Source: Pseudogymnoascus verrucosus
Lineage: Eukaryota
Assembly (NCBI GenBank): GCA_001662655.1
Contig: KV460254.1
Length of the DNA stretch: 64,000 nucleotides
Strand: one strand, 5' to 3'
The notes beneath the pieces are model-generated. The model was not told where the DNA came from, ran no database searches, and saw only the letters and a list, made by a program, of their open reading frames with translations. Below, piece by piece: positions 1-64,000 of the stretch (position 1 is the first letter of the stretch; each line of letters begins with the position of its first letter). The translations under genes were made by a program, and so were the position numbers.

Positions 1-37
1 CCATCCAATCCCACATCCATCACCGCCGACAAACCCC

Positions 38-1982
38 TCACATTCCCAACAAACTCATCTGCCTTCTCAACGGGCTCGCCGTGCTGCTATCCCCCTCGCT
101 TCCATAGAACCCCGAATCGGTATCGATATCCCATCCCTGATCCTCCTCATCCTCCTTCCCCTCCTCGCCGCTCCACCCCTTCTGCATCGCGCCGCGGGTG
201 TTCCACCGCAGCGTGCGAGACACGCTGTCGAACCACTCGGCGCCCGTGCGCGTCACAGTCGGGAAAGGGTACTGCGAGGCAGCGATGGTGACGTGGTCGC
301 CCTGCTTGAGCTCGACGCGGCCCTTGCCATCAAAGGAGCAGTAGGCTGTTGCGCGCGAGTTCTTGGGGATGGAGACACGGAGGAGGAGACTGTCCGAGAG
401 GACCATCGGGCGGAAGGAGAGGGTGTGCGGGCAGATGGGGGTGAGGAGGATGGCGGGGATATCGGGGTGGACTAGAGAGCCGCCAGCGGAGAGAGAGTAG
501 GCCGTTGAGCCTGGATGTAGGTTAGCTTCGGGGGTCTTTGCAGGGGGTTCAGCGGAGGGACTAACCAGTGGGAGTGGAGAAGATACAGCCATCGGCTTGG
601 ACGACAGTGAGGAGCTCGTTATCGCCGTACAGCTCGAGGTTCGAGACATATGGCGATGGTCCGCGGTCGATGACCAGTTCGTTGAGGACCTCGAACTGCT
701 CGCCCTCCTCCATATCCTGTCCGTTCGCGCCGTCGCGGTATACTGTGCAGGTGAAGCGCATGCGCAGGTTGACGCGCATACCCTCGTCACCCATTACTTT
801 GTTGAGGTGAGACTTGTACTGGTCGAACTCGAAGTTGGTCAGGAAGCCGAGGCTGCCGAGGCTGAAGGACAAAATAGGGGGAACGATGCGTTGAAAGAGC
901 CATGAGGTGAATAGCACGGTACCATCACCACCAAGTGTGAGTACGAGGTCGAACTTCTCTGGTTGGCTCCAGCAGAGATCTGGTGACCAGTATTTGAGCA
1001 TGTGCTGGAAACGTGACTCTCCTGCAATTAGACCCGCGCCGTTGAAGCGCTTAGAGTCGCGCAGCTTCGCGTCGACGTACACGTTTACGCCCAGATCTGA
1101 TCCATAGCGGGGTGTGCTGAGGAGCCACTCGGCCAGGTTCCTGGTCAGGGTGACGAGCTGGTTGTCCCTTGCTTTCGTCACAATCATGACGTTGCGGACA
1201 GCACGCTTGATTGGGCGTCGCTGAAGCTGTTTTGAGACCTCCCGCACGCCCGTGGCAGTCTGCATCAGGCGCGAGTGTGTCATGTACTCGTCACCGCTGA
1301 TCTCCTCAAGAACCCTGTCGATGTTCACGGCATCGTCGAAGCGCTGGTGGTAGAAGCACGGTGATTGCAACGCGGGAAAGCGGGCGGTTGCTGGTGTACT
1401 ACCAGACTTTGCAGCGTTTGAAGCGAGCTCGGATAATGCTGCCGAGAGCTTCTGTGACGAGGATGTGCCAGGCCTGCTGTCCCCCGCGTTCTGTGCTGCG
1501 AGTATGCCCGATAGGGAAGATACCATCGGGGCATCTGGGTTTGTGCTTCGACCAGATGAGGCTAGTGCCTTCATGATTGTCTGTCTGGGTATGGAGTCCA
1601 CAGATAGTGCGGAGTTGCGGTGGTTCTTGAACGACTTTGGGGGCTGGAGAAACGGTGACAAATTCCCGTCGGTGGCAGTCGGCTCGACTGGTGGAGCTTT
1701 TTCTTCTAAGGCAGTTGCAGGAGGCGTAAGTTCTTCATTGTGGTTTTGCGGGGGATTATTTGTTGTGTTCAAGGGCAGCAGCGGTTTCGAGGGCGCCTGA
1801 AACACGGATTCACCAGCGAAGGCGGAATCACTAAATGGCGCAGAGTCCTTCACCGCTTGGGGTCCTGGCAAGGATGTGGTTAAATTTTCAGCTGGGGTAT
1901 ATTCATTACTGTGAGGCGGGACGTTGTCCGATTGCGTGAGAGTTGGATGAAGGGAGGAAGGGAGGAGTGTTGACTCGGACAT
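38..1982 (-). CDS. UTR1: ATP-NAD kinase (Utr1/Yef1-like), 2 exons (566-1982, 38-510), ~629 aa
   Basis: GGDGT, LNE and TPTGSTAYSLSAGG motifs of NAD kinases; a 55-nt GT-AG intron (511-565) with a GCTAAC branch point joins the two ORF-track frames. Confidence 0.93.
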
Positions 1983-4900
1983 TGCGACTGTGTGGATGGT
2001 ATCGCTAGTGGGAGGCAGATTCGGGGTGGAGCGCTCGGTGTTGATAACCGTGGGATCTATTCGGGCGTTAATATGAAAATCCCGAGGCCCCGGAACAACG
2101 GATTGAGCCTGAAGAGCAAGAAAACTCTAAACTTTGAGAGGGTGACGGCGTGGGGGTTACACACCTGCGGACTCAGATGACAAGATTGGCGGGGAGATTG
2201 TGGAGGCAACGCGCTATGTCCGTCCGGAGTCGGAGGATTCGAAAAGGCGAGGTTGGGGAAAGTCGAATAAAGGTATATAATTATTGGCGAATAAGAGTAT
2301 GTCGAGAAGGGTATAAATGTCAATATATATAAAAAGCCAAATGTGAGAAATAGGAGCGTCCGTAGTTCGATATAAAAGGGACGTATTTCAAAAGACAATG
2401 ATCGGATGGACCCTGAGGGGCAACGAGTAGCAGCAGTACGTATACCGAGATTCGCGGGATTATTGAGTCGAGATGGCGGGGGATAAGTTCCAACGGAGCG
2501 GGATTGCGGGGCGGGAACGGCGAGATAGTGATTTGCTAGATCTAATCTTTGGAGAGAGGAGACGATCGTTAGCCTTGCGCCCACTGACCATAATCACACC
2601 CAGTCACATCTGCTAAAGCCTCGAGTACCCAATGGTGAGAGTTCACCACAGTTGATGGTCTTGGCTGCTCGATGACGCTGGAGATGCATCGAATCGTATG
2701 ACTTACAGATGCGCTTCTAACAAATCGATAGTCTGGCCGTGTCTTGATGCTGCAGGATCGCACGTAACTGTACCACGAGGACCGATGCGGACTGTTGTGG
2801 AAGTGATATGGGCTGTATCCGGACAGGAACAAAAGCCACAGGTGATTGCTGCCGGGGTTCGTGCAGAGCACCTGCTTGACGCTTATGCGCGATTTCGTAG
2901 AGATGCGTGATTGTCGTGTGGGAAGACGGCGAATTAGAGACGACAGGTCCTCGATGATGCGTATGTGGGCGGCTCGAAGTTGGAAAAAGAGGCTTCCTTC
3001 AGGTCTTGTCTATCGCAATGGAGACTTCTATAGGGTATAGAACGGAATAATGAAAACTATTGAAAGCGGCAGACGCGGTAATGGCAGTAAAAATATGCAA
3101 AGAAGTTCGAATTAAGGTATATAGTGAAAGGTATAGTTTGTTCGATGCTCCCAGCGCAACTCGATGATGGTCCAAGGTAATAAAGACGGAAGCAGGGGCC
3201 AGCACAGCGACGTACCGAGACCAGGACACGAAAAGCGAGGCCTTTCACCTCTTATACTCCGTGGCCTCGCGTCTTCAAAATAAAAAGTTAGTCCCCCCCG
3301 GCGAGGCGGCGACGGGAGCGAGGAGGCGGCCCGTGATCTTGAGACGAGGCTAGCATCTCAGGATACGGAGGGACTTGCTCTGGACTTAACAGGCGAGCGA
3401 ATGCGCCGCGAGTGTTTCGAGCGCTGCAGTATACGTGCGCGTTACGACGGTGTATAGCGGAGATGAGTATTACGAATGGGAGAGGCAGATGGAGAACGTG
3501 CCATCCCTCATTTTACATAACTTGGCGCGGAGGAAGACATGTACTGGCGAGAGGATCCAGTTCGTCGCGATGTAACTTGTCCCAGCCCTGGGTCCTTGAA
3601 GGTGATCCCACAGCTGCGACGGCGCCTCAATCCATCGCAACTCCACAGCACCTATAGGAATGGCCGGTCAAGGAACAGAGCTTAGTCGTTGTGATATGTC
3701 CGCGGCCAGCTCTATATTTGCTGTCCAATATAGCACCTGTCACAACTGACCCCAACATCCAACACTAGAGGCCGCCACAGCTGGACCCCAACAGCCAACC
3801 CAAAAGAGGCCGAGCAGACAGCGTCGTGGATAGATACCAACGTGCTTCACTCTCGTCACAGACGGTAGTTCGCACACGTATCAATGCAATTATTGCACGC
3901 ACTGACAGCTGAAGCCGCGCGCCAGGTCGTACGGCAAGGGGTAGCTATGGGACGCCTCGCCCCGACCTATTCCTCCGCGGCTTGGAGGCCGAGGCCGAAG
4001 TTGTCTCGTCTCGTCCCAAGACTCCACTTGTCTGTAACAAGCCTCCTGGGCTCTAGGCGCTGGGATTCCGCAGGTTGGAGCTCCTTCAATGGGCCAGGAG
4101 GGTCGGCTTCTCCACGGCGGAATTCCTATGTAGCGACTTCATAGGGGGTGAGCCACCTCAGCCCATTACAGCTTCATAAACCGTGATATATGTTGTATGG
4201 AAAAGTTATTCCCCGATTCACCCCATATACCCTGATAATAATGGAATAATGCCGTCCGTTCTTGTTCACTTGGCTGTCAGCGCGTCGCCCGAACGCAGAC
4301 GATCTGAAACGACACAAACCCCTGAAACACTCCCACCAGTGTCACGTTTGGTGGAGCTCCACACTGGGAACTGACAGCTTGTCCGTGGGAAATATGCAAG
4401 CTGCCTCCTCTGTTTCGGTAGTTAGGGTGGCGGCTGCACCGCAGCTTGGGAGCGGGGCGCTGCAATTGACAGCTACTTGCCACGAATGAGGGCAGGAGGC
4501 AGGGAGCGCAGGGAGCGCGAAGAGGCTCTTACGGTAGGATTGTTTTACCTTTTGAGGATGGGACGTAATGGTACGATTCACAGCAACGTAGTAGCAATGC
4601 ATGAACGCGGAGGTTTGGGAGTGGCATGAGGCGACGGTGCCACTGATGGAGCAAAACAATTCGGGGAGGTTTGTTATATCTTGGCATTCCCTCGTAGCAT
4701 AATGCTCCTTCCTTTTGAAGACCACATGTCAAGTGTATCCTGTTGATTGTCTGCCGCGTCAGCCCCTTTCCTGCGGGCTACCTCTGTCTTAAACCATCCT
4801 TATTGACGACCGTAACGCGACAACTCGAGGGTCGAGCTGAGAATGCTATAATGCTATTTGAGCCACAACAGGTTCCAGCTTCCCATTCTTGGACCTGAAG

Positions 4901-5008
4901 AACATTTCGGCTCCGTTACCTGCCCTTTACTTCACTTGGAGCAGGGCCGTACTTGTGGTTTCTCGCCGTGAACTATATATGTGAGACGAAGGTTCTCAGG
5001 ATCCCTCA

Positions 5009-5802
5009 TCACGTCCTCCATGCCATATCTTTGTCGACCTTCCCTTCGACAACAGTTTGAACAAATTGCATCATCCCACCTTCCTCGCCTTCATCAACCA
5101 TGGCGTCGGGGTCTGCCGAGCCACAGCAAATCTTCTCTGCCTGAATGCAGACTTCGTCCCACTGAGCTGGCGTAAACGAGCCTTGACTCTCGATGACAAG
5201 CGGTTCGGCATTTGAGGTGAAAGCTAATACGTGTATAGACTGGGCGGTTTGGGTTTCGAGAAGGCTGGGGTTTTGAAGAATCTTCCCCTTTTCAGAAATG
5301 GCGAGGAAGGTTGCTGTCAAAGAGGTGGAAAGTGGGATGGCGGCGGAGAGGAGGGCCAGGATCGCGGTTTGGAGCAATGCGGGTAAGATAGGTAGAGTCT
5401 GCAGGGTGAAATGTTAGACTATGTAATCATAGAGGTTGGGCGAGAGAGAAATACCGAAGAAGTCTGGATTGATTTGGAAGTCGCCGTCTCGTCTGGGGGT
5501 GTGCTTGTTACTTGGAGAGTAACTTGAATCAGCGTCCGAGGAAAATTGCTGATTAATACGATTTGCCGCAAAGTCCGCTCGATGATTGACTCTAGATGCC
5601 GCTCGCGAGTGCTTCCTACCCCCGCCGCTGGCCGTACGATGACATCGATGGCAGCCTCTTCAGGAAGCTCGTCCCGGCGTTGAACTTCGATTGGACCGTT
5701 GACAGCGCCTATGATCGTATACCCGTTCTGTGAAAATGTCGCAGAACCATCTGTGCTATGAAGATGCGACAAGATTGCGCTGGGTTCTTGAGAGGATGAC
5801 AT
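5009..5802 (-). CDS. RRP46: Exosome complex RNase PH-like subunit Rrp46, 2 exons (5455-5802, 5009-5398), ~245 aa
   Basis: DGSATF...GPIEV.RRDE...RPAAG...FPRTLIQVTLQ signature; intron 5399-5454 joins the ORFs in frame. Confidence 0.88.
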
Positions 5803-6026
5803 GGCGTCTATGTTGCGAGGTGTAGTAGAAGGCTGGGGCTTGAAGAAGTTAATTGTTTCGTCTTGGTGACTTTTTGATACGGCTGCGGAAAAGTGGCGCT
5901 AAAATGCGGGACACCCCGCGTCTTAGCTCCAGCTCCTCAGCCTTGCAGGACATATCGTGTGTGAGGGTTATACAGCTCTCGCTGTCAACACAACTACAAA
6001 CTACAAACCTTTTCACATTGGTCAAG

Positions 6027-7313
6027 ATGCCTGCAACTACCGATACACCAAAGGAAGCACAAGCTGCGAGTATTCCAAATCTCAGAGACCGCATCCCAAA
6101 GCTACAGTCTAAACGTCGGCAAGCGCCACCCTCGAACTCCCTCCCAGTCCCAGAAACGCCACCGCTCCCTCCAGCTCCCGATACCTCAGCATTCGAATTC
6201 ATAAAGCCCAGCCGCCGTATATTGTCTAAGAAAGACCACGACTTGTTCCTAGCCTCGCCTACCCATGACCTTCTGGTTGCCTTCGTCTTCGGCCTTGCGG
6301 GGGCCGTAGTAGACACACCAATCTCCGCCGTCTCTAAAAAGACGCCCAGCCCTATCGTCCAGAGCATACTTGACATACTCAACAATGTCGAAGATGTGAT
6401 AGCACGCAGCCCAGCCGATGAACAAGGCGACTCTCGCTTTGGTAACCGGGGTTTCCAAGACTTCATCGACCTAACTGCGAAGGAACACACTGCGTGGCAC
6501 AAGAAGCTGGGCATCTCCGACGAGAAAGCGATAACAGAAGTCTCGACATATTTCCTCCAGTCGTTCGGCAACCGCACACGCATTGACTACGGTTCAGGCC
6601 ACGAGCTGAACTTCATGGTCTGGCTCCTCTGCCTATACCAGCTATCCATAATCACACCCGACGACTTCCAACACCTGGTGCTAAAGGTGTTCACTAAATA
6701 CCTAACGCTCATGCGCCATATCCAGTCCACATATTATCTCGAGCCCGCTGGCTCCCATGGAGTCTGGGGTCTGGACGATTACCAATTCCTACCATTCCTC
6801 TTCGGCGCAAGTCAGCTGCTCCACCATCCCTATATCCGCCCACTTTCCATCCACCAAAGTATTATCCTCGAGGAGTATGGCGCAGATTATCTATACCTCA
6901 ACCAAGTAGCATTTGTCAATAGCGTCAAGAATGTTGAGGGTCTGCGATGGCACTCGCCGATGCTGGACGACATCTCGGCTGCTAAATCGTGGGAGAAGGT
7001 GCTGGATGGGATGAAGCGGATGTTTGTCGCTGAAGTCCTGAAGAAGCTGCCTGTGATGCAGCACTTCATGTTTGGATCGCTCGTGCCAGCGGTGGAGGAG
7101 ATGAACCGGGAAGAGGATCTTGGCCTGCCTGAGGAAGGCGCGGATGCCGAGGGTGGAGAGGTTGTAGTTATGGTTGATGGCATGAAGCACGTGCATCAGA
7201 TGAACAGCTGGGGCGATTGCTGTGGAATAAAAGTGCCGAGTAGTGTGGCTGCGGCGCAGGAGATGAAGAGAAGAGGCGGTGGGGAGGGATTGAGAAGGAT
7301 TCCCTTTGACTGA
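6027..7313 (+). CDS. RRD2: PP2A phosphatase activator (PTPA), Rrd2-like, 428 aa
   Basis: SRFGN, RIDYGSGHELNF, YYLEPAGSHGVWGLDDY and HSPMLDDIS motifs; ATG at 6027 in CAAGATG context. Confidence 0.92.
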   Translation: MPATTDTPKEAQAASIPNLRDRIPKLQSKRRQAPPSNSLPVPETPPLPPAPDTSAFEFIKPSRRILSKKDHDLFLASPTHDLLVAFVFGLAGAVVDTPISAVSKKTPSPIVQSILDILNNVEDVIARSPADEQGDSRFGNRGFQDFIDLTAKEHTAWHKKLGISDEKAITEVSTYFLQSFGNRTRIDYGSGHELNFMVWLLCLYQLSIITPDDFQHLVLKVFTKYLTLMRHIQSTYYLEPAGSHGVWGLDDYQFLPFLFGASQLLHHPYIRPLSIHQSIILEEYGADYLYLNQVAFVNSVKNVEGLRWHSPMLDDISAAKSWEKVLDGMKRMFVAEVLKKLPVMQHFMFGSLVPAVEEMNREEDLGLPEEGADAEGGEVVVMVDGMKHVHQMNSWGDCCGIKVPSSVAAAQEMKRRGGGEGLRRIPFD

Positions 7314-7507
7314 TTGGTACAGATAGAATAAACCAAAACTAAATGATTGATGAACTCTACTTTTTATGCAATGAGTATTGGAATGGCAATGCATTGAGTC
7401 AACCAAAGGCTGGTGGCTATATATTTCTACTGTACGGGTATAATCCAATACCGTGTTTCTATCCATAAACCTCCCATGAGATGCACGTCAAGCTAGCCAA
7501 AGGCACA

Positions 7508-8507
7508 TCAGAGCTTCGCTGTTGGTTTGTCGAATCGCACTGTATTTGAGACAGTTCCAACGTTCTCCAGAGAGACCTCGACAACATCACCATCCTTCAG
7601 CCAGCACTGAGGACTCATGCCCATTCCAACACCGGAAGGCCTATCCACCGTAAGCAAAGGCCATTCATACAATGCTTCAAGCAGGAAAGTCTGTACTCAC
7701 GTTCCGGTGAAAATCACGTCTCCTGGAAGTAAAGTGGTGCCCATGCTCAGGAATGCGATCGACTTTGCAATTCCAAAAATCATATCGTCCGTACTGTCAT
7801 CCTGGACAGTCTTCCCATTCACCTTCGTACTTATCCGCAGGGATTGAGGATTTCCAATGACCTTGTTGCTCACAATGCCTGGCCCGAAAGGTCCCCATCC
7901 ATCGAAGCCTTTGCCGATGCCCCATTGTCCACCTCCGTATTTGAGCTGCCAATCGCGGTGAGAAACATCGTTCCCGACTGCATAACCAAGGATGTAGTCC
8001 AAGGCCTCTGCCTCAGAGACATCGGAGCAAGGTTTCCCTATGACAATGACCATTTCCCCTTCATAATCTAGGCCTTCTCCCACTTGTGCCTGAGGATGGA
8101 CCGGGATTGGGTCAAAGGGACCAGTAAGGGAGGTTACTGGTTTGTAAAATAAGACGGGATATTCTGGGAGTGGCAGGTTTGACTCCCTGGCGTGCTTCTC
8201 ATAGTTGAGCCCCAGGCAGCGAACTGTTCGGACATCCTCGAGTGCTAGGGGTGTCAGGAGTCGCTTGATGTCGACAATCTTGTTGGTTATCTTATAATTC
8301 CCAAAGATCGAGCCTTCAATAATTCGGGCTTGCTTGGTCTTAGCAAGATCCGTCACGCCCGAAGGTAGAATGGCATCTCCATAATAAGTCCGGCCATCTG
8401 TGGCCAGAAATCGGACGAGGCGCTGAAGAGATGTTAGCATCCAGAAGTTAAATGTGAGAACGCATCTTCCAAGATGACTGCTGACGTACGGTAAAGGATG
8501 ATGACAT
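7508..8507 (-). CDS. Fumarylacetoacetate hydrolase (FAH) superfamily protein, FAHD2-like, 3 exons (8490-8507, 7701-8422, 7508-7640), ~290 aa
   Basis: GLNY..HA.E, LDYEGE, NDVSHRDWQ, KGFD..GP.GP and GDVIFTGTP.GVG motifs; two GT-AG introns restore the frame. Confidence 0.9.
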
Positions 8508-8877
8508 CGCCGGTTTTCGGTTCTCTTGCTTTCGAAGTTTAAGCCATGAGAAGTCCAGCATCTTTGCTGTGTCTACATCGTAAACTCAAACCGGCGCCAG
8601 CCTCTTAAGTATTTCCGACCCCCATTTGATATATCCCCGACGGTGGTCCCGCAGTTTACCCCAACGGCAGATCTCCAACGGTACATCCCCGCAAAATCGG
8701 TACCCCTGCCCCATCGGCTGCGGATCTGCGGAATCACACGGCCTCTAGCTTTCCACGAATGAAGAAATATCCCGAAACTTTAACATTGAATCGACAGCTG
8801 TCCGAAAGTTTGGAAGAACATTCTATCCGTCGAATCAATTCGCATCTCGGATATTCTTGAGAACACATACGTCCCAA

Positions 8878-9224
8878 ATGAGGCTCTCAGGGTTACAGAG
8901 AGATGCCTTGGCACTCTATAGAAAATGCCTGAGGGAAAGCAGGAAGAAACCGGCTGTTTGTTTACCTCGGTCTGGTCGTGTGAGCTCAGTTTGCTGACGA
9001 AGTTCCAAGGAGACAAAGATGCACTTCCAGAAGTTTGCTAGGTATGACAAAGCTTTACAATGTGTCTTGAGTACCAATTGGCGCTAACCGAACGATGCAG
9101 ACACGAGTTCGAGAAGAACATTGGCCTCAACAAGAAAGATTTCAGCGCGATCGAATACCTCCTAAGGAAGGGGAATCGACAATTGGAGATATACGCTTCG
9201 CCCGGTATAAAAGACATTCGATAA
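8878..9224 (+). CDS. SDH6: LYR-motif succinate dehydrogenase assembly factor 1 (Sdh6/SDHAF1), 3 exons (8878-8955, 9010-9041, 9101-9224), 77 aa
   Basis: Manual splice translation: MRLSGLQRDALALYRKCLRESRKKPAETKMHFQKFARHEFEKNIGLNKKDFSAIEYLLRKGNRQLEIYASPGIKDIR*. It carries the SGLQ..L.LYR and KDF..IEYLLR.G motifs; both introns have GCTGAC/GCTAAC branch points. Confidence 0.88.
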
Positions 9225-9714
9225 GTCGAGGATGATGCTCTGGGTCGTCGATAAGATAGGACCTCGACGCGTATTGGGTTGGCAAAGGGGATAATGGAGG
9301 CAAGAGCGACCGGGCCAGCCGGGATTCACGATGGCCGGCATGTATTCTTATTCGAAGCGGGATCGAGTCCTGAAGGCAATATGATCAATACCGCTGATAG
9401 CGCTACATGATGTTGCCTCCAAACGCCCACTTGAAAGGCTTCCTTCGTTTCCGCCTCACCCGCCTTCGATCGAAATACAGCCATGGAGCCAACTACACGT
9501 CTCCGCCTGGAATTGCACAGAAAGCACCACTCCACTCAAAAATACCGATTCCGACTAGATCTATAAGGCAAATGAGTAGTCGCAGGCAATACATTGGTCA
9601 AAGCCGCGCCTCGTTTCCAGGTTTGGCAGTACTCCGCGGAGCTCGCCACGCGTTGGGCCGTACGGTTAAACGCCCTGGGGGTCTATTTGCTACAGGGACG
9701 GAGCACATAAGTCT

Positions 9715-10350
9715 TTGTTAAGAAGTCGAGTTCCACGTGGAAGAGTCGGGGACCATGGTGGGCGGCCAGCTACCAATATTAACAGCCCTTCTGTTCAATA
9801 TCAGCATCCACAATCTGAGTCGAAGAGCCCCGCAACACAAGTGACAGTTGCGGACCAGGCCTCCCCGAGTATACTTCTGCATACTCAAAGTCAAGAGAAG
9901 ATTCTGGCAGGGCCATCGCCCGGGCCAGCGGGCGTGCCATTCCTGCTTCCGCTGCTGAGAGAGCCGTCTATCTGTGTCAACGCCAGCAACAAACTCCTCG
10001 CTGGTCTACCGGCTGCCCACATCTTCGAACACCCAGCGCCTCTTGATTCCGGGCTGAAAACCGGCGATCCTGTCAAACGTGACCTCACCCCTAAGCATCG
10101 ACGCACCAATCCATCGGCAGCAAGTCCATCGCCCCATCTATTATTCGCTGTGCCGGCCCCACCACCGCCTTCGGGTCTCCCCGTTATAGACAGCGCAGAA
10201 GTTACGTATCAGGATATTTTGGACGGCTTGCAGCTTGGTTTATCAGCTATCCTGGACAGCGATGTGGATTTCTGGGTCAAGGAGGTCGTGGGTACGAGTG
10301 TCCGTCGCGTTTTGGCCGATATAGCTGCGTTGGGTGAGCTGAGGGGGTAG
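9715..10350 (+). CDS. Hypothetical protein, 5' end unresolved (possibly degenerate)
   Basis: 211-codon open frame with an amphipathic C-terminal segment (DILDGLQLGLSAILDSDVDFWVKEVVGTSVRRVLADIAAL); no in-frame ATG or phase-compatible upstream exon found. Confidence 0.4.
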   Translation: MLRSRVPRGRVGDHGGRPATNINSPSVQYQHPQSESKSPATQVTVADQASPSILLHTQSQEKILAGPSPGPAGVPFLLPLLREPSICVNASNKLLAGLPAAHIFEHPAPLDSGLKTGDPVKRDLTPKHRRTNPSAASPSPHLLFAVPAPPPPSGLPVIDSAEVTYQDILDGLQLGLSAILDSDVDFWVKEVVGTSVRRVLADIAALGELRG

Positions 10351-10391
10351 TGGGTGAGTGGGGTGCTTGATCTCGAGGGGGGCGTTTTATA

Positions 10392-10525
10392 GATGGAAGC
10401 TAGCTATCGGCTTTCGAAGGCAGATGGGAAGGTGAAAAGAAGATGGAGTTGCGAGGATAGCCGTTCTATTGATGGAGGCTATCGGCTTTGGAAGACAGAT
10501 GGGAAACTGGGAGAAAGATGGAGCC
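10392..10525. repeat. Two-copy degenerate direct repeat (~55 bp unit)
   Basis: GATGGA..GCTATCGGCTTT.GAAG.CAGATGGGAA..TG....AAGATGGAG at ~10392 and ~10471. Confidence 0.7.
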
Positions 10526-13500
10526 AAGGACGATTAGGCATATCATTATACCCCCCTCACAAACAGAACAGAAACAATCAATCAATCACATCACCAACCA
10601 CACTCCCATTCTACCAACCACCCGCCCCTCCCACCTCCGTGCTCCGATCCTCCTTCCCCCACCAACTTTCTCACCAACTCCCCCCCCCACGTGTCTCAAC
10701 ACCGTAAATAGACCCATCCTATCCACAGCACCAGTATGAGACCACGCTGATCTGACGCGCTGGAAGCTGGAATGGAATGCTCTACCCCCCGGGTCTGCGA
10801 GACGCCCACCCCGCACCATGCGTGCGTGTGTTTCAGAAGTGGCGTCATGGCACGGACGTAGGCGGGATGGGGGGGAGCCGGTGGGTGTGGTTTTGGGGGA
10901 GGGTGGGATGGGAAGGTGGGATGGAGATGGCCTGCATGTAGGTCTGGTCTAGTTTGGTCTACTTGGTGCCAGTCTGGCGGATGGCAGCGGTGCTGTGCAG
11001 GTGGGCCGTGGGCCGTGGGGTGTTGGATGGTATTGTGTGGCTTTGTGGTCCTTGGATAGGTGACGACGAGAGGCAGGGGACCTGGGCTAGAGGTGTGTAG
11101 TTGACCCAGCTGGATAACACGGGCCGCATACTGTGATTTTTGAGGAGCCGCTACCTGCTAAAGTCATCAAGAAGGGGGGGGTCATGTGATATTTATGAGG
11201 TTGTTTCGGACCATCTCCATTCCACGGGGATACCATCAAATCATCCCCACGGAAGCAGGGGGATCCGCGCAAGGAGGCCAGCAGTCCTCGCCGTTTATAC
11301 CTGTAACGACCCGTCCGTTGTGAGTTGTTTTGACTTGCCGCCCTGCCTCCCTTGATGCCTGGCAAATCCCAAAAAATCCCGCTCCCATCGATGAGAAGTT
11401 AGCTGCGTGGATATGATGTCTGGGAGTGCTCTCCAGATGGAGTCTCTTGATGAGACTCCGACCCGCCCGTCACATTCGTGCCGCATGTCCCGCTCAGGTG
11501 CGTAGCCGCTGGACGCGATGTAACAGGTGCGTGCACGGTGCAGGCTGGGCGGGTTAGATGGCGCGGTGCCTTACATAAGTGCCCTGTGCGGGTTTTGGGG
11601 CTGGAGAGGAGAGGAGAGAGGAGAGAGGGGGGGCGGCTTGTCGAGGAGTGATGGATTGGGGGAGTTTGGTGGTTCGGTGGCTATCCGTGTAATTTTGGTT
11701 ATTTTTATTTTCTTGTACTCCTGGACAAGTCTAGGCTGGGCCTGGAGCTTGGGGGGTGAGCTTGCTGGCGCTGGTGCTAGAATTCGGATGAATGGTGAGG
11801 ATTGTGCTACTGACTGTGCGTGAGCCGGCGATGCTGTATGGTTTGCTGGCTGTGAAGTGATGCACCTCGGTCGAACTCCGACATGGGACGTGTGAGGAGG
11901 CGATGAGACGGCGGTTGATGGGGGATGGGAGAATTGTTAATTGCTAAATAAGCACTGGGCTTTGTTTCAACGACCACCGTGCTCATTTACCCGTCAATCC
12001 GCCAGCGTCAATGGGAGATTAGCTATGGGAATTCCCCACGAGGGGGATGGGCGTTCATTTCATTTCACTAACCACACCGCTCTTCCGGGAAGATGAGGCC
12101 GTCTTTGATCTGATACCGTATCACGCATCATCAGATTGTTTCGTATCTGGGACTTTGGCTGACTATTTGCTGAGGCGTGAAACTCCTCCCTCCTCCTCCT
12201 CCCCCGTCGTCGAAATCATCCGCTCTTCAGTGGCAGCTTGCTTATCTTACCGCACTACCTGCAGCCTGCGCGTGTACCGTACTCGCATTGAAGAAACGCG
12301 GCTCGCAACCACGCACCCACTTACCATCAGTCTCAGCTCAGCGCAGCGCGGCCCAAGACAAGTGTGGCAGCCATGTCATCTCCACTAACGAGCAACACGT
12401 CAGTGAATTATCTAATATCTCAGCCTTCAGTACAGACAGTGCAGCATTCACTGTGTCTGGTATGAGCTATGGAAAACGTGCTGTACAGTACAGTACAGTT
12501 CCTCTCAGCTGAGTGGCGTATAAGCCACCGATAACCAGGGCTGGGATCAAGGGCTGGTCTAGGCTGGCCACACTGCCGGATTTGTCCAACAGTGCATCCC
12601 TTTTTGCATGTGCTGTGAACTGTCCATGTCGGTACGCGCTGTGTGAATACCGACCCAATTACCATTTGCGGGGATGCCAGAGGGCAAAAAGGGGTACGAG
12701 GCGATGATGTGCAGATGGCGATTAGTAGCGGGCATATAGGGGCCAAGCCACAGCAGGACGCAAGGGGGCGTGCGTTCTCACTATCGGCTCGGCTGGAAAA
12801 AGCACGGTTCGGTTTTTAGCAGCACATGGTTTCTGGGTCTTGGTTCTCGACCTCAGGGTGAGACATTGAAAAGCGTGGGAAGCGACGATGGCTCGCGATT
12901 ACGATATCGGGTGATGGGCGGTTGTCTTACGCACGGGAAGATCCTACAGTACTGTCAAAGTTCTGTTTACTAACTGTGTTGAATATTAGATCTCCCAGCC
13001 CGATTTGTGGTTCACTGGCTCTCAGGTCAACCAGCGACATTCCGCAACGATCTGGGCTAAGGTCTGGGGAGGCCCATATGTCGCTTGATTGGGTGGATAG
13101 TGACGGGGATCATGGCACCCCTCGCGCTGTTGGCGCCAATCGGTGGAGCGAAGTCTTGGAGATCCATACTGTGATGGACCAGTTGAGAAGTCGACGAACC
13201 ACTTGGCCTTGGGGGTAAGGTCATACAAATCTCATTCTTGTGGGCCATGGCGGCGGCGAAAGATGATGACGGGGAGCATGATCACCACCACAAAACGCAC
13301 AGGAGGGCGAGGAGATAAAAAGGTTTTCCCCAGGCTGGTCCAATGGGTGGCTTTCCTTTTGCTCTTTTCTTGAAAGTCAGTCGCTGATGATTACCGGCAC
13401 TGTGCTCGGGCATGGAGTACTGGCTACCGGTTGATGCCCTGTCTGAACAAACTTCATCTTTGGGCTCGATGGGCTTCAGCGGCTCGATGGGCTTCAGGAA

Positions 13501-14869
13501 CTACCAACATGAAATGCCAATTTCTAGGCGGTCTTTGATGGATGGGTCTCACGGCCACGTGAGAAGAGGCCGTCCCTGCACACATATACACAAGCAGTTG
13601 GCTGGTATCCCCCACTACTGCAACTTCGTATCGACCGCACTCCCATTCCCCCCTCCCCTCCCCTCACACTCACAGGAGAAGCGGCAAGGTATAAAAGAGC
13701 AGAGTACTACTCTGTGGCACATCTGAGCATGTAAGTACAATATAAGAAACGGGAACAAGGAGTAGCAATATATTAGAAGTGTTTCAAAGAGAGGTGGCCA
13801 TTTGCATACATCTGTACTCCGTATAGTAGAGTATATCTCGTTATTTCTTTCTCGCTGTATGTAATACTGTCTAGTGTCTAGTCTGGTGACAGTCTGGTGA
13901 CAATCAAACCGTGTCTCTGTACTCTAGACGCTGAGAGCCACCAAAAGGTGGAGTAAAAGCAAAGTAGGAGGCGTACAGAAGTAGGAGGAGTACAGTATTG
14001 TTGGTGCTTGTGGCTTGTGGTTTGTGGTGCTTGCTATGGCTGTGGTACTTGTTGTACGGTGCCGCCGCCTTACTGTATGCATGTACTCTACTCATCCATC
14101 TACCATCTACCATCCACCATCCACAATCTGTAGGTGGACACTATCTGTGGAGTACCGGCGGCTTCAACCACCACCCACCCCCCCATAGCAAATATTCCCT
14201 TCCAAAATGTACTCCGTACTACTCTAATAACTCTTAAACTCTACCTAAATTCCTTCTCTCCCGTTCAACCATATTTCCCACGATTACTCCTACGATCTCC
14301 CACGAAACTATCCTATACCTGCATTTCGCCATTACTCCTCATCCAAAGTACGAGAAATCGCTATACCATAATAAATAGTAATATTTGTTCTTTTGCGACT
14401 CCTGACCAGCCAACCCAGCCTCTTCCGCCAGACTCGGTATACTCAGCGTTACCCCTGCATTACGGCACCTCCATAATACCGGCTTGTATATGCCTACATA
14501 TTGGCCGCTCTAATAACCCCCAATTGCTTGTTCATCTTAAATTCCCAAACTCAGCATCGACTGCCGATACAATCATTCTCTGCGACCAGCGACCGTTTTA
14601 TTCTTGTCCCCCGATCTAATCCACCTCTATATGCTCGTTGTCGCCGCCTGAAATAGCAGTGGCCTCTGCTCCTGGATGTGCGACAATTCTCAGGGTTACC
14701 CCAGAACATCTCGAAACCTCTAACCCCCATCGCATCGACATCAGCCGCCACGATCCTTCCCTCTTCGCCGGTCTAAACCGCCGAGCTTTGGCCAAAGCCG
14801 CTGGCCCATTGGTGGTTTTGCCTTGTTCGTCGGTCCGCATAGCGCGATCCAGGTCCTATTCGCTGGGCG

Positions 14870-17800
14870 ATGTCGCAGCATTTGCAATTCAGAGATGGAC
14901 CCTCTGATACCTACAACTTTCCAGTCCAGGACAGCCCCACAGTAGGACGAACAATACCTCAGTCTTCAGTTGGCAATCCTCAAGGGAGTCCGTCGTCGTT
15001 ATCGGATACTGGTTATAGGTACGTTGTGGTCGGCGTCAAAGATTCCCCCCCCTCTTTCTGACGACGCATTTGGACAGGACGCATCACAAGGCGACCCCGA
15101 GTCCTTTACAGACGAGCACATCTGCAAACCCGAACCACGCGACCACGACGCCTACGAAGCCTGGCTTCTCCAGACCGTCAGTTGAAGAGCAGTCGCGCAC
15201 GGTAGAGACGGTGCGGTATATGTCTCGGAGGGGAGACGAGCCTCGATCCCCTAAAGAACGTCTGGACGACCTACTGGCCTCTGAAAAGAGTTTCTACGAC
15301 TCAGAAGACGCGCCAGCAAGTCCCACACAAGCAGGAGGAAGACCTAGGTATGCCATTTCGCCTGTTGCTCCTGTTTTAGCAGCCACTAACTGTATGCTAG
15401 ACCTGTGCACGCTCCGACTTCATCGAATGCTTCGTCGAGAAGTGTCTCCGACCCAACCTCCACGGCGAAGCTAGGTGGACGCTCAACTGCTGCGACACCC
15501 CCTCACATGGCTGCCGTTCCCGAACATCGAGCAACAATGGCGCGCGGAGTCCCCCGAACGTCGTCAATCGACTCTGCGATCTCCTCCATATCAGGGGCGC
15601 ATTCACACAAGGCGTCGCAAGATGCGCAGGCTCGCGGAGAGTCGCCGGATATCGCGAACTTAATACAAACGGCCGGATCTCCCGAGGCAGTCATTCAGTA
15701 TCTCCTCAAGGAGAAGCAGTCTCAGACGGCGCAAAATACACAGCTATGGCGGTTAGTTGACAAGCAAAGAGCAATGATACTGGGTCTGAACAAGGATCTG
15801 GAGCGTGCGCTGAAGGACAAGGAGCGCTACCGCAAGAAGATGAAGGAGAGCCTGCAGGCAATCACAGCGGGCGAGCCCAGCAAGGGATCCGTTGCCGAGA
15901 GTTCTGCCGGCAAGTCTTCTCCAAGCCCACGAAGCCCGGAGGGACCGAAGGGCGGAAATGTAGGAGCATTGGTTTCTGCGGGGCTGAGGGAGTCTCACGA
16001 GAGCCACGACGAGCCAGAACATTCGCCAATTGACGTTGCTTTGGCGCCGTACCCCGTTACACCACCAGCAAACCTGCCCAGCGCACTGAACCCGACTCTA
16101 CCTAACATGGTAGATGCCGAGCACAAGATGCCAGACCCTTCGTCACATGCTCTGAATAATTACAATGCCGATGCGCAACCCCAGGGCTTCGAGTCGGGTC
16201 AGCAGCAACGCAAGAGCCCCGAGATGGGGCGCGAGATGCCATATAATGCTTCAGTGCCACCTTCAAGAAGCCTCCCAGCCAGACCACCCCCGAAGACAGA
16301 CACCAAGGCGGGACCTATTTCAATGCAGGCCCCAATGCTCAATGTGGTCAGCGCCTCTCCAGCGAAGGACCAAGGGCGGGCAAACATGCCACCTCCGCGG
16401 AAACCCCCGCCAGCACCGCTGAATCTTGGCAAGCAGCCAAATACCAGCTCGCATTTACACCAGGCAGATTCGGGGGATGAACTTGATTCCGACTACGACG
16501 ATTTGCTTGAGGTGGATGAAATTCCCATTTTCAATGACAGAGGGCGGAGGAAGACGAGGGAGGAGGATGATAGAGAGAGGGAAATAGCTGCTATGAAAGA
16601 CGCGGAAGCGAGAAGTCTGTCTAAGAAGAGCAAGTCGAGACCTTCTACGTCCACAAACAAGGATCAACCGCCTCAGGATCCTTTACCAGCTATCCGACAG
16701 GCCGTACAGATCAGTCCCCCAGACATGCGCGAAAGGCACTTGTCCCCGCCAGACTCTAATGCAGGTTCTCTTGCCGGTATCTTAAACTCGTCAAGCAGTT
16801 CTGAGATGCAACCGGAGACCATAACGCGAACTTTCATCTCTCCACCACCGATGAGCCCAGGGCTTCCTTCGAGTCCAAGGCCCATGGGAGGTGTGCATAT
16901 GGCACTGCCACGGAACCCACGTGATGGAGACTCGCAGTCTTCTTCTAATATGGCATCACCGCCGTTGTCGCCAAGAGGAATTGGTGCGTTCCCGGCAATG
17001 CCCCTTTCTCCTCGTGCACCTCGACAGCCGATCCCACTTCCACCAAACACGCCAATGTCGATGGCATCGCCAGGCATGCTGTCAAAGTTTGGCCAGATGG
17101 AGTTGGTTTCACCAAAGCCTTTACAAATAACGAAACTTGCTGTGGAGGAGCAGGATCCGCCCATGAATGAGACTCGATACAACAGCATCTCGGAATCCTC
17201 AGACTCTGTTGAAATTTACCGAGGATTTGTCACGGATGAATATCCAGATCTCCTATTGCCTCCCAACGCCCTTCCTTCCATTGATGTGCGGGTCGCTTCT
17301 TCGAGATTGAAGCCGTCTCGGGTGAGCATGATGTTCCCAAGTAAGGGGGATGAAGACCCAGTTTTCACACTTGCTGTGTTTGGTAGATCTAACGGGCAAG
17401 AGCTGTGGAGAGTGGAGAAGGACTCGACATCCCTGCACCAACTTGACCAGGAGCTCAAGAAATCGAACGCCTTCAGCAGCGTTAAACTTCCTGAGAAATC
17501 TTTGTTCAATGGACACGCACCTGCAAAGATCGATGCTCGGAGAACTGCTCTCGACAAGTATGTTGATGACATTTTGAACACACCCATGGACACGGCGCGG
17601 GCGCTGCATATTTGCCAGTACCTGTCAACCAACACCCTGGAGCCAAACTCGACGGATTCACTGGTCCATACTGACGCCAAGAGCGAGAGTCCAACGAAGA
17701 TGGGACCAGGCGGTAGGCCCGTCAAGAATGGATACCTCACGAAGAGAGGTAAGAATTTCGGTGGCTGGAAAGCACGATTCTTCGTCTTGGATGGACCTAT

Positions 17801-19750
17801 ACTTAAGTATTACGAGGCTCCTGGCGGCGCCCATCTCGGCGCGATCAAGCTACAGGCCTCCAAAATTGGCAAGCAGCAGCAACACCAGCAGGACAGTCAG
17901 ACAGACGATGCCGATAACCAGTATCGACATGCTTTCCTGATCCTCGAACCTAAACGGAAGGACTCTTCGAGCCTGGTCAGGCATGTTCTTTGTGCGGAAA
18001 GTGACCAGGAGCGCGATGAGTGGGTAGAGGCTCTTGTACAGTATGTCGAGTATCAGGATTCTGAAGATGAGGGGCCTGAAACGGTTCACCACGCTCGTAA
18101 TGACTCTGGGACGTCCAGCCACACTACCGGCTCAACTTCGAAGAAGAGGCATGTTCAAGGAAAGGGGCAAACTATAGCCGAAGCAGACGATGAACTTCTA
18201 CGCGCTATGCCCTACGAAGCCACTGTGGCTGGCCAGGTTCCTCGTGGCGTGCATCCGAGACGGAAAACCAACGAAACCCCACCGCCAGCATATGATGAAA
18301 AGGATGACCCAAGGCATAAGAGCAACGATACTCCATCGCCTCCGTTCCAAGGCCACGAGAAGGACTTCTCCGGCCAGATGCCCCATCCCCAGCCGTCCGT
18401 GTCCATCTCAGCCCCCAAGAATCTCACCGTCATCCAAGACGCCAGTCACTGGGGTAACAAGCAGACAACTCTCGCGCCGGTCGATGACAGGAAGACTCAA
18501 AAGAAGCGCAGTTTCTTCGGGTTTGGCAGCAAGCCAAGGCCTTCGTCAGAATCACAAGACCACATCGAGACGTCCAACCTGTCGCAGCTGTCCTATGAGC
18601 AGCATGGTCCTATCCGCGCGGTTTTCGGTGCACCATTGGCAGAGGCTGTTAAATACAGTCACCCTGCCGATGTGAGTGTTGAGCTTCCCGCTGTTGTCTA
18701 TCGCTGCGTTGAGTACCTCGACAATAAGAACGCGTCTGCGGAAGAGGGTATCTTTAGGCTGAGTGGGTCTAATGTTGTGATTAAGGCGCTGCGCGAGCGC
18801 TTCAATACCGAAGGCGATGTCAACTTGATCACCGATGAGCAGTATTACGACATTCATGCTGTTGCGTCGTTGTTGAAGCTGTACCTCCGTGAGCTGCCAA
18901 CAACGATACTCACGAGGGAACTCCATCTGGATTTCCTCTCTGTCACGGAGATCCCAGATGTTAGTGACAAGGTGTTGGCTTTGAACGGACTTGTCCACAA
19001 GCTCCCCAAGGCCAACAATACTCTCCTACGCTATCTGTCCGCCTTCCTCATCAACATCATCAACAACTCCGATGTCAACAAGATGACAGTCCGCAACGTG
19101 GGAATCGTATTCTCTCCTACGCTGAACATCCCCGCCCCAGTCCTGGCTCTCTTCCTCCAGAAGTACGACGGCATCTTCGAGTCCGAACCTCAGCAATTCG
19201 ACCAGAACCAAATTGAGGTCACCTTAACAGCGCCTCCATTGACTCCCGAAGACATCCGCTCTCCGAGAAAACAGCACTTCCAGGACCTTCCAACCCCATC
19301 CTATAACCAAGCATCCTTCCCCCGCGGCCCGCCTCCATCCTTCCCTCTCCCAGCTCAACCCAACAAAACCACCTACGACACCGGCTTCACCCCTCTCCAG
19401 CCGTCATACGAAAGCCAGTACTCGCAGCCTACGCTAGGAGGTCCCGAATACGGGTCTACAGGGCAGACAGTCGGAGGGCCGTCATACGACCAATACAGCA
19501 ATGGGAATGCGGGCTATAGCAGGCAGTACGGCAATGAGAGCAACCTCAACCCCAACGGCCAAACCTCGAAGCAGAAGCGGAGAGAGAGCTCGCTGCTCGG
19601 CATGAACATGGGCGGTCAGAAGAAGCCGAACCAGGACAGACTTCGCAACAACCGTGAGTAGCCCACTACCAGAACCACTCTTCACCTACACGAACGCACC
19701 CACTGACGACCACTCAAGGCTTGGTAGACGAAGAATCCTTCTTCGATTAA
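14870..19750 (+). CDS. BEM3: Bem3-like Rho GTPase-activating protein (PX, PH and RhoGAP domains), 4 exons (14870-15018, 15078-15347, 15401-19653, 19719-19750), ~1567 aa
   Basis: PH domain (KNGYLTKRGKNFGGWKARFFVL) and RhoGAP domain (EEGIFRLSG, NKMTVRNVGIVFSPTL); three phase-consistent introns. Confidence 0.88.
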
Positions 19751-20627
19751 TCCACCACTACCACCACCACGATACAGAAATCGTCATCGGCTGGGTAGCT
19801 GGCTATTACGGTCAACGGACTGGATCCGTGGCCGAGCTGGCTGCATACCGCCGCCTCTTTTCTAATGAATGACCAACACATGAGATCGGAAAATACGCAC
19901 GCGTTATAATCTATTAATAATAGCGGAAAACGTTCTATATACGAAAGTCGGACACAAACACGCACGCACGCACGCATGTACATTAATCTCGCCCCCCCAC
20001 CTACCCCTCGCCAAACTTGATGGGCGCGGATTTTTTTACCTTTTATGAGCTTATACCCTGTTGTGCCAGTTGTTATTATTTTTTCAATCATTTATTTGTT
20101 TTGGGGATATCTTTTTGCCAGTTTATGGGAATTTTGCAAAGTCATTTTTTTTTGTGGATGGGACAGATTTGAAAGGGGGTTGTGGTTGGAGTGAGTTTGG
20201 GAATTGTTTTTCGCGGTTTGATAAGTTTTTTTGGTTTCTACGATGAAGGGATTGTGTGATGATGAATGAGGGATGGAATGGGGTGTTTGTAAATTAGTTG
20301 ATGAATAAATGGACATTTAAAGATTGAATCCTGCACCCACCACCAAATCGAGTTGTCTTATCAAAAAAGCAAAAAAAGAAGCCCCAAATAAGCCTTCCAG
20401 CTCGCCAAATTAGTTGCTATTTCCGTCCAGGGGTCCATCTCCCAGGCACATAGTAGTAGTAGTCCATGCACAATCCGGTTGCGGAAAATCCCGCAACCGC
20501 ACCCCCCAAGCTTGGTACCCATGCACCAAATTTCTCAATCCCCAAACCTCACCTCCTTCCTCTCATTCCAACCTCACCTCCTTCAACAAATACCCACACA
20601 GTCCCTACCTCCCTCACCATCGCCATC

Positions 20628-21812
20628 ATGTCCCGCCCCATGTGCCGCCTCTTCACGCAGCGCCTCGGCGCCTCCTCCGCCCGCCTCTCCCCAACACCGC
20701 CGCGCACCTTCTTCCGCAGCCCAGCTGGGCGCCGCTTCGCGTCGGGGGAGTCGGGACCGAATCCCAACCCGGGGCAGAACCCGTTTAAGGTGTGGCCGTT
20801 TGTGGCGATTACGTTGGTGGGGACGGGGTCGTATATTTTGATGGCGAGGAGTAGGGATGGTTCTTGTATGTGTTTTCCCCGTTTCCCCTGGAGTTGATGG
20901 AGCTGGGTGGAAGAGAGGAAGGGGGGAGGAGGTGGTGGTGAGGCACGCAGGGAGTAAGCGATGTGTGGGACAAGAGGTGGTGGCTGCATGACGTGTGTAG
21001 CTGCCAGCTTGTATGGTCCTGTTGCTTATTACCTCCCTCTCTTCTCATCTCCCCTCCAGCTCCAGCGCTGGAATGATACAGCAACCCACCATACATCTAT
21101 CCCACACAAGAAGCATCGACTAACTCATCCTCTCTCCACAGACGTGACACCCGACATCACCACCCCCCAAACCCCCCGCCTCCCCGCCCCCAAACAAGAC
21201 ACACCCCGCTTCTCCCCCACCAACGTCACCGTGGTCTTCGTCCTCGGCGGCCCCGGTGCCGGAAAGGGCACCCAATGCGCCAAACTAGTTGACGAATACA
21301 ACTTCACCCACCTCTCCGCCGGCGACCTCCTCCGCGCGGAGCAAGAGCGCCCCGGCTCCGAGTTCGGGGAATTGATCAAAGACTACATCCGCGACGGCAA
21401 GATCGTGCCCATGGAAGTAACCGTGCAACTCCTCGAGAACGCCATGGCGGAGGTAGTCGACAAATCCGGCGGCAAGGGCAAGTTCCTCATCGACGGATTC
21501 CCGCGGAAGATGGACCAGGCGGAGAAATTCGAGGAGAGCGTTGTCAAAGCAGCATTCGTGCTGTTCTTTGATGCGCCGGAGGATGTGATGATGGAGCGGT
21601 TGGTGAAGAGGGGGGAGACGAGCGGGAGGGCCGATGATAATGTTGAGAGTATTAGGAAGAGGTTTAGGGTTTTCGTGGAGACGAGTATGCCGGTTGTGGA
21701 GAGGTTTGAGAAGGAGGGGAGAGTGGTGAGGGTTAAGGCTACGCAGAAGCCCGAGAAGGTTTATGAGGATGTAAAGAGGGGGATTCAGCCGTGGATTGAG
21801 GGGAAGAGATAG
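20628..21812 (+). CDS. URA6: UMP-CMP kinase with an N-terminal presequence/TM extension, 2 exons (20628-20865, 21142-21812)
   Basis: GGPGAGKGT P-loop, HLSAGDLLR, FLIDGFPR and GRADDN motifs; GTATGT donor at 20866, GACTAAC branch point, CAG acceptor at 21141. Confidence 0.9.
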
Positions 21813-22290
21813 GTGGGGAGAGGGGGGATGTTGGCTTGGAAGTTGGAGGGGGTGGGATGGATGGCGGCATTGTGCGATTAGGATTGAAGACAGGAAAGGT
21901 GGAGGCAGGCGGCTGTAATACATACATACACAAGACGAATAGGCTCGTCCGTCACAAGCATTTCATATATCTGTAACTCAAAAAAACAAACAATACATTT
22001 CGTTCAGAAACGAGGCCACGGCGATGATACAGGAGATCCAGCGCTACAGTTTTAAGAAAGAATTCTTTTTTTCCAGGTCATGCTCCACCGGACGCGAAAG
22101 CTATCATTGCGTAGTCTCCTCCATCAGAGACACACCTCTCTCTCCCGCGCCCGGCATCCCATGCAAAAGTAGACATCATTACTGTTTTTGCGTCCAAATT
22201 CATCCCTGTTTCCAGCCATGCATCGCATCTAAACATCCAACGCCAGCCCGCAGTCCACTACCCCTCTCCGCGGCCCTCCCTATATCCCAT

Positions 22291-23674
22291 CTAATCCGTA
22301 CCCATCTCGATCATATCACGTCCTCCAACACGCCTGCCTGCGCCCATCCCACTCGCGCCCTGAGCCTTCCTCTCCACCTCATGCAGCTCGCGCTCCTTCT
22401 GCGCCTCTGCAGCCTGACGCTCGCGCCTCACGACCTCAAGCACATTGCGCAGCGAGTCCTTCCAGGTATCGAGACGCGTGGCGACCTCGCGCCACTGCTT
22501 CTCGCCAAAGACGCGGTACGTGGTGCGGTGGACGAGGAAGACCTGTTTCTCCTGGGACAGCTTGCCCTCGACGAGGCCGGCGCGGATCACGTCGATGACC
22601 CACATCTCGACGTCCTCGGCGGGGATCTGGAGGGTCTTTGCGATGCGCTTGTACTCGAGCTCGCGGCTGCTGGTGGAGGCGGCCAGGGAGGCGAGGGTGA
22701 GGAGGCGCATCTTGCGGTGCAGGGCCTCGGCGTCGAGGGCGTTGTCGTCGACGAAGGTGTCGTGCTCGTCGCAGAAGTCGGTGTAGTCCTCAAGCTCCTT
22801 CTCGGAGACGATCTCGAGCAGCTCGGACCACACGGGGTGAGTGTCGGCGAGGGCTTGGATCGTGGGCAGCGCCGATAGGTCGTGGAAGTCGAAGTGGGTG
22901 CTGGAGATGAGGGCGGATTTGAGGGCGCGGAGCGTGAGGTCGGTTGCCTCGGGGGTGCTGAGGGAGGCGGTGTCCTTGGCGTCGAAGGTGCGCAGGGCGC
23001 GGAGGAGGTATTGGAAGGATTGCCTAGGGGGGGAAGTCGTCAGTACAATTTTCATGGCGGGGTAAATAAATACTCCTGAAGGGGAAAGTGGGCTGTGCTT
23101 ACTCTGTCTCGCCAACCTCGGCAGCGACGTCAGCGACCTGCACAAAGAGCTTGCGCTGGTCCTCCTCATCAATATCCCACTCCTCGATCCAGGTATCCAA
23201 CTTCTTGAGTTGCGGGCGGAGCATCTCGTAGAGGCCGCTCTTCTTGACGAGCTGGAGGATGGCCTGGAAGACGTTGAAGCGAACCTCGTTCTCCGGGTCG
23301 AGCAGGTTGAAGATCGTGGTGAGGACCGACAGTGCGAGTCCCGAGCTGTTCAGCGGGGACGACACGATGGGCCTCGACAGGTTCTCGCACACCTTTGGCA
23401 GGAACATGTTGACGTTGGGCGACTGCACGATCAGGTAGACGAGGAGGTTGTATGCGGCGGTGAACTCCTTCTCGGGCGCGCCGTTGAGGGCTGGGGCGGC
23501 GGTGACGAGCTTCTTCAGCACATCGTCCTTCTTGTTGGCTGCCAGGAGTGGCTTGATCTCGGCGCGGACGCCCTCTGCCTCGTTGACCTTCTTGACATTG
23601 TCGATGTAGCCCGCGAGCTCGTCGGCAAGGTCCTCGAAGGTACCGTCGATGAAGACCTGTTGGGTAGCCGCCAT
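22291..23674 (-). CDS. EIF3M: Translation initiation factor eIF3 subunit M (PCI domain), 2 exons (23103-23674, 22291-23023), ~434 aa
   Basis: KMRLLTLASLA and VEMWVIDVIRAGLVEGKLSQ PCI motifs; intron 23024-23102. Confidence 0.92.
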
Positions 23675-24357
23675 ATTGTTCGAGTTCGTAGTAGTTGACC
23701 GTGTGAGGAACTCGAGGGTCTGGTGGTGGTGAGGTGGGAGCGGAGGGAGGTGGGGTCAGAGGTTTCGATGTTCTCGCTCGTCGTGGTGGTTAGTCGCCAT
23801 GATAAAATCGTGAGATGTGGGCGCCAAGATTTCCGATGCCGCGACGCTAAACTGTTTTGGGGGTTGCGTTAAAGTTCGACCATCACCAAGATTTGGTGGG
23901 AGGGAAACTGTGGGAAAATCAACACTCAAATCATGAATTATTCACCAGCAATGGCGTTTTAGTTCTTTATTTCTTTTTGATGTATTAAATATATACAGTT
24001 GCATCTTATAATAACAATTTAATGCATTTCTGGCCAGTTCATCAAAATTTACCGCCTCGCACACCAATTTTCCCTTCCACACAAAGTAAATTTGAACACC
24101 ACCACAGCACATCACATCACAACACAGCACAGCGTATTTATTGTTTAACAGCACATTGTATTCATATCATCCTATTATATAAACCCTCCTGGATATCCCT
24201 TGGCTACCCATTCAAACAACTACCAAGAAAAAGGTATAAAAAAAGAAAAGCGGCGACTGATCAAGTCTTGAGTCCCAACTCCCTAGATACAAAAAAAACT
24301 CATTTATCCCCACCCAACCCAACGCCATCAAGACCGAGAAACCCAAACCCAGTAGAC

Positions 24358-26075
24358 TCAAGCAAACCGCGGAACCTGCCGCGGCAACCTCGGACTACTC
24401 GGCGGGCTCTCAATCCTATGCTCACTCGTGACCGCCATCCCCGGCGCTCCCTCCGAGAACCCAAACGTCGCCTGTCCCGGCCCCGGACTCGCCGGTTGAT
24501 ACGCCCCCGGAATAGGCACAGAAGCGTACTGCTGCTCCCCAGGAGCTACCGGTGCGTGACCCGCGTTCGTCTCCGCGAGCGGTTGCGGCGGGGTGAAGGC
24601 GCGGATAGATGGCGTCTTGGGGGACGCGGCGTGGATCTTGATCGGTGGTGCTTGGAGAGCGAAAGGCTTTGCGGGGGCGGCGAAGCCGGGGCGCGAGGCG
24701 TCGACGAAGCGGGTTCCTGGCGCGGATGCACCTTGGCCTTCTTCGGCGTCGGAGGCGGTGGCGGCGAAGGAGGAGGGGAAGCGGGGGGATTTCATGTGGG
24801 TGCTGTAGGAGGGGGAGAGGGGCCCGAAGCCGGGGGTGTTGGGGGCGGATTGGGTGCGTAGCTGAGCGAGGTAGAGGTCGGAGCGGGCTTTGTCGCGGTT
24901 GTCCATTGTCTTGCGGAGTTGGCGCTTGGAGTAGTAGCGGTAGAAGATTACGCCGTAGATGGCGATGGTGATGGTCTCGACGACGACTTCGATGACGCAG
25001 CAGATGACGGCCCAGGACTGGAGGATTGTTAGTTGGCTGGCTGTGGAGGGGAGTGGGAGGAGGGGCTTACTTGGATGCGACAGACTAGCTGGTAGTCGAT
25101 GTCGTCGTTGAAGGCTTGCCGGCGCTTGTTATCGACGCATGACCAGCCCCATATATCTTTTCCATTGCCATTATTCCGTGTACCTTGTAGGATGCCAGCC
25201 GCGACGGCCCACATAACGATGCTGAGCAGGAAGAAGCCGACTGCGAAAATAGTGTAATAGACAGCTGTCTTTTCCGCTCGCCGATGGCCGCCGCGGAAGT
25301 ATGCCCAGAAGACCATAACACAGAAGAAGAGAGAGACACAGGCAGTAGCGAGAACGACGTATTGGGGCCAGGTTTGCGTTCCACTAGCCCAGGGCGGGAG
25401 ATCGCTGCGTTTCGGGAGATTCTTGGTAGCTAGGAAGACGTGAACGGTGGTACCGACGAGAGCGAGGACGATGAGACTGCAGCCGAAGTTCACACCACGG
25501 AGGAGCAGCTTGACTGCACGCACGCGGACCTTTACTTTCTGTAGTTTTCATTAGCACGAGCCCGCATCAACGACTCTATCAGCCATAAACGTACCAAGTC
25601 CTTCGCCTGCTGCTTCTCAGTGACCTCTTCCTGCTTCTCCAAGACCTGTTCCTCTCTGAACGTCGGGCTCAATGGGTTCTCGAGCTTGCGCCCCGGGGTG
25701 CCGGGAACCTTCATGGCGCTCTTGAGACCGGGAGAGGCGGGGCCGACTTGGATCTCGACATGGCGCGTGGCCGTGTTGTCTGCGATATAGCCGAAGCCGA
25801 TATCAGAGGGTTTTGCTCCGGACATGATGGCTTCTGGGGGGTCGTCGAATGGCGATCGCCCTTTGCCGTCGATTGGGGAGTGGACTGCAGTCGCTTCTGC
25901 GAATCGCGGTGTCCTTGGGACTTGGAGGGCGGATTGTGAGGAGCTCGATGAGGACTCGGATGCCGTGCGTCCTCTTAGTTGCAGTGGGGTTGGTTTGTTG
26001 GCTGTGAGGTTTGTATTAGTATTGCGCGCCGCTGAGTAAGATGGCGAGTGATTATGGAATCTTACAAGAGCCCAT
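24358..26075 (-). CDS. MARVEL-like multi-pass membrane protein resembling hyphal anastomosis protein HAM-8, 4 exons (26066-26075, 25595-26001, 25071-25538, 24358-25017), ~514 aa
   Basis: Four hydrophobic segments; RTPRFAEAT, LKSAMKVPGTP and DIWGWSC motifs; three phase-consistent introns. The HAM-8 identity is from recall only. Confidence 0.75.
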
Positions 26076-28425
26076 CGCAGTAGGTTTGATATAAAAAAAA
26101 TATGAAAGAACAAGTGCCTTAAACAATACTTTTGACAAAGACACACCACCAAGTGGGGGGGGGGCAGTGCAGGTTGAAGTAAGATCGCAACGAGGTGAGA
26201 CTTTGGAAGGTTGGAGCGATGATGGGTAGAAGAAGGTAGATTTAGAAACGGAGAGGCCAGCTATCGGAGGAGAAGAAGGAGGAGTCTGTGGAGGTGGGAC
26301 GGAGAGGGTTTTGAGTAGGCGCGCGGTCAGAGGGATTGACGGGAGTGGAGATGCTGCATTCGCATGAGGTGCGGGAGCGCAGGGCGGGAGAAGGGATGAG
26401 AAGGGTCGTGAGGTGGGTGTGGGACTCTTTTACTCACGCTATGGGAGAATGGAAATAGAAACAAGGGAGCCCAGATCAGCGAATGCAGGCCTGGCTGTGG
26501 ATGGCGAGGCCTGTGATAGGACCAAGGGACCGCCGTGAAGATATTGGCCACGAGCTAGATGTAGACGCCGGGATGTGAGCGGTTCAAGGTCGCTGGCTGG
26601 GTGTGTGGGCGCAGTTTGAGGCCAACCGCCGGCCACAGGACTCGTCCTTGAGAGTGGTGTGTCGTTCGCGCTCGGGATAGCTTCGGCGCGGGGTTGTTTC
26701 TTCACACAAAGAATGGGACAATGCGCGAGTTCAACGTTCGTATAGCTTGTAGCAGCAACAAGACAGTAAGTAGAGCAGAACAGAGAGACAGAGAGATGGG
26801 GAACGTGAAGCCAAAAGCCTGTGATCAGCACACAGTGCAATGGACAAAGAAAAAAGGTGTCAGATGGCGTCCGGACGGATATACAGCCAGCCATTGGCGC
26901 CCTCCCTCTCCCACCATACATACCACCATGCACACCACCTACATGCATGCACCTCTCCTCCCTTCCCCTAGCCAGCCCAGGGCAAGACCTGTGCGAGTCA
27001 ACATCTCACAACGCACCTACCTGGCAGTCCCTGGTATATTGAATTTGGGGGTTGGGGTTGTCGTGCGGTGCGATGCGCGGATTGGGTTGTGCGGTAGTTG
27101 AGTACCTCCCCCCTCCCCTCCAATGGATCTGTGGCTCTTCGCGCCCATCTCCCCGCCGATCACCTCTCCGTCGCATCGGCGGCGGGAAGAAGCGTGACGG
27201 GGCGGCATGATTGGCCGGGTGTTTAGACAGGGCAGGGGTAAGGCGGTATGTTTGTACGGTGATGGCTGGGGAGGGCTGTGATGGCTTGTGAAGACCGTGC
27301 AGCGCGTCCTTGCGATGGCGCTTCCACCGCAGGGGAGGGGAGGGGTATGATTGGTTCGTGGGGTTGGGGGTGCATACCCGAGTTTGTTAGGGTGCGGCCA
27401 ATTGACGGCGGAAGGAGGGAGACGGAGGGATGAGGCAGGGACGCGGGCGGTTAGGGTGCGGTGTGGTCGGTGTGGTCGCATAGAGGAGAGTGGTGAGTGG
27501 TCGGCAGGAACGAGGGTTTTGCACTCAATTGTGTTGATGGGGATGGCTGCCAAGTACATGTGTATGCACGGAAACTGCTACTCTGCACTCCCACTCTAAG
27601 TATGGAAAGGCGAATATGAACTCGATAGTGCAGAATATAACGAGTTATCCCGTCGAGTGCCTGCATTCATTTCATTCCAGATGCTCCAGTCCAAATACCA
27701 AGAGCGATCGAGCACCATGTGGCATTCCAGTGAGAGGGATCGGAGACATACAGTACAGTACAGTAGTCCGATCACTTCATCACTTCCCAACGACCGAAAA
27801 GATGACAGAACACTCCCTTACTTCCCCCACCCCCCCTCGTCGGTGCTACTCCGCCGAATTGATGCCGTAATCCAGACTTCCCTCATCTGTAGAATGCCAG
27901 AACCCGACTCTCTCACTCCTGGCTATGTAGAAGGAAGGGCTGTCTCACACATCAACTGTATGAGTAAGACAGAAACAATGCTGTACGTACAACGCTGCAG
28001 CAGTATTACTGTACACAGCCACGGCACCTCATCATCCAGAACACACATATTTGATACGATACCCGCTCAGCCCAACACGATCCGGGAGTCTGGTTACACC
28101 CACGGGTCCTGGCTGTGCTGTCGTGCGATGGGATTGTGCGAACAGTTGGGGGGTATGCTGAGTTGTCAGTCAATCGGTCATACTTCAGCTGGGCTGAGGG
28201 GTGGGGGAAGGGGGGATATATTTGCATCAAACCCCGATAAGGGGGGGAAGATTACTATCATGACGTGGCTTGCTGATGAGAACTGAGGAAGGGGGGCGTG
28301 TAGGACAGTGATTGAGAGGTTTGGAGTAGGGTACAGACACTGTTCTCGGTCAGGTGTGTTTATAGAAACTAGAAATGATATTGGGTTCTTGATCACTTTG
28401 TAATTACAGTTCTACGAAGATTCAG

Positions 28426-30550
28426 AAAAATGAAGCTCGAAATATTGAGGATTTGTGTGGTGAGATATATCTGAGCTCGATGCGATTATTCTTGCGCAGA
28501 TTAGCGCTACTAGAGCTAAAAGTGCGCCGATTCCTAGAAAAATGAAGCTATTTACAAAATTAGGTGGTAAGAGATATATATATACAAGCTCGATTCTTGA
28601 TGTAGGCGATGGGGGGGGAGGGGTAATTGTTAGCGGTGTTGGCGATGTCGACGACGACGAAGAAAAATGAAGCTGAAGATATTCACAAATTAGGTGGTGA
28701 GATGTCTAGAGGCTCGATGCAGATGCTAAATTCTGGTTTTGCGCAAATTCAAGTAGACTAGTGCGAAAGTGCGCAGATTCTCAAAAAATGAAGGCATCTA
28801 CAGATTTGATGGGGGCGAGGGTTGGCGGTGTTGGCAGTGTCGACGACGACGATAAAAGTGAAGCTGAAGATATTTACAATTTGTGTGGTGAGATGTCTAG
28901 AGGCTCGATGCAGATGCCAAATTCTGATTTTGCGCAAAATTAAGTAAGCTAGTGTAAAAGTGCGCGGATTTGCAAAAAGTGAAGCTTATATAAGACATAT
29001 ATATCTACTGCGACTTAGGCGGTGATATATATCTAGGAGCTTGATGGGGCCGATGTGGGCGAGAGTGTTGGCGGTGTTTGACGACGACGACGACGACGAC
29101 AAAAGTGAAGCTGAGGATATTTACAATTTGTGTGGTGACAAGTCTAGAAGCTCGATGCAGATATCAAATTCTGATTTTGCGCAGATTAGCACTAGTTGCG
29201 CTAAAAGTGCGCAGATTCAGAAAAAGTGAAGCTATCCAATAATTATATGGCGAAGCTCGGTGCCGCCAGAGTAGGTGGGTAGGTAGGTGCCAACTTGGTG
29301 CCAACTTTTCATTAATAGACAAATTCTAGAAAATGAAGCTCATGATATCTAAGAATTAGGTGGTGATCTATTTAGAAGCTCGATGCGAGTGTCTATCTCT
29401 GATTTTGCGCAAATTCAAGTAGAGTAGTTTAAAAATGCGCAAATTCCTCAAAAAATGAGGGTATCTACAGATTTGATGGTCATATCAAGAAGCTAGATAC
29501 GGGCGGGGCGGGGGGGGGGGGGGGCTAATTTCTAGTTCCTACGCAACGTCAAGGAACTTGAAAGATGAAGCTCATGATATCCAAGAATTAGGTGGTGATC
29601 TATCCAGAAGCTCGATGCAGGTGCCTTTTTCTGATTTTGCGCAAATTCAAGTAGAGTAGTGTAAAAGTGCGCAAATCCCTATAAAAAAATGAAGGCATCT
29701 ACAGATTCTCGATATCAGCAGAGGGGGGCTAATTTATGACAAACTTCTCATATTTACTCAAATCGAGTAGAGCAATTCAAGGGTGATGAAAATGAAGCTT
29801 AGGATATTCAAAAATTAGGTGGTGATCTATCCAGAAGCTCGATGCGGGTGCCCTTTTCTGCTTTTGCGCAAATCCAAGTAAAATAATTTAAAAGTGCGCA
29901 AATTCCCCTAAAAATGAAGCTATCTACAGATTTGGCAGTGGTAGTATATCTAAAGCCTTGATACAGGCAGAGTAGGTGCCAATTTTCTGATTTCTAGGCA
30001 AAATCGTCAAGAAAATTCCAAAGGTGCATAGATTCAGAAAATGAAGCTCAAAATATCCATGAACTACGTGGTGGGCTCTCCAAACCCTCGATGCGCGTAC
30101 ATGCGCGCTGAATCGCGCTACTTATTCTAAAAGTGCGCAAATTCCCCAAAATATGAAGCTATCTACAAATTTAGTAGTGGTATATCTAGAACCTCGATAC
30201 AGGTGGGTGAGTGCCAATTTTCTGATTTCTAGGCAAAATCGGGAAGAATAATTCAAAAGTGCATGAACTCCCAAAAAATGAAGCTCAATATATCGAAGAA
30301 TTGGGTGGTGATGGATCCAAACCCTCGATGCGCGCAATCTGGCGCAAAATCGCGCAGATTATTCTAAATGTGCGCAAATTCCCAGAAATGAAGCGGTGGT
30401 GATGGGGACAGTGATTATTGTAGGAGGTGCGGGTACCAGGAGCGTGTCTGAGGCTTACTGGCTTAGATCCTGAGGCGGAAACAGGTTTCTGCACAGAAAT
30501 GGAGAGATGGGGAATGTGTGCACAAAGCGCCGCTGGCAAAAATGAAGCTA
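28426..30550. repeat. Higher-order tandem repeat array: nine dimers of a conserved 110-124 bp A monomer and a divergent 70-154 bp B monomer
   Basis: TGAAG anchors (TGAGG at 29456) at 28431, 28543, 28668, 28789, 28859, 28980, 29106, 29227, 29334, 29456, 29566, 29690, 29793, 29915, 30042, 30154, 30279, 30389 and 30543; CTCGATGC is present in all nine A units. Confidence 0.93.
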
Positions 30551-30802
30551 GACACTGAGAGGGGTGGTGATGTTTACAGTGACTGTGATCGATTCCTACC
30601 ATCAGAGCCACTCAAATCACATGTCTACCCCCGCCTCACAAACCACCACCACCACGTAATCCACAACAGATGTTGAACCATTTCCATTCATGCTACACTT
30701 AATTATCTAAGTCCAGCAAGGTATCTCTCCCTGCGCTTTTACGCCCCCCCTCTTTCCATCCCCAGACTACCTACCCCTTTTAGGTATCCCATCCACCCAC
30801 AT

Positions 30803-32754
30803 CTAGTGGTGGAACAGGCGGATGCTCTGCTCGACAAACGTAATGCCCAGCTTCTCCGCCGTCTCCATGACGGCGCTGTCGTTCTGGCTTCCAGTCGGTG
30901 CGGCGATGTACGAGACTCCCGAGCGGCTGGCGCGGAAGACGTTGTCGATGAATGGGAACTATCCACTATGATTAGCCAAAAGAACACCTCAAATCATCGT
31001 ACAGCAGAACTCACAAATGCATCACTGGAGCACGCAACGCCCTTAAGCTTGCCCAACCACTCCCTCCTCTCCTCATCGGTAAACTCCTTCGGCACCTCCT
31101 CGAACATCGCCTCGTAGAGCTCCCTCTCGGCGCCCTCCTTGGGCAGCTCCCCGCTCACGAGCAGGTCGATAGCATTGCTCTTGTCAGCGCGCTTGGAGCC
31201 CTTCTTCCACTTGATCTCCAGCACACGGGGGCTGAAACGCAACCACCAGTTGTCCGCCTTGTCACCAGCGAGACGCGTGCAGTGGATGCGACTCTGTTGA
31301 CCGGCACCGAGACCGACGACCTGACCGTTAAGCGCGTAGCACACGGAGTTGGACTGAGTGTACTTGAGCGCGATGGTAGCGACGGTAAGATCACGGAGCG
31401 CGGAGTCCGAGAGCGCAGCGCCCTCCTTGGGGGTGATGATGGAGGAGAAGGAAGCGGGGGAGATGACGACGTCGTTGCGGTGCTGGGCCATGGTGATACC
31501 GTAGACGGTGCGGGTCTCTTGGGGGTTAGGCACGTACTCCGGGTCGATCTGGAGGACGAGGTAGCGGCCGCCCTTCTTCTTCTTGAGGATCTCGAGGGCG
31601 GCGTCCTCGTAGCCTGGGGCAATCACTCCGTCGGAAACTTCGCGGGAGATGATCTTGGCGGTGGGAACGTCGACGATGTCGCTGAGGGCGATCATGTCGC
31701 CGAAGGAGGACATGCGGTCGGCGCCGCGGGCGCGGGCGTAGGCTTGGGCGAGGGGAGAGTTCTCGAGGCCCTCAATGTCGTCGACGAAGTAGACCTTGCG
31801 CTCCTCGGCAGTGAGGGGGACGGCGATGGCGGCTCCGGCGGGGGAGACGTGCTTGAAGCTTGCGGCGGCGGGGTGGCCAAGAGCCTCCTTGAGCTCCTTG
31901 ACCAGAGGCCAGGCGTTCAGGGCATCAAGGAGGTTGATGTAACCTGGGGCGCCGCAGAGGACCTTGAATGGGAGCTGGCCCTCCTTGACGTATGCAGCGG
32001 CGGGCTTCTGGTGGGGGTTGGCGCCGTAGCGGAGAGCGAGCTGCTGGACGCCGTTGGCGGCGTATTGCTTGCGGAAGAAGTCCGATATCGCAGCGTCATA
32101 GTCGGCAGTGTGGCCGAATGCCTTGAGGGCGTACATCTGTCTGCTCTGCTCCTTGATCTCGCCCTTCTCGAGCTCCTCGAGGAAGGAGGGGTAGTCAGAT
32201 GGGTCGCTGAGGATGGTGACGCGGGTGTGGTTCTTGGCGGCGGCGCGGATGAGAGTTACACCTCCGATATCGATCTCCTCGACGGCTTCGGGGACGGTGA
32301 CGTTGATCTTGGCGACGGTGTCCTTGAAGGGGTAGAGGTTGCAGATGACATAGTCGACCTTGTTGATGTTCTGGTCGGCAAGGTCCTTCTCGTCGGAGGC
32401 AAGGTCGCGAGCCAGGATACCGGCGTGGACAGCTGGGTGCAGCGTCTTGACGCGGCCAGCGAGCATCTCGGGTGCGTGCGTAATGGCCGACACATCTCTG
32501 TTACCATTTTGTCAGCTTGGGTTGTCTCATAGACGGCGGGGGAAGAGCTCTTACTCAACTGCGAAGCCAGACTCTCTGATCATCTTGGCCGTTCCGCCAG
32601 ACGCCAGAAGACGAACATTCTGCTTGATCAATCCCTTGGCCAAGTCAAGAAGACCCGTCTTGTCGTAGACGGAGATAATCGCTATGTCTTTACGTCAGTA
32701 TTATAGAGCAACGGCAATATATAACTTTCGATCAACTTTACCTGTCTTTCCCAT
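30803..32754 (-). CDS. ADE17: Bifunctional AICAR transformylase/IMP cyclohydrolase (PurH), 4 exons (32742-32754, 32555-32681, 31015-32497, 30803-30958), ~592 aa
   Basis: [59 protein letters not shown] and C-terminal RLFHH motifs. Confidence 0.96.
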
Positions 32755-33045
32755 TTTGAGATGATAGATCCACCACTGTCAACTAAATGGCGTAGTAGTA
32801 TTTATATTGGTAAATGGCAACCTTAATTACTGGATTGTCATTCACAAACGGTATCTCCTCATGGAAAAATCGACGGAGGGGTACAATCATCGGCATGGTG
32901 GGGTGTAACATTTTTTGTGGGGGCCCCAGCTGTTTCCCGCCTACCTGTGTGTGTGCTGTCTGTTTTCCGTTTTACGGCCTGAAGATTAAGGATTCCGATA
33001 GGGAAACCCGTAAGGCAACACAAACATCACAAACGCAGAGATGAA

Positions 33046-33056
33046 TCACGTGACTC
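33046..33056. promoter_or_regulatory. Overlapping E-box (TCACGTGA) and TGACTC (Gcn4/CpcA/Bas1-type) site upstream of ADE17
   Basis: TCACGTGACTC lies ~290 bp upstream of the ADE17 ATG; TGACTC is the known Bas1/Gcn4 core in yeast ADE promoters. Confidence 0.45.
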
Positions 33057-33189
33057 GTTCGGTAGCGGCATCGGACCTTGCCGAGCGAGCAAGCGGGAGG
33101 CAGTATAAATCTTTTTTCTCGCGCGATTCCTTTTCCCTTTTCTTTTCTTTCCATAATAAAACAACGCAAAACCAACTTTCTCATTAAAA

Positions 33190-33347
33190 GCGTTCCTGTG
33201 AGAAGCCCGCTGTCCTCGTGGCAGTGTGTGGCTCTATGAAACATGGAAATCGTCAAGTAGAAAGGAGAATTGACATCGTTCGCGGTCGGTCCTGGGTGAG
33301 GCGCTTCGCAAACTGTGCGGAGGGTCTCAAAGACTGGCTGTACATAC
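33190..33347 (+). ncRNA. Candidate box H/ACA snoRNA
   Basis: Two hairpins with internal loops; the 3' hairpin is immediately followed by ACA (33342-33344); ANANNA-type AAAGGA at 33261; upstream TATAAA (33104) and pyrimidine tract; no ORF. Confidence 0.6.
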
Positions 33348-34654
33348 CTTTTGTACATGCACTTTATGGCAGATTGGGGGCAAAATTTGTTAGCTAGCAA
33401 GCATATCTGGACATCCTGGCATAGCTGGCAGGGTGTTCCGTAGACTGAATTGCGTATGCGCGTGCGTGATATTGTGACCTACTGGAACGATAACTTGAGC
33501 GCTTTGGCGATCAATTTGTAATTTTCAAGGAGCACCACATCATGTGTGTGCATTGATTGCCACGCAAGCAAGCCGCCGGAAGTCGTGACCACTTGGCGCC
33601 GATGGGCCTGTTGGCTATGAGGCCCTGGCGAAGCGCTCAAGCGTTCCTTCTCTCTTCCGCGAATAAAGAATATCGCACGTATCTCTATTTGGCTCGACGC
33701 ATCTATTGCAATTTCAATCATTTCGATTGTCAGCCAAGAAGTGGTGGCGTATTCATTCCTCACTACCGCTAATTTACACATGTTCTTCCCGTCCGTCCAA
33801 GCATATGGTCTAGGATCCCTGGTCGCTGAGATAAACATCTCTACCCCTGACTAACCCTGAGTAAGACCGCTAAATAGTAACAAAAGACGTGCGGTGATTG
33901 GGCAATCTGCGCAAATGTGTGGCTAAATGGCGATATGCAAGCAGCAGATGGCGATGTTTAGATAGGCTGATTTTGTTTCGGAATAATATCCAGGTTAGGA
34001 CGGGTGCTCTACGGTCCTGTGGTGAAACCGTTTGCCGTTGATCGTCTAGACTTACTAGCCTAGCTTGGTGGATAAGAGATTATGACCTTCACCGTCCTAG
34101 TCGTGATAGGGTGGCCAAACAGTAAATCATAGTCTCAGGGCCAGAAAGGGGAACAGCGGGATGGTTAATAATAGGGACTTCTTGGAGGGCCCTTGGAGAC
34201 ATTTTTGAGCGTTAATTTTGATGTGGAACTGCGATAAGTGGAATACAGCGATCTCAATCCCCAGCTTGGTGTTGCAACACCGGTAGTTGGTTGGCTGCCG
34301 TGCAATCATAAATGTACATCGATGGCGACTTGAACTGGGATGGACGACATCTTAATTTCCCAAGTGGGCCATAGTAGATTTGACCGAATATCTATGAGAT
34401 TTGCAGGACAATCCTCTCTTGTTCTGCGATAGCGGGCCGTGATGTTTAGGACGGGATTGTGGCGCTGCTGGGCACCACTGTGGTATATATGAGTATCTGA
34501 GGTTCCAGTTTCGTTCTTTTCTCTCCATCCACGATCAACTTACACTCTTTTGTACCCAGCTATCTATCAATTCACTCACTTCAACTTCCACCTTTTTTCA
34601 AACTATACCAAACTTTTTCACCAAAACCAACCCTCACAAACCAAAACCGTCAAC

Positions 34655-35077
34655 ATGCAATTCTCCGCTGCCGCCATCTTCGCCGTCCTGGCTTCCGTCG
34701 CTGCCGCCCAGCAGGTGTAAGTAGCCATTGCAACCGCAACAATCACTATGAGAAAATCAGATTCTAATTTGAACTCTTAGCACCGTCACCGTCTACGAGT
34801 GCGAGACCTCCGCTGCCCCAGTTGTCCCAGTCCCAACTGCCCCGACCTACGTCAGCCAGCTTCCTCCTTCCCCAACTGCCCCAGCCGGCACTGCCGTTGG
34901 ATCTACTGGTGTTTCCACCGGCCCGCAGCCAACTGGTTCCCCCATCTACGAGGGTGCCGCCAGCATCAACGGTGCTTCCGCTCTGGGCATGATCATTGCC
35001 GGAGGTGTTGCTCTCGTAAGTATCGCCGCATCAATATGAAAAGAGAAGCAGCAGCTAACAAGTTCCAGCTTATCTAA
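34655..35077 (+). CDS. Small secreted Pro/Thr/Ser-rich, probably GPI-anchored cell-wall protein, 3 exons (34655-34716, 34781-35015, 35069-35077), 101 aa
   Basis: Signal peptide MQFSAAAIFAVLASVAAA; C-terminal YEGAA..NGASALGMIIAGGVALLI hydrophobic tail; CAACATG start context, TATATA at ~34484, two GTAAGT introns; frame missed by the ORF track. Confidence 0.85.
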
Positions 35078-36000
35078 ATGTCTCATTTGGATATCTCAAC
35101 CCTTCGTCCATAGACTTCCCGGATTCAGCGTGGCGTTATAATACATAATAGACTCACGACATTCACTTCTTGACCATAATGATACCCTTCGTGGCGCTTG
35201 CCAAGTGCAGTGGTTGTAGTGCTTGCTGGTTTAACAGATTTATAGACGGGGTCTTGTGAAAGCTTGCCCCTGGTATGTACTTTCGATAAATACAGACAAT
35301 GGAAATGATTAAGCTGTAAAACACTGAAGAACCAATGACGTGAAGAAAGTGAATTTGTCTTAACTGGAAACTCTGGGGTATCAGAGTGAATCTTATCTAT
35401 GCTTCGTGGGGTAAAGGTGAATTTGTCGTCATACTTCATAGTGCCAGGATAGATTATAATAGACATCAATACCTTGCTTGCCTGTTATAGATAAAGACTA
35501 TAGATTCTGTAGACTAATTGAGCATGATATGACGAAAAACGTGGGGATCAGGATGGAGAATGTCTATTTCTGTGCAATCGCCATGCTGTTGACACATTGT
35601 TGTGGTTCTGTTTGCGTAGCAACGCGGTAGCCCGACAATATTTGCCTGATATGCATGGCAACATGCAATTTACCGCATCAGGTCACGTGCCTAATTATAA
35701 GGAGTTACCCAATACGTAGCCAAGTACGTTTCTTGGGAAGCTTGCCTGAATTCAATCTCCATCACAACGCGTTACTCCTACAACCTTTTCTGTATCTCCT
35801 TCCTTCCTTCTTTACTCTTCTTACGAATCGCGAAGTCGAAACTTCGCCACGAACATTCCCTCATTATACGGCTTTAATACTGCTCCGAGAGCTGTACCAA
35901 CACAAATACCCTATTACGTGTCAGCACCCTGACACCCTTATTCCGGAGTTGAGGACAGGCCTTGCCAACTGCGCGCCATCAGCGCAAGCCCATAATAAAG

Positions 36001-39000
36001 ATGGCAGCTCTTCCCATCAAGTTCACTGAGCTTCTTCAGGTTCGTGCTGATGACGGGACCCTGGATTCACCTTTAGATCGCAAGCTAACCACTATCTACA
36101 GTTGACCAGTGTTGGAGTTGAAGTAAGCCCTTAATGCCCAATATGCAACCTGACCTCTCAATGAAGTCGTCTACCATCTGAATACTGACCATTATGCTTC
36201 TAGCCTGCCTCAATTGGATTCAACACCTGTGTAAGTTGTTCCGGTGCTCCCCGGCCTTGGCCTGGAGCAATCACTAACAAGCCACCAGACACTCGAGTCC
36301 GACTCCTTCATCTGCGTCCGCGAGAAGAAGAACGAAGCTGCATCACCGGAAGTTGTTATCATAGACCTCAAACAAAATAACAATGTGACGAGGCGACCCA
36401 TCAAGGCCGATAGTGCCATCATGCACTGGAACAAGCAGATTATTGCGCTCAAGGCTCAGTCGAGAACACTTCAAATATTCGATCTAGAGCGGAAGGCGAA
36501 GCTGAAGTCGGCGACAATGAACGAGGACGTTGTGTTCTGGAAATGGTTCAGCGAGACCACTCTGGGCCTTGTCACAGATACCGCAGTTTACCACTGGGAT
36601 GTCTTTGACCAGAACCAAGCACAGCCAGTTGAGGTCTTTAAGCGCCATGAGAACCTCCAGGTAAGCTTGGATTATGATCTACTTTACGACAGCTGCTTAT
36701 ATCATACAGGGTTCGCAGATAATAAACTACCGCGTCAGCGCGGACGGAAAGTGGATGGTCGTCATTGGCATCTCCCAACAGCAGGGCCGTGTCGTTGGAG
36801 CCATGCAATTATACTCGAAGGACCGTGGTATCAGCCAGGCTCTCGAGGGCCACGCAGCAGCATTTGGCACCCTGCGCTTAGAGGGCGCGCCTGCCGATAC
36901 GAAGGTTTTCGCATTCGCCGTCCGCACAGCCACCGGCGCGAAGTTACACGTTGTGGAGGTCGACCATCAAGCGTCAAACCCCGCTTTCCCAAAGAAGGCG
37001 GTGGATGTATATTTCCCAGCAGAGGCAGTCAACGATTTCCCAGTCGCCATGCAGGTTTCGGAGAAGTACAGCATCATCTACTTGGTGACAAAGTACGGCT
37101 TCATTCACCTCTACGACTTGGAGACCGGCACCTGTATTTTCATGAACCGCATTTCGAGCGAAACGATCTTTATTACAGCGTCTGATTCCGCATCCGAGGG
37201 TCTTGTCGGTGTCAACAGGAAGGGCCAAGTGCTCTCCGTGGCCGTGGACGAGGCAACCGTGATTCCATATTTGCTTCAGAACCCAGCAAACTCCGGCCTG
37301 GCCGTCAAGCTTGCGTCTAGAGCAGGTCTACCTGGAGCAGACAACCTTTACGCACAACAGTTCGATCAGCTTATCAACGCAGGCAACTACGCTGAAGCTG
37401 CCAAGATTGCTGCAAACTCCCCCAGAGGTTTCCTCCGCACACCCCAGACAATCGAGCGCTTCAAGAACATCCCGGCCCAGCCTGGACAGCTCTCCATCAT
37501 CCTTCAATACTTTGGTTCGCTTTTGGACAAGGGTGATCTCAACAAGCACGAGACTCTTGAGCTTGTCAAGCCAGTTCTCGCCCAGAACCGCAAGCATCTC
37601 ATCGAGAAGTGGATGAAGGAGAGCAAGTTGGACTGTTCAGAAGAGCTTGGAGATCTTGTCCGCCCACACGATTTGGCTCTTGCCCTGAGCATCTACCTTC
37701 GCGCAAACATCCCACAGAAGGTGGTTGCAGCATTCGCTGAGCTTGGCCAGTTCGACAAGATTGTGCCTTACTCGAGCCAGGTTGGCTACCAGCCGGATTA
37801 CATCGTCCTGCTCCAGCACATTGTTCGTGTCAACCCAGAGAAGGGAACCGAATTCGCCACCCAACTCGCCAACAATGAGGGTGGCTCACTCGTGGATGTC
37901 GAGCGCGTCGTCGACATTTTCCAATCGCAGAACATGGTTCAGGCTGCCACTGCTTTCCTCCTCGATGCCTTGAAGGACAACAAGCCTGAGCAGGGCCACC
38001 TCCAGACACGCCTGCTTGAGATGAACCTCATCAATGCTCCCCAAGTCGCCGATGCTATTCTCGGCAACGAGATGTTTTCTCACTACGATAAGGCTCGCAT
38101 TGCACAGCTGTGCGAGCAAGCCGGGCTTTCCCAGCGTGCATTGGAGCACTACGAGGATCCGGCAGCTATCAAGCGTGTCATTGTCAACATCGTTGCCACG
38201 CCTACTTTCAACCAGGACTGGCTCACCAACTTCTTCGGCCGCTTCTCCGTTGAGCAATCGCTGGATTGCCTGGATGCCATGATGAAGTCCAACATCCGCC
38301 AGAACCTGCAAGCTGTTGTGCACATTGCCACGAAGTACTCCGACCTGCTTGGTGCTACCAAGTTGATCGATCTCTTCGAGAAGTACAAGACTGCCGAGGG
38401 TCTGTTCTACTACCTTGGCAGCATCGTCAACGTCAGCGAGGACCAAGATGTCAACTTCAAGTACATTGAGGCCGCGACGAAGATGCAACAATTCAACGAG
38501 GTTGAGCGTATTTGCCGTGATAGCAACCACTACAACCCCGAGAAGGTGAAGAACTTCCTCAAGGAGGCCAGGCTGACTGAGCAACTTCCTCTCATTATTG
38601 TTTGCGATCGTTTCAACTTTATCCACGATCTTGTTCTATACCTATACCAAAACCAGCATTTCAAGTCGATCGAGGTTTACGTTCAGCGTGTTAACCCAGC
38701 AAGAACCCCGGCTGTCATTGGCGGCTTACTTGATGTTGACTGCGACGAGAGCATTATCAAGAACCTCCTGCAGACTGTCAACCCAACGTCGATCCCTATC
38801 GACGAGCTGGTTCAGGAGGTTGAGACCCGCAATCGTCTGAAGATCCTTTTGCCATTTCTTGAGGCCACCCTTGCCTCTGGCAACGAGCAGCAGGCAGTCT
38901 ACAACGCCCTGGCCAAGATCTACATCGATAGCAACAACAACCCAGAGAAGTTCCTGAAGGACAACAACCAGTACGATACTCTCGTTGTCGGAAAGTACTG

Positions 39001-41349
39001 CGAGAAGCGTGACCCCAACCTTGCATTCATTGCATACAGCAAGGGCCAGAACGATTTGGAGCTTGTGAACATCACCAACGAGAACTCCATGTTCAAGGCA
39101 CAGGCTCGCTACCTTCTTGAGCGTGCGGATGAGGAGCTCTGGAACTTCGTTCTCAGCGGAAACAACAACCACCGCAGATCGCTCGTTGACCAGGTCATCT
39201 CAACGGCTGTTCCCGAGTCCAAGGAGCCAGAGAAGGTTTCCGTTGCTGTTTCTTCTTTCCTGAAGAATGATCTTCCCGTGGAGCTCATTGAGCTGCTGGA
39301 GAAGATTGTTCTTGAGCCTTCCCCATTCAGTGATAATGGCAGCCTCCAGAACCTCCTTATCTTCACTGCCACCAAGGCTGATAAGAGCAAGGTCATGGAT
39401 TACATCCACCAGCTCAACGAGTATACTACGACTGAGGTGGCTGATATCTGTATCGAGGTTGGTCTCTACGAGGAGGCCTTTGAGGTCTACAAGAAGATCG
39501 ACGACCATCCCAAAGCGGTCAACGTTCTCGTTGAACACATTGTGAGCATTGATCGTGCCCAGGAGTATGGTGAGCGCGTCGAGCTTCCAGAGGTCTGGAG
39601 CCGCGTTGCCAAGGCTCAATTGGATGGTCTTAGAATCAGCGATGCCGTGGAGTCTTATATCCGCGCACAGGACCCCAGCAACTACAAGGAGGTCATCGAG
39701 TACGCCGTTCCCGCCGGAAAGGATGAGGATCTCATCAAGTACCTCAAGATGTCGCGCAAGACTCTCCGCGAGCCAGAGATCGACACTGCGTTGGCGTTTG
39801 CATATGCCCGCACTGACCAGCTCTCTGAGTTGGAGGACTTCCTCAAGGGTACAAACGTTGCAGATATCGAGGAGTCTGGTGATAAGGCTTACGCCGAGGG
39901 TTACCACCAAGCCGCCAAGATCTTCTTCAGCAGCATCTCCAACTGGGCCAAGCTCGCTACCACCCTTGTCCACCTCAGCGATTACCAAGCCGCTGTTGAG
40001 TGTGCTCGCAAGGCCAACAACATCAAGGTCTGGAAGCAGGTCAATGCTGCCTGCGTGGAGAAGAAGGAGTTCCGTCTTGCTCAGATCTGTGGTCTTAACC
40101 TGATTGTTGACGCCGAAGAGCTTCAAGATCTTGTCAAGCAATACGAGCGCAATGGCTACTTTGACGAGCTCATCGCTGTGCTCGAGCAAGGCCTTGGTCT
40201 TGAGCGTGCTCACATGGGCATGTTCACTGAGCTCGGCATTGCCCTGTCCAAGTATCACCCTGAGCGTGTTATGGAGCACCTGAAGCTGTTCTGGAGCCGT
40301 ATCAACATCCCCAAGATGATCCGTGCTTGCGAGGAGGCTAACCTCTGGCCTGAGCTGGTCTTCCTGTACTGCCACTACGACGAGTGGGACAACGCTGCTC
40401 TTGCCATGATGGAGCGTGCTGCCGATGCTTGGGAGCACCACTCCTTCAAGGACATTGTTGTCAAGGTTGCCAACTTGGAGATCTACTACCGTGCTCTGAA
40501 CTTCTACCTTCAGGAGCAGCCGTCTCTCATCACCGATCTTCTCCAGGCTTTGACTCCGAGAATCGATGTCAACAGAGTGGTCAAGATGTTTGAGAAGTCG
40601 GACAACATCCCACTCATCAAGCCATTCCTTCTCAATGTTCAGACACAGAACAAGAAGGCTGTCAACAACGCCATCAATGACTTGTTGATTGAGGAGGAGG
40701 ATTACAAGACTCTTCGCGACTCTGTCGAGAACTACGACAACTACGACCCTGTTGAGTTGGCGCAGCGCCTCGAGCGCCACGACCTGGTCTTCTTCCGCCA
40801 GATCGCTTCCAACATCTATCGCAAGAACAAGCGTTGGGAGAAATCGATCGCTCTGTCCAAGCAGGACAAGCTTTACAAGGATGCTATTGAGACGGCGGCG
40901 ATCTCAGGCAAGTCGGATGTCGTGGAGGAGTTGATCCGCTATGTAAGTTACCCTTTTAATTCTGGCATTGAGACTTTACTAATTAATTGCAGTTCGTCGA
41001 CATTGGCAGCAAAGAGTGTTACGTTGGCATGCTCTACTCGTGTTACGACCTCATCCCGCTTCACATCGTCATGGAGCTCTCATGGCGCCACGGTCTTACC
41101 GATTTCACGATGCCATTCATGATCAACTTCTTGGCCCAACAATCCGCGACGATCGAGATCCTCAAGAAGGACAACGACGAGCGCAACGCGCGCGAGCAGT
41201 CGCAGGTCAAGGAGGAGAACAACACCCCGATCCTCGGCGGCTCCCGCCTGATGCTCACGCAAGGCCCAGCCGGACAACCAACCTCGCCAGCTCCCTACGC
41301 GCAGCCCAACGGCTTCGCGCCGCAACCAACGGGCTTCGGCGGGTTTTAG
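36001..41349 (+). CDS. CHC1: Clathrin heavy chain, 6 exons (36001-36039, 36102-36122, 36204-36230, 36289-36660, 36710-40942, 40993-41349), ~1682 aa
   Basis: LPIKFTEL, TLESDSFIC.RE and RRPIKADSAIMH N-terminal motifs, CHC repeats, LERAHMGMFTEL; all introns are phase 0. Confidence 0.97.
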
Positions 41350-43831
41350 ACGATGACAACAAATACATGAGATGGCCGATAATTAATGGGAAAAAGTGCG
41401 TGGATATGTGAGGTGTTTCTCTTTCGATGTATTCCTTCGAGCGAGACGGGTCTTTTGGCTGTGGAATTATTTTCGCGCCAGGGCCAATCCCATTTCAGGT
41501 TCCGTTTTTTTTTCTTCATGATGATTTGTATTTATATGGAGGGATGGTTTTGGGGCATTCTGTGATGGGGGATGGGAGATGCACAAAGGCAGGCGGGTGA
41601 TGTTGGGTGCGCTTCTTTATGATATGGAGGGTGTTCAGACAGATGACTTTGAGTTACAACTCGAGGTTTTGCTTGGCTTTGTAGGTAGCTAGAGAGAGAA
41701 TTCCATGAGATGTACTTTGACAAACCAAAAACGGTGTTCCCCGGATTAGAGATGTCATGAAGATGTATGGACCCCAAAAATCCGCGTTCCCCCCCCCCCC
41801 CAGATTGATTGAACGGCCCACAAAACGGGAGATACCATGTGAAACCAATGATTCAGCCAAGTATGATAAAACGGCTGCGGGCGGTATGTGTCATGGCCGA
41901 AGTAACCCATTTCTGTCGATTCTACGGAACTAACTTCCAATTGTGTCCATCCATCCATCCCACGGAGTTTATCCCACGCCGCAGTTCAGCAGTTCATCCC
42001 ACGGACTTTCTTTCCCTTTCAACACCACACCGGAGCCGGAGGACCGCATCAGCCAGCCTCCTTGATTTTTTGTTTTCCCTTTTACCCCAATCTTGGAGCT
42101 TTGAACCCCCACACATCCCACATGAGTCAACTAGAGACGGCCGCTGTTTCCCATGCTTGATTCCTTCCTGCCTGTCAGCCGGGCGGACAGTTTATCTAAC
42201 TAAGTGATTTAAACTTTTCTTGCCAGGGGGCAAGCTAACTCTCAGACGTCTGTCGTCCCTTACCCTTTCACGGCTTCGGTAATCCAAAAATAGGTATTTT
42301 CTTCACTCATGTGGTCTACCATCCAAAACGGCCACCAACCCCCAGACTCTCGGACGAGACCGAACCGGCCGCAGCATATATCACATGGACGGAAGGGGAT
42401 TTTTGGGAGGCTTTTTTCCTGTACTGTACCAGTCTTTTTGGGCCCTGAGAGGAGGGTAGATTGGTCACGCAACGACGTCAGTGCGTAGGGAACGATCGCT
42501 TTGTTGACTCTCTCTCCGTCCCTGATCGGCCTGGGCCTTTGTACCTGCGTCCCCCCCAACCACCACAACCCGGCTATTCTCGCAACAACGCCAGGGACGG
42601 CCATGTGAGACTCGGGCAGTGCCTTGGTTGAATATCTCGAACTCACAGTTCTCTTCGACCGAGCTCACTTGCTGGGTTAGCTCTCCCGTCTTTCCTACTT
42701 TCCCCGGACGGCCTTCCGGGGAATGATCGTTTGGTGACAGCTCCGGGTTATGATCGTTGCATGTTGGGGATGGCGAGGTCCCTCGGCACAAGGAGAGGGT
42801 ATAAGCGCTGTAGTTACCGCGGGCAGGCGTGTGGGTTCTTTTCGGGAGAAGTACTCGCGAAGTGGGAATATGGGGAATGGTACTCGTAGTGTTAGTGTTG
42901 TAGGTACACTAGTCTCTCTCTCTATCTCGAGCAGTACGTGCTGTAATCGCTGATGTGAGTCGTGATGTTTTGCCAATATCGCCTTGGCTTTACTTCTTTT
43001 TTTCTGTTAGTAAGTTTTTTTTTTGTTGAGGCTCGCCGGCGGTCCATTCGGCGGCAATGGAGCAGTGCCGTACAGTAAGAGCTATTATCCGGCTTAATGG
43101 ATGGGCTTCGGTCGGGCCAGATAAGGGTAGAAAATGCACACAACAGAGTACAGAGTGTTAGAGTCAGTTGCTATGGTTGTGGGTGGTGGTGGTACGTATG
43201 TACTGTGCACAGATTCTTGGGGGTACATGTGGGCTTGTACACACATGTACATAACAGTAGCGTGGAGCAGCCGCCCGAGACTCTTTTTACGTGGGACAGC
43301 TACCAACATGCACCGTACCCCGCGTCCTGTTGGCATAGCTAAAAAGTACTTCGTTACTGTATAGACATACTATTGCTCATCGGCCTCCACCAAAAAACAA
43401 TCCAGCCAAATAAAATACCGCGTAACATTGCTGACCTCACCGATACCTATAACCCTTATCCCCCCCCTCAACAACTGCCATTTCTGCCTTACTTCCCCCT
43501 CTTGAAATATATATCTTGAAAGGCTGGGATTCATCAAACCTTTCATATATATATATCCTCTTTTTTACCCTCTCTCAAAAAAAGAATCCAGCCGCTTTCA
43601 CGAGGGAAGAAAGAAAGAAAGAGAGAGCTTACCACTAGCCCCGCCCATCTTTCCCCGGCGCCGTTATCGCAAACGAAGCTCGGTTGATCCTTGGCGCAAG
43701 AGCCCGCCCGCCCTTCTTTTAAGTCACCCCTCCGACTCACCCAATTCACCCTTCTCCAACGCTCTCGCAAGTGATACCAGCTCCCCCAAAACAGAGGCCA
43801 TTGACCCAAGGCAATTCGAATCGGCTTCACT

Positions 43832-46800
43832 ATGTCGGCTGGGGATTCCAATGGCGCCGCGAACGAGGTGTTCGAGGAGAGCGGCGATGAGAGGCAGTCC
43901 CAGTCCATCCAGCACATCCGCGCCAACTCGAGTATCATGCAGTTGAAGAAGATTCTGGGTAAGCCTTTTTTTTCTGGATTTGCGGCGCCGACGAGGTGTG
44001 TGCGAGTGGAAAATGAGCTTTGCTGACTTGAGTTCTCACTTCTAGTTGCCAACCGTGGAGAAATTCGTAAGTTGCCCGCCCCCAGATTCACATGTGCAAT
44101 GGGGACCGATTAGCTGACATCTGATATAGCCATTCGTGTATGAACCACTCCACGTCCTGCTAAAATCCCCAATGGTATACTTACAAGCGATTCTTTGTAC
44201 AGATTTTCAGAACTGTGAGTCAACTCCCCCAAATACGATGTTCCGGCGGTGTGGAAGGGATTTTTGCTGACAGTTCACCCCGCCCCGCAGGCTCACGAGC
44301 TTTCCCTACAAACAGTCGCCGTCTTCAGTTATGAGGACAGACTCAGCATGCACAGGCAGAAGGCCGATGAGGCCTATGTCATCGGCAAGCGTGGCCAGTA
44401 CACGCCTGTCGGCGCATACCTGGCCGGAGACGAGATCATCAAGATCGCCTTACAACACGGCGTCAACATGATCCATCCAGGCTACGGTTTCCTTTCCGAG
44501 AATGCCGAGTTTGCTCGCAATGTTGAGAAGGCCGGCCTTGTCGTAAGCAGTTCTGCCCCATTTAGCTGCTCTCACCCGCTGACGTGTGAAATTAGTTCGT
44601 CGGCCCATCCCCCGAGGTCATCGACGCCCTCGGAGACAAGGTCTCTGCCAGGACCCTCGCCATCAAGGCCGGCGTCCCGGTCGTCCCCGGTACCGAGGGC
44701 GCCGTCGAGAAGTTCGAGGACGTCAAGAAGTTCACCGACGAATACGGCTTCCCCATCATCATCAAGGCCGCCTACGGTGGCGGTGGCCGCGGCATGCGTG
44801 TCGTTCGCGAGCAGGCGTCGCTGAAGGAGTCCTTCGACCGCGCTACCTCCGAGGCCAAGTCCGCTTTCGGTAACGGCACCGTCTTCGTCGAGCGCTTCCT
44901 CGATAAGCCTAAGCACATTGAGGTCCAGCTGCTGGGTGATAACCACGGTAACATCGTGCACTTGTACGAGCGCGACTGCTCGGTGCAGCGCAGACATCAG
45001 AAGGTCGTCGAGCTGGCCCCGGCCAAGGATCTCCCCCAGGACGTCCGCGAGGCCCTCCTCAACGACGCTGTCAAGCTCGCTAAGTCGGTTAACTACCGCA
45101 ACGCTGGTACGGCTGAGTTCTTGGTCGATCAGCAGAACAGATACTACTTCATCGAGATCAACCCCAGAATCCAGGTCGAGCACACCATCACTGAGGAGAT
45201 TACCGGTATCGATATCATTGCTGCCCAGATCCAGATTGCTGCCGGTGCTACGCTGCCACAGCTTGGTCTGACTCAGGACCGCATCTCGACTAGGGGTTTC
45301 GCTATTCAGTGCAGAATCACTACTGAGGATCCCTCGAAACAGTTCTCGCCGGATACCGGAAAGATTGAGGTTTACCGTTCCGCTGGTGGTAACGGTGTCC
45401 GCCTTGATGGTGGTAATGGCTTCGCCGGCGCGGTTATTACTCGTAAGTATTTTATTTCTTTTTTTCCTGTTTCCATGCCCGTTTTGAGTTGCTATTTTTG
45501 GGTTTATCGAGTTGAGTTATTCTTCTTGAGTTACTCAACTTGAATCGCTCTTCTAGAGTTTCTCGGTTTGGGTTACTCATCTTGAGTTGCTCATTTTGAG
45601 TTACTTAAGTTGAGTTTCTCATTTTAAGTTTGTCATTTTAAGTTGCTCAGCTTGAGTTCCTCAGCTTGGTTGCTCGGCTTGGGTTTCTCGAGTTGAGTTT
45701 CTTAAGTTAAGTTACTCATCTTGAGTTACTCCTCTCGAGTGATTCTTTAGGTGTCGCTCTACTTAGGTCGCTCTTCTTGAGCTTCTCTCGTTAAGTCACC
45801 CTTCTTGGGTTGCTCTTGTCGAGTTACTCTGATGGAGTCATCGTCATCACGTGATTGTCATGTGATTTTATTTATTTTGTACTCTTCGACTCATTCTTTT
45901 TTCATTCTTCTACCCTTCTATGTTCATTTACTGACACCTCACGAGCTCACTACGATTCTATGCTTGTTAAGTGTACATGCCATGGCTCGACCTACGAGAT
46001 TGTCCGCCGCAAGATGTTGAGAGCTCTGGTTGAGTTCCGCATCCGCGGCGTCAAGACCAACATCCCCTTCCTCGCCTCCCTACTCACCCACCCCACCTTC
46101 ATCGACGGCAACTGCTGGACGACCTTCATCGACGACACTCCCGAGCTCTTCGACCTCGTCGGCTCGCAGAACCGCGCCCAGAAGCTTCTCGCCTACCTCG
46201 GCGACATCGCCGTCAACGGCTCCAGCATCAAGGGCCAAGTCGGCGAGCCCAAGTTCAAGGGCGAGATCATCATGCCCGAGCTCTTCGACGACGCAGGCGA
46301 GAAGATCGACGTCACCGAGCCCAGCACCCAGGGCTGGCGCCAGATCCTCATCGAGCAGGGCCCCGAGGCCTTCGCCAAGTCCGTCCGCGCAAACAAGGGG
46401 TGTCTCCTCATGGATACCACCTGGCGTGACGCCCACCAGTCTCTCCTTGCCACCCGTGTCCGCACTGTTGATCTGCTCAACATCGCCAAGGAGACCAGCC
46501 ACGCATATGCTAACCTGTACTCGCTTGAGTGCTGGGGTGGTGCGACCTTTGATGTCGCTATGCGCTTCCTCTATGAGGATCCTTGGGACAGACTTCGCAA
46601 GATGAGGAAGCTCATCCCCAACATCCCCTTCCAGATGTTGCTGCGTGGTGCTAACGGCGTGGCGTACTCGTCGCTGCCGGATAATGCTATCTACCACTTT
46701 GTGGAGCAGGCGAAGAAGAATGGTGTTGATATCTTCCGTGTTTTCGATGCGTTGAACGATATTGATCAGCTTGAGCTTGGTATTAAGGCTGTTCACAAGG

Positions 46801-48310
46801 CTGGTGGTGTTGTTGAGGGTACTGTGTGCTACTCGGGTGATATGTTGAACCCAAAGAAGAAGTACAACCTCGAGTACTACCTCGACGTTGTGGCGAAGCT
46901 CGTCGCCCTCAACATCCACGTCCTTGGTATTAAGGATATGGCTGGTGTCCTCAAGCCCAAGGCTGCCACTCTCCTGATTGGCGCCATCCGCGCGAAGTAC
47001 CCCGACCTCCCCATCCACGTCCACACCCACGACTCCGCCGGTACCGGTGTTGCCTCCATGGCCGCTTGCGCTGCCGCCGGAGCTGATGTTGTCGACACTG
47101 CCACCGACAGCCTGTCGGGAATGACCTCCCAGCCAAGTGTTGGCGCCGTGCTCTCGTCTCTCGAGGGCAGCGACTTCGAGACTGGTCTGAACGTCCACCA
47201 CGTCCGTGCCATTGACACCTACTGGGCTCAACTCCGTCTCCTCTACTCGCCATTCGAGGCTCACCTCACTGGCCCAGATCCAGAGGTGTACGAGCACGAG
47301 ATCCCAGGTGGTCAGCTCACCAACATGATGTTCCAGGCCCAACAGCTTGGCCTCGGAGCTCAGTGGGCCCAGACCAAGAAGGCTTACGAGCAGGCCAACG
47401 ACGTTCTCGGTGACGTTATCAAGGTCACCCCGGTTTCCAAGACCGTCGGTGATCTTGCCCAGTTCATGGTCTCCAACAACCTCACCCCAGAGGCCCTCAT
47501 CGCCAAGGCATCCGAGCTTGACTTCCCCGGCTCCGTCCTCGACTTCTTCGAGGGACTCATGGGCCAGCCTTACGGCGGTTTCCCCGAGCCACTGCGCAGC
47601 AACGCCCTCCGCGGCCGCCGCAAGCTCGACAAGCGTCCAGGCCTCTTCCTCCCCCCCATCGACTTCGCCAAGGTCAAGAAGGAGATCCGCCAAAAGTGGG
47701 GCAGCGTGACCGAGTGCGACATCGCCTCCTCCGTCATGTACCCGGCCGTGTTCAACGACTACAAGAAGTTCACGGAGAAGTACGGCGACCTCAGCGTCCT
47801 GCCCACCAAGTACTTCCTCTCCAAGCCCGAGATCGGTGAGGAGTTCAGCGTCGAGCTCGAGAAGGGTAAGGTCCTCATCCTCAAGCTCCTCGCTATCGGC
47901 CCGCTGTCCGATATCACCGGCCAGCGTGACGTCTTCTACGAGATGAACGGCGAGGTCCGCTCCATCACCGTCGATGATAAGCTCGCGGCTGTCGAGAACG
48001 TCTCGAGGCCCAAGGCCGACCCCACGGATTCGTCGCAGTGCGGCAGCCCGATGGCCGGTGTGGTTGTCGAGATCAGGGTTAAGGAGGGCTCTGAGGTGAA
48101 GAAGGGCGATGTCATTGCTGTCATCAGCGCCATGGTATGTTTTCCCCGTCTCTCCCCTTCACTATTAATAGGTCATTTTACTAACTTCGGCGGCAGAAAA
48201 TGGAGATGGTTGTTACGGCTGCGCATAACGGTGTTATTGGCCAGCTCGTTGTCAAGGAGGGCGATTCGCTGTCGGGACAGGATCTCATCTGCAGGGTTGT
48301 GAAGCCATAG
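43832..48310 (+). CDS. PYC1: Pyruvate carboxylase, 8 exons (43832-43958, 44046-44066, 44130-44137, 44203-44214, 44291-44542, 44596-45442, 45946-48134, 48197-48310), ~1189 aa
   Basis: [59 protein letters not shown] and the biotinylation motif SAMKME. Confidence 0.97.
45484..45845. repeat. Intronic 14-bp minisatellite, consensus TTGAGTTRCTCATC, ~26 degenerate copies
   Basis: Successive units include ttgagttgctcatt, ttgagttacttaag, ttgagtttctcatt, ttaagttgctcagc and ttgagttcctcagc, all inside PYC intron 45443-45945. Confidence 0.9.
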
Positions 48311-49380
48311 GTTATGTTTGGGTAGTTTTGTGTTTTTTGTGAAAATCTAAGATTCCATTTTAAATAGATGTTGCTCTGTGTCTGCTGGTATGGTGAATCT
48401 GGTAACTTGCGGGGCTATGGTGGCAATTCATGGTCGTCGCATGGGGATGGATATCTGTCTGCTTTCTTCTCTTTGCAGGAATCACTGATATAAGAATATG
48501 TATGCTAAATGAGACAGCTTGAGCCCGGATTATGAAATGCTAACTATTTGTTACGAATCAATAAAATGTTTAAATAAATTTATAAATAATTCGAATTATG
48601 ATATATATTTTTTAAAATTTGTGTTGGCCCCCATTAACACTATTCGTTCGGTGTAATATTATTTTCGAATAAAAAACTTCGAATATCAAACAGCCTAACA
48701 CACCCTATACATGATTCTATAACTATCATATTGATACGCTAGAGGATGGTTTATGAGAAGAGGACAACCCCATACTATTAAACACTAGTGGGAAACTTAA
48801 TCTAGACATCGGCGCTCTGATCACGAGACACTATCCCCAAAGTAGCGTAGGAAGGTATCAACTACATGAGACCACTCAACCCTTCAAGGACGTCATACAA
48901 ACGTATTCATTACCTCCAGCTCCAATAAACAAAAAGTACGTAAAGCATGTAAGTCCACCAACAGGTCCCTTTATTTCATTTCAATCCCCGCGGAGATCAC
49001 CAAATGCCGGGCACAAAGCGTGAGCAGTCCCCGGTTGCTACACCCCATCCAGCAAAGGCTCGGTGGAACGGCGAAGAGGTCTCAGATGTAGTGCATCATC
49101 CATCTCAAATCCTAGTGGCTTAAATCGCGGCACATATATCAATTTCGTTGGTCAGCATCCCGCTTCCCAGGTTCCCCAGACGGAGGGTGATGTAATATCA
49201 CCATGGTGCGGGGTCAAAGACTCGCAGTACGTATAAACGCCACCCATCCATTCACCTCTGGCCCTCCCCTCTTGTCAAGAGCCCAGAATCTCTCGAGCTA
49301 TAAATCTTCCCTCATATACAATCATACGATCATATTTCCAATCCAAGACAAGAAAAACCATCCATAAGAATATTGCAATC

Positions 49381-49939
49381 ATGCCTTCTCCCCTCGACGA
49401 CGCAACATTCTCCCACACCCTCCCCGGTGTCCCCCGCCGCGAATCCGACGCCAGCGACAGCGGACGCCGTCGCTCCTCCGCCAGCAGCTCTGGTCGTTTC
49501 TCCTCTCTAAACTACCAGAAGCGTCAGGGATCCGGGGACCCAGAGGCCATTGCTAGGAGGGAATCGTATAACGACCAGCGCCGCGAGAGTGGCTGGTTCG
49601 GAGGGCTATGGAATAAGTATGTCATATTCCCCCACCACAATCCCCAGAGACGGCAATGTGGATGGGACGGGATGTTGGAGCAAAGGACAGAGGAGCTAAC
49701 TGGTGTGTAGTTGGATGCGTGGCCCGAGCCAGACTGTTGCGGAGCGTCGCCAGTCGGAGAGTGCGCAGCCTGCTGCTGGGGAGACGAAGGCTGCGGGTGT
49801 GACGGAGCAGGCGGGGGAGCAGGCCAGGAAGCAGTCGTGGGGGTCGAAGCATATTCATGGGACTGGGGCTGGGGCGGCGGCGTGGCGTGCGCAGTATCCG
49901 AGGAGAGGGAGTGGGAGTGGGAGTGGGACTCAGTCTTGA
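49381..49939 (+). CDS. Small hydrophilic fungal protein rich in R(R/K)xS motifs, 2 exons (49381-49616, 49711-49939), ~154 aa
   Basis: CAATCATG start context; TATAAA at 49232 and 49298; a GTATGT...GCTAAC...TAG intron joins two ORFs in frame (GWFGGLWNNWMRGP). Confidence 0.75.
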
Positions 49940-50569
49940 GTAGGTTTGAGTATGTTGACTGGTTGAGTGAGGTTTAGCTGAAGGGGGATTCTGTGGGGTA
50001 GTGAAGGGATGTCGGAGACGCTGATGGGTTGGAGATTTGTTTTAAAATCGTCCTGTTAGTCTAGGTTAATACAAGTGCTTTATATAAATGCAAGTGTCCC
50101 TGGTGAAGTGGGAAGATGAGGCTGGTGCGTTTACTAACCATCAATCGGTCGAGGCAAGAGAGATGTGGGGGGGTTATCTCACATAGCTGTAACGGTGGGT
50201 ATAGTTATCACATCACACCAAGGCGGGACAATGAGTGAACAATTTTTTGTTTATTCTTGATCTGAAGTTGTATAGCAAACGCCGACACCGTCATTATTCC
50301 TATAAACCAGGAATTTAATTTTCAAAGCCCCCATAGCAAGCATCAATGGTGAATACATAAGCACGAGGAACAATTTCAGATTCAACAATGGTTGAGCCGG
50401 CACGAAGCCGGTCGGGCTTAACGCCGCAGCAAGACTCTTTCGAGCACAAGCCGAACAGTCCTATGACTGCCAAATGTATCGCGAAGTACATCCTAATCCC
50501 ATTTTGCCATCCCATCACACCCATTGTGTCTCAAAAAACGCCCATCCATTCGTTGTAACCGCAGGCAAT

Positions 50570-51229
50570 TTACCTGACAATTCCCTCGAACCTCTGCTTG
50601 TACCATTTGACGATCTCGTCCTTGCGGATCTTGTGGGAGGCACCGACGGAGCTGCGGGCACGGCGGCGCTTGGCGACGCGCTCACCACGGCGGCTCATGC
50701 AGACGTAGAAGTCCATTCCGTAGATACCGATTCCGGGGTCGTACTTGATACCGAGATCGATGTGCTCGCTGATACCGAAGCCGAAGTTACCGGTCTCGGA
50801 GAAGTTGCGCTTGCGGAGCTCGTACTCCTTGACCTTGAGGCCACGCTCGAGGATCTCCTCAGCCTTGGGGCCACGGATGGTGACGTGGACGGAGATCTTC
50901 TCGTTACGACGGATACCGAAGGTACGGACGGTGTAGCGGGCCTTGCCTGTTGCGATTTTGTTAGTGAAAAGTTTAAGAATTGGTGGATGAGACCCTTGGA
51001 ATCGCAATTTCAAGGGAAAGAGGACAGAACGTACTGTAAACCGGGGTTTGACCAGAAAGCTGCTCGAGCACCTTTGCGGCACGAGTAAGTCTGTCACCAG
51101 ACTCTCCGACGGAGATGTTGAGGACGAGCTTCTGGATACGAAGATCCTTCATGGGGTTCTCGGTCTTTTCGGCCTGTCATATTGAATCAGTATGCCGATG
51201 ATTATACATAGATCTATCAATCATACCAT
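50570..51229 (-). CDS. RPL11: 60S ribosomal protein L11 (uL5), 3 exons (51227-51229, 51035-51173, 50570-50946), 172 aa
   Basis: [44 protein letters not shown] and [19 protein letters not shown]. Confidence 0.96.
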
Positions 51230-51324
51230 CTTGAATGTCGTTGGGGGTTGATTCCTGGGTTGTCGTTGGGCGTTGAATGAGGAATTTCGATATTGAGAAG
51301 TTCGCGGAGGGTAAATCGCTTCGC

Positions 51325-51333
51325 AAACCCTAA
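51325..51333. promoter_or_regulatory. AAACCCTAA (Tbf1/telobox-like) motif in the RPL11/SmB bidirectional promoter
   Basis: Exact motif ~100 bp upstream of the RPL11 ATG; TTAGGG-type sites are known in fungal ribosomal protein gene promoters. Confidence 0.4.
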
Positions 51334-51560
51334 AGATTTTAGTCCGGGATGACACTAGTGACGAACGCGGACTAGCGTAAAATGGAGATTTGAGCTGGAG
51401 CTAGCAGAGCCGCAGCGGGCCAAGGCGACTGTATCAACCATCAAATTCGCGATTAGAGGCTTGTAACAGAGCTCTAGACGTGATATTGAAGTTATTACTA
51501 CTTCAAATACACAATCTTTGAAACAATAAGAGAAGTTGCTTAACGCGCTACTCATACAAG

Positions 51561-52486
51561 ATGGCGAACAAGCAGGGAAAGATGGTGAGTTGCCCCCTCC
51601 CGACATTCGATTAATGGGTGTTATTGACAGGATAGGCTAACTTATATCCCATCATAGGCCGGCCTCGTAAGTAGATACCTATGGACGCGCCTGGGGCATA
51701 CCGTGTACCAGAGACGACAGAAGGAAGAGAAGCTGATTCCATATAGATCAACTACCGGATGAGGGTGACCATGAACGACGGTCGCCAGATGATTGGACAG
51801 ATGCTGGCTTTCGATAAGGTCCGTTTTCGCAGCTGGGATGAATTGGGAACGAAATACTGACGGCGTCGCAGCACATGAACCTCGTCCTTGCCGATACCGA
51901 AGAGTTCAGACGTGTCAAGCGCAAGGCAACCAAGCCCAGCGCCGCCCCCGGCGCGGCAGGCTCCTCTGCACCACTCGTCGAGAACGAAGAGAAGCGCACC
52001 CTCGGCCTCACCATCGTGAGAGGTGCCCACATCATTTCCCTATCTGTGGAGTCCCCGCCACCAGCCGATCCCTCAGCAAGACTTGGAACAAGCGCGCCAG
52101 GAGGAGCCTCTGCGGCAATGGCTGCTGGCCCTGGTATTGCTAGACCAGCGGGCCGCGGCCTCCCAGTTGGACTCACTGTACGTTTAATTGATACGCCATA
52201 TACGATTGCCGCTAATTTACTTTACAGGGTCCTGCTGCTGGTGTTGGAGGACCGCCTCCTGGACTTGGAGGATTTGGCGGAGCGCCGCCGTTTGCTGGAA
52301 GAGGTATGCATTGGATTTCACGAGACCAAGATGGTAACTAATCAATTTGTTATAGGCGCGCCTCCTGGATTCCCAGGCGGTTTCCCCCCACCACAAGGTT
52401 TCGGAGGGGCACCTCCGGCAGGTTTCCAACCTCCTCCAGGATTCGCTCCACCAGGAGCACCGCCAGGATTTGGTCGTGGAAGGTAG
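51561..52486 (+). CDS. SMB1: Small nuclear ribonucleoprotein SmB, 6 exons (51561-51584, 51658-51666, 51747-51818, 51872-52177, 52228-52303, 52356-52486), ~205 aa
   Basis: [37 protein letters not shown] and RTLGLTIVRG Sm motifs; Gly/Pro-rich tail. Confidence 0.93.
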
Positions 52487-52835
52487 ATACCCAGGGGCAA
52501 TTAAAGAGAGATTGCATCACGATATCAGGCTTTGTGACTTGGTGTGGAGGGATGATAGTAGTTCAAGTGATATAAGGCGTCAAAAGGGGCGGCGTACCGG
52601 CTTCGCATACCAATGGAAAAGTTGTAGCATAGAGAGCGACAATTCCATACGTTATATGACCATATTTCTTTTAAGCAGTGATGTTAATTACCTATTTTGC
52701 TAATCGATTGACTTCTTTGGGGTAAAATGTATGAAGCACGTGACCCGATGTAACCCGGCCGCTCCAACCGATTTCCCAACCTTATCTGAAATGTCCTGAA
52801 AACAGTTGCACATCACTCACCCAACAATCTTCAAG

Positions 52836-53459
52836 ATGGCCGCCTTTGTCAAAGCGATCAACGCCAAAATAAGGGCACACCCCATGCTCAACTATGTGTG
52901 TTCGACACGTAAGTGCCCTCAATTCGGTTCCCAGGGAGCCCAATCCGCGATTCCGATATGCGGAGGCAGTTGTGATTCACCATGAAAACTGACATGATAT
53001 CTCCACTACAGATTTCTGGGGCCCAGTGTCCAACTTCGGTATCCCCATCGCGGCCGTGATGGACACACAGAAGTCACCCGAGCTGTACGTTTCCCCCTGC
53101 ATGACCCCGTGCGATTTCAATCCCCTCTTGACTGCTCCCCGACTCCGGTCGTCCCGCCGATCCAAGACTGACTCCCAACAAGTATCTCGGGCCAGATGAC
53201 CGCTGCTCTTTGCATCTACTCTGCGACATTCATGCGCTACTCCCTCGCCGTCTCGCCGGCTAACTACCTCCTCTTCGCGTGCCACTTCATCAACGAGGGG
53301 TCGCAGTTAACACAAGGATACCGCTACCTGAACTACCACCACTGGGGCGGGAAGGAGGAGATGGCCAAGAAGGGCGAGCTGTCAAAGATTGATGCTCCGG
53401 CTGAGAGCAAGAAGTTGGGCGAGTTGGTTGAGAAGGCCAAGACTGAGTTGAAGAAGTAG
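52836..53459 (+). CDS. MPC1: Mitochondrial pyruvate carrier subunit 1, 3 exons (52836-52908, 53012-53084, 53183-53459), 140 aa
   Basis: STHFWGPVSNFGIPIAA, ISGQMT.AL..YS..FMRY and NYLLFACH..NE motifs. Confidence 0.93.
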
Positions 53460-53960
53460 AGGGATCGCTGGTTGGGATTACACTCATACGGTGGAGAGGA
53501 TGTCTTGGGGAGGAATTGAGGATGCAGGAAGTGATAGATCTACCAAGGAGACTCGAGGGTTATACAAATCTACGGTGATCAGAGTGAAGCGGCGACTTCA
53601 GACTGGAAAGAAGCATGTAAACAACAATAGACTTCAGTGCTATGTGCTATAATGAATTTAAATATGTTGATTGCTTTTCAAACGGCATAGGGTCTACATT
53701 ATCCAAGCCACAAACTCAGTGTCATTGAATTATAAAGCCTCCTGACCGTAGAAGTAAGATTTTTGACTTGGTGATTATGGTGGTTGAAGCTTCGGGCTAC
53801 GAACCCCGGGGCTAGGTTGAGAGATTGTCCACCAGTTACATCATTTACAGTCAACAGACAATACGTTGAAATCGATATAAACTCACATTAGAGCCGATAT
53901 GCCCTTAAATTAGATGATATGGCTGGGTATCTACAGTAACACAAACGACTAACCAACCGA

Positions 53961-56900
53961 TCACAACGATGTATGATCCCCCCAAACCCCCGTTATTTCT
54001 ACGATCAGATTGGCAACTGTGCTAACCGCCCACAACGTGATCAATCCATATCCAATCTTCCTAGTCATCATCCATTTGTTGAGCGGCACGAGGATCAATA
54101 ATGCCACGAGCGTAATAAGCAGTGAGACAGCCGAAATCAGAAGTGTCGGACTGATATCAATCACGTAGGGCTTGTACTTCATCGGCCGCCCTGGATGCTT
54201 TTCATGTTTGTGGTTGGCCTCCGTGAGCGTCATATAAAGTCCACTCCCACCAATTCCTAAGAGAATGTTGAGCATCGGGCCACCAAAACACGCGGAGAGC
54301 GCCATGACGGGATATCCAAGACGCGCAACAGTGATGTCTGCGACAAGGTCGCCTAAGGAATTTCCAACAGCGAATATCGTGAGTCCAAGAATGGCATCGG
54401 AGATACCAACGATGACGCCGAAGGCTTTCAGCACCCCTACGACTTCGTTGGCAATCGTGGAGATCCAGGCAATGCTGACAATGAATCCAAGAAAGCAAAA
54501 TAGGTGCCTATATTTTGGCATCCTATCATGTCTTGTTGTGACAGTCAGGATAGCAAGGGTAACTAGGGACCCAATCAAGCCATACAAAATCATCATGAAA
54601 AGGGGTTTCGGCTGCAGGTCGTCATGGTACAAGTTACCCCATAGAACAAGGGAGACAAACACAGGCGCGGTGAATATCTGAACCACAACAAGCCACCTAT
54701 TCCAATCGGCAGGCTCTGGCAGGGCTGACTCAGCCTGCATAGCAAAGTAATCTTGGGCCGGATTGACGTTCTTTGGCGGTAGCGGCTCAGAGTGAGGGTT
54801 GCCGTGATAGATGTCCTCAGTTGCGATGGCTATGCTAGCTGCGTTCCCATGTCCGGCAAGTCCACGAACGTTTTGCTCCACTCCAGGAGTAAGCAGGACA
54901 GAATTGCGGATAGAACTGCGGCGATAGTTGGCCCATTCTGGTGCGACTTCATTGTCTGTATAAGGAGCCTCCCCGGGAGGCCCCTGGACCGTCGCACTTC
55001 GAGACCTTGATTGGCGTTCTCGAGCATTCTCCAGTTCAAGCTCTTCATCATCCTCTTTTAGTTCACTCTCTACGACCGGCAGTGTCACAGCCAGTAAGAA
55101 GATACTTGGTGCAGAGACCACGCTCAAAATTTTATCCCAGAAACTCTTGCCTTCCCAGTTCTCAAACGTAGGAAATAAAGAAGCGCGGATAACTTGTGGG
55201 GCAGGAAGGTAGCGATATGGCCACCACCTGACAAGCCTTCCGGGGACCTGTCCGTAGAATGATCGTCCACCAGGCGTCCCTGGGGGACTTAGAGTTCCCG
55301 ATTCGGGCCTTGCTTGTGGGGGAGAAATAAGCTGTGGAGGAGACATTGGCCGCGGTGAGTCCGTATACGCAGGGAATGCATATACCGGTGATAACGAGCG
55401 CGTTCTGGAGCTGTCTCTTGAATCGGGAACACGTATCCTTGGCCGACTAGGTCCCTTAGTTCGGGGAGAATAAACCGGCGAGGGGTTTACGGTCGCTGCT
55501 GCTTGAAAGAAGTCGGGTTTCAACTGGTGACCGCCAAAAAAATCTGGTGCGGGTGGTGCTAAGCCATGCTCATTTTGTTGCCCAGCTTGAAGCGGTGGAC
55601 TGGTGTCTTCGGGCTCACGAGGAATCGGCGGAGACGATACTGAAATTACTGGCGAGGGCGGTATGGCGTCACCAGTTTTTGGAAACTGCTGGTTTCTGTC
55701 TGGTCCTCCGGCGGTGTTTATTGGGGCCAGATACCGAGGGTCGCTAGGCCCTGAACCATCAATACCGCCGCCTGGGGCTTCTGCGGCAAAATAATGACTA
55801 GGATTCCTCGGGTTCTTATTGACATCATCCGCGGAGGATGCCACCGTTGGAGAATAAGGTTCGATCAAATCCGCTGAACCTGACGGGTGGTCTGCATCAG
55901 TGACGATAACAGTACCCTGCTCAGACGGATTGGACTGAACAGTTCCTCGGTCGAAAGATGGGTTGGAGGATGGCACCCGATCATCTGAATACTGTCGAAG
56001 TCGTATTTGGTGTTCGGAAGTACCCCTCGCTTTTTGAAGTGAAGACAAAACCGAACGAAACTCCATTGCTCCGATGAGACTGGGTCTGATTGGAGTCATC
56101 GTGTTCCTTCTACCGCCCCTTGGACGCAGAACCCGCATGCTGTTGCTCACTTCTGTAGCAAACATCCTCCCCCTCTCTCCTTCACCATCGCTATCATCAT
56201 CGGAGTCTCGTTCGGTATTGGGCGATCGGTCGTGGAGACTCCTTTCCAAGTCCGCAAAGTCTTCAGTTGACCGTCCAAGGGCCCCTCCACCTTCTTCACC
56301 ATCTTCATCTTCGTGATCTTCTATCAGCACTTCTATCTCCGCAAATGCTGGCCCTTGATAATGGCCCCGTGAAAGGGCAATGCGCTCTCTCTTCCTTCGT
56401 TGTCGCTGGAGATACCAATGCCATGTCACAACCACCGCCACGTAAAATACGTAGAAACCGATCATAACGCAACACTCCCACAAGTACAGGACACCATCGG
56501 CCAACATAACCATGCTGAAACTCGCAGCCACAATAAAGAAGCCGACATCGCGAACGAAGCTCTTCTTTCCAACCTTAAACTCTCTGACCAAGGCCATTGA
56601 CCCCGCAACAACCCCGGAGATAAATCCAGCGGCGCCAATCAGTTCTCCTACAGCCATACTCCCACTGTGAGTGCTCATTGCCGCAAATGTCGAGAACACA
56701 TCCGGGCTGCCGTTTCCAAAAGCCAAGAAAGTAACACCAGCCATACTCTGGCTCATACCCAGAATCGTGGCAATCGTGCTGAGATTTATACAAAAGAAGT
56801 CGCTCGCAGCAATACCGATCGTCGTGAACAGTAGCCCAATCCACAGAACGAGTATTGTGAACGCGACGGGTTGCGCATTTGGAAGAGCGCAGTAGTAGAG

Positions 56901-57270
56901 GGATAGGTAAGACAGGAGGCCTGCTTCTTCGTCCGGACAGTTTGCTTTTATGAAGGCGCATTTGTCGTCTGCGAAATGGACGAGCCGACACTGCAGAGCT
57001 GATGTTAGCAATCGTTCTCCAGGGCCTATCACCATGACTGACCTCTTCATCTCTCTTGAGCAACCTGTTGACGTCGAGTTCCGCCACTGCACGTCGCTGG
57101 ACACTCCCATACTGGTCGCCATACTTGTATCGGGCAACCTGGGTCGCAACCAGACTAATCAAAGCAAAGGCGCAAAGCAATAGAGTCGATATATAAAACG
57201 AGCGGAAAGAGAACTTGGCCCTGGCCCTTCGATGTTGCGTCGATGTCGCCATTAACCCGGGACTAAGCAT
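53961..57270 (-). CDS. Cation/Ca2+ exchanger (CCX/Ecm27-like), 2 exons (57043-57270, 53961-56990), ~1085 aa
   Basis: Alpha-1 repeat AGVTFLAFGNGSPDVF and alpha-2 repeat GLTIFAVGNSLGDL; intron 56991-57042. Confidence 0.92.
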
Positions 57271-57697
57271 TGTATCCTAGAGCATTGCATTGTTTGCGAC
57301 TCGGTTTATAGCATTGCGATTGTGCAAGTGGCAAATATGGATATAGTTTAACAAGAGCGAGCTGTAAACTATAGAATCATAGTATTGCTCATATGAGTGT
57401 CGCGACTTCAAGCTGCACAGCCACACAAATGCCCAGAAACTCGGGGGATGCAGGTTAGATGACGACGTTAGTACCTTCCAATCGCCCCCCGCGGGTCCTG
57501 TTCCCTTATCGGGACCTGTACCCCAACTTTAACCAAAAGCAACCTCAAAGTCACGTGATACACCAAGCTCCGCGTGTTTATTGTTTACTCAGATTGCAGG
57601 GTCGCGATCGTGGGATTGCGGCAGGAACTACCAGCGACAACGAAATTCGACACAGATACGACATATATTGTGCGCATATTGCGGGCTATAACTCAAC

Positions 57698-60404
57698 ATG
57701 CCTCGAGTCGCTCAGCAGCCCAGAACTGCTGGTAGCAGAAATGTATCAAGCGGGGCACCAGCAACCCCGTTCAAGTCGCAGGTCAAGTACGGATTACCAT
57801 ACCAACAGATCAAATAAATCGCATACTAACAGGGCGGTTTATTAGAATTCCTCTAAATGATGATGCACAGGAAAAAGCGAAGAGATTGCAGTCGAGACAT
57901 GCGCTCCATGATATTCAAATGAACCAGATCAAGGCCGCAGCATCACCAATGCGGAAACTTAGCACCTACGAGCGCGCAAATAGCGCATCGCCCTCTTCGA
58001 ATCCAAGGACGCCCGCCCGGCGGACAGCGAATCGTGGCAAAGAAAACGATATGGATGAAGATTTGATCACTGTTGGTGGAACAGCAGTTACGCCTATGAA
58101 GAGGGTGCCTATACTTGCGAACTTTGAGGAATGGATGAAGATGGCTACAGACAACAAAATCAATGCGACCAACTCCTGGAACTTTGCTCTCATCGATTAC
58201 TTCCATGATATGACGCTGCTCAAAGAGGGGAATGGTGTGAATTTCCAGAAGGCCAGTTGCACGCTGGACGGCTGCGTCAAGATCTATACAAGCCGAGTCG
58301 ACAGTGTAGCTACGGAAACCGGAAAGCTATTAAGTGGTCTTGCTGATAGCGGAAACAACAAGAAGAAGCGAGATGGAGCAGAAGGAGAAGAAGGGGAAGA
58401 GAGCGAGGAAGAAGTCGAAGATGAAGATGGGACAGTGAGGAGGAAGCCAAAGAAGAAGGCCCAGAGGTCCTCGGAAGCCACATTAGCGCCGTCGTTTGCT
58501 CCACTACAACTGAAGAAGTTTGAGCTTGAGTTCTCTGTTGATCCGCTGTTCAAGAAGGCGTCAGCCGACTTTGATGAGGGAGGTGCCAAGGGGTTACTTC
58601 TTAACCACTTGTCTATCGACTCCCAGGGCCGCATTGTTTTTGACAGCAGCGATGATGCAGGAGATGCATCTGCGGAGGGCAGAGGAAGGCAAAGGAAAGG
58701 CGACACCATCGAGGAGGAAGAGGAGGAGGAGACACCAGAGCCAAGTTCGTTGCTAGACGACACTGCCAAGCTAGAGGACGACGAGGAAGATGCTGAGATT
58801 GACATCGCTTCCTTGGGGGCTAGATTCTTCCCAGACCTTGATCGCCTTGAGGAGCAAGATATTTGCCCCTCTCTGAAGAACTTCGACCTCGGCGATCCTT
58901 CTGGGTCGATGGACATTCCATTCCTGAAAGCACCTGACGATTGGCGTCAAGATCGTGAAAAGACTGCCGAAGCAGGTGAAATTGGCGATACTTCCGGCGT
59001 CTTCCTCGACGATGACAACCCAGCTGGGTTTGATGACGATGATGACGGACTGCTTGGCAACTTTGATATGCCCGATGCAGGTTTCGGTGAAGGTGGCGAG
59101 GCATGGGCTAGAGATGCTGCTATAGAGCCCCAACTTCGAGTCCATGATAATGGAATCAACGGCGAAGGGGAAGGAGCTGATGGCGAAGACGGAGCAGGAA
59201 CCTTTGATCCGGAAAGTGGAGAATTCATTGTATCTCTCAACCGCTCAAAAGGCGGCATGGAAGGAGGCCACGAAGACATCCTGAGCTATTTCGACCAGGC
59301 CCTCCAAAAGAACTGGGCTGGCCCAGAGCATTGGCGTATAAGAAAGATCAAGGACTCCGCCAAGGCAGTTACTGCCCCCAAAGCTCGCAAGGAAAAGGAA
59401 CCGTTCGAAATTGACTTTGTGTCAACACTGGACCAAAGCCTTGCCGAATCGATATATACGCCTGCCAGCTCCAACACCGTCATTTCCATGCCTAAGAAGG
59501 ATTGGAAATCGAAGACCCGGAACCTCCTCCCCGACGACAAGCACTTCTCCTCAAAGCAGCTCTTACGCCTCTTCCTCAAGCCCAAAGCACAGATGGGCTC
59601 TCGTCGACCTGGGATTGGTAACAAGCTCGGCAGCTTTGGACAGGCTATTAAGAAGGAAGAGGATGTGCCTGAAGGCGAGATGGACGAAGCTTTCTGGGCA
59701 CAGAAAGAAGACCCTATTATTGCTGGAGCCGACGAGGAGGCTCCAAAGGGCGACTATGACGCAAATTTCTTCCAGGACGATGGAATGCCAATGGGCGGTA
59801 TGGATGATGACGATGAATTTGCTGATGCGAGAGACCACTTTTCACCAGGCCCAGATGGGAATGGTAACGAGGGAGGAATGGCTGGCATCAATAATCTCCT
59901 AGGCGGTGGAATGATGGGTAGTCAGGGGACTGAAGGAGAAGGCGCATTTGGAACGCAGCTTGTGACCCAGAGTCGAAGATTGCGGCCAGAATATGTGCAA
60001 TATGCCCGTGTCGCTAAGAAAGTGGATGTTAGGCGGCTGAAGGAGGAGCTGTGGAAGGGTATGGGTGTCAAAGGCCTTCATTCGGTATGTTCAACCTTTC
60101 CCCTTGCATCTCAAAATCTAACTGTAAATAGGAGGCACCACCAGACGCATCAGGTCGACTGCCTACACCAGGACCCGAAACCGAGGAGAAACCGGACGAG
60201 GTTCTGCAGTTCACCAATGTGATGCAAAACCTGCAAACAGTATACCCAAAGCAGGCCATGAGCGACATCTCGACGAGCTACTGTTTCATTTGCCTGCTAC
60301 ATTTGGCGAATGAAAAGGGGCTTGTTATCGAGAAGCAAGAGGGTCTGGAAGAGCTGACAATTCGGAGGGATTATACGGCTGAGATCACTGTTGGTGGGGG
60401 TTGA
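57698..60404 (+). CDS. BRN1: Condensin kleisin subunit (Brn1/Cnd2/Barren), 3 exons (57698-57786, 57846-60084, 60132-60404), ~866 aa
   Basis: NFEEWMKMATDNKIN, NFQKASCTLDGCVKIYTSRVDSV, DPLFKKASADFDEGG, WAGPEHW and CFICLLHLANEKGL motifs. Confidence 0.95.
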
Positions 60405-61461
60405 GTGGCCTCAACGCTGAGGCCGATGCCGTTTATGTTGCAACGAATTTGATATGTCCATGGTTGCTTTGGGATGGAGTTTCGGGGGATACTATGGTTG
60501 TACAAAGGGTTGAGGTCGCAAGGATTGACTGGTAGGAAGGGGGCATTTTTGGTTTTAATGAAGCATGCGACATCTGTATTAAGGTTTAACTGATCCAATC
60601 ACGTTGTGTGTGGTAGACCCCGAAATTGTTCTCAGGTGAGAAAATGTAAACAGAAATATCGCCACGTGACAAGTTTATAGTGTTTTCCCAGCCAATGTAA
60701 TGTAATTGTAGAAGAAATAAACATGTCAAGTTATTGATAGAGAGGCGAGTAAGGTGGAAAGAGAGAAAACCACACCCACTTATGGCGTTCCCGTCCCAAT
60801 ATTGTGAGGTAACACCAAGAGCCAAGCCACGTGCTTCTTCATGGTAGCAGCTTCCCGCGATCTTCAACATTCGACTTGCCCCCCCCCCCCCAAAATAAAT
60901 ACCCCGACCTCACCAGCAGTGATCCCTCGCCCGAGTCCCCCCAATCTGGACCCTGTTGGCGGGCACCCACTGCAAGAAAGAAACAAATCGGATTAAATCA
61001 AGTTCCTCGATTTTTTTTCTTTCATGGGAACAAACGGAAATAATGACACCTCGGTTCCGCTGAGACCTTCTCTTTCCGAATTTGACCAAGCCGCTGAGGC
61101 AAGGAGGGAGAGAAAAAGAGCCCACGGACGCAAAAGAGGTACAACGACAAACGAAATTTCTAATCGTGTCCTGAGAGAGATTCACCTGGGAGGGGGGTTT
61201 TAAACTTTGTTCATCATCGGGTTTACCATCGTTCGTTCATCGATCAAGGTGGCGCTTCTTGTTATCAGCTCATTTTCGTGAGAGTCGACTCTTGAATTTC
61301 AACTTTTTTCAATGGCTTTGTCGCCGCTGAGCTAGGACGCCGATTAGTTGGAAGCTACAACTTGGGGGGCGGGTTGGTGAATTGGATAACTCGGCACTGC
61401 TTTGGCTGACTGAGGATAACTTCACCAAGTCAACTTCACGCCTTCACCGCTACATCCGCTG

Positions 61462-62175
61462 TTGTTCTCACATGATCAACTTGTCGCCGGCGTCGATATA
61501 TACACATCAACACGCTCTCGCACCTCACCAAGCCAATACACCAAACCAAGACCCTCTCGCCCACAAGAAGGACAACCAGACGCCAACCCAAACATCACCA
61601 CCACCACCGGGCCCAGCATCACCACCAAAATGGCCAACTCCCCAACACCAACCCCCGACTCCCCTTCCCCAACCTACCCCCAACCATACCCCCCAATACC
61701 CCCCTCCACCTCCCCCTCAACGCGGCGCATCCTAATCTGGCTTCACGAAGTCCACCTTGCCACCTCTCAGCACCCCACCCCCCCCCTCCCCGCCCCCCAA
61801 GGAACCTGGCGCCGTCTCGAGAAGCGGATCCGTGGGAAGCTCTGGACTGGGAAGGGCAGCGGCGGTGTCAAGTTTGGGAAATCGGGGAACGGGATTGGGA
61901 TTGGGATTGGGGGTGGGAATTGGGCCGTGATGGATGAGGAGGACAGGGAGGGGACGAGGATGTATGCGTTGAGTGAGAAGGGGATGGAGGGGGGGAGGAA
62001 GGTGGTGGAGGAGTGGAGTTGGGATGTTGAGAGGGAGACGGAGAGTGAAGGGGGGGAGAGGAGGAGGGGAGATGAGAAGGAGGCGAGGTTGGAGAGGGCG
62101 GCGGAGTTGTTGGGGAGGCAGAAGGGGAGGGGGGAGGCTAATGGCGAGATGGGGGGTGGTTGTTTGAGTGTTTGA
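61462..62175 (+). CDS. Hypothetical low-complexity protein, start uncertain (first in-frame ATG ~61629)
   Basis: 237-codon open frame, Pro/Thr-rich then Gly/Glu/Arg-rich; possible acceptor at 61429 but no upstream exon resolved. Confidence 0.35.
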   Translation: MFSHDQLVAGVDIYTSTRSRTSPSQYTKPRPSRPQEGQPDANPNITTTTGPSITTKMANSPTPTPDSPSPTYPQPYPPIPPSTSPSTRRILIWLHEVHLATSQHPTPPLPAPQGTWRRLEKRIRGKLWTGKGSGGVKFGKSGNGIGIGIGGGNWAVMDEEDREGTRMYALSEKGMEGGRKVVEEWSWDVERETESEGGERRRGDEKEARLERAAELLGRQKGRGEANGEMGGGCLSV

Positions 62176-63046
62176 GTGTACTTTGAGCGGGTGGGGTGTA
62201 TTGAGTTGGTATGATGGTGTTTGCTCTATTATGGGCAGGGAGTTTGGTCGGGTTAGGGGTGTAATAGTTGGGTTTGGATGGATTGGATGGATTGGGTGAA
62301 GGGTTAATAGAGGAGGAGTTCGCTGTACTCTAATACCATAATGATACCAGATTGTACTGGCGAGAGGAATCAAGTCACATTGCAATCACAATCATAGTCA
62401 CGAGAACGAACAACATATTGCAAATGGCATGTGGTATATGTTTTGTGAATTTCATTGCCCACCCCACACCCACTCCTCCAGACGGGCTCCGATAAACACA
62501 AAAGGTAAAGTAACAGTTTGACAGACTACCCGCTATGGCAAACGCAACAAAGGTTGATTCAGGATAGTTCCCAGCAGGATTGAAGTATCGAAGATACCCG
62601 TCCCCGCTGAGCACCACCATTCATCAAAGCAATCCCCTGGGCAGATTATAACCATCCATTTGTGTGAGTTACCGCATCCGAAATCTCATCAAAGGACGCC
62701 GAAAGGAGTTTCCGGAAGAGCCGTCGCCTTTTCCATCGACAAAAACCCGCGTTGTTGGTGTGAGAGAAACCGTGTTAAACAGGGCAAAACAAAAATAACA
62801 TTTCGCAAAGGGGCAGGGAAGTGGGGGGGGACGTTGGGCAGAGAGAGGGAAAAAGGAGAAAAACCATGATATCAAGGATCGCAGGATGGTGTATTCGCAA
62901 ATCGCATGTATTTCGTACGTTCGCAGCAAACGCCCCCCGCCGCCTCAGATCCGCATCAAATGCTCGCGCTGACTAGATTAAGACACTGATGACGGACTGT
63001 GTGCAGGGGGGAAGTTGCGGAACGGGGCCTCGTGAGACGACAAGAT

Positions 63047-64000
63047 TTAAGACTCAGCAGCTGGGGCAGTCTCGGTGGCGACCGCCTCAGCCTCCTTGGG
63101 GGCCTCGGCGGCGGCCTCAGGTGCCTTCTCGGCCTCCTTTGCCTCGGCGGCTGGTGCGGCCTCGGCCTCGCCGCTGTCGGAGGAGGTCCACAGCGTCAGG
63201 TTGTCGCGGAGGAGCTGCATGATCAGGGTGCTGTCGCGGTAGGACTCCTCGGAGAGAGAGTCGAGCTCGGCGATGGCGTCGTCGAAGGCCTGCTTGGCCA
63301 GGTGGCACGCGCGGTCGGGCGAGTTCAGGATCTCGTAGTAGAAGACCGAGAAGTTGAGGGCGAGACCCAGGCGGATGGGGTGGGTGGGGGTGAGCTCAGT
63401 CTGGGCAACGTCGGTGGCGTTCTATGGGAGATGTTAGTTTCAGATCGTGTCTGTACGAGTATGGGAACCGTACCTTGTAAGCCTCGTGTGCGGCAGTGGC
63501 AGCACCCTTGCGCTTCTCTCCCGAGGCGAACTCGGCCAGGTAGCGGTGGTAATCACCCTTCCTATAAAACAAAACAGTCAGAATCGGATCGTGCGGGGTG
63601 TATATAACACAAGATTGGCGATAACGTACATCTTGTGGTAGAAGACCTTGGACTCTCCGGACTCGGCCTTGGGGATCAAGGACTCATCAAGGACGTCAAG
63701 GACATCCTGGCAGACCTTCTCGAGCTCGGTCTCGATCTTCTGGCGGTAATCGCGGATGGTGGAAACGTGCTTCTCGGTTCCCTTGGACTCCTCCTTCTGC
63801 TCGATCGAGGAGATGATGCGCCACGAGGCACGTCTGGTACCCACGACGTTCTTGTAGGCAACGGACAGAAGGTTGCGCTCGTCAACGCTGAGCTCTCCAC
63901 CAAGCTATCGCACAAACACGTCAGTCGATGTTCAGATCCAACCTGGGGCGAACCCCCAGCGACACCCAAGAACTGAGCCTCATACCTTGGCGACCTCCTT
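63047..64000 (-). CDS. 14-3-3 protein, 5'-partial (exons 63986->64000, 63630-63904, 63474-63561, 63047-63421)
   Basis: [53 protein letters not shown] and [18 protein letters not shown]. Confidence 0.96.

Follow-up and report, generated by a model that had tools for sequence, protein, structure and literature searches.

We identified in the window (the whole 64,000-nucleotide stretch of Pseudogymnoascus verrucosus DNA that was analysed) a tandem array that belongs to a dispersed repeat family, which is low-copy, apparently undescribed and probably transposon-derived. BLAST searches of the organism's own genome placed the monomer of the array at six further loci, each on a further contig of its own (C1, C2, C12, C13, C34 and C73), in both orientations. 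The original prediction had not seen these loci, nor an arm that extends ~440 bp leftward of the array; membership of a dispersed family, in place of a locus-specific array, indicates a mobile origin. The seven loci, counted from BLAST and pattern searches, are a lower bound; further DNA queries and pattern searches of the genome yielded no extra monomer locus, and a profile search found neither monomer nor arm in the two-mismatch pattern hits or in five non-monomer hits. Our leading explanation, which we hold tentatively, is that the array is what remains, now immobile, of a non-autonomous DNA transposon; its modules would once have served as transposase-binding sites, and unequal crossover would now resize the array. 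With its arm, the dispersed element occupies about positions 27986-30587 at this locus.

Cutting the array at the anchor reproduced the nine A monomers at the lengths first reported, alternating with B segments of 70-154 bp; the A9/B9 boundary was placed by hand at 30385. The parts of the element are listed below by window position.

27986..28425, no strand assigned: shared unique arm, with nested left ends (C13 at ~27986, C12 at ~28046, C1 at 28265, C73 at 28279)
28094..28124, no strand assigned: conserved arm block, 30 of 31 bases in common with C12, with a 20-column run identical in three copies
28427..28538, plus strand: A1, 112 bp, short (~111-bp) type, nearest to the dispersed copies
28539..28663, plus strand: B1, 125 bp, monomer 5' half and a foreign tail with a GAC run
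28664..28784, plus strand: A2, 121 bp, long type (+10 bp)
28785..28854, plus strand: B2, 70 bp, deleted relative of B1 and B3 (B-to-B scores 58 and 56)
28855..28975, plus strand: A3, 121 bp, long type
28976..29101, plus strand: B3, 126 bp, B1 family
29102..29222, plus strand: A4, 121 bp, recombinant with an A3-like 5' part (69/75) and an A1-like 3' part (38/46)
29223..29329, plus strand: B4, 107 bp, strongly decayed (score reached by 8/200 shuffles)
29330..29451, plus strand: A5, 122 bp, long type, at least 19 sites differing from the relatives' allele
29452..29561, plus strand: B5, 110 bp
29562..29685, plus strand: A6, 124 bp, long type
29686..29788, plus strand: B6, 103 bp, skipped in the contigs of three relatives and outside the pieces listed for the fourth
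29789..29910, plus strand: A7, 122 bp, long type
29911..30037, plus strand: B7, 127 bp, decayed monomer of full length
30038..30149, plus strand: A8, 112 bp, short type, subtype in common with the C34 copy
30150..30274, plus strand: B8, 125 bp, decayed full-length monomer, sister of B7
30275..30384, plus strand: A9, 110 bp, short type, 83% identity to the C34 monomer
30385..30538, plus strand: B9, 154 bp, anchor and unrelated sequence
30539..30587, plus strand: last anchor and a 40-bp tail, 38 of 40 tail bases the same as at a site on contig C17

A profile of the A monomers matches all nine at E-values of 1e-25 to 1e-35, the same nine having built the profile, and has no match elsewhere in the 64-kb window outside the array. 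The described contrast between a conserved A and a decayed B holds in direction, with mean pairwise identities of 72% (63-89) and 58% (40-84), respectively, but A is only moderately conserved. Aligned without the anchor, B7 and B8 still cover nearly the whole of A, as had been claimed, and B1, B3 and B5 cover its 5' half, all with scores reached by none of 200 shuffles. The alignment of B6 to A is weak (1/200), as is that of B4, and those of B2 and B9 were not above chance in 200 shuffles; in a contig of relative X4, 139 different letters replace most of B9. These anchor-free alignments back the proposal of a dimeric origin from one ~120-bp ancestor. The B segments fall into several lineages (B1-B3; B5, B7 and B8; the rest each alone), which implies that the array was made in several rounds and not by simply copying one dimer. 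The sequence supports a dimeric higher-order tandem repeat that descends from one ancestor of ~110-120 bp and has turned over in register. An assembly artefact is an unlikely source, because the units are 62-89% alike and 0.94 of sampled words occur in one public run (which may be the source of the assembly).

The six other loci hold nine additional full monomers along with short and decayed units. The full monomers score far over threshold (E 1e-22 to 1e-30), there is no tail of weak copies, and monomers from different loci are at most 83% alike. Each monomer locus retains an intact module, and the genome searches returned no arm-only relic; at C2 and C34 the solo copy is a little longer than one unit. 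Four of the six loci share the arm, with alignment scores of 272 (C13), 200 (C12), 118 (C1) and 146 (C73) against shuffle maxima of 42-51, and the 20-column identical run in the arm was reached in 7 of 10000 permutations. No right flank is shared: a single right-tail pair out of 21 exceeded its shuffle maximum (C1-C13, 38 against 33), and it lay in leftover monomer sequence. Branches among the loci are star-like, with identities of 65-77% in the arm and 73-79% in the first monomers. In the tree, A1 clusters with five dispersed loci, and A8, A9 and C34 group together (support 94/94). Because array subtypes have dispersed relatives, they must already have been present at the dispersal of at least one copy; together with the C17 tail, these relationships would fit pieces of one larger mobile source. 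The repeat was not described in the literature searched, and an Rfam E-value scan, a check raised by the original prediction, gave two chance hits and no family match; supplements, subscription papers and Repbase/Dfam may hold the family. Viral contigs, plasmids and phages contained no match, and a metagenome pattern scan gave three hits, all of them chance matches within bacterial genes.

All copies of the monomer are intergenic, between unrelated genes. The setting described for the array is correct for the end of the ADE17-type gene (AICARFT/IMPCHase), ~250 bp to the right; the HAM-8-like gene, a MARVEL-domain homologue, is the neighbour on the other (left) side. A nearest named homologue from Pseudogymnoascus destructans (94%) puts the host in that genus or close to it, and ORFs near the array had no Pfam match. 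Since the neighbours at the other copies are unrelated genes, nothing ties the array to ADE17 or HAM-8. No transposase family was found among 101 ORFs scanned within ~5 kb of the six other monomer loci and the C17 site. Several features of these surroundings are recorded as separate observations. A HET-domain gene (L070:7533-9788) lies ~2.4 kb from the C13 copy. The Rfam small RNA Afu_182 matches at 33155-33345 on the plus strand (111.9 bits), upstream of the ADE17-type gene and on the opposite strand. The 10-mer TGAGGCGGAA occurs in B9 (30471, plus strand), once more in the window (9449, minus strand) and beside the C34 monomer (L006), and may represent a widespread promoter motif. A 14-bp near-palindromic unit is repeated about 16 times at 45512-45740, apparently in an intron, between two pyruvate carboxylase coding stretches; contigs C2, C4 and C12 begin, as judged by eye, with similar short palindromic repeats.

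Four of the 13 public runs listed served as relatives, and divergence was taken from the listed pieces only; the small shares of the other nine are not counted as evidence. None of the listed runs is of RNA, which bears neither way on expression. Presence in close relatives was another check that accompanied the original prediction, and all four carry the array at the same locus, three of them with fewer units; no empty insertion site appeared among the joints listed for the four. Loose ends of the relatives' contigs match, by eye, the flanks of C1, C2, C13, C17 and C73, which indicates that these loci predate the species split. Three runs contain five deletions, each bridged by a single contig and each a loss of one or two A+B units. 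With inserted letters counted, every one of the five joins A to A in register, and the array tolerates the loss of one to four of its nine units. The A4 mosaic and these in-register deletions demonstrate unequal crossover between A units, which can alone keep A more uniform than B. Between species, the listed pieces diverge by 6.6-8.6% in the array, 0.03-3.4% in the left flank and ~6% in the right flank (two runs); the array is not slower than its flanks. Across strains A is not plainly slower than B among the 40 listed of 502 variants. In run X2, the 27 listed of 30 differences in 29222-29653 comprise 19 in A5, seven in B5 and one in B4.

The organism of run X2 (organism B) presents features of its own. 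Left of the array, 1 of its 3003 bases differs from the window; inside the array (28574-29653) the difference is 6.6%, and its alleles there are common to three more distant relatives. The middle of the window's array looks like a divergent haplotype, whether from introgression, old polymorphism or conversion. A 257-bp contig of the same run goes back 109 bp over A1 (28425-28533) with few differences, which suggests a direct A1-A1 duplication without B. Separately, for runs X4 and X6 the right flank at 30555-31500, ADE17 coding DNA included, shows a divergence of ~6%, which is two to three times that of the left non-coding flank.

By sequence comparison, the motif constraint on the A module is real. 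Among 18 monomers, 32 of 111 columns are invariant against 9.4 +/- 2.9 expected under uniform rates (0/300 simulations), and the nine window monomers taken separately have 45 against 29.2 +/- 4.9 (0/300). Since recombination can fake an invariance signal, the test was redone with one monomer per locus and returned 51 invariant columns against 36.9 +/- 4.8 (0/500). The columns that do not vary among five dispersed copies stay fixed in A2-A9 as well (23 of 10000 base-stratified permutations); the overlap persists when the anchor is left out (42/10000) and is weaker for A2-A7 only, again without the anchor (209/10000). The fixed motifs are the anchor, ATAT, GTGGTG, CTCGATG and two GCGC sites. CTCGATG stands at position 50 in 17 of the 18 monomers, GCGC sites lie at or near positions 68, 78, 98 and 108, and the main two are 30-31 bp apart in 16 of 18. 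The two larger monomer insertions measure +10 and +9 bp; as a description only, the periodicity of GC steps is strongest at 10 bp and that of A/T steps at 9.5-10 bp. The evenly spaced motifs look as if a protein binds, or once bound, the 110-base unit, and fixed short motifs at helical spacing would be the trace of a multi-site protein-DNA contact. The original argument for a functional, for example protein-binding, A fits the constraint seen in the three tests; the asymmetry between A and B is by itself weak ground for it, because the gains and losses from A to A and the recombinant A4 reveal that recombination can homogenise A without any function.

Scattered copies with nested truncations, built of a unique arm and tandem modules, are what a non-autonomous DNA transposon looks like, and for this reason we favour a relic. 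Pseudogymnoascus would have carried a low-copy mobile element, old and non-coding, of which the window array is the longest remaining copy; the element would have been composed of the unique arm and tandem modules of ~110 bp and most like Helitron or Helentron derivatives with tandem repeats beside one conserved end. Each module would have offered binding sites on one helix face to a mobilising protein, whose binding may have kept the motifs fixed during the active life of the family. Every other module would then have lost its motifs, becoming B, before the A+B pair was re-amplified. The array would now be immobile, vary in length via unequal crossover between A units and serve no host function today.

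Known systems resemble the element in part. TIR DNA transposons (CACTA, hAT, MULE and foldback solo arms) have short fixed motifs repeated near one end, and solo arms persist as relics. Our short fixed motifs likewise recur beside one end, but no locus has an inverted partner arm or a target duplication, and the modules, at ~110 bp, are longer than the usual subterminal motifs of these transposons. Alpha satellite, with A/B monomers and the CENP-B box, is a dimeric higher-order satellite having a conserved protein-binding box. Our array is similar in its alternating monomer types from one ancestor, its fixed motifs in one type and its in-register unequal crossover; unlike alpha satellite, it is 2 kb long, has nine units, lies in gene-dense DNA and is dispersed at low copy. 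For Helitrons and Helentrons we drew on five reports (PMC4067079, PMC11417382, PMC12628747, PMC5148889, PMC5751038). There, a Helitron end with tandem repeats on one side only is described (PMC12628747), as are fungal Helitrons with repeated termini (PMC5148889). Our element is like the Helentron-derived DINE-1/HINE and the Helitron-linked 'intermediate' arrays, as presented there, in being non-coding and dispersed with a conserved arm and variable tandem repeats, and like the 'intermediate' arrays in having element sequence on one side only (PMC4067079, PMC12628747). It departs from the DINE-1/HINE of those reports, where the examples are animal, in that we found neither subterminal inverted repeats nor a 3' hairpin or TT insertion site and that it has seven copies rather than hundreds, with no partner element (PMC4067079, PMC12628747). 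The terminal 31-85 bp of FoHeli, a Helitron2 of Fusarium oxysporum, are described as repeated at several loci, and FoHeli1/2 end in ATTTT (PMC5148889). Our family is also fungal and most of its modules end in ATTTT on the minus strand; as presented in that source, FoHeli differs from our element, in which we found no asymmetric inverted repeat, terminal hairpin, RepHel gene or shared body beyond the repeats (PMC5148889). The likeness amounts to five bases and is only a lead.

The termini that characterise Helitron1, Helitron2/Helentron, TIR elements and SINEs were not found, and we therefore assign the element to no transposon superfamily. Helitron1 would have a 5' TC, a 3' hairpin with CTRR and an A/T insertion site, and by eye there is no CTRR at the nested left ends; the minus strand of the 40-mer shared by C17 and the right tail ends in CTAG, but no T follows and, by eye, the hairpin is ~28 bp off. 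The 11-17 bp asymmetric or subterminal inverted repeats found at both ends of Helitron2, Helentron and HINE are missing, since exact inverted matches between the end regions stay below 9 bp at the window locus and below 8 bp at C13, and the single 8-bp match at C12 falls outside the homologous part. The TIR transposon and MITE tests likewise yielded no terminal inverted pair, target duplication or shared right end. A Helitron_like_N (PF14214) profile had zero matches in the genome, where the controls were also blank and the assembly may be incomplete. A SINE head derived from 5S rRNA was rejected when none of the seven left flanks, in either orientation, aligned to the host 5S gene better than shuffles did, and a tRNA-derived head when no tRNA gene was found. 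Eroded ends may explain the absent termini. The array is not a product of RIP, which would give a high TpA/ApT, a low CpA index and C-to-T changes biased to CpA (here TpA/ApT 0.74, CpA index 1.59; C-to-T changes 20/214 at CpA against 40/250 at CpT), and RIP-like DNA exists elsewhere in the genome. As a separate observation, the genome has 43 dispersed 5S rRNA matches above the Rfam cut-off and four weaker ones, with close pairs on C27 and C31.

A second explanation, less probable in our view than the relic, is that the module, whatever its origin, is still under purifying selection at each locus, where a putative host protein or complex would bind. The module might then be a chromatin, replication or segregation element, of which one intact unit would be enough and extras tolerated. 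The excess of invariant columns, also with one monomer per locus, argues for it, as do the columns fixed alike in the dispersed copies and A2-A9, the positions of CTCGATG and the GCGC sites, the +10 and +9 bp insertions, the A-to-A spacing (191-247 bp in the window array, ~250 bp at C12 and C73) and the scarcity of gap openings in monomers, at 9 per 248 mismatches compared with 31 per 308 in the arm. At ~48 of the 111 columns there are 0.02 changes per monomer, against a median of 0.13 on terminal branches, which implies that constraint covered most of each copy's history. On the relic reading, this constraint would need to have persisted until shortly before the species split and yet have left unrecognisable ends, a timing difficulty that keeps selection by the host a close rival. 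The failure to find termini or a nearby transposase, the intact module retained at each monomer locus and the lack of any arm-only relic in the searches likewise count against the relic. On the other side, copy number varies freely at this locus, the array evolves no slower than its flanks, and the neighbouring genes of the copies have no common function or orientation. When five copies of each were compared, invariant columns were not significantly in excess in either the arm or the monomer (the value is reached in 54 and 49 of 300 simulations, respectively). The out-of-sample test on the relatives' A5 allele was not significant either, with one of eight likely derived changes at an invariant column (p 0.28); the p of 0.024 over all 17 aligned sites counts changes on the window's own lineage, rises to 0.28 after their removal and is not used as support.

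We consider it unlikely that the family is a neutral minisatellite, spread by ectopic copying or excised circles, with motifs that reflect recombination, differences in mutation rate and the ascertainment of copies. Recombination inflates apparent rate variation on a tree, and it has occurred here, as the A4 mosaic and the in-register deletions attest; the copies were found through their similarity to the window, and the solo copies at C2 and C34 slightly exceed one unit. The signal persists, however, with one monomer per unlinked locus and base stratification, the full monomers come without a weak-copy tail, and a unique arm accompanies the repeat. It is improbable that the monomers form a cluster of tandem small ncRNA genes with paralogues at six loci, another function originally put forward. 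Their folding is slightly more stable than that of shuffles (mean z -0.7 on the plus strand and -1.2 on the minus) and a 7-bp helix is predicted in all of them, but the helix pairs two self-complementary GCGC sites, none of its seven pairs has changed on both sides, and there is no Rfam match, tRNA gene or similarity to the host 5S rRNA. The arm folds no better (z-scores -0.8 to +0.7), and its covariation terms are unfavourable.

More doubtful still is a reading in which this filamentous ascomycete uses the seven loci as short chromosome elements defined by sequence, at the extreme as small centromeres; one phased module of ~110 bp, perhaps from a domesticated transposon, would then be the functional seed and this locus an expanded one. 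Each contig with a copy has one locus with an intact module, the 10-bp phasing is rigid, and the array is present in relatives; against this, random loci fall as seven loci on seven contigs 66-74% of the time, and ordinary regional centromeres can lie in the AT-rich, RIP-like DNA present at several contig ends. A single telomere was assembled, which makes the telomere count uninformative on chromosome number; as to a subtelomeric position, the telomere repeat was absent at the five right-hand contig ends examined. The starts of C1, C10 and C11 (L115, L124 and L125) are AT-rich with RIP-like indices (TpA/ApT 1.5-2.0), and that of C10 holds the sole assembled telomere. A decayed protein-coding repeat gene is the most improbable explanation: within columns 12-49 conservation is somewhat stronger at every third position (0.18 vs 0.34 and 0.33), but all six frames contain stops, the best synonymous fraction (0.33) is under the shuffled best (0.35) and four-fold degenerate positions within motifs are invariant, in agreement with the original description of the array as non-coding.

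In practical terms, the length polymorphism of the array can be used as a strain marker. If the array is a relic, it would represent a fungal repeat family not yet classified and a small, clean example of how a tandem array arose from a mobile element and turned over in register, of interest mainly to specialists in transposons and satellites. If the module is still selected, it would be an undescribed cis-element at only seven sites for which the motif map is ready-made, and would offer a cheap test of short sequence-defined chromosomal elements in a filamentous fungus.
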